Virus record (IMG/VR): IMGVR_UViG_3300028430_000454
Length of the DNA stretch: 40,254 bases
Direction: 5' to 3' (one strand)
Origin: a virus
In this document: positions 1 to 40,254 of the stretch, in pieces
Layout: each line of letters opens with the position of its first letter
Position numbering within the stretch: the first letter of the stretch is position 1
Program-made: the position numbers and the translations under genes
Notes under the pieces: generated by a model
The model's database searches: none
Told to the model about the DNA's origin: nothing
Seen by the model: only the letters and a program-made list of their open reading frames with translations

Positions 1-55
1 GGTCGCGCACGAAGTGGACGCCGCACTGAAGGAGACGAAATGAGCGATACGCCGA
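1..55. repeat. contig-end direct repeat, copy 1
   Basis: nt 1-55 (GGTCGCGCACGAAGTGGACG...GCGATACGCCGA) are identical to nt 40200-40254. The ORF ending at 40242 and the ORF starting at 40 (= 40239) read through the junction. Confidence 0.95.
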
Positions 56-378
56 GGACGGATGCAGGATGCTTCGATTCTTTTGAGCATCCTCTGACAG
101 AACAGAACTGCGAGTGCGTAACTGCCGACTTCGCACGCACCCTAGAACGCGAACTCACCGCCGCGAAGGGGGAGATTGAGCGGATGCGGGAGGCGGCGCT
201 GGGCGTGCTGGACGCAATGGAAGTTGTCCGTATCGCCAAACAGTCTGAAGGTGCTGGCGGCGGAAGCTGGATCAGCAGGCCCGCTACCCGCGAGCATCAA
301 GCGCGTATGCAGAAAGCCTACGCGGACATGCACAAGGCAGAGGCAGCCCTCTGCAACGCCCTGAAGGAGCCGAAATGA
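40..378 (+). CDS. hypothetical protein (coiled-coil-like, TPRTDA...LEREL pattern)
   Basis: 112-aa track ORF. Its ATG overlaps the TGA of the preceding ORF (ATGA) across the circular junction. No domain recognised. Confidence 0.55.
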   Translation: MSDTPRTDAGCFDSFEHPLTEQNCECVTADFARTLERELTAAKGEIERMREAALGVLDAMEVVRIAKQSEGAGGGSWISRPATREHQARMQKAYADMHKAEAALCNALKEPK

Positions 379-680
379 CTGGATTGAGTGCGGCGATACT
401 CGCCCTGCTGACCACGCACCCTGAAGGATTGACTGCATCGCAGCTAACACTTCACATTCGCGGCAGAACACCTGATCGACGAGACAACTCAATCAACTGC
501 GCCATGTACCGCCTAAAGCGAGACAAACGAGTAGACGTTGTTCAAGATATGAGAGGAGCCATATACTTTTTATATGGAAGAGCCCGCACATGTGATCTTG
601 AACTAGTCATGCGCGATTGGGATATTACGGCCTCCGCGAAGCTCCGCGAAGAACAGCTGCAAGTTTCTGAAGCCGAGTAG
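375..680 (+). CDS. putative winged-helix DNA-binding protein
   Basis: 101-aa track ORF with an ATGA overlap on the upstream stop. It has an HTH/wing-like pattern (GLTASQLTLHI...AMYRLKRDKRVDVV). It is the last gene of the plus block before the convergent junction. Confidence 0.5.
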   Translation: MTGLSAAILALLTTHPEGLTASQLTLHIRGRTPDRRDNSINCAMYRLKRDKRVDVVQDMRGAIYFLYGRARTCDLELVMRDWDITASAKLREEQLQVSEAE

Positions 681-741
681 GTGACTGCGGCACCTGTCCC
701 AAGCCCTGTGGGAGCGCCGCCACCGGGGGCGGCATGGTGGG

Positions 742-766
742 CATGCCCCCCTGCATGGGGGGCATG
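742..766. terminator. GC-rich hairpin at convergent junction (possible bidirectional terminator)
   Basis: Perfect 10-bp stem, CATGCCCCCC (742-751) with GGGGGGCATG (757-766), and a 5-nt loop. It lies between the plus-block stop (680) and the minus-block stop (876). There is no flanking U-tract. Confidence 0.45.
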
Positions 767-875
767 GCGGCAGCGTCCTGAGGCATGGGAGCAGCCATCT
801 GAAGGGGCTGCGGCACCATGCCCCCGCCCTGTAGCTGCTGCCGCATATCCTGACGCTCTTCTTCAGAGAAGTAGT

Positions 876-1058
876 TCACAGAAAATCGCGCTTGGCGCGT
901 CGTTTGTCCCACAACGACCAGCCGACCCCCGCCGCCGCTGCAACACCCCCGATGATGATGTCCACCTCTGCCCCGTCGATTCCATACTGCACCGCGAACC
1001 CACCCGCGATTGCAGTCAGTATGTGGCGTACGAGGGCTGCGAGCATCGCTGCGTCCAT
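876..1058 (-). CDS. small two-TM membrane protein (holin-like candidate)
   Basis: Internal ATG of track ORF 876..1217 at 1058, preceded by AGGAGA (1065-1070) at 6-nt spacing. The 60-aa product has two hydrophobic segments and a basic tail (DKRRAKRDFL). Confidence 0.55.
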   Translation of the reverse strand: MDAAMLAALVRHILTAIAGGFAVQYGIDGAEVDIIIGGVAAAAGVGWSLWDKRRAKRDFL

Positions 1059-1077
1059 GTAAGTTCTCCTGAAAAAG

Positions 1078-1284
1078 TTAAGAGGGTGCCTTGCCCGAGA
1101 CCCACATGGCGATTGCCACGCCGAGAACGCCGAGCGCCCACATGAATTTATGTAGCAGACTCTTGCCGACTTCTCGGTAGACGTTGTCGAGAACGCGCTT
1201 GGCAGCGCGCTCCGCAATCGCGTCCATCATCTCGTCAGTCAGTGGCAGGTGCGTGCGACGTTCTTCTCCCTTGTATTCGCTCAC
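1078..1284 (-). CDS. small membrane-anchored protein (lysis-cassette candidate)
   Basis: 68-aa track ORF with a charged N-terminal half and a single C-terminal TM (FMWALGVLGVAIAMWV). It sits at the distal end of the late operon. Confidence 0.5.
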   Translation of the reverse strand: MSEYKGEERRTHLPLTDEMMDAIAERAAKRVLDNVYREVGKSLLHKFMWALGVLGVAIAMWVSGKAPS

Positions 1285-1325
1285 GGTGCAGTCCTTGTGG
1301 TGGATGTCTCAGGCAGTGCGAGCAA

Positions 1326-1712
1326 TCATGCTCGGATCTCCGATGCGGCGACGAACAGTTGGTCGAGCTCGGCATTCGTCAGTCCTAGTGCTTTTGCTGC
1401 ATCAACAAGCAAACCAGAAGCCCGTTGAAATTCTTGCGCATCTACCCAAGCAAGTCGAACTAATACCGGGGTCGTCTGCGCCGCCATGTATGCCTCTATT
1501 GTTGGCAACAGTCCTGCTTGATGCAAAGCAGCCTTGGCCTGAAAACGGGTGACCGACTGGGGGATTGGAGCCGGAGGCGGGGTGTAGGGGTCGGGCGTGT
1601 TGCCTGCCGCCAGCCAATCGAGATACTCGGCGTAATCTCGATTTAGTGGATCGGCTGGAATAAACATTTGCCCCTTGCGAACGGCAGCGGGGGAGGCAGT
1701 CAGTTGGTACAT
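1326..1712 (-). CDS. tail-fibre-adjacent protein, DUF4376-like (possible fibre assembly/chaperone)
   Basis: 128 aa, immediately downstream of the tail fibre. The C-terminal half (RFQAKAALHQAGLL..IEAYMAAQ..AWVDAQEFQRASGLL..LGLTNAELDQLF) matches the DUF4376 pattern from memory. Confidence 0.55.
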   Translation of the reverse strand: MYQLTASPAAVRKGQMFIPADPLNRDYAEYLDWLAAGNTPDPYTPPPAPIPQSVTRFQAKAALHQAGLLPTIEAYMAAQTTPVLVRLAWVDAQEFQRASGLLVDAAKALGLTNAELDQLFVAASEIRA

Positions 1713-1714
1713 GA

Positions 1715-3145
1715 TTATAGCTCCACAGCCATGGTGACCTGACCGCTGGTGATATTGGCACTGCCGCCACCAGAAAAAGTGCCCACGAACTGTAGGGTCG
1801 CACTCACAGGGGTCGTGTACTGTACAGTGGGAGTGCCAAGATTGTTAAAGTTAAAAACCGCCCCAGCAAGGTCAACTGTGGGAGAAGCGCGCATCGGAGT
1901 ATCAAAGTGAACTGTATTCCACACACCGTTGCCGAGGCCGACTTGACCCGCCCAAGAGAACGCATTTGTTTCTGCGTTAGCAGCTCGGTATATGCGGAAA
2001 TAACGACGCACCCGCGCGAAACCGGCTTGATACGGCACCCACTCAAAAGGAGTACAAACGGTACCTTTTTCAACTTGAAGTTGAGCTATGTCTATTGTGG
2101 CATTAAGCGTACTAATGAGTTGAGTACCACCAAGGGCGCCAATAATATTTCCTGCAGCCCATGCCCCACTAACAGCTAGACTATTGCTACCAGCGCCACA
2201 GTTAAAATGAATTAGCATTCCACGCTGATTGTCCTGCGGCCATGTTCCTGTAGTATCGCCAGGAATGTTAGGAATTGTTACGTATTGCCAAACATTGGCA
2301 GCAAGGTATTGAAAAGAAAATGGATATCCCCTACTGGCGGCTGGATTCTTTACTGCTCCGGAATGAGGTCCTACGAGAGAGGATCGAAACCAAAAGCTAA
2401 TAGAAATTGGTTGAGCATCAGGTGTACCAAACGCTAGATCTGCAACATCTAGTCCCTCAATAAGAGCTGTGTAGATGTATTGATCAGTCGGAGCAAGCGT
2501 TCCATCTGCTGTGGTAGCTTGGATACGCACAAAGTTTTGTCTGCCGTTTACTGGTCCGCCTGTTGCAACAGACGAGATTGTTAATGCACCCGGAGCAGCG
2601 GCAGCAAAACAATCAGTGCAGTCATGCGTACGAACACCACTGCCAGGACTAGTATTTACTGCTGCGCCATTGTTCCGCTGGTCGAACTGGAACGCCCCGT
2701 TGGCGAAACGGTTCTTGTTGACGATAGTGGCCCCGAGAACAGTGCGGGCAGCGGGCGCATCGACTGCGTCTAGAAGAGTCTGCCCGTAGGCCGTGGTCGT
2801 TGCCACAGCTTCCCACGCAGACCCATTCCAAATGTCCATTGCACCGACATTGAACCTGTACTGTGTAATTCCTGACAAAGAAAGTCCGACACTGCTACTA
2901 CCGATGCGATACAGGCCAGTGGTAGACTCAGCAGAAAATGAAAGCGCCGGGGCTACTGCCGTACCATCGATTAGTCGCAGGGGAGCAGTCATGCCCCCGG
3001 CCCCGCTGCGGCTGAGGCTGTCCGTTAAAGCAGCGGCGACGTCTGTGAGTGTACTATTTGCCCACGTAACCGTGATAGTCGTAGCTGCCACCACCGGGTT
3101 GACTACCGGGGGCAGTGTGTAGTTTCCGTTGATATCGCGTGACAT
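1715..3145 (-). CDS. tail fibre / receptor-binding protein
   Basis: 476 aa. The N-terminal ~100 aa (LTDSLSRSGAGGMTAPLRLIDGTAVAPALSFSAESTTGLYRIG) is the conserved phage tail-fibre anchor motif. The C-terminal part is unrelated and visibly AT-richer. It sits after the internal virion genes. Confidence 0.7.
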   Translation of the reverse strand: MSRDINGNYTLPPVVNPVVAATTITVTWANSTLTDVAAALTDSLSRSGAGGMTAPLRLIDGTAVAPALSFSAESTTGLYRIGSSSVGLSLSGITQYRFNVGAMDIWNGSAWEAVATTTAYGQTLLDAVDAPAARTVLGATIVNKNRFANGAFQFDQRNNGAAVNTSPGSGVRTHDCTDCFAAAAPGALTISSVATGGPVNGRQNFVRIQATTADGTLAPTDQYIYTALIEGLDVADLAFGTPDAQPISISFWFRSSLVGPHSGAVKNPAASRGYPFSFQYLAANVWQYVTIPNIPGDTTGTWPQDNQRGMLIHFNCGAGSNSLAVSGAWAAGNIIGALGGTQLISTLNATIDIAQLQVEKGTVCTPFEWVPYQAGFARVRRYFRIYRAANAETNAFSWAGQVGLGNGVWNTVHFDTPMRASPTVDLAGAVFNFNNLGTPTVQYTTPVSATLQFVGTFSGGGSANITSGQVTMAVEL

Positions 3146-4821
3146 TATTCTTCTCCCGGAGACGCTGCTGCGCCCGCCCCATACAGATAAGGGCCTGCTC
3201 TGCGCAGGGCTTCAGCGAGGTCTTTTTGACTTTGGTTTTGGCCCATGAGGAAACGCGCACCCCTGACGGTCTGACCGATGGCAGATGTTCCGTATAGTCC
3301 GGCGAGAATAGGGGCGATGATAGGATTACTTGTCGCCACACCGATACCCCCGACTCCGAGCGGGGCCAAAATTCGCATGGTGGTGTTGACATCTCCACGT
3401 CCTGCTGCTGCATGCGTGGGACCGAGTACTCGCTGGGCGGGGCCAACCAACTCGTCTACTGTGTTCACACCTGCCATCGGGTCAGCACGCCCATACGCAG
3501 TCTTCAACCGATCTATTCCCACGCCCACATTCTCACCGGCAGCGTCCTTCGCCGCCGTTTTCATGCGACTGAGGTCGTAGTTCAGGCGATCGATGTCCTT
3601 GACCCGCATAAGTTGCTCGGGGGTGATGCGCCCATACACGTGATTTTTGAAGACGTCGCGGGCACGATCTATCGCGGCGACTACTCCTGGATCGTTGGTG
3701 CGTGCCGCTTTGCGCTTGAGCTCCGTCAATATTTCTTTTTGAATTTCTTTTTGCGTCATCCGTGTGCCACGGGCAGACAGCTTGGTCGCGTCTATGGTGT
3801 CTGCGATGATTGCTGCTGCTTCCCCCGCCGCCTTCGCCCCACCGCCGAGCCTGCCGGTTTGGGAGGCTGCCGCAGAGGCCCGCCCCACCAACGACTGTGT
3901 GATGGGAAACTTCTGTCCCTGGAACACGTCGTCGTATGCGCGGCTGACGTAGTCTTGAGCGGACTCGAGTAGTTCGTTTCCAGTGCCTCCGGGAATGTCT
4001 CTGTTGCCTTCGGTGATCTTTCGGAACAGAGACTCACCGAGTTCTTCGTTTTGTCGCTGCAAAACTCGCCGCGACCCCGCAGCCAGCGAACCAATCGACT
4101 TGCCGATGCGTCTTTCGGCTCCCTGAGATAGTGTAGGAGTTATCCCAGCCTCCATAAGCTTCACCGCGTCAGGGCTGGGGGTGAACATCCTGGTCGTGGC
4201 CTTGCGCAGGACCGTGCCGACGCCCTGCATGCCCGCGCCGAGCGCAGCATCGATCGCAGCCTGTCTGCCCTTCTCTGCGAAGCGTGCTTCTGCACCTTCC
4301 GCCTCGCTAGGGGTCAGCGCGAAGCCGGTAGCCCCGCTGACGCCCGCTGCAGAGCCTACGGTTGCCAGCGTGCGTGCCGCCCGGCCCGCACCAGCGGCCT
4401 TCGCAAGCACACTACCCGCCTTCGCACCGGGGACGGCAGTCATTGCGATGTTGCCTGCGACTTCTCCGGCCCCACGGCCGAACGCGCCCATGCCAGACTC
4501 GCGTTCGCTCTCTTGCCGTATCTGCTCGAGCACGCCTTTGTTTTCCGGAGACAAGTCGGTGAACAAGCTCTTGATGCCGAGCGCAGCCTTGATGGCCGAG
4601 TCTCCCAGACCAGACACGACCGACCCTGACCCCGGCACCGCAGCACCCAGCCCCCGCTGCAATACACCCGCCCGCTCTGAGGCCTGTAGAGGCGCGGGAG
4701 CCGCCGCAGCGGGTTGGGTGGTGCTACCCCCTTGCCCCGTGGCTTGCGTGGCCTCCAGACGCGCCTGAGCCCTTGCCAGCGCCTCGGCCCGTGCAATCGC
4801 GCTTTGCTGTTCTGGGGTCAC
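3145..4821 (-). CDS. internal virion / ejection protein (large, Ala/Gly-rich, hydrophobic segments)
   Basis: 558 aa, start overlapping the upstream stop. It has Gly/Ala-rich hydrophobic stretches near the middle and C-terminus. Its position corresponds to T7 gp15/16-type proteins. No lytic transglycosylase motif seen. Confidence 0.5.
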   Translation of the reverse strand: MTPEQQSAIARAEALARAQARLEATQATGQGGSTTQPAAAAPAPLQASERAGVLQRGLGAAVPGSGSVVSGLGDSAIKAALGIKSLFTDLSPENKGVLEQIRQESERESGMGAFGRGAGEVAGNIAMTAVPGAKAGSVLAKAAGAGRAARTLATVGSAAGVSGATGFALTPSEAEGAEARFAEKGRQAAIDAALGAGMQGVGTVLRKATTRMFTPSPDAVKLMEAGITPTLSQGAERRIGKSIGSLAAGSRRVLQRQNEELGESLFRKITEGNRDIPGGTGNELLESAQDYVSRAYDDVFQGQKFPITQSLVGRASAAASQTGRLGGGAKAAGEAAAIIADTIDATKLSARGTRMTQKEIQKEILTELKRKAARTNDPGVVAAIDRARDVFKNHVYGRITPEQLMRVKDIDRLNYDLSRMKTAAKDAAGENVGVGIDRLKTAYGRADPMAGVNTVDELVGPAQRVLGPTHAAAGRGDVNTTMRILAPLGVGGIGVATSNPIIAPILAGLYGTSAIGQTVRGARFLMGQNQSQKDLAEALRRAGPYLYGAGAAASPGEE

Positions 4822-5963
4822 TTGAACAGTGCCCTATCTTCTGCGGGCATTACTGCCCACACGGCGGGGGGTATGCCCGCCGGAGGGCTGCCTGCTGCTG
4901 CTGCTGCGGGGGCGGGTCGGGGGCGCGTGGACTCCGGCACTGTGCGCGTACGACCAGGACTGGGCGTCGCCGTGGGAAGGCGCGCATCCGCAGGAGTACG
5001 GCGATCGAACCGAACAGGGGAGCGCGAATTGTACACTTCGAGAATATTGTCAGGAACGGTCGACAAAAGGTTCTGCTTTTTGCCTTCGATAGCCTCGAAC
5101 ACGTTGTTCCAACCATTACGCAGTGCAGCCTCGGACATCCCTTTGCCGAGTGCAACTTCTCGCAAGAACCTCTGCGATTCTTGCGTAGTGACCGCAGCAC
5201 CCGATCGAGACTTCAGAATGATGTTCGCAGCCATCTGCATATTGCTGCGAATTTGCTGTGCTTCGTCAGAAAGTGCGAAGTCTGGAGCCATAGACATGAC
5301 ACGTCCGTACCCCGGAATACTGGTGTATTCAGTCAGCACTCCACGCACGCTGCCGAGAGCTTGCTCCAGTTCTGGTATGCCCGCTTTTTCCAGTGTTTCC
5401 CCTAGCCTGCGCACGCTATTGTCTGTGTCTTTTTCTTCACGGCTTCGCGCACGGTCGGCAGCGTTTCCGCCCGCCACTGCCGCTAAAGCTCGCCGCAAAC
5501 CCATAGACTCCAAGTGTCGTTCTCTGCGGTCTTCTGCAGCGCGTTCAGCCGCGCTCATGCGATCGCGGTGCATTTGCTGCTGCAAGTCTCGACGTTCTTG
5601 ATCTCGTTCTTTGCGCTCATCCGCTGCAATGACCGCAGCCTGCAACCGACTAGCGCGAGCCTCACGTTTCTCATCGGCGAACATGGGCGACTCGACGAAC
5701 TGGCCTTCATTGGGGAGCATGAATCCCTGCTGTCCCATTTGCACCGGGGAGAACTGCTCTCGCTGGCTACCTGCCGACATTTTGGCTGCGGCGGCAGCTC
5801 CAGGATTTGCAGCCATTTGCGAAGCCGCAGCCAGCAAGTCCATGCGGCCAGCATTTTGATTCGCAATGCGCAGTGCAGCCGACTCCTCACCCCGTCGCTG
5901 ATTGCGGAGGATGTCGGCTTGCGAAGGGCCACTTCCTGCGGAGAGAAGCTCTAGCAGATCCAT
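4818..5963 (-). CDS. internal virion / ejection protein
   Basis: 381 aa, translationally coupled on both sides. It has a highly charged Arg/Glu/Asp coiled-coil centre and a Pro/Ala-rich C-terminus. The call rests on position. Confidence 0.5.
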   Translation of the reverse strand: MDLLELLSAGSGPSQADILRNQRRGEESAALRIANQNAGRMDLLAAASQMAANPGAAAAAKMSAGSQREQFSPVQMGQQGFMLPNEGQFVESPMFADEKREARASRLQAAVIAADERKERDQERRDLQQQMHRDRMSAAERAAEDRRERHLESMGLRRALAAVAGGNAADRARSREEKDTDNSVRRLGETLEKAGIPELEQALGSVRGVLTEYTSIPGYGRVMSMAPDFALSDEAQQIRSNMQMAANIILKSRSGAAVTTQESQRFLREVALGKGMSEAALRNGWNNVFEAIEGKKQNLLSTVPDNILEVYNSRSPVRFDRRTPADARLPTATPSPGRTRTVPESTRPRPAPAAAAAGSPPAGIPPAVWAVMPAEDRALFK

Positions 5964-6386
5964 TTAGTACCCTGCGTCGTCGTAGGGAGTATAGCGCTTC
6001 GACATGGGGGCAGTCGCTGTGGGCATGGAGGTAGTGGGGGCCACAGGATTAATGGCCGGCGTCTGGGGGCGGTTCATGTCTCGATTGCGCAGGAGCGCGC
6101 GCAGGATGGTGGCATTCTGCGCACCCATGCTCGTGTCTAGCCTGCCCCCCGTTTCTTGCGCTCGCTGCCCGAGTTTTTCGGAAGAAAGGTTCTTTGCCAT
6201 CTCCCCCGCATACTGCATGAAGTGCGGAGCGACGAAGTGTCCGTCGACCATTTGTCCACGCGGAGCGATTCCGCGCATCATCTCCGCCTGTTTTCGCTGG
6301 AGGTCGTATTGTCGTTGGAGCCCTTGATTGGCAGTGCCCCCCTCGATCAATTGCCGAAGCTCTTCGTCTGTAATGACTTCGTTCAT
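5964..6386 (-). CDS. virion-associated hypothetical protein
   Basis: 140-aa track ORF, tightly packed between two internal-virion-type genes. No domain recognised. Confidence 0.5.
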   Translation of the reverse strand: MNEVITDEELRQLIEGGTANQGLQRQYDLQRKQAEMMRGIAPRGQMVDGHFVAPHFMQYAGEMAKNLSSEKLGQRAQETGGRLDTSMGAQNATILRALLRNRDMNRPQTPAINPVAPTTSMPTATAPMSKRYTPYDDAGY

Positions 6387-7390
6387 GCGAGCACCATCTG
6401 ATAATTGACTTGGAGATACCCGCCAACCTCCCGTACAGCATCGGGCATGATCTTTTGCACTTCCTGCGCCAGTACGCCAATGTCAAGTTGACCGGCCTTC
6501 GGCCCAGCACGCCAGCGGAACACGTACACGTTGATGCCGTTGTCCAGAAGACCGAGCTCGTAAATGACAGTTTTCAGGCGCTCGTCTGAAAAGGCGAACG
6601 GAACCGCAGCACTTCCAAGGCTGAACAGTCCACTCGTCATATTGGCTGCGTTCGCGTTTTTCGCGTTGACGGCACCCATCTGGGCACCGTAGCCCATGTT
6701 CGCGGCAGACAGCATGTCTGCTCCTGGGGTCGTGGCTTGAGTCGGCACGTTGCTGAACGTAGGATTGACCACTTGCTGCCCACTGCGAACGGCATTGAGC
6801 ATGTTCAGCGGTTCGTTGCGGAAGAAGTTTTCTTCTTGCAATCCCTGCTGGCGGGCCTGCTGGCCCACAGTGATGCCGGACAACGCAGCTTGGCTGTATG
6901 CATCGTTAGCTTGGCGATCCGCACGCTCCATCTCGCGGTCGTAGGCCTCGCTATTTTGCGTCAATCCCTGGTTGAGCAGTTGCGTGCGCAGGGCTTCTCG
7001 GTCGCGGTCGAGTTGCGGCTGGATACGCCGGAGGATCGCAGCCTGCCCCGTCTCGCCAGCGTTGACAGTGCGCCCCGGCAGCTTGCTTTGGTCGAATGGG
7101 CTGTCCAGAGCAGACTGAACATAGCCGAGACCCTTGGACGAAACTGAAGACAGCCCTTGCTTGATGGCATTGTCTTGGTCGAACAGTTTCTGCTGCTCGG
7201 GGGATAGTGCGACAGTCTCCCGCCAACGGTCGCCACCGAGGTCCTCATATGAGCGGGTGCCGTAGGGAGAAACTTGGTCGACACGATTCGCCCGAGCAGC
7301 GATGCGCGCTGCTTCGGCATTGCCTGCTGCGGTGGCCTGTGCGGCACCAGCGTAGTCAGGCGGGGGCGGTGCGGAGGCTTTTCCTCCCAT
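6383..7390 (-). CDS. Gln-rich coiled-coil virion protein with C-terminal peptidase-S74 intramolecular chaperone domain
   Basis: 335 aa. The last 68 aa (SDERLKTVIYELG...IGVLAQEVQKIMPDAVREVGGYLQVNYQMVLA) fit the S74 auto-cleaving chaperone signature (SD-x-R-x-K ... AQEV..P.AV ... Y). Confidence 0.7.
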   Translation of the reverse strand: MGGKASAPPPPDYAGAAQATAAGNAEAARIAARANRVDQVSPYGTRSYEDLGGDRWRETVALSPEQQKLFDQDNAIKQGLSSVSSKGLGYVQSALDSPFDQSKLPGRTVNAGETGQAAILRRIQPQLDRDREALRTQLLNQGLTQNSEAYDREMERADRQANDAYSQAALSGITVGQQARQQGLQEENFFRNEPLNMLNAVRSGQQVVNPTFSNVPTQATTPGADMLSAANMGYGAQMGAVNAKNANAANMTSGLFSLGSAAVPFAFSDERLKTVIYELGLLDNGINVYVFRWRAGPKAGQLDIGVLAQEVQKIMPDAVREVGGYLQVNYQMVLA

Positions 7391-7841
7391 ACTTCTCTCC
7401 CATTTCCAAGAAACGGCACTGTTGCCGTGTCATGGTATATATCAGTAAGTCGCCAACCTTGCCAGCGTCTTTGATGGTTGCCTCTTGGATAAATCCAAGG
7501 TGCTCATCAAATTTTCGGGCCGGGGCGTTCGTACTGTCAACCAAACCAACGATCTTACTTACGTTGATTTGGTTGAATGGGTAATCGAAGCACACCCAGA
7601 GAAACTCTCTCGTCATCCACCGCGCTCCGGGCACAGCGGCGACGTGCATACAAATCGACCTGCCATTCCAACCATCAAACAGGACGCCCGCTATCAGGTC
7701 GTCCGTTGTAGGATTTGTCAACCCTATGGCCGCAGAGTCAGACTTGGAGAAGCTGCCCCCTGTCCTATCGCACACCCACGGCCCCACCCAATCAACGTCA
7801 AAGATAATTCTTGAGGACACTGTACCACAGTGCGCGGGCAT
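7356..7841 (-). CDS. GNAT-family N-acetyltransferase-like protein (moron candidate)
   Basis: 161 aa, with AAGGA 6-7 nt upstream of the ATG at 7841. It has a GNAT-like core (ICMHVAAVPGARWMTREFLWVCFDYPFNQINVSKIVGLVDSTNAPARKFDEHLGFIQE). The gene is visibly AT-richer than its neighbours. Confidence 0.65.
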   Translation of the reverse strand: MPAHCGTVSSRIIFDVDWVGPWVCDRTGGSFSKSDSAAIGLTNPTTDDLIAGVLFDGWNGRSICMHVAAVPGARWMTREFLWVCFDYPFNQINVSKIVGLVDSTNAPARKFDEHLGFIQEATIKDAGKVGDLLIYTMTRQQCRFLEMGEKYGRKSLRTAPA

Positions 7842-7850
7842 TGTAAATCC

Positions 7851-9473
7851 TTAAAGTATGCCACCAAACTCAAAAAGGTAATCAATCGCAGTGAGTGTCG
7901 TAGATGCAGGGCATGCGCTCAACATAGCCGCTGAACCAGAAAATCCCAACCCTGTGGCGCTCGCCCACTCAGCCTGTGACGCCAATCCTCCACCCCAAAA
8001 CGCAGAGTTCCACACAGCAGCGTTCCACACACTTAACGTAGACGCGGGGAAGGTTAGGCTGCCCGTGGGGGGCGTAGGCTGAAAATTTACAGCCACGTCG
8101 ATGAAAACGCCGGGAGACTCGGATGCAAGAAACCACGGACGAACCATCTTGAACTGCTTGAGGTTCGTAGGATTCTCAAAGTAATTGTACGCGGGCTTGA
8201 TTTCTCCGATTACGGGCGTGCCACCCGATCCCGCGTAAGTAACAGCATCTAAATCATTGGCGAACAACAACAGAAGAGTTCCCGAAGCAGTGCCGCCGAA
8301 TAGGTACCCACCACAGACGCCCATGCTGATAATTGGCACATTGTGGAACAGACACCAGTTATTGACGGTCAGCGACATCACAAACTGCGTGGGAAATGTG
8401 GTGTTCGGGTACGGAGAATTCACCACAAGAATGCGTTCGTACGGAGCAATGGCAAGCTGCCATCCGTTCGCGGTAAAACTCTCGCGAACGGCGGAACCCA
8501 ACGTAGGGGCAATCTTGCTGCTGTACTCTTTATTTTGAACAGTCAACAGCGTGCTGCCGCCTCGAGTCACAAGACTGAGAGGAACGACGCCATCGGTAGA
8601 AAGCAGCAAAAGGTCTCCGCCGTACTGTGTGTATCCTCTGCGACCGACAGGAACCTGCCCCACGTACCAGACACCAACGAGTGCGAAGTTGGCGGCAACA
8701 GACGGGTCTGTGCCCCGGTACACCAACACTTCTCCATTGGAACTGACTGCCACGAAATAATCGTCAATGCCGTCTCCTGCGTCGATAGTCCAATTGGCCG
8801 TGAAGGCCAGATGCCCACCACGCTTGAACAGAGGGCCGAAGTCAAACTCTGTAGCATTGCCAGATATGGCGTCAGCGGGCAGATACCACGCCGAGGTAGA
8901 GTTTCGCTCGACAAACCACGCACGTCGCTTCCACACGCTGACGTGTACGAGATCATTCGGGTTTACGTGGTGAACTTCTCCTGGCCCTGAACCCGCAACC
9001 CTGCGCAACCACGTAGTCCCATCATATGTAAAGTAACCGTCGGCCTCACTACATGCTAGAAGAAACGCACCCGCTGAGTTTGCCAACATCGCACTGTTGA
9101 ACAGGCCAGCATTCACATTTCCGCTCAAAGCCAATGCCGAAGCGGGAGAGTTCGTACGCGAAGTCACCGTGTAAATGGCCGTGTCCGTTGCGGCGAACAT
9201 CGCCCCCGGCATGGTTGTCGGTATTGTGAGAAACGCCCCTGCGGGAAAGTTGGTGTTCGAGGCGAAGTACGCCAAGACGGACTTTACTGGTGCCGCCCCT
9301 GGGAATCCAGTAGCCCATTCTTGGTATCCTTTGCGACTGCGCACACCATAAGTATCAGGGATCCAGTTAGTCAGCACCACAGCATCCGTGGGGGGCATGT
9401 TCGCAATGCCGTCACGTGTGTTGAGACCCCCGTTGGGGGCCGGAACTGTCTTGGTCTGGTAGGTGCGTTTCAC
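7851..9473 (-). CDS. tail tubular protein B-like / nozzle protein
   Basis: 540 aa with an N-terminal motif (APNGGLNTRDGIANMPPTDAVVLTNW..G.RSRKGY) typical of podovirus tail tube/nozzle proteins. It sits after a gp11-like gene. Confidence 0.55.
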   Translation of the reverse strand: MKRTYQTKTVPAPNGGLNTRDGIANMPPTDAVVLTNWIPDTYGVRSRKGYQEWATGFPGAAPVKSVLAYFASNTNFPAGAFLTIPTTMPGAMFAATDTAIYTVTSRTNSPASALALSGNVNAGLFNSAMLANSAGAFLLACSEADGYFTYDGTTWLRRVAGSGPGEVHHVNPNDLVHVSVWKRRAWFVERNSTSAWYLPADAISGNATEFDFGPLFKRGGHLAFTANWTIDAGDGIDDYFVAVSSNGEVLVYRGTDPSVAANFALVGVWYVGQVPVGRRGYTQYGGDLLLLSTDGVVPLSLVTRGGSTLLTVQNKEYSSKIAPTLGSAVRESFTANGWQLAIAPYERILVVNSPYPNTTFPTQFVMSLTVNNWCLFHNVPIISMGVCGGYLFGGTASGTLLLLFANDLDAVTYAGSGGTPVIGEIKPAYNYFENPTNLKQFKMVRPWFLASESPGVFIDVAVNFQPTPPTGSLTFPASTLSVWNAAVWNSAFWGGGLASQAEWASATGLGFSGSAAMLSACPASTTLTAIDYLFEFGGIL

Positions 9474-10195
9474 GAGCCGTAGTTCGTGTCGGGGATGTTG
9501 ATTTGATTCAACAAAATGCCGTCGGCCCCTTGCCGCAGGGACAACGTTCTGCTGGGCGCGTCTTTGTCCTTGGCTGCGGCCAACACTCGCGCCATTTCAA
9601 AATTGGTGCCTGTCGTGTCGAACCCTTTGGCAGTCTGCCACGCCAGCTTCAGTGCAACCTTGAAAAGCTGGGGGTCGTACAAGATTACGTCGTCATCTGC
9701 TTGGAGTGTGTCTCGGTAAACACCCGTAGCAGACCGCACCCACCCGCGACTGTTGTAGGGCAGCACGACAAGCTGAGCGGTGCTGCCCACATCATAAAAC
9801 TCTACAGCCTCGTTCGCTATGATGTACATCATTGCGAATGTAGTCCCCCCAAGGTTGCGAGCCTTGAGTGTCTGCCACTCAACTTCAGTGAGCGAGCCTA
9901 TAGCAGGAAGTCGCTGTGTTCTGTTCCAGGAAGCATCATTGACGAAAGAGTCAAAGTCTTCCGGAAAACTGTACCTCGTGGTGCCTGGAACAGTAGTGAT
10001 GGAAAACTCAGCCATCAGAAACTGCCAAGCGAACATGTCGATAAGCTGCTGACCTACTTCACTCGCAAGTTGCCACAACTGTTGAACAGTTCTGTCTTGA
10101 CTGCTCGCAGCTGAGGTTGTCGCGGGAAGACCCAAAATACGGAGAGTGTCCGCGACTGCAGTCTGTCCCGTAATCTTGCGAGCGAAGTTTGGCAT
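9470..10195 (-). CDS. tail tubular protein A-like / adaptor protein
   Basis: 241 aa, coupled to the downstream 540-aa gene. Position and size fit a T7 gp11-type protein. The family assignment is not verified. Confidence 0.45.
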   Translation of the reverse strand: MPNFARKITGQTAVADTLRILGLPATTSAASSQDRTVQQLWQLASEVGQQLIDMFAWQFLMAEFSITTVPGTTRYSFPEDFDSFVNDASWNRTQRLPAIGSLTEVEWQTLKARNLGGTTFAMMYIIANEAVEFYDVGSTAQLVVLPYNSRGWVRSATGVYRDTLQADDDVILYDPQLFKVALKLAWQTAKGFDTTGTNFEMARVLAAAKDKDAPSRTLSLRQGADGILLNQINIPDTNYGS

Positions 10196-10198
10196 GCG

Positions 10199-10783
10199 TT
10201 ACTTCTTCGGTTTTTCGAGCTGTGCCGTGAGTGCAGCCATCTGCTTCTGCATCTCCGCCATCTGGTTCTGCATCGACGTGATCTGGTTTTGCTTGTCTTC
10301 GAGCTCCTTGTTCATTTTCTCGAGGGGAGCATTGCCTTTGGCCGCTTCGATGAACGCAATGGCTCGATTTTTCAGACCATGCAGGCCGGGCACCCGCCCC
10401 AGCACGGCTTCGCTGGCGCTGGCGAGGTCTTCGATGGTGTTGAAGCCGAGGTATCGGAACTCTTCCACCTGCGAAGCGGTGATGGAGGGCCACACCGACA
10501 GCGGGGTACCGCTCTCCGCCAGCGTCTTTCCTTCACGGAAAAAGCGGTACGCGTCGCGAAACCGCTGCATGTCGTCTTGCCGCACGGGACGCAGCACGAC
10601 ATTGTCTTTCTGCCCACGCACACGGATCTCGACCATTTCCGTGTCGTCGAAAATCGGACGACCTTCTTCCACGCTCTTCTCTTCGTTCTTCATCGGCTGC
10701 GCGAAGAACCGCACGAGCAGAGCCTTGTCGGCTTCGCTGTGCTGTGGGTTGAAGTCTTTGAGGTCGAAGTCTGCCGTTTCCAT
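10199..10783 (-). CDS. structural-module hypothetical protein with C-terminal coiled coil
   Basis: 194 aa, with AAGGAGAAAA upstream of the ATG at 10783. It is the first gene after the capsid-operon terminator hairpins. The C-terminus is Gln/Met/Lys coiled coil. Confidence 0.5.
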   Translation of the reverse strand: METADFDLKDFNPQHSEADKALLVRFFAQPMKNEEKSVEEGRPIFDDTEMVEIRVRGQKDNVVLRPVRQDDMQRFRDAYRFFREGKTLAESGTPLSVWPSITASQVEEFRYLGFNTIEDLASASEAVLGRVPGLHGLKNRAIAFIEAAKGNAPLEKMNKELEDKQNQITSMQNQMAEMQKQMAALTAQLEKPKK

Positions 10784-10803
10784 TTCGTATTTTCTCCTTT
10801 AAG

Positions 10804-10857
10804 AAAACTGCCAGTCGGGCAGTTTTCGTAAAGGAGGGGGCCGCGAAACCCCCTCCT
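10804..10857 (-). terminator. tandem rho-independent-type hairpins after the capsid genes
   Basis: Hairpin 1: AAAACTGCC (10804-10812) pairs with GGCAGTTTT (10818-10826), followed on the minus strand by TTCTT. Hairpin 2: AGGAGGGGG (10832-10840) pairs with CCCCCTCCT (10849-10857). Both lie just downstream of the stop at 10875. Confidence 0.65.
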
Positions 10858-10874
10858 GCCGTCAGATCACGTGA

Positions 10875-11618
10875 TCAGGTGATGGCACCCTGTGCGATCG
10901 GATCGCTCAGTGCCGCCACGTTGTAGAAGATGGTGCCGTTGTTCGCCGTCTGCGTCACGTTGCCCGAGATGGCGGCGCTGTTGACCACAGACACTTGCAG
11001 CGAGAACGGGAACACTTTCTGGATCACTGCGGAGGCACCGACACCCGTGCCCGAAAGGAAGCCGCCGGGGAAGTATCCGGCGGTACCGTTCGGAATCTGG
11101 ATGACGTTGTCTCCGGATACGCCCGTGCCCGCTTTGACGACGGTCTGGGCACCTGCCGTGACAATGCGCCCGCCGAGGACCTGCTTGCCCGCCGAGTTGG
11201 CACCGCCCTGACCCGCCGCCGCGATGCCGAACGTGGTGTCGGCAGCAACGGAGGCTTGGCAGTTGACCGGGGTGACGCCCCGACGCATGAACCAGCCGTA
11301 CTGGCCGGTGGTCAGCGCCGTGTCACCCTGATACACGTACAGCGAACGGCCGAGGTTGGCGGTATTCGGCACCTCGGTCATGTTCTGGGTGAACGTGAAG
11401 CCGGTGCCGTCGTACACCGGGGTCAGCACGCACAGTCCGAACAGACGAATCGCGCCGCCCGCACGGGCGAAAATGAAGTCGCCCGGCCCCCAGACGGGGT
11501 CCGTGGCTCGCGCCATCAGTCCCGGCAGGAAGGGCAGGTCTTTCAAGTTGGTGGGAGCAGCGGTAACGTCGGAGATGTTGCCGATGCTGATGACAGTTTC
11601 GAGGGAGCCGTAGGACAT
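10875..11618 (-). CDS. capsid-associated protein (decoration/head-fibre candidate)
   Basis: 247 aa, immediately downstream of the major capsid gene and upstream of the terminator. It is Gly/Thr/Val-rich and looks beta-rich. The functional call is positional only. Confidence 0.45.
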   Translation of the reverse strand: MSYGSLETVISIGNISDVTAAPTNLKDLPFLPGLMARATDPVWGPGDFIFARAGGAIRLFGLCVLTPVYDGTGFTFTQNMTEVPNTANLGRSLYVYQGDTALTTGQYGWFMRRGVTPVNCQASVAADTTFGIAAAGQGGANSAGKQVLGGRIVTAGAQTVVKAGTGVSGDNVIQIPNGTAGYFPGGFLSGTGVGASAVIQKVFPFSLQVSVVNSAAISGNVTQTANNGTIFYNVAALSDPIAQGAIT

Positions 11619-11633
11619 GCTTCTTCTCCTGGA

Positions 11634-12605
11634 TCAGGCGGTGGCGGACAGACGGCCCTGGAATTGGGCACCGCTGCTCGTCATGTTGCCTGCGAACGCG
11701 AGGATCTGCACTTCCGCGTCCTGGTTGATGGAGTACCGCTTGTTCGGCGACAGCGGAACCATGTTCCGCTTGCTGTGCGGACGGAAGTGAACATACTTCG
11801 TGTTGAGGAAGTAACAGGTGCGGGCACCGGCAAACCCGCCGATACCACCGTCCAGCACCACGTCGGCGTCCATGAACTGCACGACCTTGAACCCGAGGTT
11901 GGCCTTGGACGGCTCCGTGAAGCGCTGCTGGGGCTGAAGGCTCCCCATGTACTGCGTCCACCAGAGGCTGTCCATGACGATCAGGTCCGGACGATCCATG
12001 CCGCGCAGGGTGCTCGCCCACATGGCATTCATGGCGGGCTGCACCGTGGTGGTGGTGACCGACGCGATGTTGGACCGCTGGCTGCGCCAGAACGGCCACG
12101 CCGCACGATCGATGCCGCCGTAGGTGCCGGTGGTGGGCGTGACCGGAACTGCGAGGTCGAGGCCGATCAGTTGCTTGCCTCCCGCACCCGTGCCATCGCT
12201 GTAGATGGATTGCGCGATGAGGTTCGCCATCGACGATTCGGCGACCTTCATGCGGCTTTCCATCAGGTCGATCATCTGCTCGGGGCCGCTGTTGCGCAGT
12301 TGATCCAGGCCGGAGATGATGACGGGCACCGCTGCCTGCCGGATGTCGAACGCAGCCGCCGAGATGACGTCCTGCGCAGCCACCGGAAGCATGTCGTAAC
12401 CCGAATACCAGCCTGCATTCGAGTTTTCGGCGAACGAGAGTTCTTCGAAAATTTGCGTACCCCCCGAGAACTCACGGATGCCGCCGCGACCTTTGAGGTA
12501 GGTCAGCAGCCCGTTGTTCTTGGTGACGTTGTCTTGGATCTTTTTCGATCGTTTTTCGATCGTGGTCGCGATGATGTCGCTGACCGATGCGTTTGCGAAT
12601 GCCAT
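11634..12605 (-). CDS. major capsid protein
   Basis: 323 aa, directly after the scaffold gene. The N-terminal pattern (ATTIEKRSKKIQDNVTKNNGLLTYLKGRGGI..FSGG..I.E.LSF..N....WYSGYD) resembles podovirus HK97-fold capsid proteins. Confidence 0.8.
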   Translation of the reverse strand: MAFANASVSDIIATTIEKRSKKIQDNVTKNNGLLTYLKGRGGIREFSGGTQIFEELSFAENSNAGWYSGYDMLPVAAQDVISAAAFDIRQAAVPVIISGLDQLRNSGPEQMIDLMESRMKVAESSMANLIAQSIYSDGTGAGGKQLIGLDLAVPVTPTTGTYGGIDRAAWPFWRSQRSNIASVTTTTVQPAMNAMWASTLRGMDRPDLIVMDSLWWTQYMGSLQPQQRFTEPSKANLGFKVVQFMDADVVLDGGIGGFAGARTCYFLNTKYVHFRPHSKRNMVPLSPNKRYSINQDAEVQILAFAGNMTSSGAQFQGRLSATA

Positions 12606-12631
12606 GTAGGCCTCCGGGTAGTTTCAGAAGG

Positions 12632-13786
12632 TTAGCTGCGTGACGCCATCTTGCGAATGGATGACCGAAGGTCTGATCGCAAATCGCCCGACTGTTCGTC
12701 GTCTTCATCATCGCCGACCGGTGCCCCCGAATTGGCAGAGCTGACCGATGCGGCCTTTTTCGCCCGGATGGCCGCTTCGGAAAGCGGTTCCTGTACTGGC
12801 TTGCGAGTCTCCAAGACTTTGGAGATCTCAGGATGCAGCATAGTAGCACGCCGGTACGCTTCTTGCAAGCTCATTTGCTGTCCACGTTTGGCGGCAAGGT
12901 CCAGGATGTCGGCCATGTCGTCTTTGACATCCCACGCGAATTCATTTGCGGGATCGTTCAAGAACTGTTCACTGGCAGTGGTCAGTTCTTGCACCTTGGC
13001 TTGTTCGCCCTGTTGCATGCGCTCTTGCAGCGACTGGACGAATTGCATGGTGGGGGCGAACCTCTGTTCGATCGCGCTGAGTATGGCCGGATCGAAGTTG
13101 GACTGTCGCCCCTGCGCGTTCTGCGGGTAGACCGTCCCGTCCATTTGCCCCGAGGCCAGAACGTCGTCCAGGGCATTGATGTCAACCCCGTAAGTCTTGA
13201 TGATGTTGGCGACGACGTTCGCTTTTTGCTGAGTATTCCCCCGGCGCAGCCACCCCGCCGTATTCAGCAAACTCTCCACGGCTTTCATCGGTGTGGAGTT
13301 TTCTGCTTGAATGTCGTGCATGTACGGCTGCACGGTGCGGGTAAATTCTCCGTGGAAATTACGCGCCTCGGCGGTTTGCGCCAGCGTCTGCGTGATCTCT
13401 CGCTCCCGCCGCATGACTTCTTGCTGCACCAACAGAGGAACTTTGGCCCACTCTTCTCGCGCTGCGGGCGTCCACGACACCGGAGGCCTTGCCCCCTGCG
13501 GCTGCTCAGCGGGTTGCGCCTGCTCTACCGGTTTTTCGACTGCAGGCTGTTCCGCGACTTGTTTCGGCTCCGCAACCGGAGAAACCCTGTCTTCAGGATT
13601 TGCGGGAGTTCTGGGGGCAAACCGTCCTTGGTCGTCACGCGCTCGAGCGTCGGACTGCTCCTGAGAAAAGCTGGTATCTTCGTTAACGGCACTTGTGCTC
13701 TCCGGTTCAGGCGCAGCAGTTTCGACCTCCTGCATTGCTGCACGCAGGTCATCGGCCATGCTGCTTTCTTCATCCAACGGGGGCAT
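12632..13786 (-). CDS. scaffolding protein
   Basis: 384 aa, acidic, Gln/Glu/Ala-rich and predicted helical. AGGAG lies 7 nt upstream of the ATG at 13786. It sits immediately upstream of the capsid gene. Confidence 0.7.
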   Translation of the reverse strand: MPPLDEESSMADDLRAAMQEVETAAPEPESTSAVNEDTSFSQEQSDARARDDQGRFAPRTPANPEDRVSPVAEPKQVAEQPAVEKPVEQAQPAEQPQGARPPVSWTPAAREEWAKVPLLVQQEVMRREREITQTLAQTAEARNFHGEFTRTVQPYMHDIQAENSTPMKAVESLLNTAGWLRRGNTQQKANVVANIIKTYGVDINALDDVLASGQMDGTVYPQNAQGRQSNFDPAILSAIEQRFAPTMQFVQSLQERMQQGEQAKVQELTTASEQFLNDPANEFAWDVKDDMADILDLAAKRGQQMSLQEAYRRATMLHPEISKVLETRKPVQEPLSEAAIRAKKAASVSSANSGAPVGDDEDDEQSGDLRSDLRSSIRKMASRS

Positions 13787-13795
13787 TTTCTTCTC

Positions 13796-14188
13796 CTATC
13801 GCTGTCTGGCGTAAAATTCTCGCGCAATAGTTTCGCGCAATTGACGGTCTTGGTGCTCTGCTTTTCTGAACTTAATTCTTTCGTTCTCTGCTTGTTTCCA
13901 GGTTTCCCTGTAGTCGTCAGTGGTAGTCAGCCCGTGGCGCTTCATGTACTCTCGGTGTTTTGACCTGGAGTCGATGGGAGTGCCGTCGGTCGCCTTGAGT
14001 CCATCATAGTGTCGGTCTCCGAACTGTGCGCTGTGCATGGCGTGCCCCATAGGGCCGGAGAAGTATCGCTCCATCCCATTGCCGCAACACTCGGGAATAG
14101 AGGGGTTCGCCCCATACTCTCGCATCGATTGAATAACTTCTTCCATGCCGCCGCACTTGCTGCATCGATAATCATAGGTAGGCATCAA
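13796..14188 (-). CDS. FmdB-type zinc-ribbon protein
   Basis: 130 aa. The N-terminus MMPTYDYRCSKCG...IPECCGNG is the FmdB/Zn-ribbon_8 signature (CxxC plus a second Cys pair). Confidence 0.6.
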   Translation of the reverse strand: MMPTYDYRCSKCGGMEEVIQSMREYGANPSIPECCGNGMERYFSGPMGHAMHSAQFGDRHYDGLKATDGTPIDSRSKHREYMKRHGLTTTDDYRETWKQAENERIKFRKAEHQDRQLRETIAREFYARQR

Positions 14189-14529
14189 AAGAAAAGCAGG
14201 AGTTCATCGCTCTCCCGCAGTCTCCTAGTTGATTTAACGGGAAGAGTGACCGGCGCGGCCACCACGGGCTTTACGACTTCAAGTTTGGGCTGACCAACCG
14301 TGCGAAAATGTTCAGCAGGTACGAAAGTTTGTTTTTCTGACTTTTCACGAAATATGGGAGCCTCAATCCCAAAAATCGCGGGCTTTGGTTCTTTTTTCTT
14401 CTTTGGTTCTTCCTGCCTGTACCACCACCAACCGCCCGAAGACCTGCTTTCAACTACAGGCTCTGGGAAGGCAAACGCGGCAACACTGAACGCCGCTGTT
14501 GAAAACCCCGATGGAGAAAATGCACTCAC
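14185..14529 (-). CDS. hypothetical protein
   Basis: 114-aa track ORF with coupled start and stop overlaps on both neighbours. It has FS/AF repeats at the N-terminus, a Lys-rich centre and a DELLLFF C-terminus. Confidence 0.45.
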   Translation of the reverse strand: MSAFSPSGFSTAAFSVAAFAFPEPVVESRSSGGWWWYRQEEPKKKKEPKPAIFGIEAPIFREKSEKQTFVPAEHFRTVGQPKLEVVKPVVAAPVTLPVKSTRRLRESDELLLFF

Positions 14530-14885
14530 GGAGTGCCGCGCCAGAGGTTGCCGGAAGAGCCATCACCGTAAACGGTTGCACTGTTCATCTGCACGACATT
14601 CACACCAGCAACGGCCTCGACAACCTGCTCACGGAGGTCGATGGGGTCAGCCCCGGCTGCGGTTGCCCGCAGCACGAAGTCGCCCAGCGTGTCGGTGTGC
14701 GCTGGAGTCAGGGAGAGACTGTACCAGCCGTTCCCGCGCTCGGTCACAGTCGGGGTAATTGCCCCGAACGCCGCGCCGTTCTTCGACAAAGAGATGGTCA
14801 GAGTCGCGCCCGTCAGCCCAGTGACGTGGTCGGCCGAGTCCGTGAGGAAGACCATCAGATTTCGCGTGGTCGATTGCTTGAGCAT
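14526..14885 (-). CDS. hypothetical virion-module protein
   Basis: 119-aa track ORF, coupled to its neighbours and looking beta-rich. No domain recognised. Confidence 0.5.
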   Translation of the reverse strand: MLKQSTTRNLMVFLTDSADHVTGLTGATLTISLSKNGAAFGAITPTVTERGNGWYSLSLTPAHTDTLGDFVLRATAAGADPIDLREQVVEAVAGVNVVQMNSATVYGDGSSGNLWRGTP

Positions 14886-14888
14886 GTT

Positions 14889-16298
14889 CTATCCCTTGTT
14901 CACCACGCGAGACTTGCTGTATCCGCCGCCGCCACCGCCGCCTGCGTAGGTGCCGGTGAACTCCGTGCCGCCTGCGCCGTACTGGATGCCGAGCTTGACG
15001 TCGGCCTCGATGGGCTGCTCAAGCGTGCCGGTGAAATCGTTGCCGTTCGGGCCGTACAGCACGCCCTGATCGACGTCGCCGACCGGGGGGAATGTGCCGC
15101 TTCCAGCAGGCGGCGGGTAGTGCAGGATCACCGCCTCGATGTCGAAGTTGATGAAGGTCGAGGTGTTGCCGACGGCCTGAGTGCCGCCTGACGCGACATC
15201 TCGCCCTGCAACAAGGCCGAGGCCAGTACCGGGCTTGATGATGATTCCCTCACCGGCCCTTGCAGAGAACATCAGGTCATCGTCTATCGTGCCGGTACGC
15301 ATGCCGGATGTCTCGCCGATGGCGCGGAAGTCCTGCGCGCGGGTGCTGCGGCTAAAGGTGCCTGCGTCTATCTGCGCCTTGTTCCACGTCTGCACTGGGG
15401 AAAAGGCGGCACCGTGCGTCTCGTAGTAGTCGGCTTGCCACTCGCCCGCGATGACAGGCTGGAACGAACCGCCGACGATTTGCAGTGCAGAAGGAACGCT
15501 CTTGCTGGTGTCGGGCCGAATCGGCGTCACCGCGTCGCCACCGAGCGCGAGACCGGAGATGCGGCAGAGGCGAAGCGGGGGAGTCACCACCGCCTCGCCG
15601 TCCATCGGCAGCACCCACAACCGCACCGCGAGAACCACGCCGGAGCCGCTGCCGTTGAAGATGGCGAACGTCGCCTCTCCGAGCCTGCGGTCAGTCGATA
15701 GGTCGGTAGAACGGCAGATGTAGGTCGCGCCGGTCGCGGTGTTCGTCACTACAGCCGCCGTCTGCATTGAATGCTGCGTGCCGTACTGGTCTTGAAACAG
15801 CCCGACGCCTTGGCCTTCGCGCAAAATGATCGGCTCGACATTCACGTTTTCGCCGCCACGGAAGATGTCGGCGAAGTGCGACTTCTGGTGACTCATCATC
15901 GAGCCGCCGTAGGTGCGGGCCGAAAACTGCGAGTTTCCGACCGTCAGCGAGTAGGCGGGCGCGTCGGCGATGCGACGAAAGATGTCCGTTACGGTCGTAG
16001 TGTCCGGGTCGATGCGAACCAGCACTTGCGCGGGCAGTGCAGTATCCGCCGTGTCCATGCGGATCGGCGTCACTGAGTCGCCGCCAGACAGCGACGTGAT
16101 GCGCGCAATCGACATCATCCCGGGGCGGCCGACGCCTACCGTGTTGTTCGACAGCGGCGCTGTCGGCGAGACGCGCAGCGACACCAGCTCGAAATAGCGT
16201 CGGTCGTCCGCAGTCTCGTTGTTGAAGATGGCAAACAGCCCATCCTCCAGCGGGCGGACATCCACGGCATCCAGCTTGATGTAGAGCGTCTCAGTCAT
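14889..16298 (-). CDS. two-repeat-domain protein with Gly-rich C-terminus (putative virion protein)
   Basis: 469 aa. It contains two copies of a ~150-200-aa domain (IFN..., R-I-(T/S)..GGD(S/A)VTPIR.DT, ...EG.G...). The same domain occurs once in the 173-aa product of 16472..16993. The C-terminus carries YG..G..FTGT repeats and GGGGGGGYSKSRVVNKG. Confidence 0.6.
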   Translation of the reverse strand: MTETLYIKLDAVDVRPLEDGLFAIFNNETADDRRYFELVSLRVSPTAPLSNNTVGVGRPGMMSIARITSLSGGDSVTPIRMDTADTALPAQVLVRIDPDTTTVTDIFRRIADAPAYSLTVGNSQFSARTYGGSMMSHQKSHFADIFRGGENVNVEPIILREGQGVGLFQDQYGTQHSMQTAAVVTNTATGATYICRSTDLSTDRRLGEATFAIFNGSGSGVVLAVRLWVLPMDGEAVVTPPLRLCRISGLALGGDAVTPIRPDTSKSVPSALQIVGGSFQPVIAGEWQADYYETHGAAFSPVQTWNKAQIDAGTFSRSTRAQDFRAIGETSGMRTGTIDDDLMFSARAGEGIIIKPGTGLGLVAGRDVASGGTQAVGNTSTFINFDIEAVILHYPPPAGSGTFPPVGDVDQGVLYGPNGNDFTGTLEQPIEADVKLGIQYGAGGTEFTGTYAGGGGGGGYSKSRVVNKG

Positions 16299-16470
16299 CG
16301 GGGATCACCTCTGCGAACGCCGAGTATCGATCCTGCACGCCGCAGCCGGGGCAGCGGATAGGCGGCGCAACGCCGCCCGTGCCGCCGTTGACATCTTGGC
16401 GAACCCGGTCGGCCAGCGCCTGTGCGGCTTCAAACTCATGCCCGCACAGCCCGTGCTTGAGCGTCGGCAT
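16291..16470 (-). CDS. small zinc-ribbon-like protein (59 aa, below ORF-track cutoff)
   Basis: Hand translation: MPTLKHGLCGHEFEAAQALADRVRQDVNGGTGGVAPPIRCPGCGVQDRYSAFAEVIPDD*. The ATG at 16470 sits 1 nt after the upstream stop (16472-16474). The stop overlaps the next ATG (ATGACTGA at 16298-16291). It has a C-x-H ... CxxC arrangement. Confidence 0.5.
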   Translation of the reverse strand: MPTLKHGLCGHEFEAAQALADRVRQDVNGGTGGVAPPIRCPGCGVQDRYSAFAEVIPDD

Positions 16471-16471
16471 G

Positions 16472-16993
16472 TTAGGTCGCTGAGTCGGTGAACTCGATTT
16501 CCAGATCAGCCGTGCCGACAGCCGACGTGCCGGAGTGGAACAACTGCACGCCCTCGGCCGCTCGGCAGGTCACAGGCTCGACGTTCGTGTCGCCGTATCC
16601 CGCGTTCCAGATTTCGGCGAACGGCACCAGCGTGAGCCAGTTGGCTTGCGTCGTACCGGCGACCACAGGCTCTTCGTTCACGAACAGGAACCGGCGGAAG
16701 ATGTCCGATCCCGTCACGGTGCGGTTCGTGCCGCAGGTCGTGTTCGCGTCCAGTGCGCCGCTGCTCGTGTCATGCTTGACCGGCGTAACAGCCGTGCCTG
16801 CTGACGCCGCCGTGATGCGGCGCACCTGTCCGGTCGTGATGACGCCCGTGACCGCCGCCGTGCCGTTGTTGAACCAGTACATGCGATAAGCGCGGATGAC
16901 CCGCGCCGTGCCGGTGGCGTTGAATACATCCAGCATGTCCTTGCCAGACCCGTACGCAATTGCACCGCCCGTTGCCCGCCATGTCGCAGCCAT
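16472..16993 (-). CDS. single-repeat-domain protein, paralogous to domains of the 469-aa protein
   Basis: 173 aa. It shares VFNATG.., RRITAASAGTAVTPVKHDTS, DIFRRF and NVEPVTCRAAEGVQLF with both halves of 14889..16298. Confidence 0.6.
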   Translation of the reverse strand: MAATWRATGGAIAYGSGKDMLDVFNATGTARVIRAYRMYWFNNGTAAVTGVITTGQVRRITAASAGTAVTPVKHDTSSGALDANTTCGTNRTVTGSDIFRRFLFVNEEPVVAGTTQANWLTLVPFAEIWNAGYGDTNVEPVTCRAAEGVQLFHSGTSAVGTADLEIEFTDSAT

Positions 16994-16996
16994 GTC

Positions 16997-17302
16997 TTAT
17001 GCTCCCAGAGAGATGATCTTGCCGGTGCCCTGTGTCGCGCGGAACACCTCGATTTCGCCACTGCCGTCCATCTGCGGCCCCGCAGCCCACTGCTCGATGC
17101 GGCCTTCGTGAAGTGCCTTCACGCTCGCGTCCAGATCGTCGCGTGTGTCGCCGGGCATCAGACCGATTCGACGGCCGGCTTGCACCTTGAGCATGAACTC
17201 GGCGCAACGCTTCACCGCCCATCCGGGCAGCGGAGACTCGGCGCGCAGGAACCATGACCCACACGTTGGTCGCCATTCCATTGCAGGCTGCTTTGCGAGC
17301 AT
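16997..17302 (-). CDS. hypothetical protein
   Basis: Internal ATG (17302) of track ORF 16997..17344, lying 1 nt after the portal stop codon (17304-17306). 101 aa (MLAKQPAMEWRPT...). Confidence 0.5.
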   Translation of the reverse strand: MLAKQPAMEWRPTCGSWFLRAESPLPGWAVKRCAEFMLKVQAGRRIGLMPGDTRDDLDASVKALHEGRIEQWAAGPQMDGSGEIEVFRATQGTGKIISLGA

Positions 17303-17303
17303 A

Positions 17304-19496
17304 TTAAGACTCCTCGATTTCTGCGATGTTTCCGTCTCGGTCACGCGAAGTTACGCGACGTCGCTTGGGTTTGTTGATGGCTTCTGCCAACTTTCCGAGA
17401 ACTTCGACCAGCATAGCCTGTGTGTCCGGCTTTTCCTCTTCCGGTTCCTTCGTCTCCTCCGGCTCCTCTGCTTCGGCTGCCGCTGTCGCTGCCGCCGCTT
17501 CGCGGTCTGCGCTGGAGTCTTCTATGTCCAGAAGTTTGGCTGTAGCCTCTTGAGCGAGGCGCATTTTCTCGAGAATCATCTCGAATTCTTGGCTACGCTG
17601 CTGCTGTTCTCCCGCAGCGTCGGCCAGTTTGGCTTCAAGCTGTGCCTGCATGACTTCCAACATAACTTTGGTTTCGTTGTTCGTCTGCGCAATGCGCTCG
17701 GCTGACTCGGTCTGCAGTTGCGCAATCTGCATGCGGATGTTGTCAGAGTTGCGCTTCGTCTCTTCAGACATCTGCGTCTTCTGAAGGTCGACTTGCGCCT
17801 CGGCTGCACTGCCGTCATCTTTCGGCGGCAGTGGTTGGCTGGCGACTTGGATCGCTTGGTCGAGTACAGTCTCCATGTCGCTGCCACCCCTGAAGCTGGC
17901 GGTGACCCATGCCACCATCTTGAGCAGGAACGGCATTGCGTCAGGACGCGCCTCGAGAATCATACCTGCTTGGCTGATGAATTGGCCGACCGCAGTCAAG
18001 TACTCGGTGCGCAGCTCGCGTTCCGCATTGTAATCTGCGAGACTGAGCGTCTCTTCGCCAATTTCGATGCGGTATTCTGCGCTACGGAAGTTTTTCAACA
18101 ATTCGATAGCCGCGTCTGCGAACGGTGCCGACTCCGTATACTCGATCTGACTAACTTCTTTCAGCGTTTGCGGGCTGAAATGCCGACACATAATCTCCGC
18201 ACGTATGCGAATAGTTTCAGCGACCCATTTGGTGACTGCCTTCTGCGTTAATTGCAGACGAACACTGCTGTACTGCGCCTTGAGTGTCTGCGCTTTGGCA
18301 GTTTCACGCGGGCTAGAAGCTCCACGCATGATGTCACTGATGCTGGTGAGTTCGTAGATCTGTCCAACGAGCAATGTTCGTTGTTCGACGAGTTTGGTGA
18401 GCACATCCGCGATAACTTCGACTGGAAACCAGTCGACGATGCTCTTGATGCCCCCGGCCTCTGAAAAGCTGCCCCAGTCTTCGACAGCAATCATGCTGAA
18501 CTCAGGGCCGCTGAGCAGGTTTTTCAGTTCAGTGTTCGTTTTGTCGTACATGCCGACAACCCGCAGAGCCTTGACGAGCACAGCAATGCGATCGTTGAGC
18601 TCGTCAAGCTCTTGATACTGATCTCTGACCATCGTAAAATCTGGTCGCGGAATCAGACTGCGCGTGGACACCGTAGCCAGCAACGGACGCGGGCACGGGT
18701 AGAAGTTGTCGAGCTTCAGTGGATCATCGACGACTTTCAAAAGCTCGTCAGCGTGCCGGTTAACGAAGTACACCTTGTTCGTGTCTTCACACCACAGTTC
18801 GAACACCTCCACGCGCCCTTTCTTGAAGCCCTCCGGCAGCCCCTTGTCCTTGTAGGTCGTGGAGTTTTCCTTGAATGCCGCTGCGATCTCTTTATATTTG
18901 TCTTCGCCATAGGCTGCGATGAACGACTTTTTCTTCATCCAGCAACGGCGACCGATCCACCAGACTTCGTCCCATGTCCTGCTCGGAGACCACAAGAAGT
19001 CGCGGTAATGAACGTAGTCGACAGGGGCAGTTTCCTTGAGCAGCGTGACTCCGTCGGAGTCAAATACTGAGTCATAGCGGCACCACACCTGACCCATTCC
19101 AGGCACCAACCGATCTTCGACACCATTCTGTAGTGCCGTGTGCATGCTGGTGCCGTCTTTCGTCAGTTCGATTTGACTGGCACGCTCAATGATGAGCGCA
19201 GCCACGCGACCGACGTCATCTTTCGGGTCGCTGTTCTGTCGTTTGACCGAAGGAGCCGGAGGCGTCGCGTAGAGCGCCGCCATCATGATCTGTACGTTGG
19301 CCCAGAAAATGTTGTATTTACGGCGAGAAGTGCCGTCACCCTCTTCGTTTTCGCGGTCGTCAAGGTAGCGGGAGATGATGTTTTCAGCGGCATTCCACCA
19401 CTTTTTCTCGAGAATCTTCTCCGTGTCCTCGATCTGCTTTTTCCACCAGAGCTGACCGTACTCGGGGGTATCCTTTTCGTTGTCTTCGTCAGCCAT
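17304..19496 (-). CDS. portal protein
   Basis: 730 aa, immediately downstream of terL with an 8-nt overlap. GGAGA lies upstream of the ATG at 19496. The size, the long acidic coiled-coil C-terminus and the position fit a podovirus portal. Confidence 0.8.
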   Translation of the reverse strand: MADEDNEKDTPEYGQLWWKKQIEDTEKILEKKWWNAAENIISRYLDDRENEEGDGTSRRKYNIFWANVQIMMAALYATPPAPSVKRQNSDPKDDVGRVAALIIERASQIELTKDGTSMHTALQNGVEDRLVPGMGQVWCRYDSVFDSDGVTLLKETAPVDYVHYRDFLWSPSRTWDEVWWIGRRCWMKKKSFIAAYGEDKYKEIAAAFKENSTTYKDKGLPEGFKKGRVEVFELWCEDTNKVYFVNRHADELLKVVDDPLKLDNFYPCPRPLLATVSTRSLIPRPDFTMVRDQYQELDELNDRIAVLVKALRVVGMYDKTNTELKNLLSGPEFSMIAVEDWGSFSEAGGIKSIVDWFPVEVIADVLTKLVEQRTLLVGQIYELTSISDIMRGASSPRETAKAQTLKAQYSSVRLQLTQKAVTKWVAETIRIRAEIMCRHFSPQTLKEVSQIEYTESAPFADAAIELLKNFRSAEYRIEIGEETLSLADYNAERELRTEYLTAVGQFISQAGMILEARPDAMPFLLKMVAWVTASFRGGSDMETVLDQAIQVASQPLPPKDDGSAAEAQVDLQKTQMSEETKRNSDNIRMQIAQLQTESAERIAQTNNETKVMLEVMQAQLEAKLADAAGEQQQRSQEFEMILEKMRLAQEATAKLLDIEDSSADREAAAATAAAEAEEPEETKEPEEEKPDTQAMLVEVLGKLAEAINKPKRRRVTSRDRDGNIAEIEES

Positions 19497-20844
19497 ATGT
19501 TCTCCGCGATCCCGACGGGGCTGTCGACCAGAGATCGTCCAGCGAGAAGCCGTAGTTTACCACGCGCGCAGCGGACTTTACAATCCCTTGCTGCGCGGGC
19601 CTTGTGACGTCAGGGACTTGTTTCGGCCCCGTGACAATGTTGGCGTAACGGAACATGTCCGCGTAATGGCTCGACCAGTCATGCACCGGCTCGTCTGTGA
19701 ATATTTTCTTCTCTTCGTCGTATTTCCGGTGATAGCTCTTCAATGCCAGCACCAATTTCTCAGTTTCTGACCTGTGAAAATACCAGCTCGGGAACCCTGT
19801 TCGTGTGGCTGCGATGCCGTCAATTACGTCCAGCCGGGGGACCAACTTCGGGCGAATGTTAGCGTCCCGGAAATGGTCGATGATGGCACGCCCAGTCTGC
19901 AGGGTTTTCGCCTTGGCGTCGTGTGGAAGCCAGACCGTGCCCAGTTTGAGGTTGTTGTCGCCGCAAAACTCTTTCAGATACTTGATGTAATGGGCAATCG
20001 GCTTCATATTGTCATGGTGCGCGTGCCCCATGAGATTGCCGTCGAAACGCGTCTGGAAAAACCCCATCGTAGTGTCGTCGCTATGCCCGAGGTCCATGGC
20101 GAGATGTACAGGCTGCGCCGTCGAAAGCGGATAGTCTCCGATGCGCTCTTCTTTCTCTGCATTTTCCATTTGCCGTGCGTAGATGGCACCCCGCACGCTG
20201 GCCTCGAAGGAGCACTCCATCTCTTGCGCGAACTGCTCTTCGTCCATCATCTTGCGCATCATCGCAATATCCTCTTCGCTCAGGATATTGGTCTTGGTGT
20301 ATGGCAGGAAGTTGACGAACCAGTTGTCGTCTTTCAGGGAGTCGTAGTACATGTCCCTGAAATGGTTGGGGCCGTTGGGCGTGCCCATGAACACGGCCCA
20401 CCCCCGCCTGTCGATCAGGGCAGGAAGCAGGATCTCTTGGAAGACGCTGCCGCGCATATTCCCGAACTCATCGAGGGCGACACCGTCGAAGTACATGCCC
20501 CGGAAGGAGTCAGGGTTATCTGCTCCGTACAGAGTAATTCGTGGTTTATTCGGGAGAGAACTGAGCTCGACGTACAGTCCGGACTCGTTGACTTTAGGGG
20601 AAAAGGGGGCGGCGTAATCTTTGACGTACTGCCAAGCAATGTCTTTTGCTTGTCTGAGCAGGGGGGCCACATACGCATACCTCGGATTCTCTCTCGTGTT
20701 GTAGCTGGCTTTCTCGATGATGTCGTTGACCACAGAAACCGTCTTCCCCGCGCGCCGATGGGCGACAAGCACGGCCCAGCGGTGTTTCCGCAGGTGAAAA
20801 TCCCGGAAATACCCTCGGGGGCGGTACAGCGACCGGATTATCAT
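19489..20844 (-). CDS. terL: terminase large subunit
   Basis: Start taken at MIIRSLYRPRGYF (ATG at 20844) inside track ORF 19489..21051. Motifs: Walker A VAHRRAGKTVS, Walker B GVALDEFGNM, nuclease LAMDLGHSDDTT. Confidence 0.85.
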   Translation of the reverse strand: MIIRSLYRPRGYFRDFHLRKHRWAVLVAHRRAGKTVSVVNDIIEKASYNTRENPRYAYVAPLLRQAKDIAWQYVKDYAAPFSPKVNESGLYVELSSLPNKPRITLYGADNPDSFRGMYFDGVALDEFGNMRGSVFQEILLPALIDRRGWAVFMGTPNGPNHFRDMYYDSLKDDNWFVNFLPYTKTNILSEEDIAMMRKMMDEEQFAQEMECSFEASVRGAIYARQMENAEKEERIGDYPLSTAQPVHLAMDLGHSDDTTMGFFQTRFDGNLMGHAHHDNMKPIAHYIKYLKEFCGDNNLKLGTVWLPHDAKAKTLQTGRAIIDHFRDANIRPKLVPRLDVIDGIAATRTGFPSWYFHRSETEKLVLALKSYHRKYDEEKKIFTDEPVHDWSSHYADMFRYANIVTGPKQVPDVTRPAQQGIVKSAARVVNYGFSLDDLWSTAPSGSRRTYG

Positions 20845-20906
20845 TCGGTCATTACCAGAATGACGTACAGGGCGACGAGCAAAATCACGAACCAGAGAAA
20901 GGCCAT
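20841..20906 (-). CDS. 21-aa hydrophobic micro-ORF bridging terS and terL
   Basis: Hand translation: MAFLWFVILLVALYVILVMTE*. Its ATG shares one nt with the terS stop (TGATG). Its TGA overlaps the terL ATG (ATGA). Coding status is unproven. Confidence 0.3.
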   Translation of the reverse strand: MAFLWFVILLVALYVILVMTE

Positions 20907-21214
20907 CACTCGTGATTGTCCAGGTTGCCGGGGGGAATGGCGTGTTCGATGGTGATTTGCGTGTTGTCGCCGAAGTTGATGCTCGTGCTCGGCATGAGAC
21001 GACTGTACAGGGGGTAGAACTTGTCTGGGTTCTTGTTCGCCCACAGGGCAAGCCGAGACACGCCCCCGATCATCACGAAGGCATTCTGAAATGCGTTGGC
21101 GACATCGCTACGGCTGAACCCGTCTTTGTTGCGAGTCAGCGCAGGGATCTTCGTCTTGCCCTCAGCCAGCGAGTCTAAGACGACAGGGAAGGGGGGAGCA
21201 GGGTTCGGTTCCAT
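20906..21214 (-). CDS. terS: terminase small subunit (candidate)
   Basis: About 102 aa from the ATG at 21214 (the track ORF uses GTG at 21232). The central pattern SRSDVANAFQNAFVMIGGVSRLALWANKNPDKFYPLYSRLMP resembles small terminase subunits. It lies directly upstream of terL. No SD is visible. Confidence 0.55.
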   Translation of the reverse strand: MEPNPAPPFPVVLDSLAEGKTKIPALTRNKDGFSRSDVANAFQNAFVMIGGVSRLALWANKNPDKFYPLYSRLMPSTSINFGDNTQITIEHAIPPGNLDNHE

Positions 21215-21222
21215 GGTGCAGA

Positions 21223-21251
21223 ACCCTACCACAGAACTGGTTAGAATGCAA
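21223..21251 (-). promoter_or_regulatory. candidate sigma70-type late promoter (TTGCAT-N17-TAGGGT)
   Basis: Minus strand: TTGCAT (21251-21246), a 17-nt spacer, then TAGGGT (21228-21223). The -10 element ends only ~8 nt before the terS ATG (21214), which would give a leaderless or near-leaderless mRNA. Confidence 0.3.
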
Positions 21252-21277
21252 GCCCTGGAGCTTACTTCTTACTATTA

Positions 21278-21389
21278 GGGATATCGAATATTCTCGACAA
21301 TGCCCCGTTCCTGGGGATATTGAATATTCTCGACAATGCGTGGATGCGGCCCCTCACCTACTAGGGATGTTGAATATCCTCGACAATGC
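21278..21389. repeat. three 26-bp direct iterons GGGAT(A/G)T(C/T)GAATAT(T/C)CTCGACAATGC
   Basis: Copies at 21278-21303, 21314-21339 and 21364-21389, spaced 36 and 50 bp. The core ATATCGAATATTCT recurs inverted at 22624-22637. Confidence 0.9.
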
Positions 21390-21492
21390 GTCGACGCGTC
21401 CTGTAGGTGTTTTTGTCCGCGTTGGGGTTGCAGTACCCCCGGCCTAAATTCAAGTGCTTAACAGGTGCTGCGCACCAGTAGTACGTAACGGC

Positions 21493-21516
21493 ACGGGCCA
21501 CGCATGCGTGGCCCGT
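21493..21516. repeat. perfect 24-bp palindrome
   Basis: ACGGGCCACGCA|TGCGTGGCCCGT is exactly self-complementary with no loop. Confidence 0.9.
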
Positions 21517-21554
21517 CTCTCGTCTCGCCTTCGGCTCGTCTCCGCTGCACCGCA

Positions 21555-21588
21555 GCAAAACCCCCAGCCCGCAGGCTGGGGGTTTTGC
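21555..21588 (-). terminator. strong hairpin terminator downstream of 21595..21945
   Basis: 15-bp perfect stem, GCAAAACCCCCAGCC (21555-21569) with GGCTGGGGGTTTTGC (21574-21588), and a 4-nt loop. The T/A runs inside the stem arms make it usable in both directions. It lies 6 nt after the stop at 21595. Confidence 0.7.
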
Positions 21589-21594
21589 GGGTTA

Positions 21595-21945
21595 CTACTG
21601 CGCAGCGGGTACGGTGGCTGCCGCAAGGTGCCCACGCCGCAGCAGGTAGCCCAGTAGGGTAAGCGGGCACCCGGCCGCCGCCGTTACCTGCTGCACCGTA
21701 GCAATGCCACCGTTAGCTTGCAGTGTGGCAGTAATGGCCTGCCACCACGCCACGTTATGTGGCGCGGTTACGCGGTAGGCTTTGGCCCCCAGCGTAACGG
21801 CCTGCACAGCAGGGCCGCCACGTAGCGCCACCACGGGTGCGGGGGCTGCCGGGGTGGCGGGTGCCGGGGTTGCAACGGTGGGCACAAGTGGGTGCGCTGC
21901 TGCGGGTTTGGCTGCTTTGGCTGCTGCTTTGGGTTTGGCTTGCAT
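21595..21945 (-). CDS. small basic protein: Lys/Ala/Pro-rich N-terminus plus winged-helix-like C-terminus
   Basis: 116 aa (MQAKPKAAAKAAKPAAAHP...ATVQQVTAAAGCPLTLLGYLLRRGHL). AAAGGA lies ~9 nt upstream of the ATG at 21945, and a terminator follows directly. The gene is visibly more GC-rich than the genome. Confidence 0.55.
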   Translation of the reverse strand: MQAKPKAAAKAAKPAAAHPLVPTVATPAPATPAAPAPVVALRGGPAVQAVTLGAKAYRVTAPHNVAWWQAITATLQANGGIATVQQVTAAAGCPLTLLGYLLRRGHLAAATVPAAQ

Positions 21946-22020
21946 GGTTGTTGTCCTTTACACTAGTACCGGCTGGCCGCCGTGGCACCGGCAGCAATGT
22001 GCCACCGGCACCCTACTATA

Positions 22021-22036
22021 AGCAGGTAGCGTGCCA
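22021..22036 (-). promoter_or_regulatory. sigma54-like -24/-12 element
   Basis: The minus strand reads TGGCACGCTACCTGCT, against the consensus TGGCACG-N4-TTGCW. GG and GC have the correct 10-nt offset. It lies ~75 nt upstream of the ATG at 21945. An overlapping TTGCCA-N18-TTATAG sigma70-like alternative also exists. Confidence 0.3.
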
Positions 22037-22101
22037 GCTTGGCAAAAGCCTTTAAATACAGGCCCTTACGCCAAACCGCCCAAGTGGGTGCCCGTGGCAG
22101 T

Positions 22102-22160
22102 GCGGCAACTATTGCCGCTTAGGCGGCAGTAGTTGCCGCTTAGGCGGCAACTATTGCCGC
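22102..22160. promoter_or_regulatory. three tandem 17-bp palindromic operators at 21-bp period
   Basis: GCGGCAACTATTGCCGC (22102-22118), GCGGCAGTAGTTGCCGC (22123-22139) and GCGGCAACTATTGCCGC (22144-22160), each separated by TTAG. An extra half-site TTGCCGC sits at 22167-22173. Confidence 0.85.
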
Positions 22161-22210
22161 CCCACCTTGCCGCCTTGCACCGCAACATAGGCGCTGCGGT
22201 GCAGCACAGG

Positions 22211-22246
22211 GTTAGTGTGCGCTAACTTACGTTAGTGGGCGCTTAC
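22211..22246. repeat. two 16-bp direct repeats at 20-bp period with internal dyad
   Basis: GTTAGTGTGCGCTAAC (22211-22226) and GTTAGTGGGCGCTTAC (22231-22246). The first has the dyad GTTAG-N6-CTAAC. Confidence 0.8.
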
Positions 22247-22271
22247 CAACCAAGCGCGCGGCGCACGCGAC

Positions 22272-22535
22272 TCGACTGTCCGAATTTGGAGCATCGACGA
22301 ATCGAGGTCGAACTCGATGTCGTCGAGCTCGACCTCAGATCCGAAGAACCAACCATCTCGAGGTCGAGCACGACTTCGGAGCTTCCCGAATCGAACTCAC
22401 CGTCGACTTCGGAGCTTCAGGGGTCGAATTGACGCGCGACTTTGGAACTTTGCGGTTCGAACTCGCGTTCGAGCTCCGATTTGGAGCTCTGAGCATCGAA
22501 TACGGAGCTCGAAGAGTCAAATTGACGCTCAGAAT
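22272..22535. repeat. degenerate 33-bp tandem repeat array (about 8 units)
   Basis: In-phase units at 22371, 22404 and 22437 begin CGACTT(C/T)GGA(G/A)CTT and contain TCGAA(C/T)T. Flanking units at 22272, 22305, 22338, 22470 and 22503 are more diverged. Sub-motifs: GA(A/C)TT(T/C)GGAGC, TCGAGCTC and GTC(G/A)AATTGACGC. Confidence 0.85.
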
Positions 22536-22563
22536 GCCTACCTTGCGCGCCTGTAGGGGGCAA

Positions 22564-22688
22564 GGTGGCAGGTGGCAGGGGGGTTTTGGCCCGTTTAAGG
22601 GGCGCATATGCGTCAAGCGCCTTAGAATATTCGATATATACCCCCTTATAAATTCTAAAAACACACAACACCCTGCCACCCTGCCACC
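22564..22688. promoter_or_regulatory. AT-rich segment flanked by inverted GGTGGCAG doublets (origin/unwinding-element candidate)
   Basis: GGTGGCAGGTGGCAGGGGGG (22564-22583) faces CCCTGCCACCCTGCCACC (22671-22688). Between them lie the palindrome CGCATATGCG (22603-22612) and the most AT-rich stretch I see in the genome (22621-22670). That stretch includes an inverted iteron core (22624-22637). Confidence 0.5.
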
Positions 22689-22730
22689 TTTCTGAGTACA
22701 AAGCCATATAAAACAAGCACTTAGAACAAA

Positions 22731-22775
22731 GTGGCAAGCCACGGGGCAGGCAGGGGGCAGGCCAAACCCCCTGCC
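22731..22775 (-). terminator. hairpins downstream of 22785..23120
   Basis: GGCAGGGGG (22749-22757) pairs with CCCCCTGCC (22767-22775) across a 9-nt loop. Next comes GTGGC-AA-GCCAC (22731-22742), followed on the minus strand by TTTGTTCT. Confidence 0.35.
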
Positions 22776-22784
22776 ACCCTGGGA

Positions 22785-23120
22785 CTACTTGCGAATGCAC
22801 CATTCCGTAAGCTGCGCCACCGCAGCCAAGCATTCTTCAGGACAGTCCGCCCCTGCGGTTACGGCATGGAATCCGTTGTAGCCGCTGGTGTACACTTCCT
22901 TGAATTCGTAGCCGTTTATGTAGCCACCATTGCCATTCAGACGACTGGGCTGCGTTGCGCGCCATTCACCACGCACCATGCGCCCCACGGGCTGACAGGC
23001 CACAACCCAATGGTCGTGATAGGGCAGCACTTCGATGACCAAGTGAATTTTCGTGCCAATGCCGGAACGAATAAGGCCCCCCACGACTGGTGCCGCCTTT
23101 GTCGACTTAAACATTGCCAT
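22785..23120 (-). CDS. hypothetical early protein
   Basis: 111-aa track ORF. GGAG lies upstream of the ATG at 23120, and promoter-operator module A precedes it. Confidence 0.55.
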   Translation of the reverse strand: MAMFKSTKAAPVVGGLIRSGIGTKIHLVIEVLPYHDHWVVACQPVGRMVRGEWRATQPSRLNGNGGYINGYEFKEVYTSGYNGFHAVTAGADCPEECLAAVAQLTEWCIRK

Positions 23121-23149
23121 TTCTGAGCACTCCAGATTGGTTGTTGGGC

Positions 23150-23198
23150 GTGGCGTAGTGCCACGCCCCTATGCTGCCACATTCCCTAAGGAATGCTA
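23150..23198 (-). promoter_or_regulatory. early promoter-operator module A
   Basis: Minus strand core: TAGCAT-TCCTT-AGGGAA-TGTGG-CAGCAT (23198-23171). Six nt later comes the palindrome GTGGC-N5-GCCAC (23164-23150). Confidence 0.6.
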
Positions 23199-23414
23199 CC
23201 CCCACTGCACCTGTTCGGCCGTAAGGCCCAGCAGTATGTATTCCTCGTCGGGACTGTTAAAGTCCGAAGTACCATCGAACGGCTCGATTTTCAGGTACAC
23301 GTACTGTTCCGGCTGCACTGCATTCACCATTGCAATGGCCCCGCGCGCCGTTTCGGCCTCGACAATGTAGGCTTGGTAACCCACGTCGAACTCCACAATG
23401 CACTCGAATTGCAT
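23196..23414 (-). CDS. small early protein, paralogue of 26250..26444
   Basis: 72 aa. MQFECIVEFDVGYQAYIVEAETARGAI aligns with MMKFKCYVEFDEGYAFLIITAPTHMGAL. GGAGGG lies upstream of the ATG at 23414. Confidence 0.6.
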   Translation of the reverse strand: MQFECIVEFDVGYQAYIVEAETARGAIAMVNAVQPEQYVYLKIEPFDGTSDFNSPDEEYILLGLTAEQVQWG

Positions 23415-23434
23415 CAGACCCTCCGACTAGTACC

Positions 23435-23482
23435 GTGGCACATGCCACACAGGCAGTGTGCCACGTTCCCCCAGGAATGCTA
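23435..23482 (-). promoter_or_regulatory. early promoter-operator module B
   Basis: Minus strand core: TAGCAT-TCCTG-GGGGAA-CGTGG-CACACT (23482-23455). Six nt later comes the palindrome GTGGCA-TG-TGCCAC (23448-23435). Confidence 0.6.
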
Positions 23483-23710
23483 GCCTTGGCTAGCCATGTT
23501 GTACGCCGCGTCGAACAGCGCCATGCCCTGCTCGGAAGCCGGCTGGTCGTCGGACGTGGGCATGGGCAGCATTGCCAGTCCGATTTTATGCACCTGTTGC
23601 TGTGTCGGAACAGCCCCCAGCAACTCTTCGAGTGCGTCGATTACCTGTCGGATTACAGCATGTTCCTGCTCGAACTTGCTGGTGTCGAATTGCAGCCCCT
23701 TATATTCCAT
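23480..23710 (-). CDS. hypothetical early protein
   Basis: Start taken at MEYKGLQF (ATG at 23710, with AAGGAG upstream) inside track ORF 23480..23758. 76 aa. Confidence 0.55.
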   Translation of the reverse strand: MEYKGLQFDTSKFEQEHAVIRQVIDALEELLGAVPTQQQVHKIGLAMLPMPTSDDQPASEQGMALFDAAYNMASQG

Positions 23711-23728
23711 CAGACACTCCTTACGTGC

Positions 23729-23776
23729 GTGCCACATGGCACACACATATGGTGCCACAGTCCCTAGGGAATGCTA
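23729..23776 (-). promoter_or_regulatory. early promoter-operator module C
   Basis: Minus strand core: TAGCAT-TCCCT-AGGGAC-TGTGG-CACCAT (23776-23749). Six nt later comes the palindrome GTGCCA-CA-TGGCAC (23742-23729). Confidence 0.6.
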
Positions 23777-23836
23777 GCACGAATGTAACTCCGACATCGA
23801 TGAGTCGCGCCCCCTTGCCTCGGGGCATTCTCGCTT

Positions 23837-23909
23837 CAGTCGAGCTCACGCTCCCCCAGTCGAGCTCACACTCATGTTCGCCATCGACAGTCGCCTGCGA
23901 ATTTGGAGC
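23837..23909. repeat. short repeats related to the 22.3-22.5 kb array
   Basis: CAGTCGAGCTCAC(G/A)CTC occurs twice (23837-23853 and 23857-23873, 20-bp period). CGAATTTGGAGC (23898-23909) is identical to 22281-22292. Confidence 0.8.
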
Positions 23910-23929
23910 TATAGACATCGAAACGACAA

Positions 23930-25996
23930 CTAGAACTTTCCTTTCGTCATGTTAATCGCCTTCGCGTATTCCTCACGCAGGCGTGCCGTGGGCCAGTCAC
24001 CCTTTCGGTCAACGATTATCCACGCACGCTTCTTCGTCCCGTCAGCCTTGAACTCCATGCGCTCGAAGCCGAGGTCTTGCATGCGTTGACCGAGAGCATT
24101 CTTCAGGCCGGGGGTAATCTTGAATGTCTCTTCCGGCATGTAGGCCACGGCCAGTTGATCCGGGGTGAGGATTGCGGCCCCCTGCATCCACACAGGCAGC
24201 ACGCTGTCGGGGTCGTCCCACAGGTCGCGCACAAACTTCTCCATCGCGCCCCGTGTGGCGTCAGTGACCATCTCTTTCCACTGAGTGACGTATGCGTCCC
24301 CATTGGGGTTGAAGCCAGTCAAATCCACCCCCAGCAGGTAGTCGTAAAGGGCCTCCCCACCATCAGTCTCAGACCATTCGTAGTAGGCATCCCACTCAGA
24401 ACGGTCAGTAATCTTGGTGTCGCGGCTACCGAACTGCACCACACATGCGCGCCTGTCCCCCTCGTCGAGCTTGATGCTGTCCGAGTAGTTCGACGTCGTT
24501 ACCAGATTGATGTGATTGTCCACCACATACTCCGGCTTGCCCTTGCCATTGACTGTGAGCTTGGGTGACGTGACGAGCATCTTGATTTTGTTGGTGATGG
24601 CGACGGCACCGGCCTCGTTGCCACCATGCAACTCGTCGATATTGACGAACTGACGGAGAGAGTAGACCTCGTTGAAATCAGACGCTATCCTCTCCTTGCT
24701 CAGGGTGGCGGCATTGTCGCCATAAATGTCCAGCAGGGGCACCAGCAGGGCGTTCTTGCCCGTGCCGGGGGGACCATACAGGTGGATGAACGACGTCATC
24801 TTGCATCCGAGGTTCTGCAGGGGATATGCGAACCACTGTATCATCCATCGCCGCAGCGACGGGTCAGGGACGTTATGCTCGAGCAGACGCAGCCACGGCC
24901 CCACGTCGCCCCGCTCAGGCTCCACGCCCATGCCCTTCCACAAGTTGAGGAAATCGAGGGTCACCTTGTCCTCGCCGGGGGCATACTTGAGCTCACGTAC
25001 CGTGCGCCGACGCTCGTCGGTCAGCCACAGGCGGGGGAAATTGGCGCGCTTGCCCTCGTCACCTATCTCGACGGTAATGTGTGCGTAGTTGACGTCGGTA
25101 AAGTCGCCACGTTTCATCATCGTGCCCGAGTCAATCTCCACAATACGACTCAGATTTTCGACCAGTACCACTCGATTGTTCATCGCTCGCAACTCGAGCT
25201 CGTACTCGCCAAGCTCTACTTCCACACCATCGCCATCGAGAAAGGCTAGTGCCTGTGTGTCTCCCGCTGCCACTGCATAGTCGTCAAAGCCCTGATGCGT
25301 ACCATCTTCAGCACGGGGCAACTCCAGAGCCACCGCCCGGCGACCGTAGAGCTCAAACAATTTCGCAGCAAGGCGCACCCGCGCATCGAGAACATCGGGG
25401 TTATCCTCCGTATTACTGTCGAAAACGATGACAGGCTGCAACTCCATCGTTTTCCACGGTATGTCTTTCAGGCCGCTAATCAGTGCGTGCCCATGCTTGC
25501 GGGACGACCACCCGCGCACCCCATTCAGGCCAACTGACCAGCGCCCGAGGCGTGCGCCATTCGCTGCTTTGAGTGCCGACTCGTGGATGTATACTCTGTC
25601 CCCGCGCTCCAGCTTAGTCCAGTCTAGCGTAGGGGGCAGGTAGGCTACTGTCGGCTCGCCCGGTGGGCAGAACATCTTGCCCCGCCTGTCCACTACGGCC
25701 CCCTGCCACCCTGCGCGGACTCCGTTGCCTACTAGGCGACAACTCCACCAGTCGTAATAGTTCCCCTGTATATCAAGGTGGGGAAACACCACCGCCAATC
25801 TCTCGTCATACACCTTGCGGCGCAGCGCGCTCTCGAGGAGTTCATTGGCGGGGCAAATTCTGATGCCCAGCTCGATCATGAGTTCGGGTGGGATGCCTCG
25901 CTTTTCGAGATACTCGATGGCGAGCTCAAAACCTGAAACGTGCCTATCTTCTGCTGCGGGTCCGAGCTGTGTCTCTATCTGAATGAATGTCAGCAT
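23930..25996 (-). CDS. primase-helicase (Toprim/DUF3854-like N-terminal part + P4/D5-type NTPase)
   Basis: Track ORF 23930..26029, with start preferred at MLTFIQIE (ATG at 25996, AAGGGG 7 nt upstream). Motifs: Walker A LYGPPGTGKNAL and Walker B-like FVNIDELHGG. There is a Toprim-like stretch (VIVFDSNTEDNPDVLDARVRLAAKL...QGFDDY). Confidence 0.8.
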   Translation of the reverse strand: MLTFIQIETQLGPAAEDRHVSGFELAIEYLEKRGIPPELMIELGIRICPANELLESALRRKVYDERLAVVFPHLDIQGNYYDWWSCRLVGNGVRAGWQGAVVDRRGKMFCPPGEPTVAYLPPTLDWTKLERGDRVYIHESALKAANGARLGRWSVGLNGVRGWSSRKHGHALISGLKDIPWKTMELQPVIVFDSNTEDNPDVLDARVRLAAKLFELYGRRAVALELPRAEDGTHQGFDDYAVAAGDTQALAFLDGDGVEVELGEYELELRAMNNRVVLVENLSRIVEIDSGTMMKRGDFTDVNYAHITVEIGDEGKRANFPRLWLTDERRRTVRELKYAPGEDKVTLDFLNLWKGMGVEPERGDVGPWLRLLEHNVPDPSLRRWMIQWFAYPLQNLGCKMTSFIHLYGPPGTGKNALLVPLLDIYGDNAATLSKERIASDFNEVYSLRQFVNIDELHGGNEAGAVAITNKIKMLVTSPKLTVNGKGKPEYVVDNHINLVTTSNYSDSIKLDEGDRRACVVQFGSRDTKITDRSEWDAYYEWSETDGGEALYDYLLGVDLTGFNPNGDAYVTQWKEMVTDATRGAMEKFVRDLWDDPDSVLPVWMQGAAILTPDQLAVAYMPEETFKITPGLKNALGQRMQDLGFERMEFKADGTKKRAWIIVDRKGDWPTARLREEYAKAINMTKGKF

Positions 25997-26066
25997 AGAC
26001 CAACCCCTTGCACGGACGCGCGCGTGCATGCTATACTAGCCATAATCTGATTTCCTAGTGATTTAC

Positions 26067-26130
26067 TCGACACTCCCATAAGTGTCGATCCTATAAAGGC
26101 CCCGCGACGCGCGAACGTCCCGGGGCCTTT
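26067..26130. promoter_or_regulatory. two hairpins in the divergent early control region
   Basis: TCGACAC (26067-26073) pairs with GTGTCGA (26082-26088). AAAGGCCCCG (26095-26104) pairs with CGGGGCCTTT (26121-26130), with an inner GACG/CGTC extension. They lie between the primase-helicase start and the plus-strand promoter D. Confidence 0.5.
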
Positions 26131-26182
26131 GCACATATTGTATGCCTGCCCACCCGTATAGACAACCGGCAAGCTTTACGGT

Positions 26183-26231
26183 TTGCATTCAGCTGGGAAC
26201 GGCGTACAGTACCTCCAGTGGCATGTGCCAC
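26183..26231 (+). promoter_or_regulatory. early promoter-operator module D
   Basis: TTGCAT (26183-26188)-TCAGC-TGGGAA-CGGCG-TACAGT (26205-26210), with 16 nt between the hexamers. Seven nt later comes the palindrome GTGGCA-TG-TGCCAC (26218-26231). The leader matches that of module B. Confidence 0.65.
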
Positions 26232-26249
26232 GTACTAGTGAGGTGACAA

Positions 26250-26444
26250 ATGATGAAGTTCAAGTGTTACGTGGAGTTTGACGAAGGTTACGCCTTCCTC
26301 ATCATCACTGCTCCGACACACATGGGGGCGCTGGACTTGTTGATGAAATGGCTGGCCGAAGACGAGCGAGACATGACTTATCTGGAAATGTACCCGTCCG
26401 ACGCCACCCCGTGGATTACCGACGACGTCGTGGAGCTCGCATGA
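26250..26444 (+). CDS. small early protein, paralogue of 23196..23414
   Basis: 64-aa track ORF. GAGGTG lies upstream, and the motif FKCYVEFDEGYAFLI is shared with the paralogue. Confidence 0.6.
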   Translation: MMKFKCYVEFDEGYAFLIITAPTHMGALDLLMKWLAEDERDMTYLEMYPSDATPWITDDVVELA

Positions 26445-26737
26445 ACAAAAGCAAGGCTACAGAGCATCGCGTGCTGGTACTTGAAGAAGTCGCCACCGCC
26501 CCGGAAGGGGCCACGATCAAGAGTACCACTACCGCCCTGAGTAACGAAGCATTCCCGTACCACTCTGTGTGGAATATGATCTGGCAGTTGAGAAAAGAGG
26601 GGTTGCTTGGCATGGGCGAGGAAGGGTACCTGCACCTGACTGAGTTCGGCATGACGTACCTGTACACTCAGGATTTCTCCCGCAAGCTGCCTGAGTTTGC
26701 CGAGCGGCCGAAAGCACGACGCAAAAAGAAAGTGTAG
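26441..26737 (+). CDS. putative winged-helix regulator with basic tail
   Basis: ATG at 26441 overlaps the upstream TGA (ATGA), inside track ORF 26348..26737. 98 aa. It has a wHTH-like pattern (VWNMIWQLRKEGLLGMGEEGYLHLTEFG) and the tail KARRKKKV. Confidence 0.5.
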   Translation: MNKSKATEHRVLVLEEVATAPEGATIKSTTTALSNEAFPYHSVWNMIWQLRKEGLLGMGEEGYLHLTEFGMTYLYTQDFSRKLPEFAERPKARRKKKV

Positions 26738-26823
26738 GGGGGTTGTGTTCCCGCACGAACGCTGTAACCTTGCATCTGTGGTTGGGCACCCCGCCCTTCC
26801 ACCCAACCAAAAGGACTAGTGAA

Positions 26824-27075
26824 ATGAAGATGATCATCTCCATCGGCTGGCAAGACTACATGGTCAACGCACCGGCAGCGCAGATCGAAGGACTGTTGGC
26901 CCTGCTGAACGGAGCCACCCCGGTGGTCAGCGCGTACATCAACGACAAGCCGTACCTCGTCCAGGAGCTGGCCCGCAAGCATGAGTTCAAGGGCCACACC
27001 ATCGTCAACGACCCGATCACCGAGGCCGAGCGCGACGCACTCATCGCCGCTGAACAGGCCGCCAAGTCCGAGTAA
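26824..27075 (+). CDS. hypothetical protein
   Basis: Start at MKMIISIG (ATG at 26824) inside track ORF 26743..27075. 83 aa. Confidence 0.5.
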   Translation: MKMIISIGWQDYMVNAPAAQIEGLLALLNGATPVVSAYINDKPYLVQELARKHEFKGHTIVNDPITEAERDALIAAEQAAKSE

Positions 27076-27124
27076 TCCCCACGGGGGCGGCACATGTCGC
27101 CCCCACACCGTAAGGAGTAGCAGC

Positions 27125-27958
27125 ATGCGTGAAACGATCAATACCCCGCGAGTACTGAGGCTGAACCGTCCCCTGTCCCTGGACGAAGTCCGCAATGTGG
27201 CACCGGCAGTGTTCGCTGCCGGTGCGCATGAGTCCCGCAGCGACAGGTACGCTTACGTCCCCACCGAGCGTCCCCTGACCGCCCTTCTGGACAATGGCTG
27301 GCACGTGTGGGAAGCCCGCCAGCAGCGCAGCCGTGACAGCGGCAAAGACCCCTACACGAAACACATGCTGCGTCTGCGCAAGAGCGGCGACGGCGCGGTG
27401 ATCCACGGCCGTGACGGCACTGCCGAGATCGTCCTCATCAATGCGCACGACGGCACGGCCAGCTACTCGATCAGTGCGGGCTATTTCCGCCTCGTGTGCA
27501 GTAATGGAATGGTGGCTGGGCGCACGCTCGGCAACATCCGCGTGCAGCACACACTTTCGCTGGCGACCAGCGAAGCCGTGCTGGGGGCCAGCGAACGTGT
27601 GCTGACGGAGAAGGTGCCGCTGATGCTCGGGCAGATTGACCGCCTGCGTGAGTACGAAACCAGCCCGGAGCAACAACTGGAGCTGGCGAACACTGCGCTG
27701 GGCCTACGCTACGCGATGACCGCGCCGCCCATGCCCGCCGTAGATTTGCTGCGGGTGCGCCGCGAGATCGATGCCGCCAACAACATGTGGACTGTCCTCA
27801 ACCGCATCCAGGAAAACATCATGGACGGCGGCTGGGAAGTGCGCTCCATGCTGATGGGTCGTCGCAGCATGGTGCGCCCGGTGGAGCGTGTGTCGGCCAA
27901 CGCGGCGATCAACATGGGGCTGTGGGACAAGGCCATCGAGCTGGCAACGGCCGAATAG
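27125..27958 (+). CDS. DUF932-family protein
   Basis: ATG at 27125 with AAGGAG (27112-27117) upstream, inside track ORF 26981..27958. The N-terminal pattern (LSLDEVRNVAPAVFA...HESRSDRYAYVPT) and VCSNGMV fit DUF932 as I remember it. Confidence 0.65.
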   Translation: MRETINTPRVLRLNRPLSLDEVRNVAPAVFAAGAHESRSDRYAYVPTERPLTALLDNGWHVWEARQQRSRDSGKDPYTKHMLRLRKSGDGAVIHGRDGTAEIVLINAHDGTASYSISAGYFRLVCSNGMVAGRTLGNIRVQHTLSLATSEAVLGASERVLTEKVPLMLGQIDRLREYETSPEQQLELANTALGLRYAMTAPPMPAVDLLRVRREIDAANNMWTVLNRIQENIMDGGWEVRSMLMGRRSMVRPVERVSANAAINMGLWDKAIELATAE

Positions 27959-27968
27959 GCTTGCACCG

Positions 27969-28001
27969 ACGGGCAGGTTGGTACATACTGTACCTGCCCG
28001 T
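27969..28001 (+). terminator. hairpin after the DUF932 gene
   Basis: ACGGGCAGGT (27969-27978) pairs with ACCTGCCCGT (27992-28001). There is no clear U-tract. Confidence 0.35.
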
Positions 28002-28018
28002 AACCCACGGAGGTTCAA

Positions 28019-28252
28019 GTGCAACAAGAAAAAGACATCGTCTACGGCGACGTGCCCATGCGGGTGTGCTACACCGAAGAAAACGACGCTGTGTATGTCA
28101 GCAGCATTCACCTGTTGCAAGACAACAAACCGTGCGGCGTGGACATTGCGCCGATGCTCAATGCTACGCTGCTCGTAGTGCCGGGTTATCCGCCCGTGCC
28201 GACCCTCAGCGTCATCTACGGAGAAATCCAGAAATGCCTGACGTTGAACTAG
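28019..28252 (+). CDS. hypothetical protein
   Basis: 77-aa track ORF with a GTG start and GGAGG 6 nt upstream. Confidence 0.45.
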   Translation: MQQEKDIVYGDVPMRVCYTEENDAVYVSSIHLLQDNKPCGVDIAPMLNATLLVVPGYPPVPTLSVIYGEIQKCLTLN

Positions 28253-28641
28253 TCAAGCTGTCCCCCAAGCAACTCGGCGAACATGCCGACGAATACAAGA
28301 AGGTGAGAGACGAGCGGCTGGCGGCGGACAAGATAGTGAAAGAGCTGGCTACCCGCGAGCAAGCGATGTATGCTATGCTGGTACAGCAGATGCGCTTGCA
28401 GGAGATCACCTCGGTCGGCGGCAAGGTTGCCACCGTCAGCATTCCGGTTGACCCGGACCACGTACCGGCAGTCACTGACTGGTCGGCTTATTGGCAATAC
28501 GCGAAGGAGAACAACGCACCTGAAATGTTTGAACGTCGGCCGGGCAAGGCGGCGTGCAAGGAGCGCTGGGAAGCGGGTGAGATCATCCCCGGCGTTGAGA
28601 AGTTTCCCGTGTACAAGTTGACTATCAAGGGAGTAAGGTAA
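28234..28641 (+). CDS. hypothetical replication-module protein
   Basis: Start at MPDVELVKL (ATG at 28234) inside track ORF 27787..28641. 135 aa with an N-terminal coiled coil. Confidence 0.55.
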   Translation: MPDVELVKLSPKQLGEHADEYKKVRDERLAADKIVKELATREQAMYAMLVQQMRLQEITSVGGKVATVSIPVDPDHVPAVTDWSAYWQYAKENNAPEMFERRPGKAACKERWEAGEIIPGVEKFPVYKLTIKGVR

Positions 28642-28642
28642 C

Positions 28643-29521
28643 ATGGCTGAAAACAAACCTGCTGCAAAGCGCACCACCCCCGCCCCCGCACAAGCCTCAG
28701 CGCGGCCCGTAGACATGTCTGGCGGCGCGCAAGCAGCCCCCGGTGGTATGGTGGTGGCCGTACAGCCTGCCGCAGCCCCTGGAGCGCTCGCAATGCCTGC
28801 AGACATGCTTGCCATGCTGGCAGAAAGCGCCAAAGCCGTCGCCGCCACGGAACGCCCCAGCCTGAGCAAGATCAGCCTGCGCGCTGGGGTCATGTCCTAC
28901 GGCGGACAGCCCGTGGCCGGGAACAGCATGGACGTGCTGGTGCTGGCAACCGTGTTCCGCAACGTGTACTACGTGGGTCGCTTTGACCCCAACAACATCC
29001 AGAACCCCAACTGCTTCGCCATTTCCCAGACCGACAAGGACATGGCCCCGCACGAAAACGTGGCCGAGCCGGTGGCAGAGTCCTGCGCCACCTGCCCGAA
29101 CCACGAGTGGGGCAGTGACCCGAACGGTGGCCGGGGCAAGGCATGCAAGGAGGGGCGACGGCTGGTGCTGATGCCTGCCAGCGCCCTGACTGACCCCGAG
29201 TCGGTCAAGGGGTGCGAGCTGGCCCTGATGGATCTGCCGGTGACCAGCGTGAAGAACTGGTCCAACACCGTCAACCAACTCGCCACCGCGAGCGGCCTGC
29301 CGTATTGGGCTGTGGTCATCCGGGTGGAAGTGCGGCCCGACGCCAAGACGCAGTTCAAGGTCATCTTCTCCCCCGTGCGGGTGGTTGACGACAAGGAAGT
29401 GCTGACGGCACTCATGGCACGGCACAAAGTGGCCGTGGATGTGGGCATGCTCCCCTACGACGAGACGGCGCTGACCAACCAGCCCGCCGCCGCGCCGAGG
29501 GAAGTGAACAAGAAGTACTGA
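28643..29521 (+). CDS. hypothetical protein with Cys-cluster (possible zinc-binding DNA-binding protein)
   Basis: 292 aa. It has an Ala/Pro-rich N-terminus and the Cys pattern NPNCFAIS...ESCATCPNHEWG...GKACKEGRRL. Its position between early genes and the polymerase suggests a DNA-binding or recombination role. The family is not identified. Confidence 0.55.
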   Translation: MAENKPAAKRTTPAPAQASARPVDMSGGAQAAPGGMVVAVQPAAAPGALAMPADMLAMLAESAKAVAATERPSLSKISLRAGVMSYGGQPVAGNSMDVLVLATVFRNVYYVGRFDPNNIQNPNCFAISQTDKDMAPHENVAEPVAESCATCPNHEWGSDPNGGRGKACKEGRRLVLMPASALTDPESVKGCELALMDLPVTSVKNWSNTVNQLATASGLPYWAVVIRVEVRPDAKTQFKVIFSPVRVVDDKEVLTALMARHKVAVDVGMLPYDETALTNQPAAAPREVNKKY

Positions 29522-29545
29522 CCTAGTGTAGTTCATTCCAATAGT

Positions 29546-29571
29546 AAGGGGCACTCTGCGGGGTGCCCCTT
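29546..29571 (+). terminator. hairpin upstream of the DNA polymerase gene
   Basis: AAGGGGCAC (29546-29554) pairs with GTGCCCCTT (29563-29571) across an 8-nt loop. It lies 25 nt after the stop at 29521. Confidence 0.4.
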
Positions 29572-29587
29572 AGTTCACGGAGACAAG

Positions 29588-31396
29588 ATGCTGACCATAG
29601 ACTTTGAGACCGAGGGCATTGTGGGCAACCCGGTACACCGCCCTCCGCTGCCGGTCGGGGTTGCCATACGCACCCCAGACGGCGTGAATACCTACCACGC
29701 ATGGGGCCACCCCACAGGCAACAACACCACGTTCCAGAAAGCCCGGACACTGCTGCGCAAGCTGCTGACTGCAGCCCGCAAGGCTGACGGGTGGCTCGCC
29801 CACAACGCGCCTTTCGAATGCGCAATCCTTCGCGAGTACTTCGACTACGTGGAGGAAGACCCGCTGCTTGTCCACGACACGCAGTACCTCCTCTTCCTCA
29901 CCGATCCGTACGCGTACAGTCTGAGCCTCAAGCCCAGCGCTGAACGCGTGCTGGGCATGCCCCCCGATGAGCAGGATGACCTGCGCGAGTGGATACTGGC
30001 TCACGTCGTGGGAGCCAAGCTATCCGACTGGGGGGCGTACATCAGCAAGGCCCCCGCCGAGCTCGTGGGTCGGTACGCGCTGGGAGATACTGACCGTACC
30101 TTCAGGCTGTACGAAGTGCTGATGCCCAAGGTGCTGAAAGAGGGCATGCTGGGCGCATACCGGCGCGAGCAAAAACTCATGCCGATCATGTCAGAGGCGA
30201 GCAGGCGTGGTGTCAGGGTCGATCGCAAAAGGCTTGAGCGTGACATCAAGCACTACAAGCACGAGAAAGCAGTGTGCGAAGCCTACGTATTCTCGCGACT
30301 CGGGGAGTTCAACATTGACAGCGACAGTGAGCTCGCTGCCGCCCTCGAGCGTAAGGACATGGTCGCCGATTGGGTGCTGACTCCCACGGGGCGCAAATCC
30401 ACGGCACGCAAGAACTTAGTCGGCAACTTGAAAGATCCGGACCTGCTGACATACTTGTCTTACCGGGGCGTGCTGGCGACATGTTTGGGCACTTTCGCCG
30501 AGCCGTGGCTGGCTACGTCGGCCGAGGATGGTCGCGTACACCCGCAGTGGAATCAAGTGCGCAGTGACCGGGGCCAGAACGGCGACATGAATGGTGCGCG
30601 CACCGGGCGCATGTCCTGCAACAATCCCAACCTGCAGAACGTGCCCAACGACTTTGAGACGCTCGTAGTGCCCCCGGACATGGCTGGCCCCATGATCCTC
30701 AGGACGTACCTGCTGCCCGAGGAGGGGCACGTCTGGGTCAAACGTGACTTCAGCGCGCAGGAGATGCGCTGGCTGGCATACTTCACCGAAGGGCGACTGT
30801 TCCAAGCATTCGTTGCTGACCCCAGCACCGACCCGCACGACGCAGTACGGCGTATGATATACGAGTTGATGCAGGTGGACATGCCGCGCAAGTACGTCAA
30901 GATCACGGGTTTCGGCATTATGTACGGTCGGGGAATTGCCAACCTCGCGTCCGCACTCAGCGTCGACGAGGTGAAGGGCAAAGAAGTACGGGATACGTAC
31001 TTCGCCGCGCTGCCTGAGGTCAAGGAGCTGAGCGACGAGATACGTTGGCGGGGGCGCAAGAACATTCCCATCACGACATGGGGCGGGCGGAAATATTACA
31101 AGGAACCGCACCCCACACGTGACTTGTCCTACAAGTTGCTGAATTACCTCATTCAAGGCAGCGGTGCAGACCAAACGAAACAGTCAATTATCGACTGGCA
31201 TGAGGATAGCTACCTAGACCATCACCTGCTGGCCCCGGTACATGACGAGATCAACTTGTCGGTGCCAGAGGACGAGGTAAACCTCGGTATGCAGGCACTA
31301 CAGGAAGCGATGAATAAAGACAGGGTGAATGTACCCTTCCGCAGCGATGGCTTTACCGGCCCGAATTGGGCAGAACTGGAGAACTACTATGGCTGA
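29588..31396 (+). CDS. family A DNA polymerase with 3'-5' exonuclease domain
   Basis: 602 aa. Motifs: Exo I TIDFETEG, motif A DFSAQEMRWLA, motif B RKYVKITGFGIMYG and motif C APVHDEINL. Confidence 0.9.
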   Translation: MLTIDFETEGIVGNPVHRPPLPVGVAIRTPDGVNTYHAWGHPTGNNTTFQKARTLLRKLLTAARKADGWLAHNAPFECAILREYFDYVEEDPLLVHDTQYLLFLTDPYAYSLSLKPSAERVLGMPPDEQDDLREWILAHVVGAKLSDWGAYISKAPAELVGRYALGDTDRTFRLYEVLMPKVLKEGMLGAYRREQKLMPIMSEASRRGVRVDRKRLERDIKHYKHEKAVCEAYVFSRLGEFNIDSDSELAAALERKDMVADWVLTPTGRKSTARKNLVGNLKDPDLLTYLSYRGVLATCLGTFAEPWLATSAEDGRVHPQWNQVRSDRGQNGDMNGARTGRMSCNNPNLQNVPNDFETLVVPPDMAGPMILRTYLLPEEGHVWVKRDFSAQEMRWLAYFTEGRLFQAFVADPSTDPHDAVRRMIYELMQVDMPRKYVKITGFGIMYGRGIANLASALSVDEVKGKEVRDTYFAALPEVKELSDEIRWRGRKNIPITTWGGRKYYKEPHPTRDLSYKLLNYLIQGSGADQTKQSIIDWHEDSYLDHHLLAPVHDEINLSVPEDEVNLGMQALQEAMNKDRVNVPFRSDGFTGPNWAELENYYG

Positions 31397-32138
31397 TGTA
31401 CTCGATGCATTGGGGGATCCCGTGCCTACCTTCCGCTGGTCGTTCAGCCAGTGGGAGACGTATCACCAGTGCCCAGCCAAGTGGAAATTTCGGTACCGCA
31501 TGCGTCTGCCCGGTCTGCCCAGCGGCCCGGCTGCTGCCCGTGGTACGGAATGCCACAAACGTGTGGACAACTACATCATGGGCGTGGACACCGACATCAA
31601 CAGGCTGTTGATCGGAGACAAAAACAAAACAGATGGCTATTTTCCCGCCGACATTGATCGCAAGTACCTACCGGTGATCCAAACATTCCGTGAGCACGAA
31701 AATGGCGACGTGGGGGCCGAGAAAAAGCTGGGGTTGGACGTCGACTGGAGTCCGCACCCGCCCACATCCCCGATGGCGTCGGCCATATGCGTGCTGGACG
31801 CGTACAGATTCACCAATGCAGGAGAGCTCTACATCGGTGAATGGAAAACCGGCCAACCGAAAGACACGCACCCCGACCAGCGGAGTTTGTACGCCTTGTT
31901 CGGTCTGAAACACTGGAATCCGAAGGTGGTGTACGTCACCACGTATTATCTCGAAAACACGGCAGAGCCAACCCGGCTGAAAGCCACCCCGGAAGCCGAG
32001 GGGCGACTCATCGACAAGTGGTCTGCGCGCATCGATCAAATGCGGGGCGACAGTATGGGCTCCCCGCGTCCGGGGTTTTACTGCCGCTGGTGCGACTACT
32101 CCAAGGTGAAGGGGGGGCCATGCGAGTTTGGACGCTGA
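31389..32138 (+). CDS. PD-(D/E)XK nuclease, Cas4/RecB-like with Cys cluster
   Basis: ATG at 31389 overlaps the polymerase stop (ATGGCTGA). It has the motif VLDAY...LYIGEWKTG (D...ExK). It also has four Cys (YHQCPAKW; CRWCDY; GGPCEF) in the Cas4/AddB arrangement. Confidence 0.7.
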   Translation: MADVLDALGDPVPTFRWSFSQWETYHQCPAKWKFRYRMRLPGLPSGPAAARGTECHKRVDNYIMGVDTDINRLLIGDKNKTDGYFPADIDRKYLPVIQTFREHENGDVGAEKKLGLDVDWSPHPPTSPMASAICVLDAYRFTNAGELYIGEWKTGQPKDTHPDQRSLYALFGLKHWNPKVVYVTTYYLENTAEPTRLKATPEAEGRLIDKWSARIDQMRGDSMGSPRPGFYCRWCDYSKVKGGPCEFGR

Positions 32139-32181
32139 TCAAGCGGGTGTACAACTGGCTTCGATACCGGCACCTGCGGCG

Positions 32182-32406
32182 ATGATTGATTACCTGCCGT
32201 GGGTACTGAGCGCAATCACCATTTACCAGTCGTATCTCGTCGGCAATAAGGACATACGGGGGTGGATTCTCTCGCTGGTGAACCAGACGCTGTGGTTCCT
32301 GTGGGTCATCGGCAGCGGAACGTGGGGATTCCTCCCCCTCAACATCGCACTCACAGCCATGTACGTCCGCAATTACCGGAAATGGAAGCGTGAGAAACAC
32401 GCTTGA
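32182..32406 (+). CDS. small multi-TM membrane protein
   Basis: Start at MIDYLPWVL (ATG at 32182) inside track ORF 32128..32406. 74 aa with 2-3 hydrophobic helices and a basic tail. Confidence 0.5.
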   Translation: MIDYLPWVLSAITIYQSYLVGNKDIRGWILSLVNQTLWFLWVIGSGTWGFLPLNIALTAMYVRNYRKWKREKHA

Positions 32407-32944
32407 ATCGGATGTAGAGGAGACTGTAATCAGTTGGTCTAAGGGTTGCGGCCTCCTTGCTTTCAAGCTAAACTTGCAAGGCAATACCGGCTGGCCGGAC
32501 CGTCTCTGGCTGTTCTATTACCCATTCATCTGCTTCATAGAGTTCAAGAAACCGGGCAGGGGCGACAAGCTAGACCGTAACCAGCCCGCGCGCATTGAAG
32601 AGCTACGTCGCAGGGGATATCCCGTAGGAGTCTTTGACAATGCAAGAGACGCAATCGAGTTTATACGTTCCACGTGCCTATCAGGCCGAGGCGATCAAAC
32701 TGTGCATCAGTCAGGCGTGTGCTGGCCTGCTGATGGCCCCGGGACTGGGCAAGACGTCAGTGATTTACAGCGTAGTTTTGATTTTACTTTCAAAGAAAAT
32801 GATCAAGCGCACGCTGGTCATCTGTCCCCTGCGCCCCGCGTACCGCGTCTGGCCCCACCAGAAAGATCGGTTCGAGCAGTTCAAGCATTTGCGAGTGAGC
32901 TTGCTGCATGGCAAAGACAAAGAGAAAAGACTCCACGAAGATAG
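32390..32944 (+). CDS. VRR-NUC domain nuclease (3' end uncertain)
   Basis: GTG start. The first ~95 aa carry the VRR-NUC signature (GWPDRLWLF...FIEFKKPG...RNQ...L...GY). The frame then stays open for ~85 more codons, overlapping the SNF2 gene out of frame. Confidence 0.6.
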   Translation: MRNTLESDVEETVISWSKGCGLLAFKLNLQGNTGWPDRLWLFYYPFICFIEFKKPGRGDKLDRNQPARIEELRRRGYPVGVFDNARDAIEFIRSTCLSGRGDQTVHQSGVCWPADGPGTGQDVSDLQRSFDFTFKENDQAHAGHLSPAPRVPRLAPPERSVRAVQAFASELAAWQRQREKTPRR

Positions 32945-34049
32945 CGACATCTGCGTGATCAACCCCGAGGGGCTAGCGTGGCTGTTCGGAGCCAAGAAAG
33001 TGGGGAACAAGATGGTGCTGGATCCCGGCAGGGTGCAGTGGATCAAGTCTATGTTTGACGTGCTGGTGGTTGACGAATCCACCAAGTTTAAGGACGCGCA
33101 GAGCAACCGCTTCAAGCTGCTCAAAGCGTTCGTACCGCACTTCAAGCGCCGGTACATACTTACAGGCACCCCCACACCCAACGGCCTTCTAGACCTGTTT
33201 GGACAGGTCTACATACTTGACGAGGGCGCAGCACTGGGCCGGTTTATCACCCACTACCGCACGGCGTTCTTCTACCCGCACGGCTTCGGCGGCTACGAAT
33301 GGCTGCCACAGGCGGACGCAGAAAACCGTATCTTCGAAAAAATAGCGCCACTCGTCTATCGTGTCAGCGCCAAAGGCAACCTGGACTTGCCCGCCCTACT
33401 ATTTGACGACATATTCGTTGACTTGCCCCCGGCTGCACGCGTGATCTACGACCGCATGGATAGCAGCATGATGGCCGAGGTTGCTGCGGGGAATGTGGTG
33501 GCGGCGAATGCTGCTGTCGCCAGCAGCAAGTGCAGACAGGTGGCGAACGGAAACATCTTCGACGAGCACGGGGACGCACATTTCGTCCACGCGGCAAAGC
33601 TGGATGCACTGGCCGACCTTCTGGAACAGCTACAGGGGGAGCCCTGCCTCATCACATATGAGTTCGTGCCCGACGCTGCCGCGATCATGCAGGGGTTGAA
33701 AATCCCCAGCATCAGCACGGGCAATGCCAAGAACGATGACATGATGATTCAGCGCTTCTCGCGAGGAGAGCTCCCCGCAGTAGTCGGCCAACCACAATCT
33801 ATCGCGCTGGGCATTGACGGCCTGCAAGACAACTGTTGTCACATCGCCATGTACGGGTTGACGTGGCGACTGCAAGACTACCTACAGGTTATCGATCGAG
33901 TGCGGCGCAGCGGCAGCAAGGCGAAGGCGGTTATCGTCCACCGCATACTGGCCCGCGACACCGTAGACGAACGTGTGCTGCAAGTCCTGGCACGAAAAGA
34001 TGCGAAGCAAGAGGACTTTATGGCACTATTGGAGCGCAGCCGTCAATAG
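32640..34049 (+). CDS. SNF2-family helicase
   Basis: ATG at 32640 (the track uses TTG at 32634). Motifs: motif I MAPGLGKTSV, motif II LVVDESTKF, and C-terminal helicase motifs (QSIALGIDGLQ; RVRRSGSK). Confidence 0.85.
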   Translation: MQETQSSLYVPRAYQAEAIKLCISQACAGLLMAPGLGKTSVIYSVVLILLSKKMIKRTLVICPLRPAYRVWPHQKDRFEQFKHLRVSLLHGKDKEKRLHEDSDICVINPEGLAWLFGAKKVGNKMVLDPGRVQWIKSMFDVLVVDESTKFKDAQSNRFKLLKAFVPHFKRRYILTGTPTPNGLLDLFGQVYILDEGAALGRFITHYRTAFFYPHGFGGYEWLPQADAENRIFEKIAPLVYRVSAKGNLDLPALLFDDIFVDLPPAARVIYDRMDSSMMAEVAAGNVVAANAAVASSKCRQVANGNIFDEHGDAHFVHAAKLDALADLLEQLQGEPCLITYEFVPDAAAIMQGLKIPSISTGNAKNDDMMIQRFSRGELPAVVGQPQSIALGIDGLQDNCCHIAMYGLTWRLQDYLQVIDRVRRSGSKAKAVIVHRILARDTVDERVLQVLARKDAKQEDFMALLERSRQ

Positions 34050-34271
34050 TAAAATACTATTGGCAGGCCCGTTTGATCCGTGCTAACCTTGTTTTGCGTG
34101 GTAGGAGCAGACCTTAGTGGGACGAGGGAGCAGCACACAAGAAGGAAACGCAGACCATCAATCTGCAAAGTACAGAAAGTGTGTATTGCTAAACGGAGTG
34201 GCGGGAGGGCTGATAACCTGATGTGTCCACACCGGCCACGCACCAGACAACCGTAAGAAACGAGAGCACTA

Positions 34272-35213
34272 GTGAACATCTTCTACCTAGATCACGACCC
34301 TGCACTTGCTGCCATGTATCAACATGACAAGCATGTAGTCAAAATGTGTCTGGAAACTGCGCAAATACTTTGTGCAGTTCAACACCGCTACGGACGCAAT
34401 GCCCCCTACAAGCCGACGCATCAGAACCATCCGTGCGTGCTGTGGGCAGGCGACCACGTCAAGCACTACGATTGGTTGGTGCGGCACGGAGAATACCTGT
34501 GCCTGGAGTACACCACGCGATTTCGTAAAAGGCACGCATGCGCGAACGTAATCGATAAGGTGCGCTATGCGCCCCCCGAGATGTACGAGCGCGTGCGGCG
34601 ACAGACAATGCCTCCGCAGTGCATGCCCGATGAATACAAGGTTCCGGGCCAGACTGTGCTAGCATACCGCAATTACTACCTCGGCGCGAAGGTAGCCAAC
34701 CAGAACTGGACGAACCGCGCACGTCCAAACTTTCTCATTCAAGGAGAAGCAAAAATGGCAAAGAAGAAAGCAGCCCCGGCAACCGAAACCGTCGCCGAAG
34801 GTACCACGGAAGAGACTGTACTGGACGCAGGTTCGCACCCGGCACCCACCGAGCCGGTGGCGCGCACCCGTGGCCCCCGTGGCGTGCCGGAAACCGCCGT
34901 GATCACCGTGCTGGCCGACAAAAACCCGAAGCGCGTCGGCTCCAAAGCCTTCGATCTCTGGGAGAAATACAGTAACGGCATGACCGTGGCGCAGTACGTG
35001 GACGCTACGGGCAAGGACGCCACCCCGGCGCTCGTGTACGACGCGGCCCACGGCTTCATCAGCATCGAGGGGTACACCCCCGGCCAGATCATCACCCCCA
35101 AGGTGCGCGAGCCGAAGGCCCCCAAGGAGCCGAAGGCGAAAAAGCCCAAGGCGGTGAAAGAGGCCGAGGCCGAGGTGGACGCAGATCTGGCGGCGACCGA
35201 AGAAGAGGCCTGA
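34272..35213 (+). CDS. two-part protein: conserved N-terminal domain (possible EndoV/pyrimidine-dimer-glycosylase-like) + Lys/Ala/Pro-tailed winged-helix-like C-terminal domain
   Basis: 313 aa with a GTG start. The N-terminal motif is MNIFYLDHDP..DKHVVKM..ETAQIL..YKPTHQNHPC. An in-frame internal ATG at 34755 has a perfect AAGGAG (34741-34746) 8 nt upstream. The glycosylase-like call is memory only and unverified. Confidence 0.55.
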   Translation: MNIFYLDHDPALAAMYQHDKHVVKMCLETAQILCAVQHRYGRNAPYKPTHQNHPCVLWAGDHVKHYDWLVRHGEYLCLEYTTRFRKRHACANVIDKVRYAPPEMYERVRRQTMPPQCMPDEYKVPGQTVLAYRNYYLGAKVANQNWTNRARPNFLIQGEAKMAKKKAAPATETVAEGTTEETVLDAGSHPAPTEPVARTRGPRGVPETAVITVLADKNPKRVGSKAFDLWEKYSNGMTVAQYVDATGKDATPALVYDAAHGFISIEGYTPGQIITPKVREPKAPKEPKAKKPKAVKEAEAEVDADLAATEEEA

Positions 35214-35220
35214 TCACCCA

Positions 35221-35248
35221 GCACGGCACTCGATTACGGGTGCCGTGC
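35221..35248 (+). terminator. hairpin between 34272..35213 and the FkbM gene
   Basis: GCACGGCAC (35221-35229) pairs with GTGCCGTGC (35240-35248) across a 10-nt loop. There is no U-tract. Confidence 0.35.
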
Positions 35249-35276
35249 GGACACTCCACCCTCTGTAAGGAATGCC

Positions 35277-35909
35277 ATGATTACGACGTACAAGGGATAC
35301 ATCGTACGAGAAGGAACGCTTGACAGCTACGTGGTTGACGAGCTGAGAACTTACCGAATGCTGACCCTGTACCCGCACGACATCGTTCTTGATGTAGGCG
35401 GCAACATCGGCAGTTTCGCGAAATACGCCGCCGGGATCTGCCATAGCGTAGTGTCCGTGGAGCCGTCCCCAGACAACTTTGCTCTTCTGGAAATCAACTC
35501 CCCCCGCAGCCTGAACATCAATGCTGCGGTTGTCGGTGACAACATGACGCAGAATGTTTTTCTCTACGAAAACCGGGGGAAAAACAAGGGACTGCACAGT
35601 ACCGTTCCCACGCGGGGGCGAGATGTAGTGACCGTGCCCGCTGTCGAATTCGCCAAATTGCTGCACGACTATACACCAACCAAGTTGAAGGTAGACTGCG
35701 AGGGGGCAGAGTATAGTTTCGTGGTGCCGGGGGAATTGCCAGAGTCCGTCAAGGCAGTGGCTATCGAGTACAACCTGACCAGAAAACATGAGCGCGGCGC
35801 GGCTTCTGCCATGCACCAGAAATTTCTAGAGTCAGGGTTCGCGTGCTTAAAGTTCCCCACCCTGCACACGAAGGCGTGGGCAACTCTCTCTTTCTACGAA
35901 AGGGCGTAG
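35277..35909 (+). CDS. FkbM-family SAM-dependent methyltransferase
   Basis: 210 aa. Motifs: DIVLDVGGNIGSFAKYAA (SAM motif I), VVSVEPSPDNFALLEIN and KLKVDCEGAEYSF, typical of FkbM/Methyltransf_21. Confidence 0.75.
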   Translation: MITTYKGYIVREGTLDSYVVDELRTYRMLTLYPHDIVLDVGGNIGSFAKYAAGICHSVVSVEPSPDNFALLEINSPRSLNINAAVVGDNMTQNVFLYENRGKNKGLHSTVPTRGRDVVTVPAVEFAKLLHDYTPTKLKVDCEGAEYSFVVPGELPESVKAVAIEYNLTRKHERGAASAMHQKFLESGFACLKFPTLHTKAWATLSFYERA

Positions 35910-35912
35910 GCA

Positions 35913-36725
35913 ATGCAAATCTTCATCCCCACCTACGGTCGCTCGGGGGAGCAGGCTACGCTGAGTAACCTGCTCCCGACGGGCCGTAAGGTGACGTTAG
36001 TCGTGCAAGAACGAGAAGCATCGAAGTATCTAGCGCACAGTGTGTTAGAGTCCGTGAGTGTGCAAGTGCTGCCCCCGGAAATACAGACCATCAGCGCAAC
36101 ACGGGATTACATCCTCAAGCACGCAACGGATGACTCAATCCTCATGCTTGACGATGACCTCGACTTTGCGGTGCGCCGCACAGACGATCCAACTCGATTC
36201 CGCAGCCCTGAGACTGAAGACATCAAGCGCATGCTCAACGAAGTTGAAGAGCTGCTGACCACCAGCCCATTCGTCAGCATAGGGGCGAGGGAGGGCGGCA
36301 ATCGCAATGTGGAGCCGTACCTGTACAACACACGAATGATGCGTGCCTTGGGCTACCGGCGCGACTATCTCAACGCGTGGAAAATCACGTTTGCCCCCAT
36401 GGAACTCATGGAAGACTTCCACGTTGCCCTACAAATCATGCTGGTTGGGGGCACCTGTGTCGTGGCGAACAAGTGGGTCACCAACCAACGTTCCGGCAGT
36501 GGGGCGAAAGGCGGGTGCTCCAGCTACCGCACGCTCGAGATGCATGGGGACGCTGCCCGTCAACTTGCCGCGCTGTACCCTGAATATGTTACTGTGGTAC
36601 ACAAGCAAACGAAAACGGCGTGGGGCGGGCAACCACGGCTTGATGTGCGAGTAGCATGGAAAAAGGCCGCAGCGGCCGGAAAGGCTAGTCGTGAAAAAAG
36701 AAGAACTGGCGTACTGGATCAATGA
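35913..36725 (+). CDS. GT-A-like DxD glycosyltransferase (TET/JBP-associated-GT-like candidate)
   Basis: 270 aa. The N-terminal Rossmann start MQIFIPTYGR and the motif ILMLDDDLDF (DxD) fit a GT-A fold. The specific family is not verified. Confidence 0.5.
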   Translation: MQIFIPTYGRSGEQATLSNLLPTGRKVTLVVQEREASKYLAHSVLESVSVQVLPPEIQTISATRDYILKHATDDSILMLDDDLDFAVRRTDDPTRFRSPETEDIKRMLNEVEELLTTSPFVSIGAREGGNRNVEPYLYNTRMMRALGYRRDYLNAWKITFAPMELMEDFHVALQIMLVGGTCVVANKWVTNQRSGSGAKGGCSSYRTLEMHGDAARQLAALYPEYVTVVHKQTKTAWGGQPRLDVRVAWKKAAAAGKASREKRRTGVLDQ

Positions 36726-37500
36726 GCGGTACAGCATCATGAAGAAAAAGACTGCGGGGCAGGTGCCCCCGTGGACCGCTGACCCGAACATGGCGGGGGT
36801 GCGCTGGTGCAACGTCCACCGCGAGGATGATGCTGTTACCGTGTGGATGGCGCGCGAGTGGCGCTGCGCGAAGATGCCCATGTGGTGGATCGTCCTGGGG
36901 CGCATGCTCAATTACATCCCCACACTCAACGAAGTGGTGAGTGCGCAGGTGCCGAAGACATACCCCGACCTATCCACCATCGGGGGTATCTTGAAGGCCC
37001 GTCGTGAGCGGGGCGACAAGGTGTTCACCAGCGCATACACGATCTCCACCTGCGGCAAGAAGATGGACAAGATCGATTACGTGATGGAGGTCGTGCAGGC
37101 ATTCATGGAGGCCGGGGAGCCTGACTACAGCAGCCTCGCTGAGTGCTACAAGCAAATCACGTGCGTTGACGGGTTTGGGAGCTTTTTGGCTGGGCAGGTG
37201 CTGGCTGACTGCAAAAACACCCCCGGCCACCCGCTCCAGAGCGCTCCAGACTGGCACACGTGGTGCAGCCCCGGCCCCGGTAGCCTGCGGGGGCTTTCAG
37301 CGCTCTACGGCGTTCCCATTACGCCCAAGGGGTTTCAAGCCGCCATCAGCATGGCATGGGAGGCCACCGCCCCCCTCATCAACGAAGACATTCCCCCCAT
37401 ACACATGCAAGATTTCCAGAACTGCCTGTGTGAGTTTTCCAAATACATGAGGGTCAAGTATGGAGATCGAAGGGTCAGGAATACATACCATCCAGGGTGA
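36691..37500 (+). CDS. aGPT-Pplase-like protein (alpha-glutamyl/putrescinyl-thymine pyrophosphorylase family candidate)
   Basis: 269 aa with a GTG start overlapping the upstream gene by 35 nt. The N-terminal pattern WINERYSI..K..GQVPPWTADPNMAGVRWCNVHREDDAVTVW matches the remembered family signature (ER..I...K..G.P.PWT.DPIL...RF.NV.RE.D..T.W). Confidence 0.5.
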   Translation: MKKEELAYWINERYSIMKKKTAGQVPPWTADPNMAGVRWCNVHREDDAVTVWMAREWRCAKMPMWWIVLGRMLNYIPTLNEVVSAQVPKTYPDLSTIGGILKARRERGDKVFTSAYTISTCGKKMDKIDYVMEVVQAFMEAGEPDYSSLAECYKQITCVDGFGSFLAGQVLADCKNTPGHPLQSAPDWHTWCSPGPGSLRGLSALYGVPITPKGFQAAISMAWEATAPLINEDIPPIHMQDFQNCLCEFSKYMRVKYGDRRVRNTYHPG

Positions 37501-37663
37501 CCTGATTGTGGGCGAGGAAGTCCACGGGTGTGCGATCAACTGCACGGTGGTGCCGTACAGTGACATGCAGGACGGGTGGTTCATGGTTCAGTTTCTCACC
37601 CGACAACAAATGGAAGGCTACGCCCGTGAACATAGCCTCCTCATAAAGGAGCAGAAAGAGTGA
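37460..37663 (+). CDS. hypothetical small protein
   Basis: 67-aa track ORF. It overlaps the upstream gene by 41 nt, and its stop overlaps the next GTG start (GTGA). Confidence 0.3.
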   Translation: MEIEGSGIHTIQGDLIVGEEVHGCAINCTVVPYSDMQDGWFMVQFLTRQQMEGYAREHSLLIKEQKE

Positions 37664-38667
37664 CGATGCAAGTAAGCGGCAGAAATGTGAATGATGTTTT
37701 CACCGACGCCATCTGGTTCATGCGCACTCTCGGCCCTGAGTGCCACGAGCAGTCCAGAAACGGCCCCGTGCTGGTGGCACCGGGGCCGGTCGTCTCCAAA
37801 TACCTGTGCCCGTGGGAGCGCGTACTCTTCGACACCCGCAGGGACGCCAACCCCACTTTCCACTTGATGGAAGCTATCTGGATGTTGGCGGGAGAAAACA
37901 GGGTGGACTGGCTGGAACAGTTCAACTCTAACATTGGCAGGTACGCCAATGATGGAATCATCAACGGAGCCTACGGGCACCGCTGGCGCTCGCATTTCGA
38001 TGACGTGGACCAAATCAGCTACGTGGTGAACACACTGCGCAACGATGCCTCGTCGCGCCGCGCCGTCATCAACATGTGGGATCCCGTACAAGACAGGGCG
38101 CTAGAGTGGAACGACGTGCCCTGCAACACCACGATCTACTTCGACCTCAGGGGCGGCAAACTCAACATGACCGTCTGTTGTCGCAGCAATGACGCGATCT
38201 GGGGATGCTACGGAGCCAACGTAGTTCATTTCAGTGTGCTGCAGGAGTATGTGGCTGCGTTTCTTCGAGCACCGATGGGGGTGTACCTTCAGTTCAGCAA
38301 CAACTTCCACATCTACACAGACTTGACTCTGTGGCAAGATTACCGGGTGATGCCCCCTATTTTCGCCCCCCGGTACCGCACGGCAGCGGCCAAAGACCAA
38401 TGGAGTAGCCCCTTCGTTTTCCCGCTGGTGGAGCACGGAGACCGTCCCATGGAATTCAAGGAAGACTGTTTCCGGCTGCTGGAGGGCGTGAAGTGCAAGA
38501 GCCCATTCATGCAACGGGTCGCTGAGCCGATGAAGAATGCATACCTCGCCCGTAAGGCAGGGGACACCAAGGGTGTGGCCGATGCGCTGACCAGCATGGC
38601 GAATTGCGACTGGTACTACGCACTCACCGACTGGATCAAGAGGAGAGACAATGCCCAAAGCGAATGA
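37660..38667 (+). CDS. thymidylate-synthase-family enzyme (pyrimidine hydroxymethylase candidate)
   Basis: 335 aa. AAGGAG (37646-37651) lies 8 nt before GTG 37660; ATG 37666 is an alternative start. Motifs: RRDANPTFHLMEAIWMLAGEN, GAYGHRWR, SRRAVINMWDP, the catalytic-Cys context DVPCNTTIYF, and CCRSNDAIWGCYGAN. Confidence 0.8.
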   Translation: MTMQVSGRNVNDVFTDAIWFMRTLGPECHEQSRNGPVLVAPGPVVSKYLCPWERVLFDTRRDANPTFHLMEAIWMLAGENRVDWLEQFNSNIGRYANDGIINGAYGHRWRSHFDDVDQISYVVNTLRNDASSRRAVINMWDPVQDRALEWNDVPCNTTIYFDLRGGKLNMTVCCRSNDAIWGCYGANVVHFSVLQEYVAAFLRAPMGVYLQFSNNFHIYTDLTLWQDYRVMPPIFAPRYRTAAAKDQWSSPFVFPLVEHGDRPMEFKEDCFRLLEGVKCKSPFMQRVAEPMKNAYLARKAGDTKGVADALTSMANCDWYYALTDWIKRRDNAQSE

Positions 38668-38920
38668 TCATCAGGTAGCGGGCGACCACTACAAGACTGA
38701 CCACACTGTGCAACACTGGGACGTGGTCGACTTGTTCAATCTCGACTATTTCCAGGGACAAATCACCAAGTACGTGTTCCGCTGGAAGTACAAACACGAC
38801 ACTCCTAAGAAGCGTCTCGACGACTTGAAGAAGGCGCGGCACTTTCTCGACAAGTACATCGAGATACAGGAGCGTGACGACGCAGAAGAGGCTGGCCCCA
38901 GCTACGTGAATCAAGGATAG
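38651..38920 (+). CDS. DUF3310-family protein
   Basis: 89 aa. QVAGDHYK...NLDYFQGQITKYVFRWKYKH...DDLKKARHFLDKYIE fits the DUF3310 pattern. Confidence 0.65.
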   Translation: MPKANDHQVAGDHYKTDHTVQHWDVVDLFNLDYFQGQITKYVFRWKYKHDTPKKRLDDLKKARHFLDKYIEIQERDDAEEAGPSYVNQG

Positions 38921-38921
38921 G

Positions 38922-38962
38922 TTGCACCCTACTGGGAATGCGGTACAGTAGTGGCATGCAAC
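38922..38962 (+). promoter_or_regulatory. promoter module E
   Basis: TTGCAC (38922-38927)-CCTAC-TGGGAA-TGCGG-TACAGT (38944-38949) has the same 16-nt spacing and TGGGAA spacer box as module D. GTGGCATGCAAC (38951-38962) follows. GTTGCA (38921-38926) and TGCAAC (38957-38962) form a flanking inverted repeat. Confidence 0.6.
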
Positions 38963-39103
38963 CCCCGTAAGCGGTGAGTGGGGACATAAACCGCCGCAGT
39001 GAGTGACGTAACTCGGCCCCTGTTTTGGTCAGGTTACCGAGATATGCGGGGACACCTTTCTCCTCCCGGGCACTCACACCCCCTACAACGTAAGGAGTAT
39101 CTC

Positions 39104-39277
39104 ATGGTCAACCAGCACATAAAAGCGTCTGAGCGCACCCGGTTCGCCCGCAGCACGAGAGAAGCATTCGGCGTGTATTACCCGATAACCCCCCGCGTGA
39201 ATTGGGGGGATCGTTTCGTGGGGATCTGCTGCGTGATAGGCACCATTGTACTCATCTGGATGGGGGTGCTGTCGTGA
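39104..39277 (+). CDS. small membrane-anchored protein
   Basis: ATG at 39104 with TAAGGAG upstream, inside track ORF 38999..39277. 57 aa with a C-terminal TM (FVGICCVIGTIVLIWMGVL). Confidence 0.45.
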   Translation: MVNQHIKASERTRFARSTREAFGVYYPITPRVNWGDRFVGICCVIGTIVLIWMGVLS

Positions 39278-39307
39278 GCGGGCGCGCAGGGTGAATGGGA
39301 GAAGCGA

Positions 39308-39538
39308 ATGACGATCAAAGATGGCGGGCCTGCGTTTCCAGGCACGATCCAGTATTTCCCCGACGACAAGAACGCGGACGAAGAAAAGGGCATGACCCTG
39401 CGCGACCACTTCGCGGGGCTGGCGATGACGCAGTTCATTGGCTTTGGGACGAAGTCAGACGATGAGTATTTTGAACTCGGCGCACGGGCTGCATACAAGA
39501 TGGCTGACGCCATGCTCAAGGCACGGGAGGCCGAATGA
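39308..39538 (+). CDS. conserved phage hypothetical protein (GGPAFP motif)
   Basis: 76-aa track ORF. The DGGPAFPG...GMTLRDHFAGLAM pattern recurs in many phage genomes. Function unknown. Confidence 0.6.
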   Translation: MTIKDGGPAFPGTIQYFPDDKNADEEKGMTLRDHFAGLAMTQFIGFGTKSDDEYFELGARAAYKMADAMLKAREAE

Positions 39539-39747
39539 CCCTCCGAGCCTACCTAATCACGATGCGCGGCCGCATCCGCGAGGCGCTGTGTCCGGAGTTG
39601 CAGGCGTTGCGGGACGAGAACGCGCTGCTGCGGCGGCGCGCGATGAACGCATATCGCACGGGCTATTCGGATGCGCTGCGTGCGTGCGACATCATGGGCG
39701 CTTTGTCGGCACGGGCTGAATTTGACAGGAGGTTGAGAGATGAGTGA
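39535..39747 (+). CDS. hypothetical protein
   Basis: 70-aa track ORF with an ATGA overlap on the upstream stop. Confidence 0.5.
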   Translation: MTLRAYLITMRGRIREALCPELQALRDENALLRRRAMNAYRTGYSDALRACDIMGALSARAEFDRRLRDE

Positions 39748-40003
39748 GCCGATCAAGGACGAGGCACCGCCCCCAGCAGCCGCTATTGCACATCTCGAAA
39801 CCCGCCGCCTTGTGCTGCTTTGGAAAGAACTCGGCACGATGAAATGGGCGGGCGCAGACGAGGGTTGGGACCACGCGATAGAGGCAGTGCGCCGCCGACT
39901 GGATGAAGAATGCCTGCGGGTGCTGGCATGGAAGAAGCAAGTGGAGCAGTCGGAAATGACTACCAAGGAATTGTTGCAGAAATTGCAGGAGTTGCCCGAA
40001 TGA
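39740..40003 (+). CDS. hypothetical protein
   Basis: 87-aa track ORF overlapping the upstream gene by 8 nt. It starts MSEPIK. Confidence 0.5.
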   Translation: MSEPIKDEAPPPAAAIAHLETRRLVLLWKELGTMKWAGADEGWDHAIEAVRRRLDEECLRVLAWKKQVEQSEMTTKELLQKLQELPE

Positions 40004-40242
40004 CCGAGCCGATCAAGCAACCTGAAGCCCTGCGGCTGGCTGATGCGCTTGGGCTGTACTACACACACCTCACAGCGGTGCCTGACATCAACCGTGAAGC
40101 CGCCGCCGAACTGCGCCGGTTGCATGCCGAGAACGAGAGGCTGCGGGCATTGCTTACCCGTTACCGCAACGAGACGCCGCTCGGCCATCAGCCGCACATG
40201 GTCGCGCACGAAGTGGACGCCGCACTGAAGGAGACGAAATGA
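40000..40242 (+). CDS. hypothetical coiled-coil protein
   Basis: ATG at 40000 overlaps the upstream TGA (ATGA), inside track ORF 39910..40242. 80 aa, starting MTEPIK. The last 43 nt lie in the contig-end repeat. Confidence 0.5.
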   Translation: MTEPIKQPEALRLADALGLYYTHLTAVPDINREAAAELRRLHAENERLRALLTRYRNETPLGHQPHMVAHEVDAALKETK

Positions 40243-40254
40243 GCGATACGCCGA
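40200..40254. repeat. contig-end direct repeat, copy 2
   Basis: Identical to nt 1-55. Confidence 0.95.

Follow-up and report, generated by a model that had tools for sequence, protein, structure and literature searches.

What does a phage gain from placing a thymidylate synthase (TS) homolog, a glycosyltransferase (GT) and a methyltransferase in one gene block next to its replication genes, and which DNA base, if any, do they modify? The window, i.e., the whole stretch of 40,254 nucleotides analysed here, is the complete phage genome IMGVR_UViG_3300028430_000454 (~40 kb), bounded by an exact 55 bp terminal repeat. Seven ORFs, previously described as co-directional, were all recovered at the same positions and on the + strand, downstream of genes for DNA polymerase A, a PD-(D/E)XK nuclease, a VRR-NUC protein and an SNF2 helicase. 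Their earlier family calls proved mostly correct, six of the seven giving a significant match to Pfam, PHROG or NCBIfam profiles. It appears rather likely that the block serves this tailed phage as a thymidine hypermodification cassette of the sugar type, independent of a kinase. The most likely outcome is a DNA modification resembling base J, in which 5-hydroxymethyluracil (5-hmU) stands in place of thymine and then receives a sugar, possibly O-methylated.

The base is indicated by the TS-family enzyme (37660..38667; PF00303 Thymidylat_synt, 2.6e-21; phrog_5131, 1e-94), which is predicted from its active-site signature to be a dUMP 5-hydroxymethylase with 5-hmdUMP as the product. It falls below every NCBIfam ThyA equivalog cut-off and carries a hydroxymethylase signature, in agreement with its initial description as a divergent family member and not an ordinary ThyA. 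At the diagnostic positions of the family (PMC13326640), alignment A1 places Cys155, Asp178 and Asn187 of the homolog at positions C146, D169 and N177, with Asp152 replacing L143. The same residues are found in SPO1 gp29 and the M6-type dUMP hydroxymethylases, the combination differs from those of T4 gp42 and ThyA, and the signature is common to 31/31 TS homologs of related cassettes. A T-even-like system, in which the enzyme would make 5-hydroxymethyl-dCMP (or 5-hydroxy-dCMP) and the GT would glycosylate cytosine derivatives, is very unlikely. The best solved sequence relative of the TS homolog is indeed the CMP hydroxymethylase MilA (5e-24, against ~5e-13 for ThyA), and members of the TAGT family, to which the GT belongs, work with glucosyl-5-hmC in T6-like phages (PMC13390438). 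However, the N177 equivalent is Asn, the uracil type, where T4 gp42 and MilA have Asp; the D169 equivalent is Asp, where a 5-hydroxy-dCMP synthase would have Asn as its diagnostic residue; the nearest phage relatives are the dUMP hydroxymethylases of M6 type, Pam3 and SPO1; and a dCTPase was not found.

The second component, encoded at 35913..36725, is a TAGT-family GT-A glycosyltransferase (PF20691, 9.6e-20; phrog_842, 1.4e-48). Its profile matches, the GT-A fold of its AF2 model (pLDDT 94.8, pTM 0.92) and the D80-D81-D82 motif, kept in 44/44 homologs, bear out the DxD GT-A-like transferase proposed at first sight. The best Foldseek matches in the PDB are the wall-teichoic-acid glycosyltransferases TarP/TarS/RmlT, also GT-A enzymes (E ~1e-7, prob 1.0), which lends some weight to the view that the genes are unrelated neighbours: the TS homolog would supply only 5-hmdU (or dTMP), and the GT and the FkbM methyltransferase would act on something other than DNA, for instance a polysaccharide of the host surface, teichoic acid or a protein of the phage. 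FkbM enzymes are generic O-methyltransferases, frequent in glycan and natural-product pathways, and would suit such a role. Moreover, ~65% of phage contigs with GT-A or GT-B enzymes in a metavirome survey had no adjacent base-modification gene (bioRxiv 2023.12.21.572611). This explanation is nevertheless quite improbable, considering that PF20691 is a family defined on DNA-modifying contexts, that the GT ORF overlaps a PF18723 gene itself linked to the TS gene, and that the block lies inside the replication module of a genome for which a PHROG or Pfam scan, run on larger ORFs, showed no integrase.

Comparison with relatives argues in the same direction. The gene set had been described as matching no familiar pathway, but it is not one of a kind: the order GT, PF18723 gene, (small ORF), TS and DUF3310 gene is widespread, recurring on >30 phage contigs from metagenomes (~25/29 IMG/VR loci and further ENA, Logan and JGI contigs), with variants in the cultured phages phiRSL1, LuckyBarnes and PhiJL001. 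Synteny conserved in dozens of related contigs indicates that the arrangement is not due to chance, and its GT-PF18723-TS core is retained over more than 30 loci at 35-50% identity as well as in unrelated phage backbones, which speaks against unrelated neighbours. So does the presence of a non-homologous GT-B enzyme in exactly the GT slot of two loci (L043/L044). A GT adjoining ThyS was already noted in the metavirome survey (bioRxiv 10.1101/2023.12.21.572611). The literature searched contains no report of a TS-plus-GT pathway giving glycosyl-5-hmdU in any phage, so the predicted product is without direct precedent.

The 5-hmdU DNA kinase, noted earlier as missing from the block, is encoded nowhere in the complete genome. 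Searches of the genome by tblastn with the M6 kinase, the Pam3 NTPase, a dNK-like kinase and AADT, PLP and rSAM proteins yielded nothing, and a Walker A scan, whose matches were confined to the terminase ORF, a short ORF and one of 558 aa among the structural genes, brought up no candidate kinase. It is therefore extremely improbable that a standard kinase/amino-acid-transferase thymidine pathway operates here through a kinase and a transferase that lie elsewhere or have diverged beyond recognition, even though it is from pathways of this kind, in M6, ViI, PhiW-14 and SP10, that PF18723 is otherwise known. Both enzymes are equally absent from all related cassette loci, and both genes are plainly visible in MW202557, a related backbone using that route. 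Given a hydroxymethylase-type TS, a DNA-type GT, an FkbM protein and an absent kinase, the glycosylated and/or methylated 5-hydroxymethylpyrimidine put forward in the earlier note is a reasonable prediction, and the TS signature now specifies the base as uracil. The best reading of the locus is post-replicative glycosylation of 5-hmdU in DNA, with or without O-methylation and without phosphorylation. As dCMP deaminase, dUTPase, dTTPase and HD hydrolase were also not found in the genome, thymine replacement may be partial or inefficient.

The most puzzling member is the PF18723 protein (36691..37500; 4.1e-34), which belongs to 'HMUDK_hel', formerly aGPT-Pplase clade 1, of M6 gp55 type. The initial aGPT-Pplase-like assignment thus holds for the old clade 1, not for the characterised clade 2 amino-acid:DNA transferase (PF18724). 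The family comprises 4218 representative clusters. In M6-type phages, Pam3 and Lucky3 the gene directly 5' of it encodes the kinase, which is fused to it in SP10, whereas a GT occupies this position in the present genome, LuckyBarnes and L043/L044. TAGT loci linked to TET or rSAM lack PF18723. The protein itself does not sort by partner type, being 34% identical to its homolog from kinase-type Pam3 and 27% to that from GT-type phiRSL1. Its AF2 model is all-alpha (pLDDT 91.8) and distantly resembles the HhH-glycosylase/AADT fold; searches of the PDB gave no close fold, with EndoIII as the weak best match, and those of BFVD gave TM 0.69-0.79 to the phiRSL1, PhiW-14, Lucky3 and SP10 homologs. N-alpha-glycinylthymidine forms in vitro without M6 gp55 (PMC8989533).

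We infer that this protein is a DNA-level partner or an enzyme acting on 5-hmU. T4-type and JGT-type glycosyltransferases, however, work without a helper, and the invariant Cys-Glu of PF18723 hints at catalysis that simple glycosylation does not require, so that the final product could differ. One could imagine that the GT adds a transient activating group and the Cys-dependent PF18723 protein attacks C6, expels the group and delivers a nucleophile or hydride, or that it reverts non-glycosylated 5-hmU to thymine at the polymer level. The sugar would then take the role of the phosphate of M6-type systems, and the final base would not be a simple O-glycoside. We regard this as unlikely, yet several observations are compatible with it. 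The motif C247-E248-x-x-K251 (Cys-Glu-x-x-Lys) is invariant in 12 very divergent PF18723 members, the fold resembles an AADT-domain protein in BFVD (E 2.6e-3, TM 0.54), and the gene always follows that of a hydroxyl-derivatising enzyme. PF18723 was not found in SPO1, whose DNA has plain 5-hmdU. DNA of phage 15599 consists of 77% dT and 23% dapT despite an encoded dTTPase/dUTPase, with no assigned thymine-regenerating enzyme. In clade 2, Cys attacks C6 and phosphate is lost (PMC8989533; PMC11472151), and the PF18723 profile, aligned in one register to three sequences of that clade, places its Cys on their catalytic Cys. These alignments are, however, individually insignificant (E 0.07-0.7; hhalign prob 0.1), this protein has Q-N where clade 2 has its metal ligands E-T, and a reductant-binding domain is not evident. 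A glycoside is moreover a poor leaving group, without precedent in such a reaction, and the two or three GTs and the sugar-activating and sulfating enzymes of phiRSL1 and LuckyBarnes would make no sense unless the glycan were the end product.

With glycosylation as the preferred reading, the pathway may be outlined as follows. The TS homolog would convert dUMP to 5-hydroxymethyl-dUMP, which would be raised to the triphosphate and built in by the phage family-A polymerase for some or all dTTP. Once the DNA is replicated, the GT, with a nucleotide-sugar of the host as donor, would attach a sugar to its 5-hmU at the 5-hydroxymethyl group. Family, fold and context suggest an O-glycoside comparable to base J of trypanosomes; TAGT members are DNA glycosyltransferases in T6-like phages and in TET systems, and the family resembles the base J glucosyltransferase JGT (PMC13390438; bioRxiv 2023.12.21.572611). 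PF18723, whose partner in phages of M6, Lucky3 and SP10 type is the 5-hmdU DNA kinase, would here act on DNA with the transferase encoded immediately upstream, either as a subunit that recognises 5-hmU or flips the base, or as an enzyme with a Cys-dependent activity of its own. If so, phage DNA would be expected to be shielded from restriction-type defences.

Conversion to the triphosphate could be assisted by the last gene product (38651..38920), a DUF3310-like small protein translationally coupled to TS by a 17 nt overlap. Its proposed DUF3310 identity stands as a weak family resemblance below the Pfam gathering cut-off (PF11753, 5.6e-4), accompanied by matches to phrog_5839 (3e-21) and several 'nucleotide kinase' PHROGs (best 1e-16). 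T7 gp1.7 matches the DUF3310 profile at 4.5e-23, and pairwise comparison of the two proteins detected no similarity. The gene follows TS in nearly all related loci. Its product may tentatively be viewed as a nucleotide kinase of gp1.7 type, with 5-hmdUMP as substrate, or as a factor associated with such a kinase.

The methyltransferase (35277..35909) is an FkbM-family SAM-dependent enzyme (PF05050, 4.3e-11; TIGR01444, 7.9e-17; both scores above the cut-offs) with the SAM motif VLDVGGNIGSF and no solved relative by sequence. Its presence in the cluster, reported earlier, is confirmed, but it is no core member, and relatives of ~80% identity do without it. Blastn alignments with the nearest of these (L037/L038; flanks 80-94% identical) end at ~35219, at the 3' end of the Pyr_excise gene, and resume at 35913, the GT start, with ~12 nt in place of a ~690 bp insertion (35220..35912). 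The gene is thus a recent indel, 3 nt upstream of the GT gene. Homologs with 48-59% identity lie upstream of TAGT-PF18723-TS in four further lineages (L041, L042, L051, L052), immediately before TAGT or one small ORF away; L043/L044 carry one away from the GT, and phiRSL1 has a carbohydrate-type sulfotransferase at the analogous position. FkbM enzymes act on many acceptor types; absence from the nearest relatives and recurrence beside the GT make this one look like an optional sugar-tailoring enzyme, which in this lineage probably methylates a hydroxyl of the DNA-linked sugar.

The first gene (34272..35213) encodes a two-domain protein whose N-terminal part is Pyr_excise, T4-endonuclease-V-like (PF03013, 2.7e-7, 31.3 bits against a cut-off of 23, residues 1-89; phrog_624, 1e-51, residues 1-167), as the glycosylase-like domain suggested before. 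The wHTH call was not confirmed, because the conserved, Lys-rich C-terminal half matches no family in profile searches; nor has the protein a sequence relative in the PDB. One Glu kept in all homologs appears to correspond to Glu23 of T4 endonuclease V. The gene lies between SNF2 and GT in L009, L020, L022-L024, L037-L039, L042 and L051; many other relatives, as well as phiRSL1/LuckyBarnes, lack it or have no recognisable copy. Contrary to its inclusion in the modification island, it is an optional cassette neighbour, probably with a DNA repair or DNA-binding function.

All starts in the block are preceded by RBS-like purine tracts, and GT and PF18723 ORFs overlap by 35 nt. The remaining gene, a small ORF of 67 aa (37460..37663), overlaps PF18723 by 41 nt and TS by 4 nt. 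It matches nothing in Pfam or PHROG and is conserved in relatives, with homologs in L027/L028 (45% identity, E 1e-17) and L029 and genes of equal size and position called in L037, L038, L040-L042 and L052, whereas in M6 and PhiJL001 the same slot holds Nmad5.

The seven genes described in the earlier note were all recovered on the + strand with unchanged boundaries, and they form a tightly packed block in which an RBS-like tract precedes every start codon. The FkbM methyltransferase gene lies 3 nt upstream of the glycosyltransferase (GT) gene, and overlaps follow between GT and PF18723 genes (35 nt), PF18723 gene and small ORF (41 nt), small ORF and thymidylate synthase (TS) homolog (4 nt), and TS homolog and DUF3310-like gene (17 nt). 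Upstream of the block lie a family-A DNA polymerase, a PD-(D/E)XK nuclease, a VRR-NUC domain and an SNF2 helicase, and structural, lysis and packaging genes occupy the opposite strand. An exact 55-bp direct repeat at the window ends (1-55 and 40200-40254) and a JGI contig of 40254 bases that records an identical protein indicate that the window is a complete, circularly assembled phage genome of ~40.2 kb, which makes claims about absent genes meaningful. A DNA search for a close annotated relative returned only short TS segments with ~70-80% identity. In the upstream region, the VRR-NUC ORF (32390-32944) overlaps the SNF2 ORF (32634/32640-34049) by ~305 nt in another reading frame, and VRR-NUC homology stops (~32672) exactly where SNF2 homology starts. 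The overlap was found again in related loci, where gene callers leave a "gap" of 230-330 nt at that point; either a +1 frameshift that fuses VRR-NUC to SNF2 or an overlap of unusual length may explain the arrangement.

The TS homolog (37660-38667; PF00303, 2.6e-21; phrog_5131, 1e-94) is a predicted dUMP hydroxymethylase. As proposed earlier, it is a divergent family member and not a canonical ThyA: it misses all curated equivalog cut-offs, with best NCBIfam scores of 93 against a cut-off of 174.6 and 65.8 against 327, and has Asp at the L143 position. Its best PDB sequence match is the CMP hydroxymethylase MilA (5e-24, versus ~5e-13 for classical ThyA), and its nearest phage relatives are those of Pam3 (41% identity), the M6 type (38%) and SPO1 (gp29, 32%). 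Diagnostic active-site positions of the TS family are summarised in PMC13326640. In our alignment of TS homologs the catalytic Cys is retained (C155), the L143 position is Asp152, an acidic residue typical of hydroxymethylases, and the D169 and N177 positions are Asp178 and Asn187. The last two residues argue against a dCMP hydroxymethylase or a 5-hydroxy-dCMP synthase. The N177 position is Asn in the SPO1 and M6 dUMP hydroxymethylases and Asp in T4 gp42 and MilA, and since the D169 position is Asn in 5-hydroxy-dCMP synthases, the enzyme is not one of the latter. The resulting D/C/D/N signature of a dUMP hydroxymethylase is common to 31/31 TS homologs from related cassettes, including those of phiRSL1 and LuckyBarnes. 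The TS-like protein of LuckyBarnes (gp41, 2807-4360 of locus L045) is 517 aa long, with the TS domain at ~13-239 and an unassigned C-terminal extension of ~280 aa.

Enzymes of the amino-acid type of hypermodification are missing. No 5-hmdU DNA kinase (PF18748/PF18751) is present anywhere in the complete genome, which bears out the missing kinase suspected earlier, and neither a PF18724 transferase nor a PLP, rSAM or flavin tailoring enzyme was found there. A tblastn search across the whole window likewise gave no M6 kinase, Pam3 NTPase, dNK-like kinase, amino acid:DNA transferase (AADT; M6 gp51), PLP, rSAM, Nmad5, HD hydrolase or dCMP deaminase homolog, and genes for dTTPase, dUTPase and dCMP deaminase are absent from the genome. 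Only three ORFs of the window contain a Walker A motif: that of the terminase, one of 558 aa among the structural genes and a short one, judged spurious. None of the 29 IMG/VR loci mapped contained an M6 kinase, AADT, PLP, rSAM or Nmad5 homolog by tblastn. The Manatee Spring phage (MW202557, 5970-9548) has a similar backbone (SNF2 ... TS-HD-DUF3310) without GT and PF18723, and carries AADT-like and dNK-like kinase genes between SNF2 and TS, which suggests that amino-acid-type and sugar-type modules are swapped as units.

The gene at 35913-36725 encodes a GT of the TAGT family (PF20691, 1e-19, 71.8 bits against a gathering threshold of 27.5, residues 1-200 on profile positions 1-204/205; phrog_842, 1e-48). 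Its AlphaFold model, built from 44 homologs (pLDDT 94.8, pTM 0.92), has a predicted GT-A fold with TarP, TarS and RmlT as top Foldseek matches in the PDB (E ~1e-7, prob 1.0), and D80-D81-D82 is invariant in the family; the original reading as a DxD GT-A-like transferase is thus strengthened. A PDB sequence search with the GT profile gave no match. Glycosylation of DNA by TAGT enzymes occurs in T6-like phages (PMC13390438) and in TET-linked phage pathways, and phage GT-A DNA glycosyltransferases reportedly resemble the trypanosome base J glucosyltransferase (JGT) and TarP (bioRxiv 10.1101/2023.12.21.572611). No Tet_JBP dioxygenase was matched among the window proteins scanned; the genomic partner of this GT is the TS homolog, as for T6-type and other ThyS-linked TAGT members, and we infer that its acceptor is 5-hmU in DNA. 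TAGT genes also neighbour a B12-binding radical SAM enzyme together with a UDG-fused PolA exonuclease (L017, 395-4156), or an rSAM-SPASM enzyme together with DUF2284 (L019, 5998-8441), two related loci that are further uncharacterised DNA-modification contexts.

The product of 36691-37500 had been read as an aGPT-Pplase-like protein. This reading stands insofar as the protein is a clade 1 homolog (PF18723 "HMUDK_hel", 4e-34, 118.7 bits against a cut-off of 25, residues 6-257 on profile positions 7-276/281; ~29% identical to M6 ORF055/gp55), and fails for clade 2, as the protein matches no other family, PF18724 included, even at E<=10. Current Pfam places the biochemically characterised transferases M6 gp51, PaMx11 gp46 and ViI gp247 in PF18724 "ADDT", whereas M6 gp54, a kinase, is in PF18748. 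M6 gp55 is dispensable for N-alpha-glycinylthymidine formation in vitro (PMC8989533). No function for PF18723 was found in the literature, including later structural and pathway papers. The predicted structure is all-alpha (pLDDT 91.8). Foldseek against the PDB gave no match below E 0.5 (EndoIII as weak top) and no AADT among the 50 matches listed; against BFVD predicted structures, the phiRSL1, PhiW-14, Lucky3 and SP10 (kinase-fusion) homologs matched with TM 0.69-0.79, and an AADT-domain protein with E 2.6e-3 and TM 0.54.

In an alignment of twelve very divergent PF18723 members (the protein of the window, three metagenomic relatives, PhiJL001 gp19, M6 type, Pam3, phiRSL1 ORF231, LuckyBarnes gp38, Lucky3 gp54, ViI type and SP10 gp186), R13, N41, R44, D47, A115, F165, D173, G195-P-G197, G201, C247, E248 and K251 are invariant. 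Clade 2 enzymes depend on the motif "QEVETVLC", which supplies a Cys (Cys247 in PaMx11 gp46) and, close to it, acidic metal ligands (PMC8989533, PMC11472151). With hmmsearch, the PF18723 "Q-x-x-x-L-C-E" aligns on this motif in the same register in three of three sequences, each match being insignificant by itself (E 0.07-0.7), and hhalign of PF18723 against three clade 2 sequences gave no signal (prob 0.1). PF18723 is probably an enzyme related to AADTs, and C247 may be equivalent to the clade 2 catalytic Cys.

At E<=1e-3 the PF18723 family numbers 4218 representative clusters, and its members are nearly always stand-alone proteins; none of the 120 GT homologs and none of the 150 best PF18723 representatives was a GT-PF18723 fusion or another informative fusion. 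The gene directly upstream is a kinase in the M6 type, Pam3 and Lucky3 (Ploopntkinase3), fused to PF18723 in SP10, and a GT in the window, LuckyBarnes and the related contigs L043 and L044. A rule emerges by which a hydroxyl-derivatising enzyme always stands directly before PF18723 or is fused to it. The name HMUDK_hel implies association with a 5-hmdU DNA kinase; in the window a GT stands upstream instead. Lucky3 had been considered as a phage with TS and PF18723 and no transferase, which its directly upstream kinase rules out. A role as general GT helper is ruled out as well, as PF18723 is missing from TAGT loci paired with Tet_JBP (L016) or radical SAM enzymes (L017, L019). It is also missing from SPO1, which has plain 5-hmdU, and the two absences together indicate that PF18723 tracks post-replicative processing of TS-derived 5-hmU. 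In one related locus (L026, 4594-5502) the GT slot before PF18723 is taken by an ORF of 302 aa without a Pfam match, which may be another kind of transferase.

Mapping of the 29 IMG/VR loci by tblastn recovered the order PD-(D/E)XK, VRR-NUC, SNF2, (Pyr_excise), GT, PF18723, (small ORF), TS, DUF3310 in about 25 of them, the genes in parentheses being optional, with per-protein identities of 35-52%; further ENA, Logan and JGI contigs have the same cassette order. Cultured phages carry variants of it. PhiJL001 encodes PF18723 (gp19), GT (gp22), Nmad5 (gp23), TS (gp24), HD (gp25) and DUF3310 (gp26), and the order in LuckyBarnes is TS, GT, GT, PF18723. In phiRSL1 (NC_010811, 162402-170840) three TAGT-like GTs are accompanied by an NDP-sugar pyrophosphorylase, a nucleotidyltransferase, Sulfotransfer_2, PF18723 and TS, a gene set that would predict, for a cultured jumbo phage, 5-hmdU carrying a sulfated oligosaccharide. 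A HAD_PNKP phosphatase lies near the phiRSL1 cassette. In L043 (10180-11439) and L044 (10147-11406) a non-homologous GT-B (Glycos_transf_1, 419 aa) is placed directly upstream of PF18723-TS, and this non-orthologous displacement in the GT slot argues for a requirement for glycosyl transfer at this position.

The methyltransferase at 35277-35909 is an FkbM family member (PF05050, 4e-11, 43.7 versus 22.7 bits; TIGR01444, 8e-17, 62 versus 37.7 bits), as first called, with the SAM-binding glycine-rich motif "VLDVGGNIGSF"; a PDB sequence search with it gave no match. In three close relatives (L037-L039; PF18723 ~80% and GT 82-86% identical) the Pyr_excise gene runs straight into GT without FkbM, and nucleotide alignment delimits a clean insertion of ~690 bp (window ~35220-35912), shared among the nearest relatives only by a near-identical JGI twin contig (L040). 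The FkbM gene is accessory and not core. It is not an oddity of the window alone: homologs with 48-59% identity stand in the same slot in four more distant lineages (L041, L042, L051, L052), either immediately before TAGT-PF18723-TS or separated from it by one small ORF. The two GT-B genomes, L043 and L044, have an FkbM homolog between the DNA polymerase and the PD-(D/E)XK nuclease, and several short contigs (1.7-3.5 kb) with FkbM homologs are equal in size to ones with GT homologs. This recurrence, together with the phiRSL1 sulfotransferase, would fit an optional sugar-tailoring role.

Four features of the cassette are supported by the sequence: the dUMP hydroxymethylase signature, the GT-A/TAGT identity of the transferase, the absence of kinase and AADT, and the conserved GT-PF18723-TS coupling. 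In the pathway we propose, the phage polymerase would incorporate 5-hmdUTP, the GT would use a host nucleotide-sugar to glycosylate 5-hmU in DNA, PF18723 would act with the GT at the glycosylation step, and FkbM would O-methylate the attached sugar. We give only a slim chance to a more far-reaching reading, namely that the cassette makes O-methyl-glycosyl-5-hydroxymethyluracil, a methylated base-J-like base undescribed in any organism, and that PF18723 is a widespread (>4000 clusters) Cys-dependent DNA enzyme acting on O-derivatised 5-hmU, whether kinase- or GT-made, possibly returning leftover 5-hmU to thymine at the polymer level. If it were true, PF18723 could supply the long-sought activity for converting 5-hmU to thymine in the polymer.

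The cassette joins two known kinds of DNA modification, 5-hmdU thymidine hypermodification and the T-even type of glycosylation of a TS-derived hydroxymethylpyrimidine, while lacking the kinase/AADT features of the former and the cytosine specificity of the latter. The pathways of M6, ViI, PhiW-14, SP10, PaMx11 and SH-Ab 15599 combine a dUMP hydroxymethylase, a 5-hmdU DNA kinase and an amino-acid/diamine:DNA transferase. The window shares with the M6 type the TS-like hydroxymethylase (38% identity), PF18723 just upstream of TS, the DUF3310-like and sometimes HD genes downstream, the location in the replication module and, by expectation, post-replicative chemistry on 5-hmU in DNA. Unlike in M6, Pam3 and Lucky3, the GT holds the kinase's position directly upstream of PF18723, and the predicted adduct is a sugar and not an amino acid or polyamine. 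T-even phages (T4 gp42 with alpha/beta-GT) similarly use a TS-family hydroxymethylase on the nucleotide and a DNA GT after replication, and the TAGT-type second glucosyltransferase of T6 belongs to the same Pfam family as the window GT; however, uracil is predicted here and not cytosine (Asn versus Asp at N177), the window has no dCTPase, PF18723 is invariably present and a methyltransferase is optional.

The predicted O-glycoside on 5-hydroxymethyluracil in DNA also resembles base J (beta-D-glucosyl-hydroxymethyluracil) of trypanosomatids, made by JBP1/2 and JGT. Base J arises by site-specific thymine oxidation by a Tet/JBP dioxygenase, whereas the 5-hmU predicted here would come from a nucleotide-level TS homolog and be genome-wide; the window has no JBP-like gene, and PF18723 and FkbM have no base J counterpart. 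TET/JBP-linked TAGT cassettes (C5-MT, 5mYOX and GT), exemplified by the TAGT and Tet_JBP pair of L016, use the same GT family, but the window has no methyltransferase/dioxygenase pair and its hydroxymethyl group would be made pre-replicatively. Uncharacterised counterparts in cultured phages are ORF230-237 of Ralstonia phage phiRSL1, gp38-41 of Brevibacterium phage LuckyBarnes and gp19-26 of the Alphaproteobacteria phage PhiJL001, all built, as in the window, on TAGT-type GT(s), PF18723 and a dUMP-hydroxymethylase-type TS; in phiRSL1 a sugar-tailoring enzyme, the sulfotransferase, adjoins PF18723. These cultured-phage cassettes differ in having two or three GTs, the sugar-nucleotide enzymes of phiRSL1, or the Nmad5, HD and dCMP deaminase of PhiJL001, whereas the window pairs a single GT with an FkbM methyltransferase and has a minimal set of nucleotide-metabolism genes.

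The cassette is real, widespread and directly testable; it is partly anticipated at the level of gene neighbourhoods, and its product is predicted from the genes. GT-like genes adjoining "ThyS" were seen in bulk, without product determination, in a metavirome survey (bioRxiv 10.1101/2023.12.21.572611). Our literature search returned no report of glycosyl-5-hmdU from such a pathway and none on the DNA chemistry of phiRSL1, LuckyBarnes or PhiJL001; Iyer et al. 2013, outside the search, may have predicted part of it. If the prediction holds, phages reach a base-J-like glycosylated thymine via a TS homolog and not a JBP dioxygenase, without phosphorylation, with sugar O-methylation added on top in the window lineage. 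Since the cassette is common (PF18723 in >4000 clusters at 50% identity, the GT form in dozens of ~40 kb phage genomes), sequence would make it possible to predict a large, so far uncharacterised class of DNA hypermodification. Comparing the pathways singles out PF18723 as the one conserved unassigned component common to amino-acid-type and sugar-type pathways, and its partner rule is testable, as is the whole question now, in the cultured phages phiRSL1, LuckyBarnes and PhiJL001. Such modifications are relevant to restriction and CRISPR evasion, to sequencing artefacts and to enzymatic DNA-labelling tools.

For the two-part protein of the earlier note (34272-35213), the N-terminal half is a Pyr_excise domain (PF03013, 31.3 bits against a cut-off of 23, residues 1-89; phrog_624, 1e-51), and the supposed wHTH-like half has no family match; a PDB sequence search gave no match to the protein. 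The domain aligns lengthwise with what we take to be the sequence of T4 endonuclease V, with a conserved Glu ("LETAQ") at the position of Glu23, and the N-terminus is Met-Asn, not Met-Thr. As the gene occurs in only part of the relatives, it is treated as a repair or DNA-binding neighbour. The DUF3310-like protein (38651-38920; 20.4 bits against a cut-off of 24; phrog_5839, 3e-21) has several "nucleotide kinase" PHROG matches, down to 1e-16, and its gene follows TS in nearly every related locus. The nucleotide kinase T7 gp1.7 carries DUF3310 strongly, and BLASTP of the window protein against it gave no similarity; a role as 5-hmdUMP kinase is tentatively suggested. The small ORF (37460-37663, 67 aa, no family match) overlaps both neighbours, is kept at 29-45% identity in relatives and sits in the slot of Nmad5 in M6, Pam3 and PhiJL001.

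Follow-up and report, generated by a model that had tools for sequence, protein, structure and literature searches.

The aGPT-Pplase clades, like the TAGT glycosyltransferases, are said to have been defined by Iyer et al. in 2013. Clade 2 consists of amino-acid/diamine:DNA transferases, which need 5-PmdU (PMC8989533, PMC11472151, PMC13458397) and a metal-binding Glu-Thr pair situated four and three residues before the catalytic Cys (PMC11472151, PMC13458397). In PaMx11 gp46, a clade-2 protein, W146 serves as the clamp on the flipped base and K150 as the binding residue for glycine; treated with borohydride, the clade-2 intermediate yields thymidine. Clade 1 is carried by all four of the classic T-hypermodifying phages, in whose DNA 5hmU gives rise to T. 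The enzyme of this 5hmU-to-T conversion was stated in 2018 not to be known (PMC5889632); for PhiW-14 and SP10 the route to T is reported to pass via a (pyro)phosphorylated base. The clade-1 protein of M6, gp55, could be omitted when hypermodification was reconstituted in vitro, and was dispensable there.

A second precedent is glycosylation. In the T-even glucosyltransferase systems, the TET/JBP-associated TAGT pathways and trypanosome base J, a hydroxymethyl-pyrimidine is made first and is then O-glycosylated in DNA; the TAGT family includes, by annotation, the T6-type beta-glucosyl-HMC alpha-glucosyltransferase, and Pyle et al. have catalogued associations of GT-A glycosyltransferases with ThyS homologues in metaviromes. 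The locus described here is predicted to follow the same order of events. It differs in that its 5hmU would be made before replication, by a thymidylate-synthase (TS) homologue, whereas the known systems start from 5hmC or a dioxygenase product, and in that known 5hmC and 5hmU glycosylation systems work without a clade-1 aGPT-Pplase as a near-obligatory third member.

A clade-1 gene between a glycosyltransferase and a thymidylate-synthase homologue

The window, which is the whole stretch of viral DNA analysed (40,254 nucleotides; IMG/VR record IMGVR_UViG_3300028430_000454), is a complete phage genome of about 40.2 kb: bases 1-55 are repeated exactly at 40200-40254, which justifies speaking of the absence of a kinase from "the genome". 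Searched at the nucleotide level, the INPHARED phages contained no match to the island; this phage type is absent from INPHARED at the DNA level. The features of the island are collected in the table.

Table. Features of the modification island, in order along the window.
Feature	Coordinates	Strand	Basis
T4-endonuclease-V-like (PF03013) DNA-binding/glycosylase-like protein, 313 aa	34272..35213	+	PF03013 E 2.7e-7, phrog_624 E 1e-51
FkbM-family methyltransferase	35277..35909	+	PF05050 E 4e-11, TIGR01444 E 8e-17
TAGT-family (GT-A) DNA glycosyltransferase, 270 aa	35913..36725	+	PF20691 E 9.6e-20, phrog_842 E 1.4e-48
Clade-1 aGPT-Pplase family protein (Pfam PF18723 "HMUDK_hel"), 269 aa	36691..37500	+	Pfam, PHROG, AF2, BFVD
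Helix-hairpin-helix-like loop G161-F-G-S-F165-L-A-G-Q169	37171..37197	+	alignment to clade-2 GFGPWIGFK
Putative active-site motif Q240-D-F-Q-N-C-L-C247-E248-F-S-K251	37408..37443	+	invariance and alignment to clade 2
67-aa ORF, overlapping the genes on both sides	37460..37663	+	no family match; homologues in 12/80 loci
Thymidylate-synthase homologue, predicted dUMP hydroxymethylase, 335 aa	37660..38667	+	PF00303, phrog_5131 E 1e-94
DUF3310 protein, 89 aa, downstream of TS homologue	38651..38920	+	PF11753 E 5.6e-4 (below cutoff)

The central ORF begins with GTG, with GGAAAGG six nucleotides upstream of this start. Its product matches PF18723 with an E of 4.1e-34 (118.7 bits, for a cutoff of 25) over residues 6-257 and model positions 7-276 of 281, that is, over the full length, and phrog_2396 with an E of 1e-41; apart from PF18723 no Pfam model was found at E 0.01. 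The profile search proposed as a check in an earlier note, which from the letters of the DNA had called the gene aGPT-Pplase-like, thus gave a strong match. The AF2 model is all-alpha (pLDDT 92.3) and resembles the BFVD models of clade-1 proteins of phiRSL1, PhiW-14, Lucky3 and SP10, with TM scores of 0.75-0.81 and E of 4e-10 to 4e-7. Homologues number 808, counted as matching protein clusters, and 493 IMG/VR stretches encode a relative; the closest named ones are M6 gp55, PhiW-14 gp72 and ViI gp160. With these three, as with Pam3 gp50 and Microbacterium phage Lucky3 gp54, the protein shares PF18723, the predicted fold and the invariant residues, although it is only about 25-31% identical to clade-1 proteins of the M6 type. 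By its sequence, then, it is a clade-1 aGPT-Pplase, a paralogue and not an orthologue of the characterised kinase-dependent amino-acid:DNA transferases.

The present Pfam name calls for care. PF18723 was formerly named aGPT-Pplase1, and GenBank applies the old and new names to the same M6-like orthologues. In Bacillus phage SP10, gp186 (637 aa, "5-hmdU DNA kinase") has a clade-1 domain as its C-terminal half, with a TM of 0.75 to the window model (PMC5889632, Table 3); there the domain is fused to a P-loop kinase, whereas the window protein is the domain alone. We infer that a fusion of the SP10 type explains "HMUDK_hel". The label cannot be read as "kinase", for what it denotes is the helical partner domain, and the 269-aa protein has neither a Walker A motif nor a match to PF18748 (5-HMUDK).

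Searches of PDB chains by sequence and by profile found nothing significant. Foldseek against the PDB returned weak glycosylase matches, the best being MutY, Tm1821, AlkA and ROS1 (E at least 0.42, TM about 0.3), and did not retrieve the crystal structure of PaMx11 gp46. The protein might on this basis be a DNA-glycosylase-like enzyme that removes U, T or damaged bases so that substitution becomes uniform, or a shield protecting 5hmU-DNA from host glycosylases or restriction; weak fold matches to the HhH glycosylases MutY, AlkA, Tm1821, ROS1 and endonuclease III, the glycosylase-fold prediction by Phyre2 cited by Lee et al. 2018 and the association of an endoV-like protein with the module all lean that way. 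We regard it as quite improbable, since the matches are not significant (E of 0.4 or more, TM near 0.3), the clade-2 structure from YuA reportedly represents a separate fold, and the invariant Cys-Glu pair described below fits attack on C6 as in clade 2 and not the Asp/Lys chemistry of HhH glycosylases.

The clade-1 gene is the middle member of a trio, TAGT glycosyltransferase, clade 1 and TS homologue, which is conserved whether it is approached from clade 1 or from TAGT. Among 80 IMG/VR loci anchored on clade 1 the TS homologue follows in 79, and the gene directly upstream is a TAGT in 70, a kinase of the 5-HMUDK type in 3 and another candidate glycosyltransferase in 4, two loci being cut. 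Anchoring on TAGT instead (80 loci) finds clade 1 and TS in 77 of the 79 informative ones, and not one kinase. Metagenomic contigs show the same set, without kinase and without clade 2, and the contexts obtained from the scans of viral contigs were consistent to the point of saturation. Since three genomes or loci (MW202897.1, L149 and L160) have TAGT and TS alone, clade 1 is not indispensable. That the gene belongs to clade 1 and that the trio forms a conserved module we hold, taken together, with high confidence.

The members flanking clade 1 carry the residues expected of their families. The TAGT gene overlaps the clade-1 start by 35 nt at its stop end; its product scores 71.8 bits with PF20691 (cutoff 27.5), and its acidic DxD-type motif, D80-D81-D82, is invariant among 15 diverse homologues. 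The TS homologue has, at E. coli ThyA positions, C at C146, D at L143, N at N177 and D at D169, the same four residues as M6 gp58, to which it is 39% identical; all of 79 relatives share C146, D143 and D169, and 78 have N177. A dUMP hydroxymethylase is recognised by Cys146, by Asn177, which denotes uracil, and by an acidic residue rather than Leu at 143, which denotes a hydroxymethyl product, while Asp at 169 marks the protein as not being a 5-hydroxy-dCMP synthase (PMC13326640). These signature residues predict that the TS homologue is a dUMP hydroxymethylase; on N177 and D169 we reject the idea that it makes 5hmC or 5-hydroxy-C. M6, Pam3 and RHph_TM26 likewise have their clade-1 gene shortly before the one for dUMP hydroxymethylase.

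Of the other neighbours, homologues of the endonuclease-V-like protein occur within 10 kb in 55 of the 80 loci, making it a frequent companion of the module; the DUF3310 protein, which lacks a P-loop, is present in 74, and on related contigs the 67-aa ORF has been annotated as a gene. Outside the close relatives of the window, the FkbM gene was found in just one locus (L064); it is a lineage-specific addition, possibly for O-methylation of a sugar. Another locus, L035, includes the sugar-related genes PfkB and SIS. Such sugar-tailoring and nucleotide-sugar genes in relatives suggest that the sugar is retained in DNA and is not a leaving group.

The same kinase-less set is found in a cultured phage of alphaproteobacteria, PhiJL001: endoV-like gp18 directly upstream of clade-1 gp19, TAGT gp22, TS homologue gp24 and DUF3310, with no 5-HMUDK kinase and no clade 2 in the whole genome. 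PhiJL001 is an M6-related siphovirus of 63.6 kb, whereas the window represents a phage type of about 40 kb; its gene order differs in that clade 1 comes before TAGT, from which two small ORFs separate it, and its proteins are distant from those of the window (clade 1, phmmer E 7e-22; TAGT, 35% identity by tblastn).

The search for a kinase

The phages of the M6 type differ from the window above all in encoding a P-loop 5-hmdU DNA kinase, which immediately precedes clade 1 in M6, Pam3 and Lucky3 and in RHph_TM26 is separated from it by a single small ORF; a clade-2 transferase is likewise present in most of these phages. The window has neither, and a TAGT gene stands upstream instead. Every cultured clade-1 member compared, PhiJL001 excepted, co-occurs with a kinase, and the window does not. 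This co-occurrence is an association and not a defining property of the family, and the clade-1 membership of the window protein stands.

A six-frame Walker-A scan of the genome returned terL (AHRRAGKT), the primase-helicase (GPPGTGKN), the SNF2 helicase (GLGKT) and AERRIGKS, which sits in a 558-aa tail-module ORF without family match (3145-4821, minus strand) and is treated as a chance match. The earlier note had listed the first three as the only ones; these are confirmed, and the fourth is to be added. An HMM built from seven 5-HMUDK kinases and run unfiltered against all 819 six-frame segments of the window scored no better than E 0.25, at the level of noise. On the scan and the HMM together, the claimed absence of a P-loop 5-hmdU DNA kinase is borne out: there is none in any frame. 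The three kinase-bearing IMG/VR relatives score E 1e-83 to 1e-86 with this HMM, though as they sat in its seed set their scores show only that there is no further match in the 80 loci. A local clade-2 HMM likewise found no match in any frame of the window.

Individual ORFs fared no better as hidden kinases. PHROG matches labelled "nucleotide kinase" for the DUF3310 protein involve only non-kinase C-terminal parts, and the protein is an 89-aa domain of the DUF3310 type. The endonuclease-V-like ORF, which had been named as a place where a kinase fold might turn up, is modelled by AF2 as a helical T4-endoV-like domain and a domain of about 70 aa, two ordered domains with disordered basic segments; the model contains no kinase fold, and a fold search was null. 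The other ORF so named encodes only 67 aa.

These results bear on the idea of a canonical group transferase with 5-PmdU as its substrate, the phosphate coming from a kinase of the host or from a hidden phage kinase without a P-loop. Membership of the aGPT-Pplase family would accord with this, and several ORFs of the window, being without a family match, could harbour such an enzyme. Yet the protein belongs to clade 1 and not to clade 2, it lacks the metal ligands by which clade 2 holds its phosphorylated substrate, no kinase is found in the frames of the window, in PhiJL001 or among the 80 TAGT-anchored loci, and the endonuclease-V-like ORF models without a kinase fold. We know of no cellular 5hmU-DNA kinase, and the suggestion that a host enzyme is used found no support. 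We consider a canonical transferase of this kind very improbable.

The premise from which a missing kinase had been deduced, that characterised members of the family act on 5-hmdU already phosphorylated by a dedicated kinase, is correct for clade 2, which uses 5-PmdU, and need not extend to a clade-1 gene. Since the need for a kinase belongs to clade 2, the paradox of a missing partner is not supported. The glycosyltransferase fills the genomic slot, and on the pathway proposed below also the functional one, held in M6-type phages by the kinase (and clade-2 transferase); no kinase would then be missing, because none would be expected in a pathway of the glycosyltransferase type.

Conserved residues and the putative active site

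The family-wide pattern R-x-x-N-V-x-R-x-x-D, A-Y, G-x-G-x-F, GPG, D...C-E..K is present in full in the window protein, as N41, R44, D47, A115, Y116, G163, F165, G195-G197, D241, C247, E248 and K251, residues that it has in common with the clade-1 members of M6, TM26, Pam3, Lucky3, W14 and ViI. D241, C247, E248 and K251 are invariant in all clade-1 proteins compared, kinase-linked or glycosyltransferase-linked, as are F165, GPG195-197 and N41/R44/D47, and G163 and F165 are universal within the clade. Glycosyltransferase (GT)-linked proteins and their nearest kinase-linked relatives differ in strongly conserved columns only at E45 and N176; the GT-linked members have N176 and a loop (177-180) two residues longer beside the HhH-like motif. 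This near-identity suggests that clade-1 proteins perform the same chemistry whether their partner is a kinase or a glycosyltransferase.

Clade 2 (M6 gp51, ViI gp247, PhiW-14 gp109, PaMx11 gp46, PDB 8z2m, YuA, PDB 25qc, and the SH-Ab 15599 DADT) is of the same superfamily by definition, and the clade-1 model shows moderate fold similarity to the clade-2 AADT proteins, with TM scores of 0.42-0.55. The two clades appear to have in common a GFG-aromatic loop and a C-terminal L-C motif, which in clade 2 contains the catalytic Cys. C247 aligns with this Cys (C247 also in PaMx11 gp46) both in MAFFT and in hhalign; the hhalign comparison with a three-sequence clade-2 alignment is not significant (E 0.16) and was used for motif register only. 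In the same non-significant alignment, the loop residues W146 and K150 of PaMx11 gp46 correspond to F165 and Q169. The mapping of the active site rests on these two short motifs and on the definition of the aGPT-Pplase family. Differences from clade 2 are plain: the window protein has no clade-2 HMM match, the glycine-binding Lys is replaced by Gln, and the metal ligands E243/T244 are replaced by Q243/N244, a pair kept by 98% or more of the 58 GT-linked clade-1 sequences in the comparison; at the level of the locus there is no kinase to provide 5-PmdU, and no PLP, rSAM or FAD amino-acid tailoring genes lie nearby. From the alignments and the invariance, we lean slightly towards the protein being an enzyme with a catalytic Cys.

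What else could such conservation mean? The clade-1 protein could be a non-catalytic accessory subunit, or one confined to base flipping, which recognises 5hmU in DNA and offers it to the transferase encoded next to it or sets the sequence context, its partner being the kinase in M6-type phages and the glycosyltransferase here. Almost every locus does have one of these two partners, kinase or glycosyltransferase, immediately upstream, in many cases with its stop codon overlapping the next start; the linkage is close whether clade 1 or TAGT is the anchor (70/80 and 77/79), SP10 gp186 joins an N-terminal kinase to a C-terminal clade-1 domain, and hypermodification in vivo is sequence-specific. 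Against it, kinase and clade 2 suffice in vitro without gp55, TAGT and TS exist without clade 1, and about 17 polar residues, among them the Cys-Glu pair that aligns with the clade-2 nucleophile, do not vary even between very distant members, which exceeds the usual demands of binding. TAGT-family and T4-type glycosyltransferases, moreover, reportedly act on DNA unaided (the work of Burke in 2021 and Pyle in 2024 is said to bear on this). A purely accessory role therefore appears unlikely.

The TAGT protein could alternatively be the activating enzyme, its O-glycoside taking the place of phosphate as the leaving group and being displaced by a nucleophile or hydride through the clade-1 enzyme. 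The earlier note had raised this in proposing activation by the DxD protein, and part of the proposal stands: the TAGT gene occupies the exact slot of the kinase in related loci. The Cys/acid pair is conserved, and GT-linked proteins have their specific N176 and longer 177-180 loop by the HhH-like motif. A glycoside is, however, a far poorer leaving group than phosphate, FkbM here and PfkB with SIS in L035 speak for a sugar that is retained in the finished DNA, and the GT-linked and kinase-linked proteins differ at two conserved positions only. We judge activation by glycosylation improbable; of the three options put forward in that note, different chemistry is still the best.

A proposed pathway

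The reading we prefer, tentatively and with rather less than even confidence, is a 5hmU pathway of the glycosylation type, with the clade-1 protein working on 5hmU in DNA and no kinase taking part. The first part of this pathway, the presence of 5hmU in the DNA together with its glycosylation, is likely on the strength of the predicted activities of the flanking genes. The TS homologue would produce 5-hydroxymethyl-dUMP, replication would place 5hmU in phage DNA instead of T, and TAGT would then glycosylate some of the 5hmU residues at their 5-hydroxymethyl group, giving a base-J-like product; in this lineage the sugar might be tailored by the FkbM methyltransferase. The clade-1 enzyme would bind a flipped base of the 5hmU type via F165 and Q243/N244, Cys247 would attack C6 and E248 would serve as acid/base, the covalent strategy being that of clade 2 minus the metal/phosphate site. 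In the most speculative step, 5hmU not kept by the transferase would be processed via an exocyclic-methylene intermediate, for which thymine would be the most plausible product; clade 1 would then carry out the 5hmU-to-T step that PhiW-14 and SP10 are known to have.

A role for clade 1 apart from group transfer is indicated by the dispensability of gp55, the presence of clade 1 in all four classic phages, the conversion of the clade-2 intermediate to thymidine by borohydride, and the reported normal cutting of PhiJL001 DNA by restriction enzymes. That thymine is the product of its reaction is nevertheless doubtful. No reductant-binding or cofactor-binding site is recognisable in the protein, and the (pyro)phosphorylated base through which T is reported to arise in PhiW-14 and SP10 is not one that the window phage can make; both count against a thymine step. 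The overlapping, tight gene order with the transferase and the kinase fusion of SP10 fit an accessory subunit equally well. In its most extended form, our preferred pathway would make clade 1 the sought enzyme that turns 5hmU in phage DNA into thymine, or resolves it otherwise, by covalent catalysis through Cys and C6, without a kinase and beside a glycosyltransferase, the mature genome combining thymine with base-J-like glycosylated 5hmU in a sequence-patterned mosaic; this we advance as a long shot.

Whatever clade 1 does, the trio is a stripped-down natural system consisting of a hydroxymethylase, one transferase and clade 1, free of kinase, clade-2 paralogue and amino-acid tailoring enzymes. 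Because it is widespread and minimal, and is represented by the cultured PhiJL001, a direct test of clade-1 function would need no more than three or four recombinant proteins. On the strength of the trio, many phages of about 40 kb, forming a large group, are predicted to have DNA with glycosylated 5hmU made by a pre-replicative route; in some of their lineages the sugar may be methylated or swapped for another. This would be relevant to evasion of restriction by phages, to sequencing artefacts in viromes and to enzyme tools for labelling 5hmU. The arrangement is common to hundreds of uncultured phages, and points to sugar-decorated uracil in their DNA.

Family membership of the clade-1 gene and absence of a kinase

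The product of the GTG-initiated gene that follows the glycosyltransferase matches Pfam PF18723, the clade-1 branch of the aGPT-Pplase family, along its entire length (E 4.1e-34; 118.7 bits against a cutoff of 25), and also phrog_2396 in the PHROG search; it matches no other Pfam family at E 0.01 or better, and a local HMM of the paralogous clade 2 found nothing in any frame of the window. The profile search proposed in the earlier note thus yielded a significant match and bore out the description of the gene as aGPT-Pplase-like. Its nearest annotated relatives, at 25-31% identity, include M6 ORF055 (gp55), PhiW-14 gp72, ViI orf160 and Pam3 gp50 ('aGPT-Pplase1'), hypothetical proteins of SH-Ab 15599 and nACB2, and proteins of phiRSL1 and a Microbacterium phage. 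By sequence it is a clade-1 paralogue alongside M6 gp55, PhiW-14 gp72 and ViI orf160, and truly belongs to a family that is known but lacks functional characterisation; we found no assignment of clade-1 function in the accessible literature. PF18723 is presently labelled 'HMUDK_hel, 5-hmdU DNA kinase, helical domain', and in GenBank the same M6-like orthologues are called both 'aGPT-Pplase1 domain-containing protein' and '5-hmdU DNA kinase helical domain-containing protein'. The renaming after the kinase is likely due to SP10 gp186, in which an N-terminal kinase is fused to a C-terminal PF18723-type domain (Table 3 of PMC5889632) and whose BFVD model, F8WQ30, is matched by the window clade-1 model.

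All aGPT-Pplase enzymology and structures come from clade 2: M6 gp51, PaMx11 gp46 and ViI gp247 are amino-acid:DNA transferases, PhiW-14 gp109 uses putrescine and the SH-Ab 15599 enzyme 1,3-diaminopropane as donor, the substrate is kinase-made 5-phosphomethyl-dU, and in catalysis an essential Cys attacks C6 and a divalent metal is bound by a Glu-Thr pair (PMC8989533, PMC11472151, PMC13458397). Reconstitution of the M6 pathway works without gp55. The earlier note's premise of a missing kinase consequently leans on the wrong paralogue, kinase-dependence being a property of clade 2.

The absence itself is real. A six-frame Walker-A scan reproduced the three matches (terL, primase-helicase, SNF2 helicase) that the earlier note gives as the only ones, and added a fourth, AERRIGKS, probably a chance match. 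An HMM of seven 5-HMUDK (5-hmdU DNA kinase) proteins, run unfiltered against all 819 six-frame segments of the window, gave a best E of 0.25; it gives about 1e-84 for three kinase-bearing relatives, all three being among its seven seeds. The endonuclease-V-like protein, suggested earlier as a possible hidden kinase, is modelled as a helical endoV-like domain, a ~70-residue domain and disordered basic segments, with no match to any kinase in a structural search and none to a PDB fold. Several small or unassigned ORFs could conceivably encode unconventional kinases; that one of these, or a host kinase, supplies the phosphate is very improbable.

Features of the window
Feature	Position	Strand	Remarks
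Leftward block	~1.7-26 kb		tail fibre, amidase, major head protein, portal, large terminase, primase-helicase
Tail-module ORF	3145-4821	-	558 aa; Walker-A-like AERRIGKS; no Pfam or PHROG family
Tandem repeats	22371-22469		33-nt unit, 3 copies, 73% identity to copy one
Rightward block	26-40 kb, running on into 1-1.5 kb		DUF932, family-A DNA polymerase, PD-(D/E)XK nuclease, VRR-NUC, SNF2 helicase, then modification island
T4-endonuclease-V-like protein	34272-35213		PF03013 N-terminal domain, ~70-aa second domain, lysine/alanine-rich disordered segments
FkbM-family methyltransferase	35277-35909		inserted between endoV-like gene and TAGT
TAGT-family GT-A glycosyltransferase	35913-36725		PF20691, phrog_842; upstream of clade-1 gene
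Clade-1 gene	36691-37500	+	GTG start, GGAAAGG 6 nt upstream, 269 aa
67-aa ORF	37460-37663		overlaps clade-1 stop by 41 nt and TS start by 4 nt
Thymidylate-synthase (TS) homologue	37660-38667		downstream of clade-1 gene, 67-aa ORF between
DUF3310-type protein	38651-38920		89 aa; directly 3' of TS homologue; kept in 74/80 loci

Bases 1-55 of the window are identical to 40200-40254, an exact direct repeat of 55 nt that is the signature of assembly overlap, and the window is thus a whole phage genome of ~40.2 kb, circular or completely assembled. A nucleotide search of 50,697 phage records found no relative of its modification island. The 33-nt repeats, which may be iterons or an origin, lie among short ORFs, with the primase-helicase gene on one side and the terminase-bearing end of the structural block on the other.

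The conserved trio and exchange of its upstream partner

The glycosyltransferase has an invariant DDD motif, and its stop codon overlaps the clade-1 start. At the diagnostic positions of PMC13326640 the TS homologue keeps the Cys of C146, carries Asp in place of L143, and retains the Asn of N177 and the Asp of D169. M6 gp58 (39% identical) agrees with it at all four; among relatives the Cys and both Asp residues are found in 79/79 and the Asn in 78/79. This signature is, on these residues, that of a dUMP hydroxymethylase, not of a thymidylate synthase, dCMP hydroxymethylase or 5-hydroxy-dCMP synthase.

Among 808 clade-1 homologues in the protein database, many are on contigs of 37-42 kb, and TAGT, PF18723 and TS genes are consecutive on contigs from several sources. 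In 80 IMG/VR loci anchored on clade 1 (37-57% identity) the TS homologue follows in 79, and the gene directly upstream encodes a TAGT in 70, a 5-HMUDK-type kinase in three, an unannotated protein of ~300 aa in three and a weak GT1-like protein in one; one locus has no candidate and two are cut. Loci anchored on TAGT carry clade 1 and TS in 77 of 79 informative cases, and a kinase in none. The three kinases (L061:3431-4084, with PF18748; L072:2010-2666; L080:1251-1892) occupy the TAGT position on short contigs, and the clade-1 proteins encoded there share 40-43% identity with the window's. Because these proteins fall near the base of the glycosyltransferase-linked group in a rough NJ tree, with other transferase types nested within it, sequence comparison indicates that the upstream partner is swapped and the clade-1/TS pair retained.

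The ~300-aa proteins (L034:9091-10002, L035:8884-10002, L036:4594-5502) have no Pfam match and stand exactly in the TAGT position. L035 also carries a Pfam-confirmed PfkB sugar kinase and SIS isomerase (12299-13754), and L036 a similar PfkB-like ORF, judged from sequence alone; in such relatives these genes may supply a heptose-type nucleotide sugar for a different DNA glycan. The FkbM gene is confined to close relatives of the window and L064, which suggests lineage-specific O-methylation of a DNA-linked sugar; homologues of the endoV-like gene lie near the module in 55/80 loci. Those of the 67-aa ORF, for which a family search found no match, occur in only 12/80; M6 gp57 (37 aa) is similarly placed. 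The DUF3310-type domain is commonly fused to dNMP kinases, and PHROG matches of the protein encoded here cover those C-terminal portions of 'nucleotide kinase' families that have no P-loop.

M6, Pam3 and RHph_TM26 share a core in which a kinase gene is followed by clade 1 and, after one or two small genes, by TS. The cultured phage PhiJL001 has an endoV-like gp18 abutting clade-1 gp19, TAGT gp22 and TS gp24, with neither 5-HMUDK kinase nor clade 2 found in its whole genome. Pyle et al. have catalogued associations of GT-A glycosyltransferases with ThyS homologues in viromes, and 5hmU glycosylation in phages was anticipated (PMC13229309). In accessible literature we did not come across an account of clade 1 as a near-obligatory gene of the module; Iyer et al. 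2013 may contain one.

Conserved residues and candidate active site

The AF2 model of the clade-1 protein is all-alpha (pLDDT 92.3) and resembles predicted clade-1 structures (TM 0.75-0.81) and, more weakly, 'amino acid:DNA transferase' proteins (TM 0.42-0.55, E 3e-3 to 1). In the PDB it finds only marginal HhH glycosylases (MutY, E 0.42); a glycosylase-like or protective role is quite improbable. Across the clade-1 proteins compared, which range from that of a Microbacterium phage to that of PhiW-14 (with ViI in one alignment), nineteen positions are identical throughout: R13, D31, N41, R44, D47, R71, N74, A115, Y116, G163, F165, D173, G195-P196-G197, D241, C247, E248 and K251. MAFFT and hhalign align clade-1 GFGSF-LAGQ with clade-2 GFGPW-IGFK, and clade-1 QDFQNCLCEFSK with clade-2 QEVETVLCKWKS. 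On this alignment we infer that C247 corresponds to the catalytic Cys of PaMx11 gp46, F165 to the Trp clamping the flipped base, Q169 to the glycine-binding Lys and Q243/N244 to the metal-binding Glu/Thr, an equivalence reasoned rather than demonstrated, since profile-profile comparison gave no significant score (E 0.16).

Of the columns conserved in at least 93% of glycosyltransferase-linked proteins, only E45 (Q) and N176 (Y/H) are changed in the nearest kinase-linked proteins, whose loop after the HhH-like motif is also two residues shorter. Which transferase is encoded next door thus seems to make no difference to the active site, and this near-identity hints that the substrate is 5hmU in DNA, common to both contexts, and not a phosphorylated or glycosylated derivative. 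That the glycoside is a leaving group is improbable.

A proposed glycosylation pathway and the possible role of clade 1

The pathway would be a variant of known 5hmU-based hypermodification, with glycosylation in place of phosphorylation and amine transfer. Before replication 5hmU would take the place of T, and its hydroxymethyl group would be glycosylated by the TAGT enzyme; the sugar is possibly modified by the FkbM methyltransferase in the window's lineage, PfkB and SIS sugar-nucleotide genes being present instead in some relatives. No kinase would be expected, because the glycosyltransferase would functionally replace the kinase/clade-2 branch.

To judge by its residues, clade 1 would be an enzyme that uses a Cys to act on C6 of a flipped 5hmU-type base and lacks the metal/phosphate site. 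More speculatively, it may resolve 5hmU not retained as glycoside, plausibly to thymine. Arguing for this step, all phages that end up with both T and hypermodified T in their DNA carry clade 1, and an enzyme stated to be unknown forms their T from 5hmU within the polymer (PMC5889632); the clade-2 methylene intermediate yields thymidine when hydride is supplied; clade 1 is dispensable for group transfer; and PhiJL001 DNA is, by a second-hand statement, normally restrictable. Against it count the lack of a recognisable cofactor site in the clade-1 protein, the reported classical route to T via a (pyro)phosphorylated base, and the occasional loss of clade 1: TAGT and a dUMP-hydroxymethylase homologue occur without it in MW202897.1 (a complete genome of 40.4 kb), in L149 and in L160. 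The overlapping gene order with the transferase and the SP10 kinase/clade-1 fusion would also suit an accessory subunit that presents substrate to the neighbouring transferase, an unlikely role, if one worth keeping in mind.

The three genomes or loci without clade 1 are natural 'knock-outs' that can be compared with trio-bearing phages, and the trio, represented in a cultured phage, is a minimal natural system in which to work out the role of clade 1.
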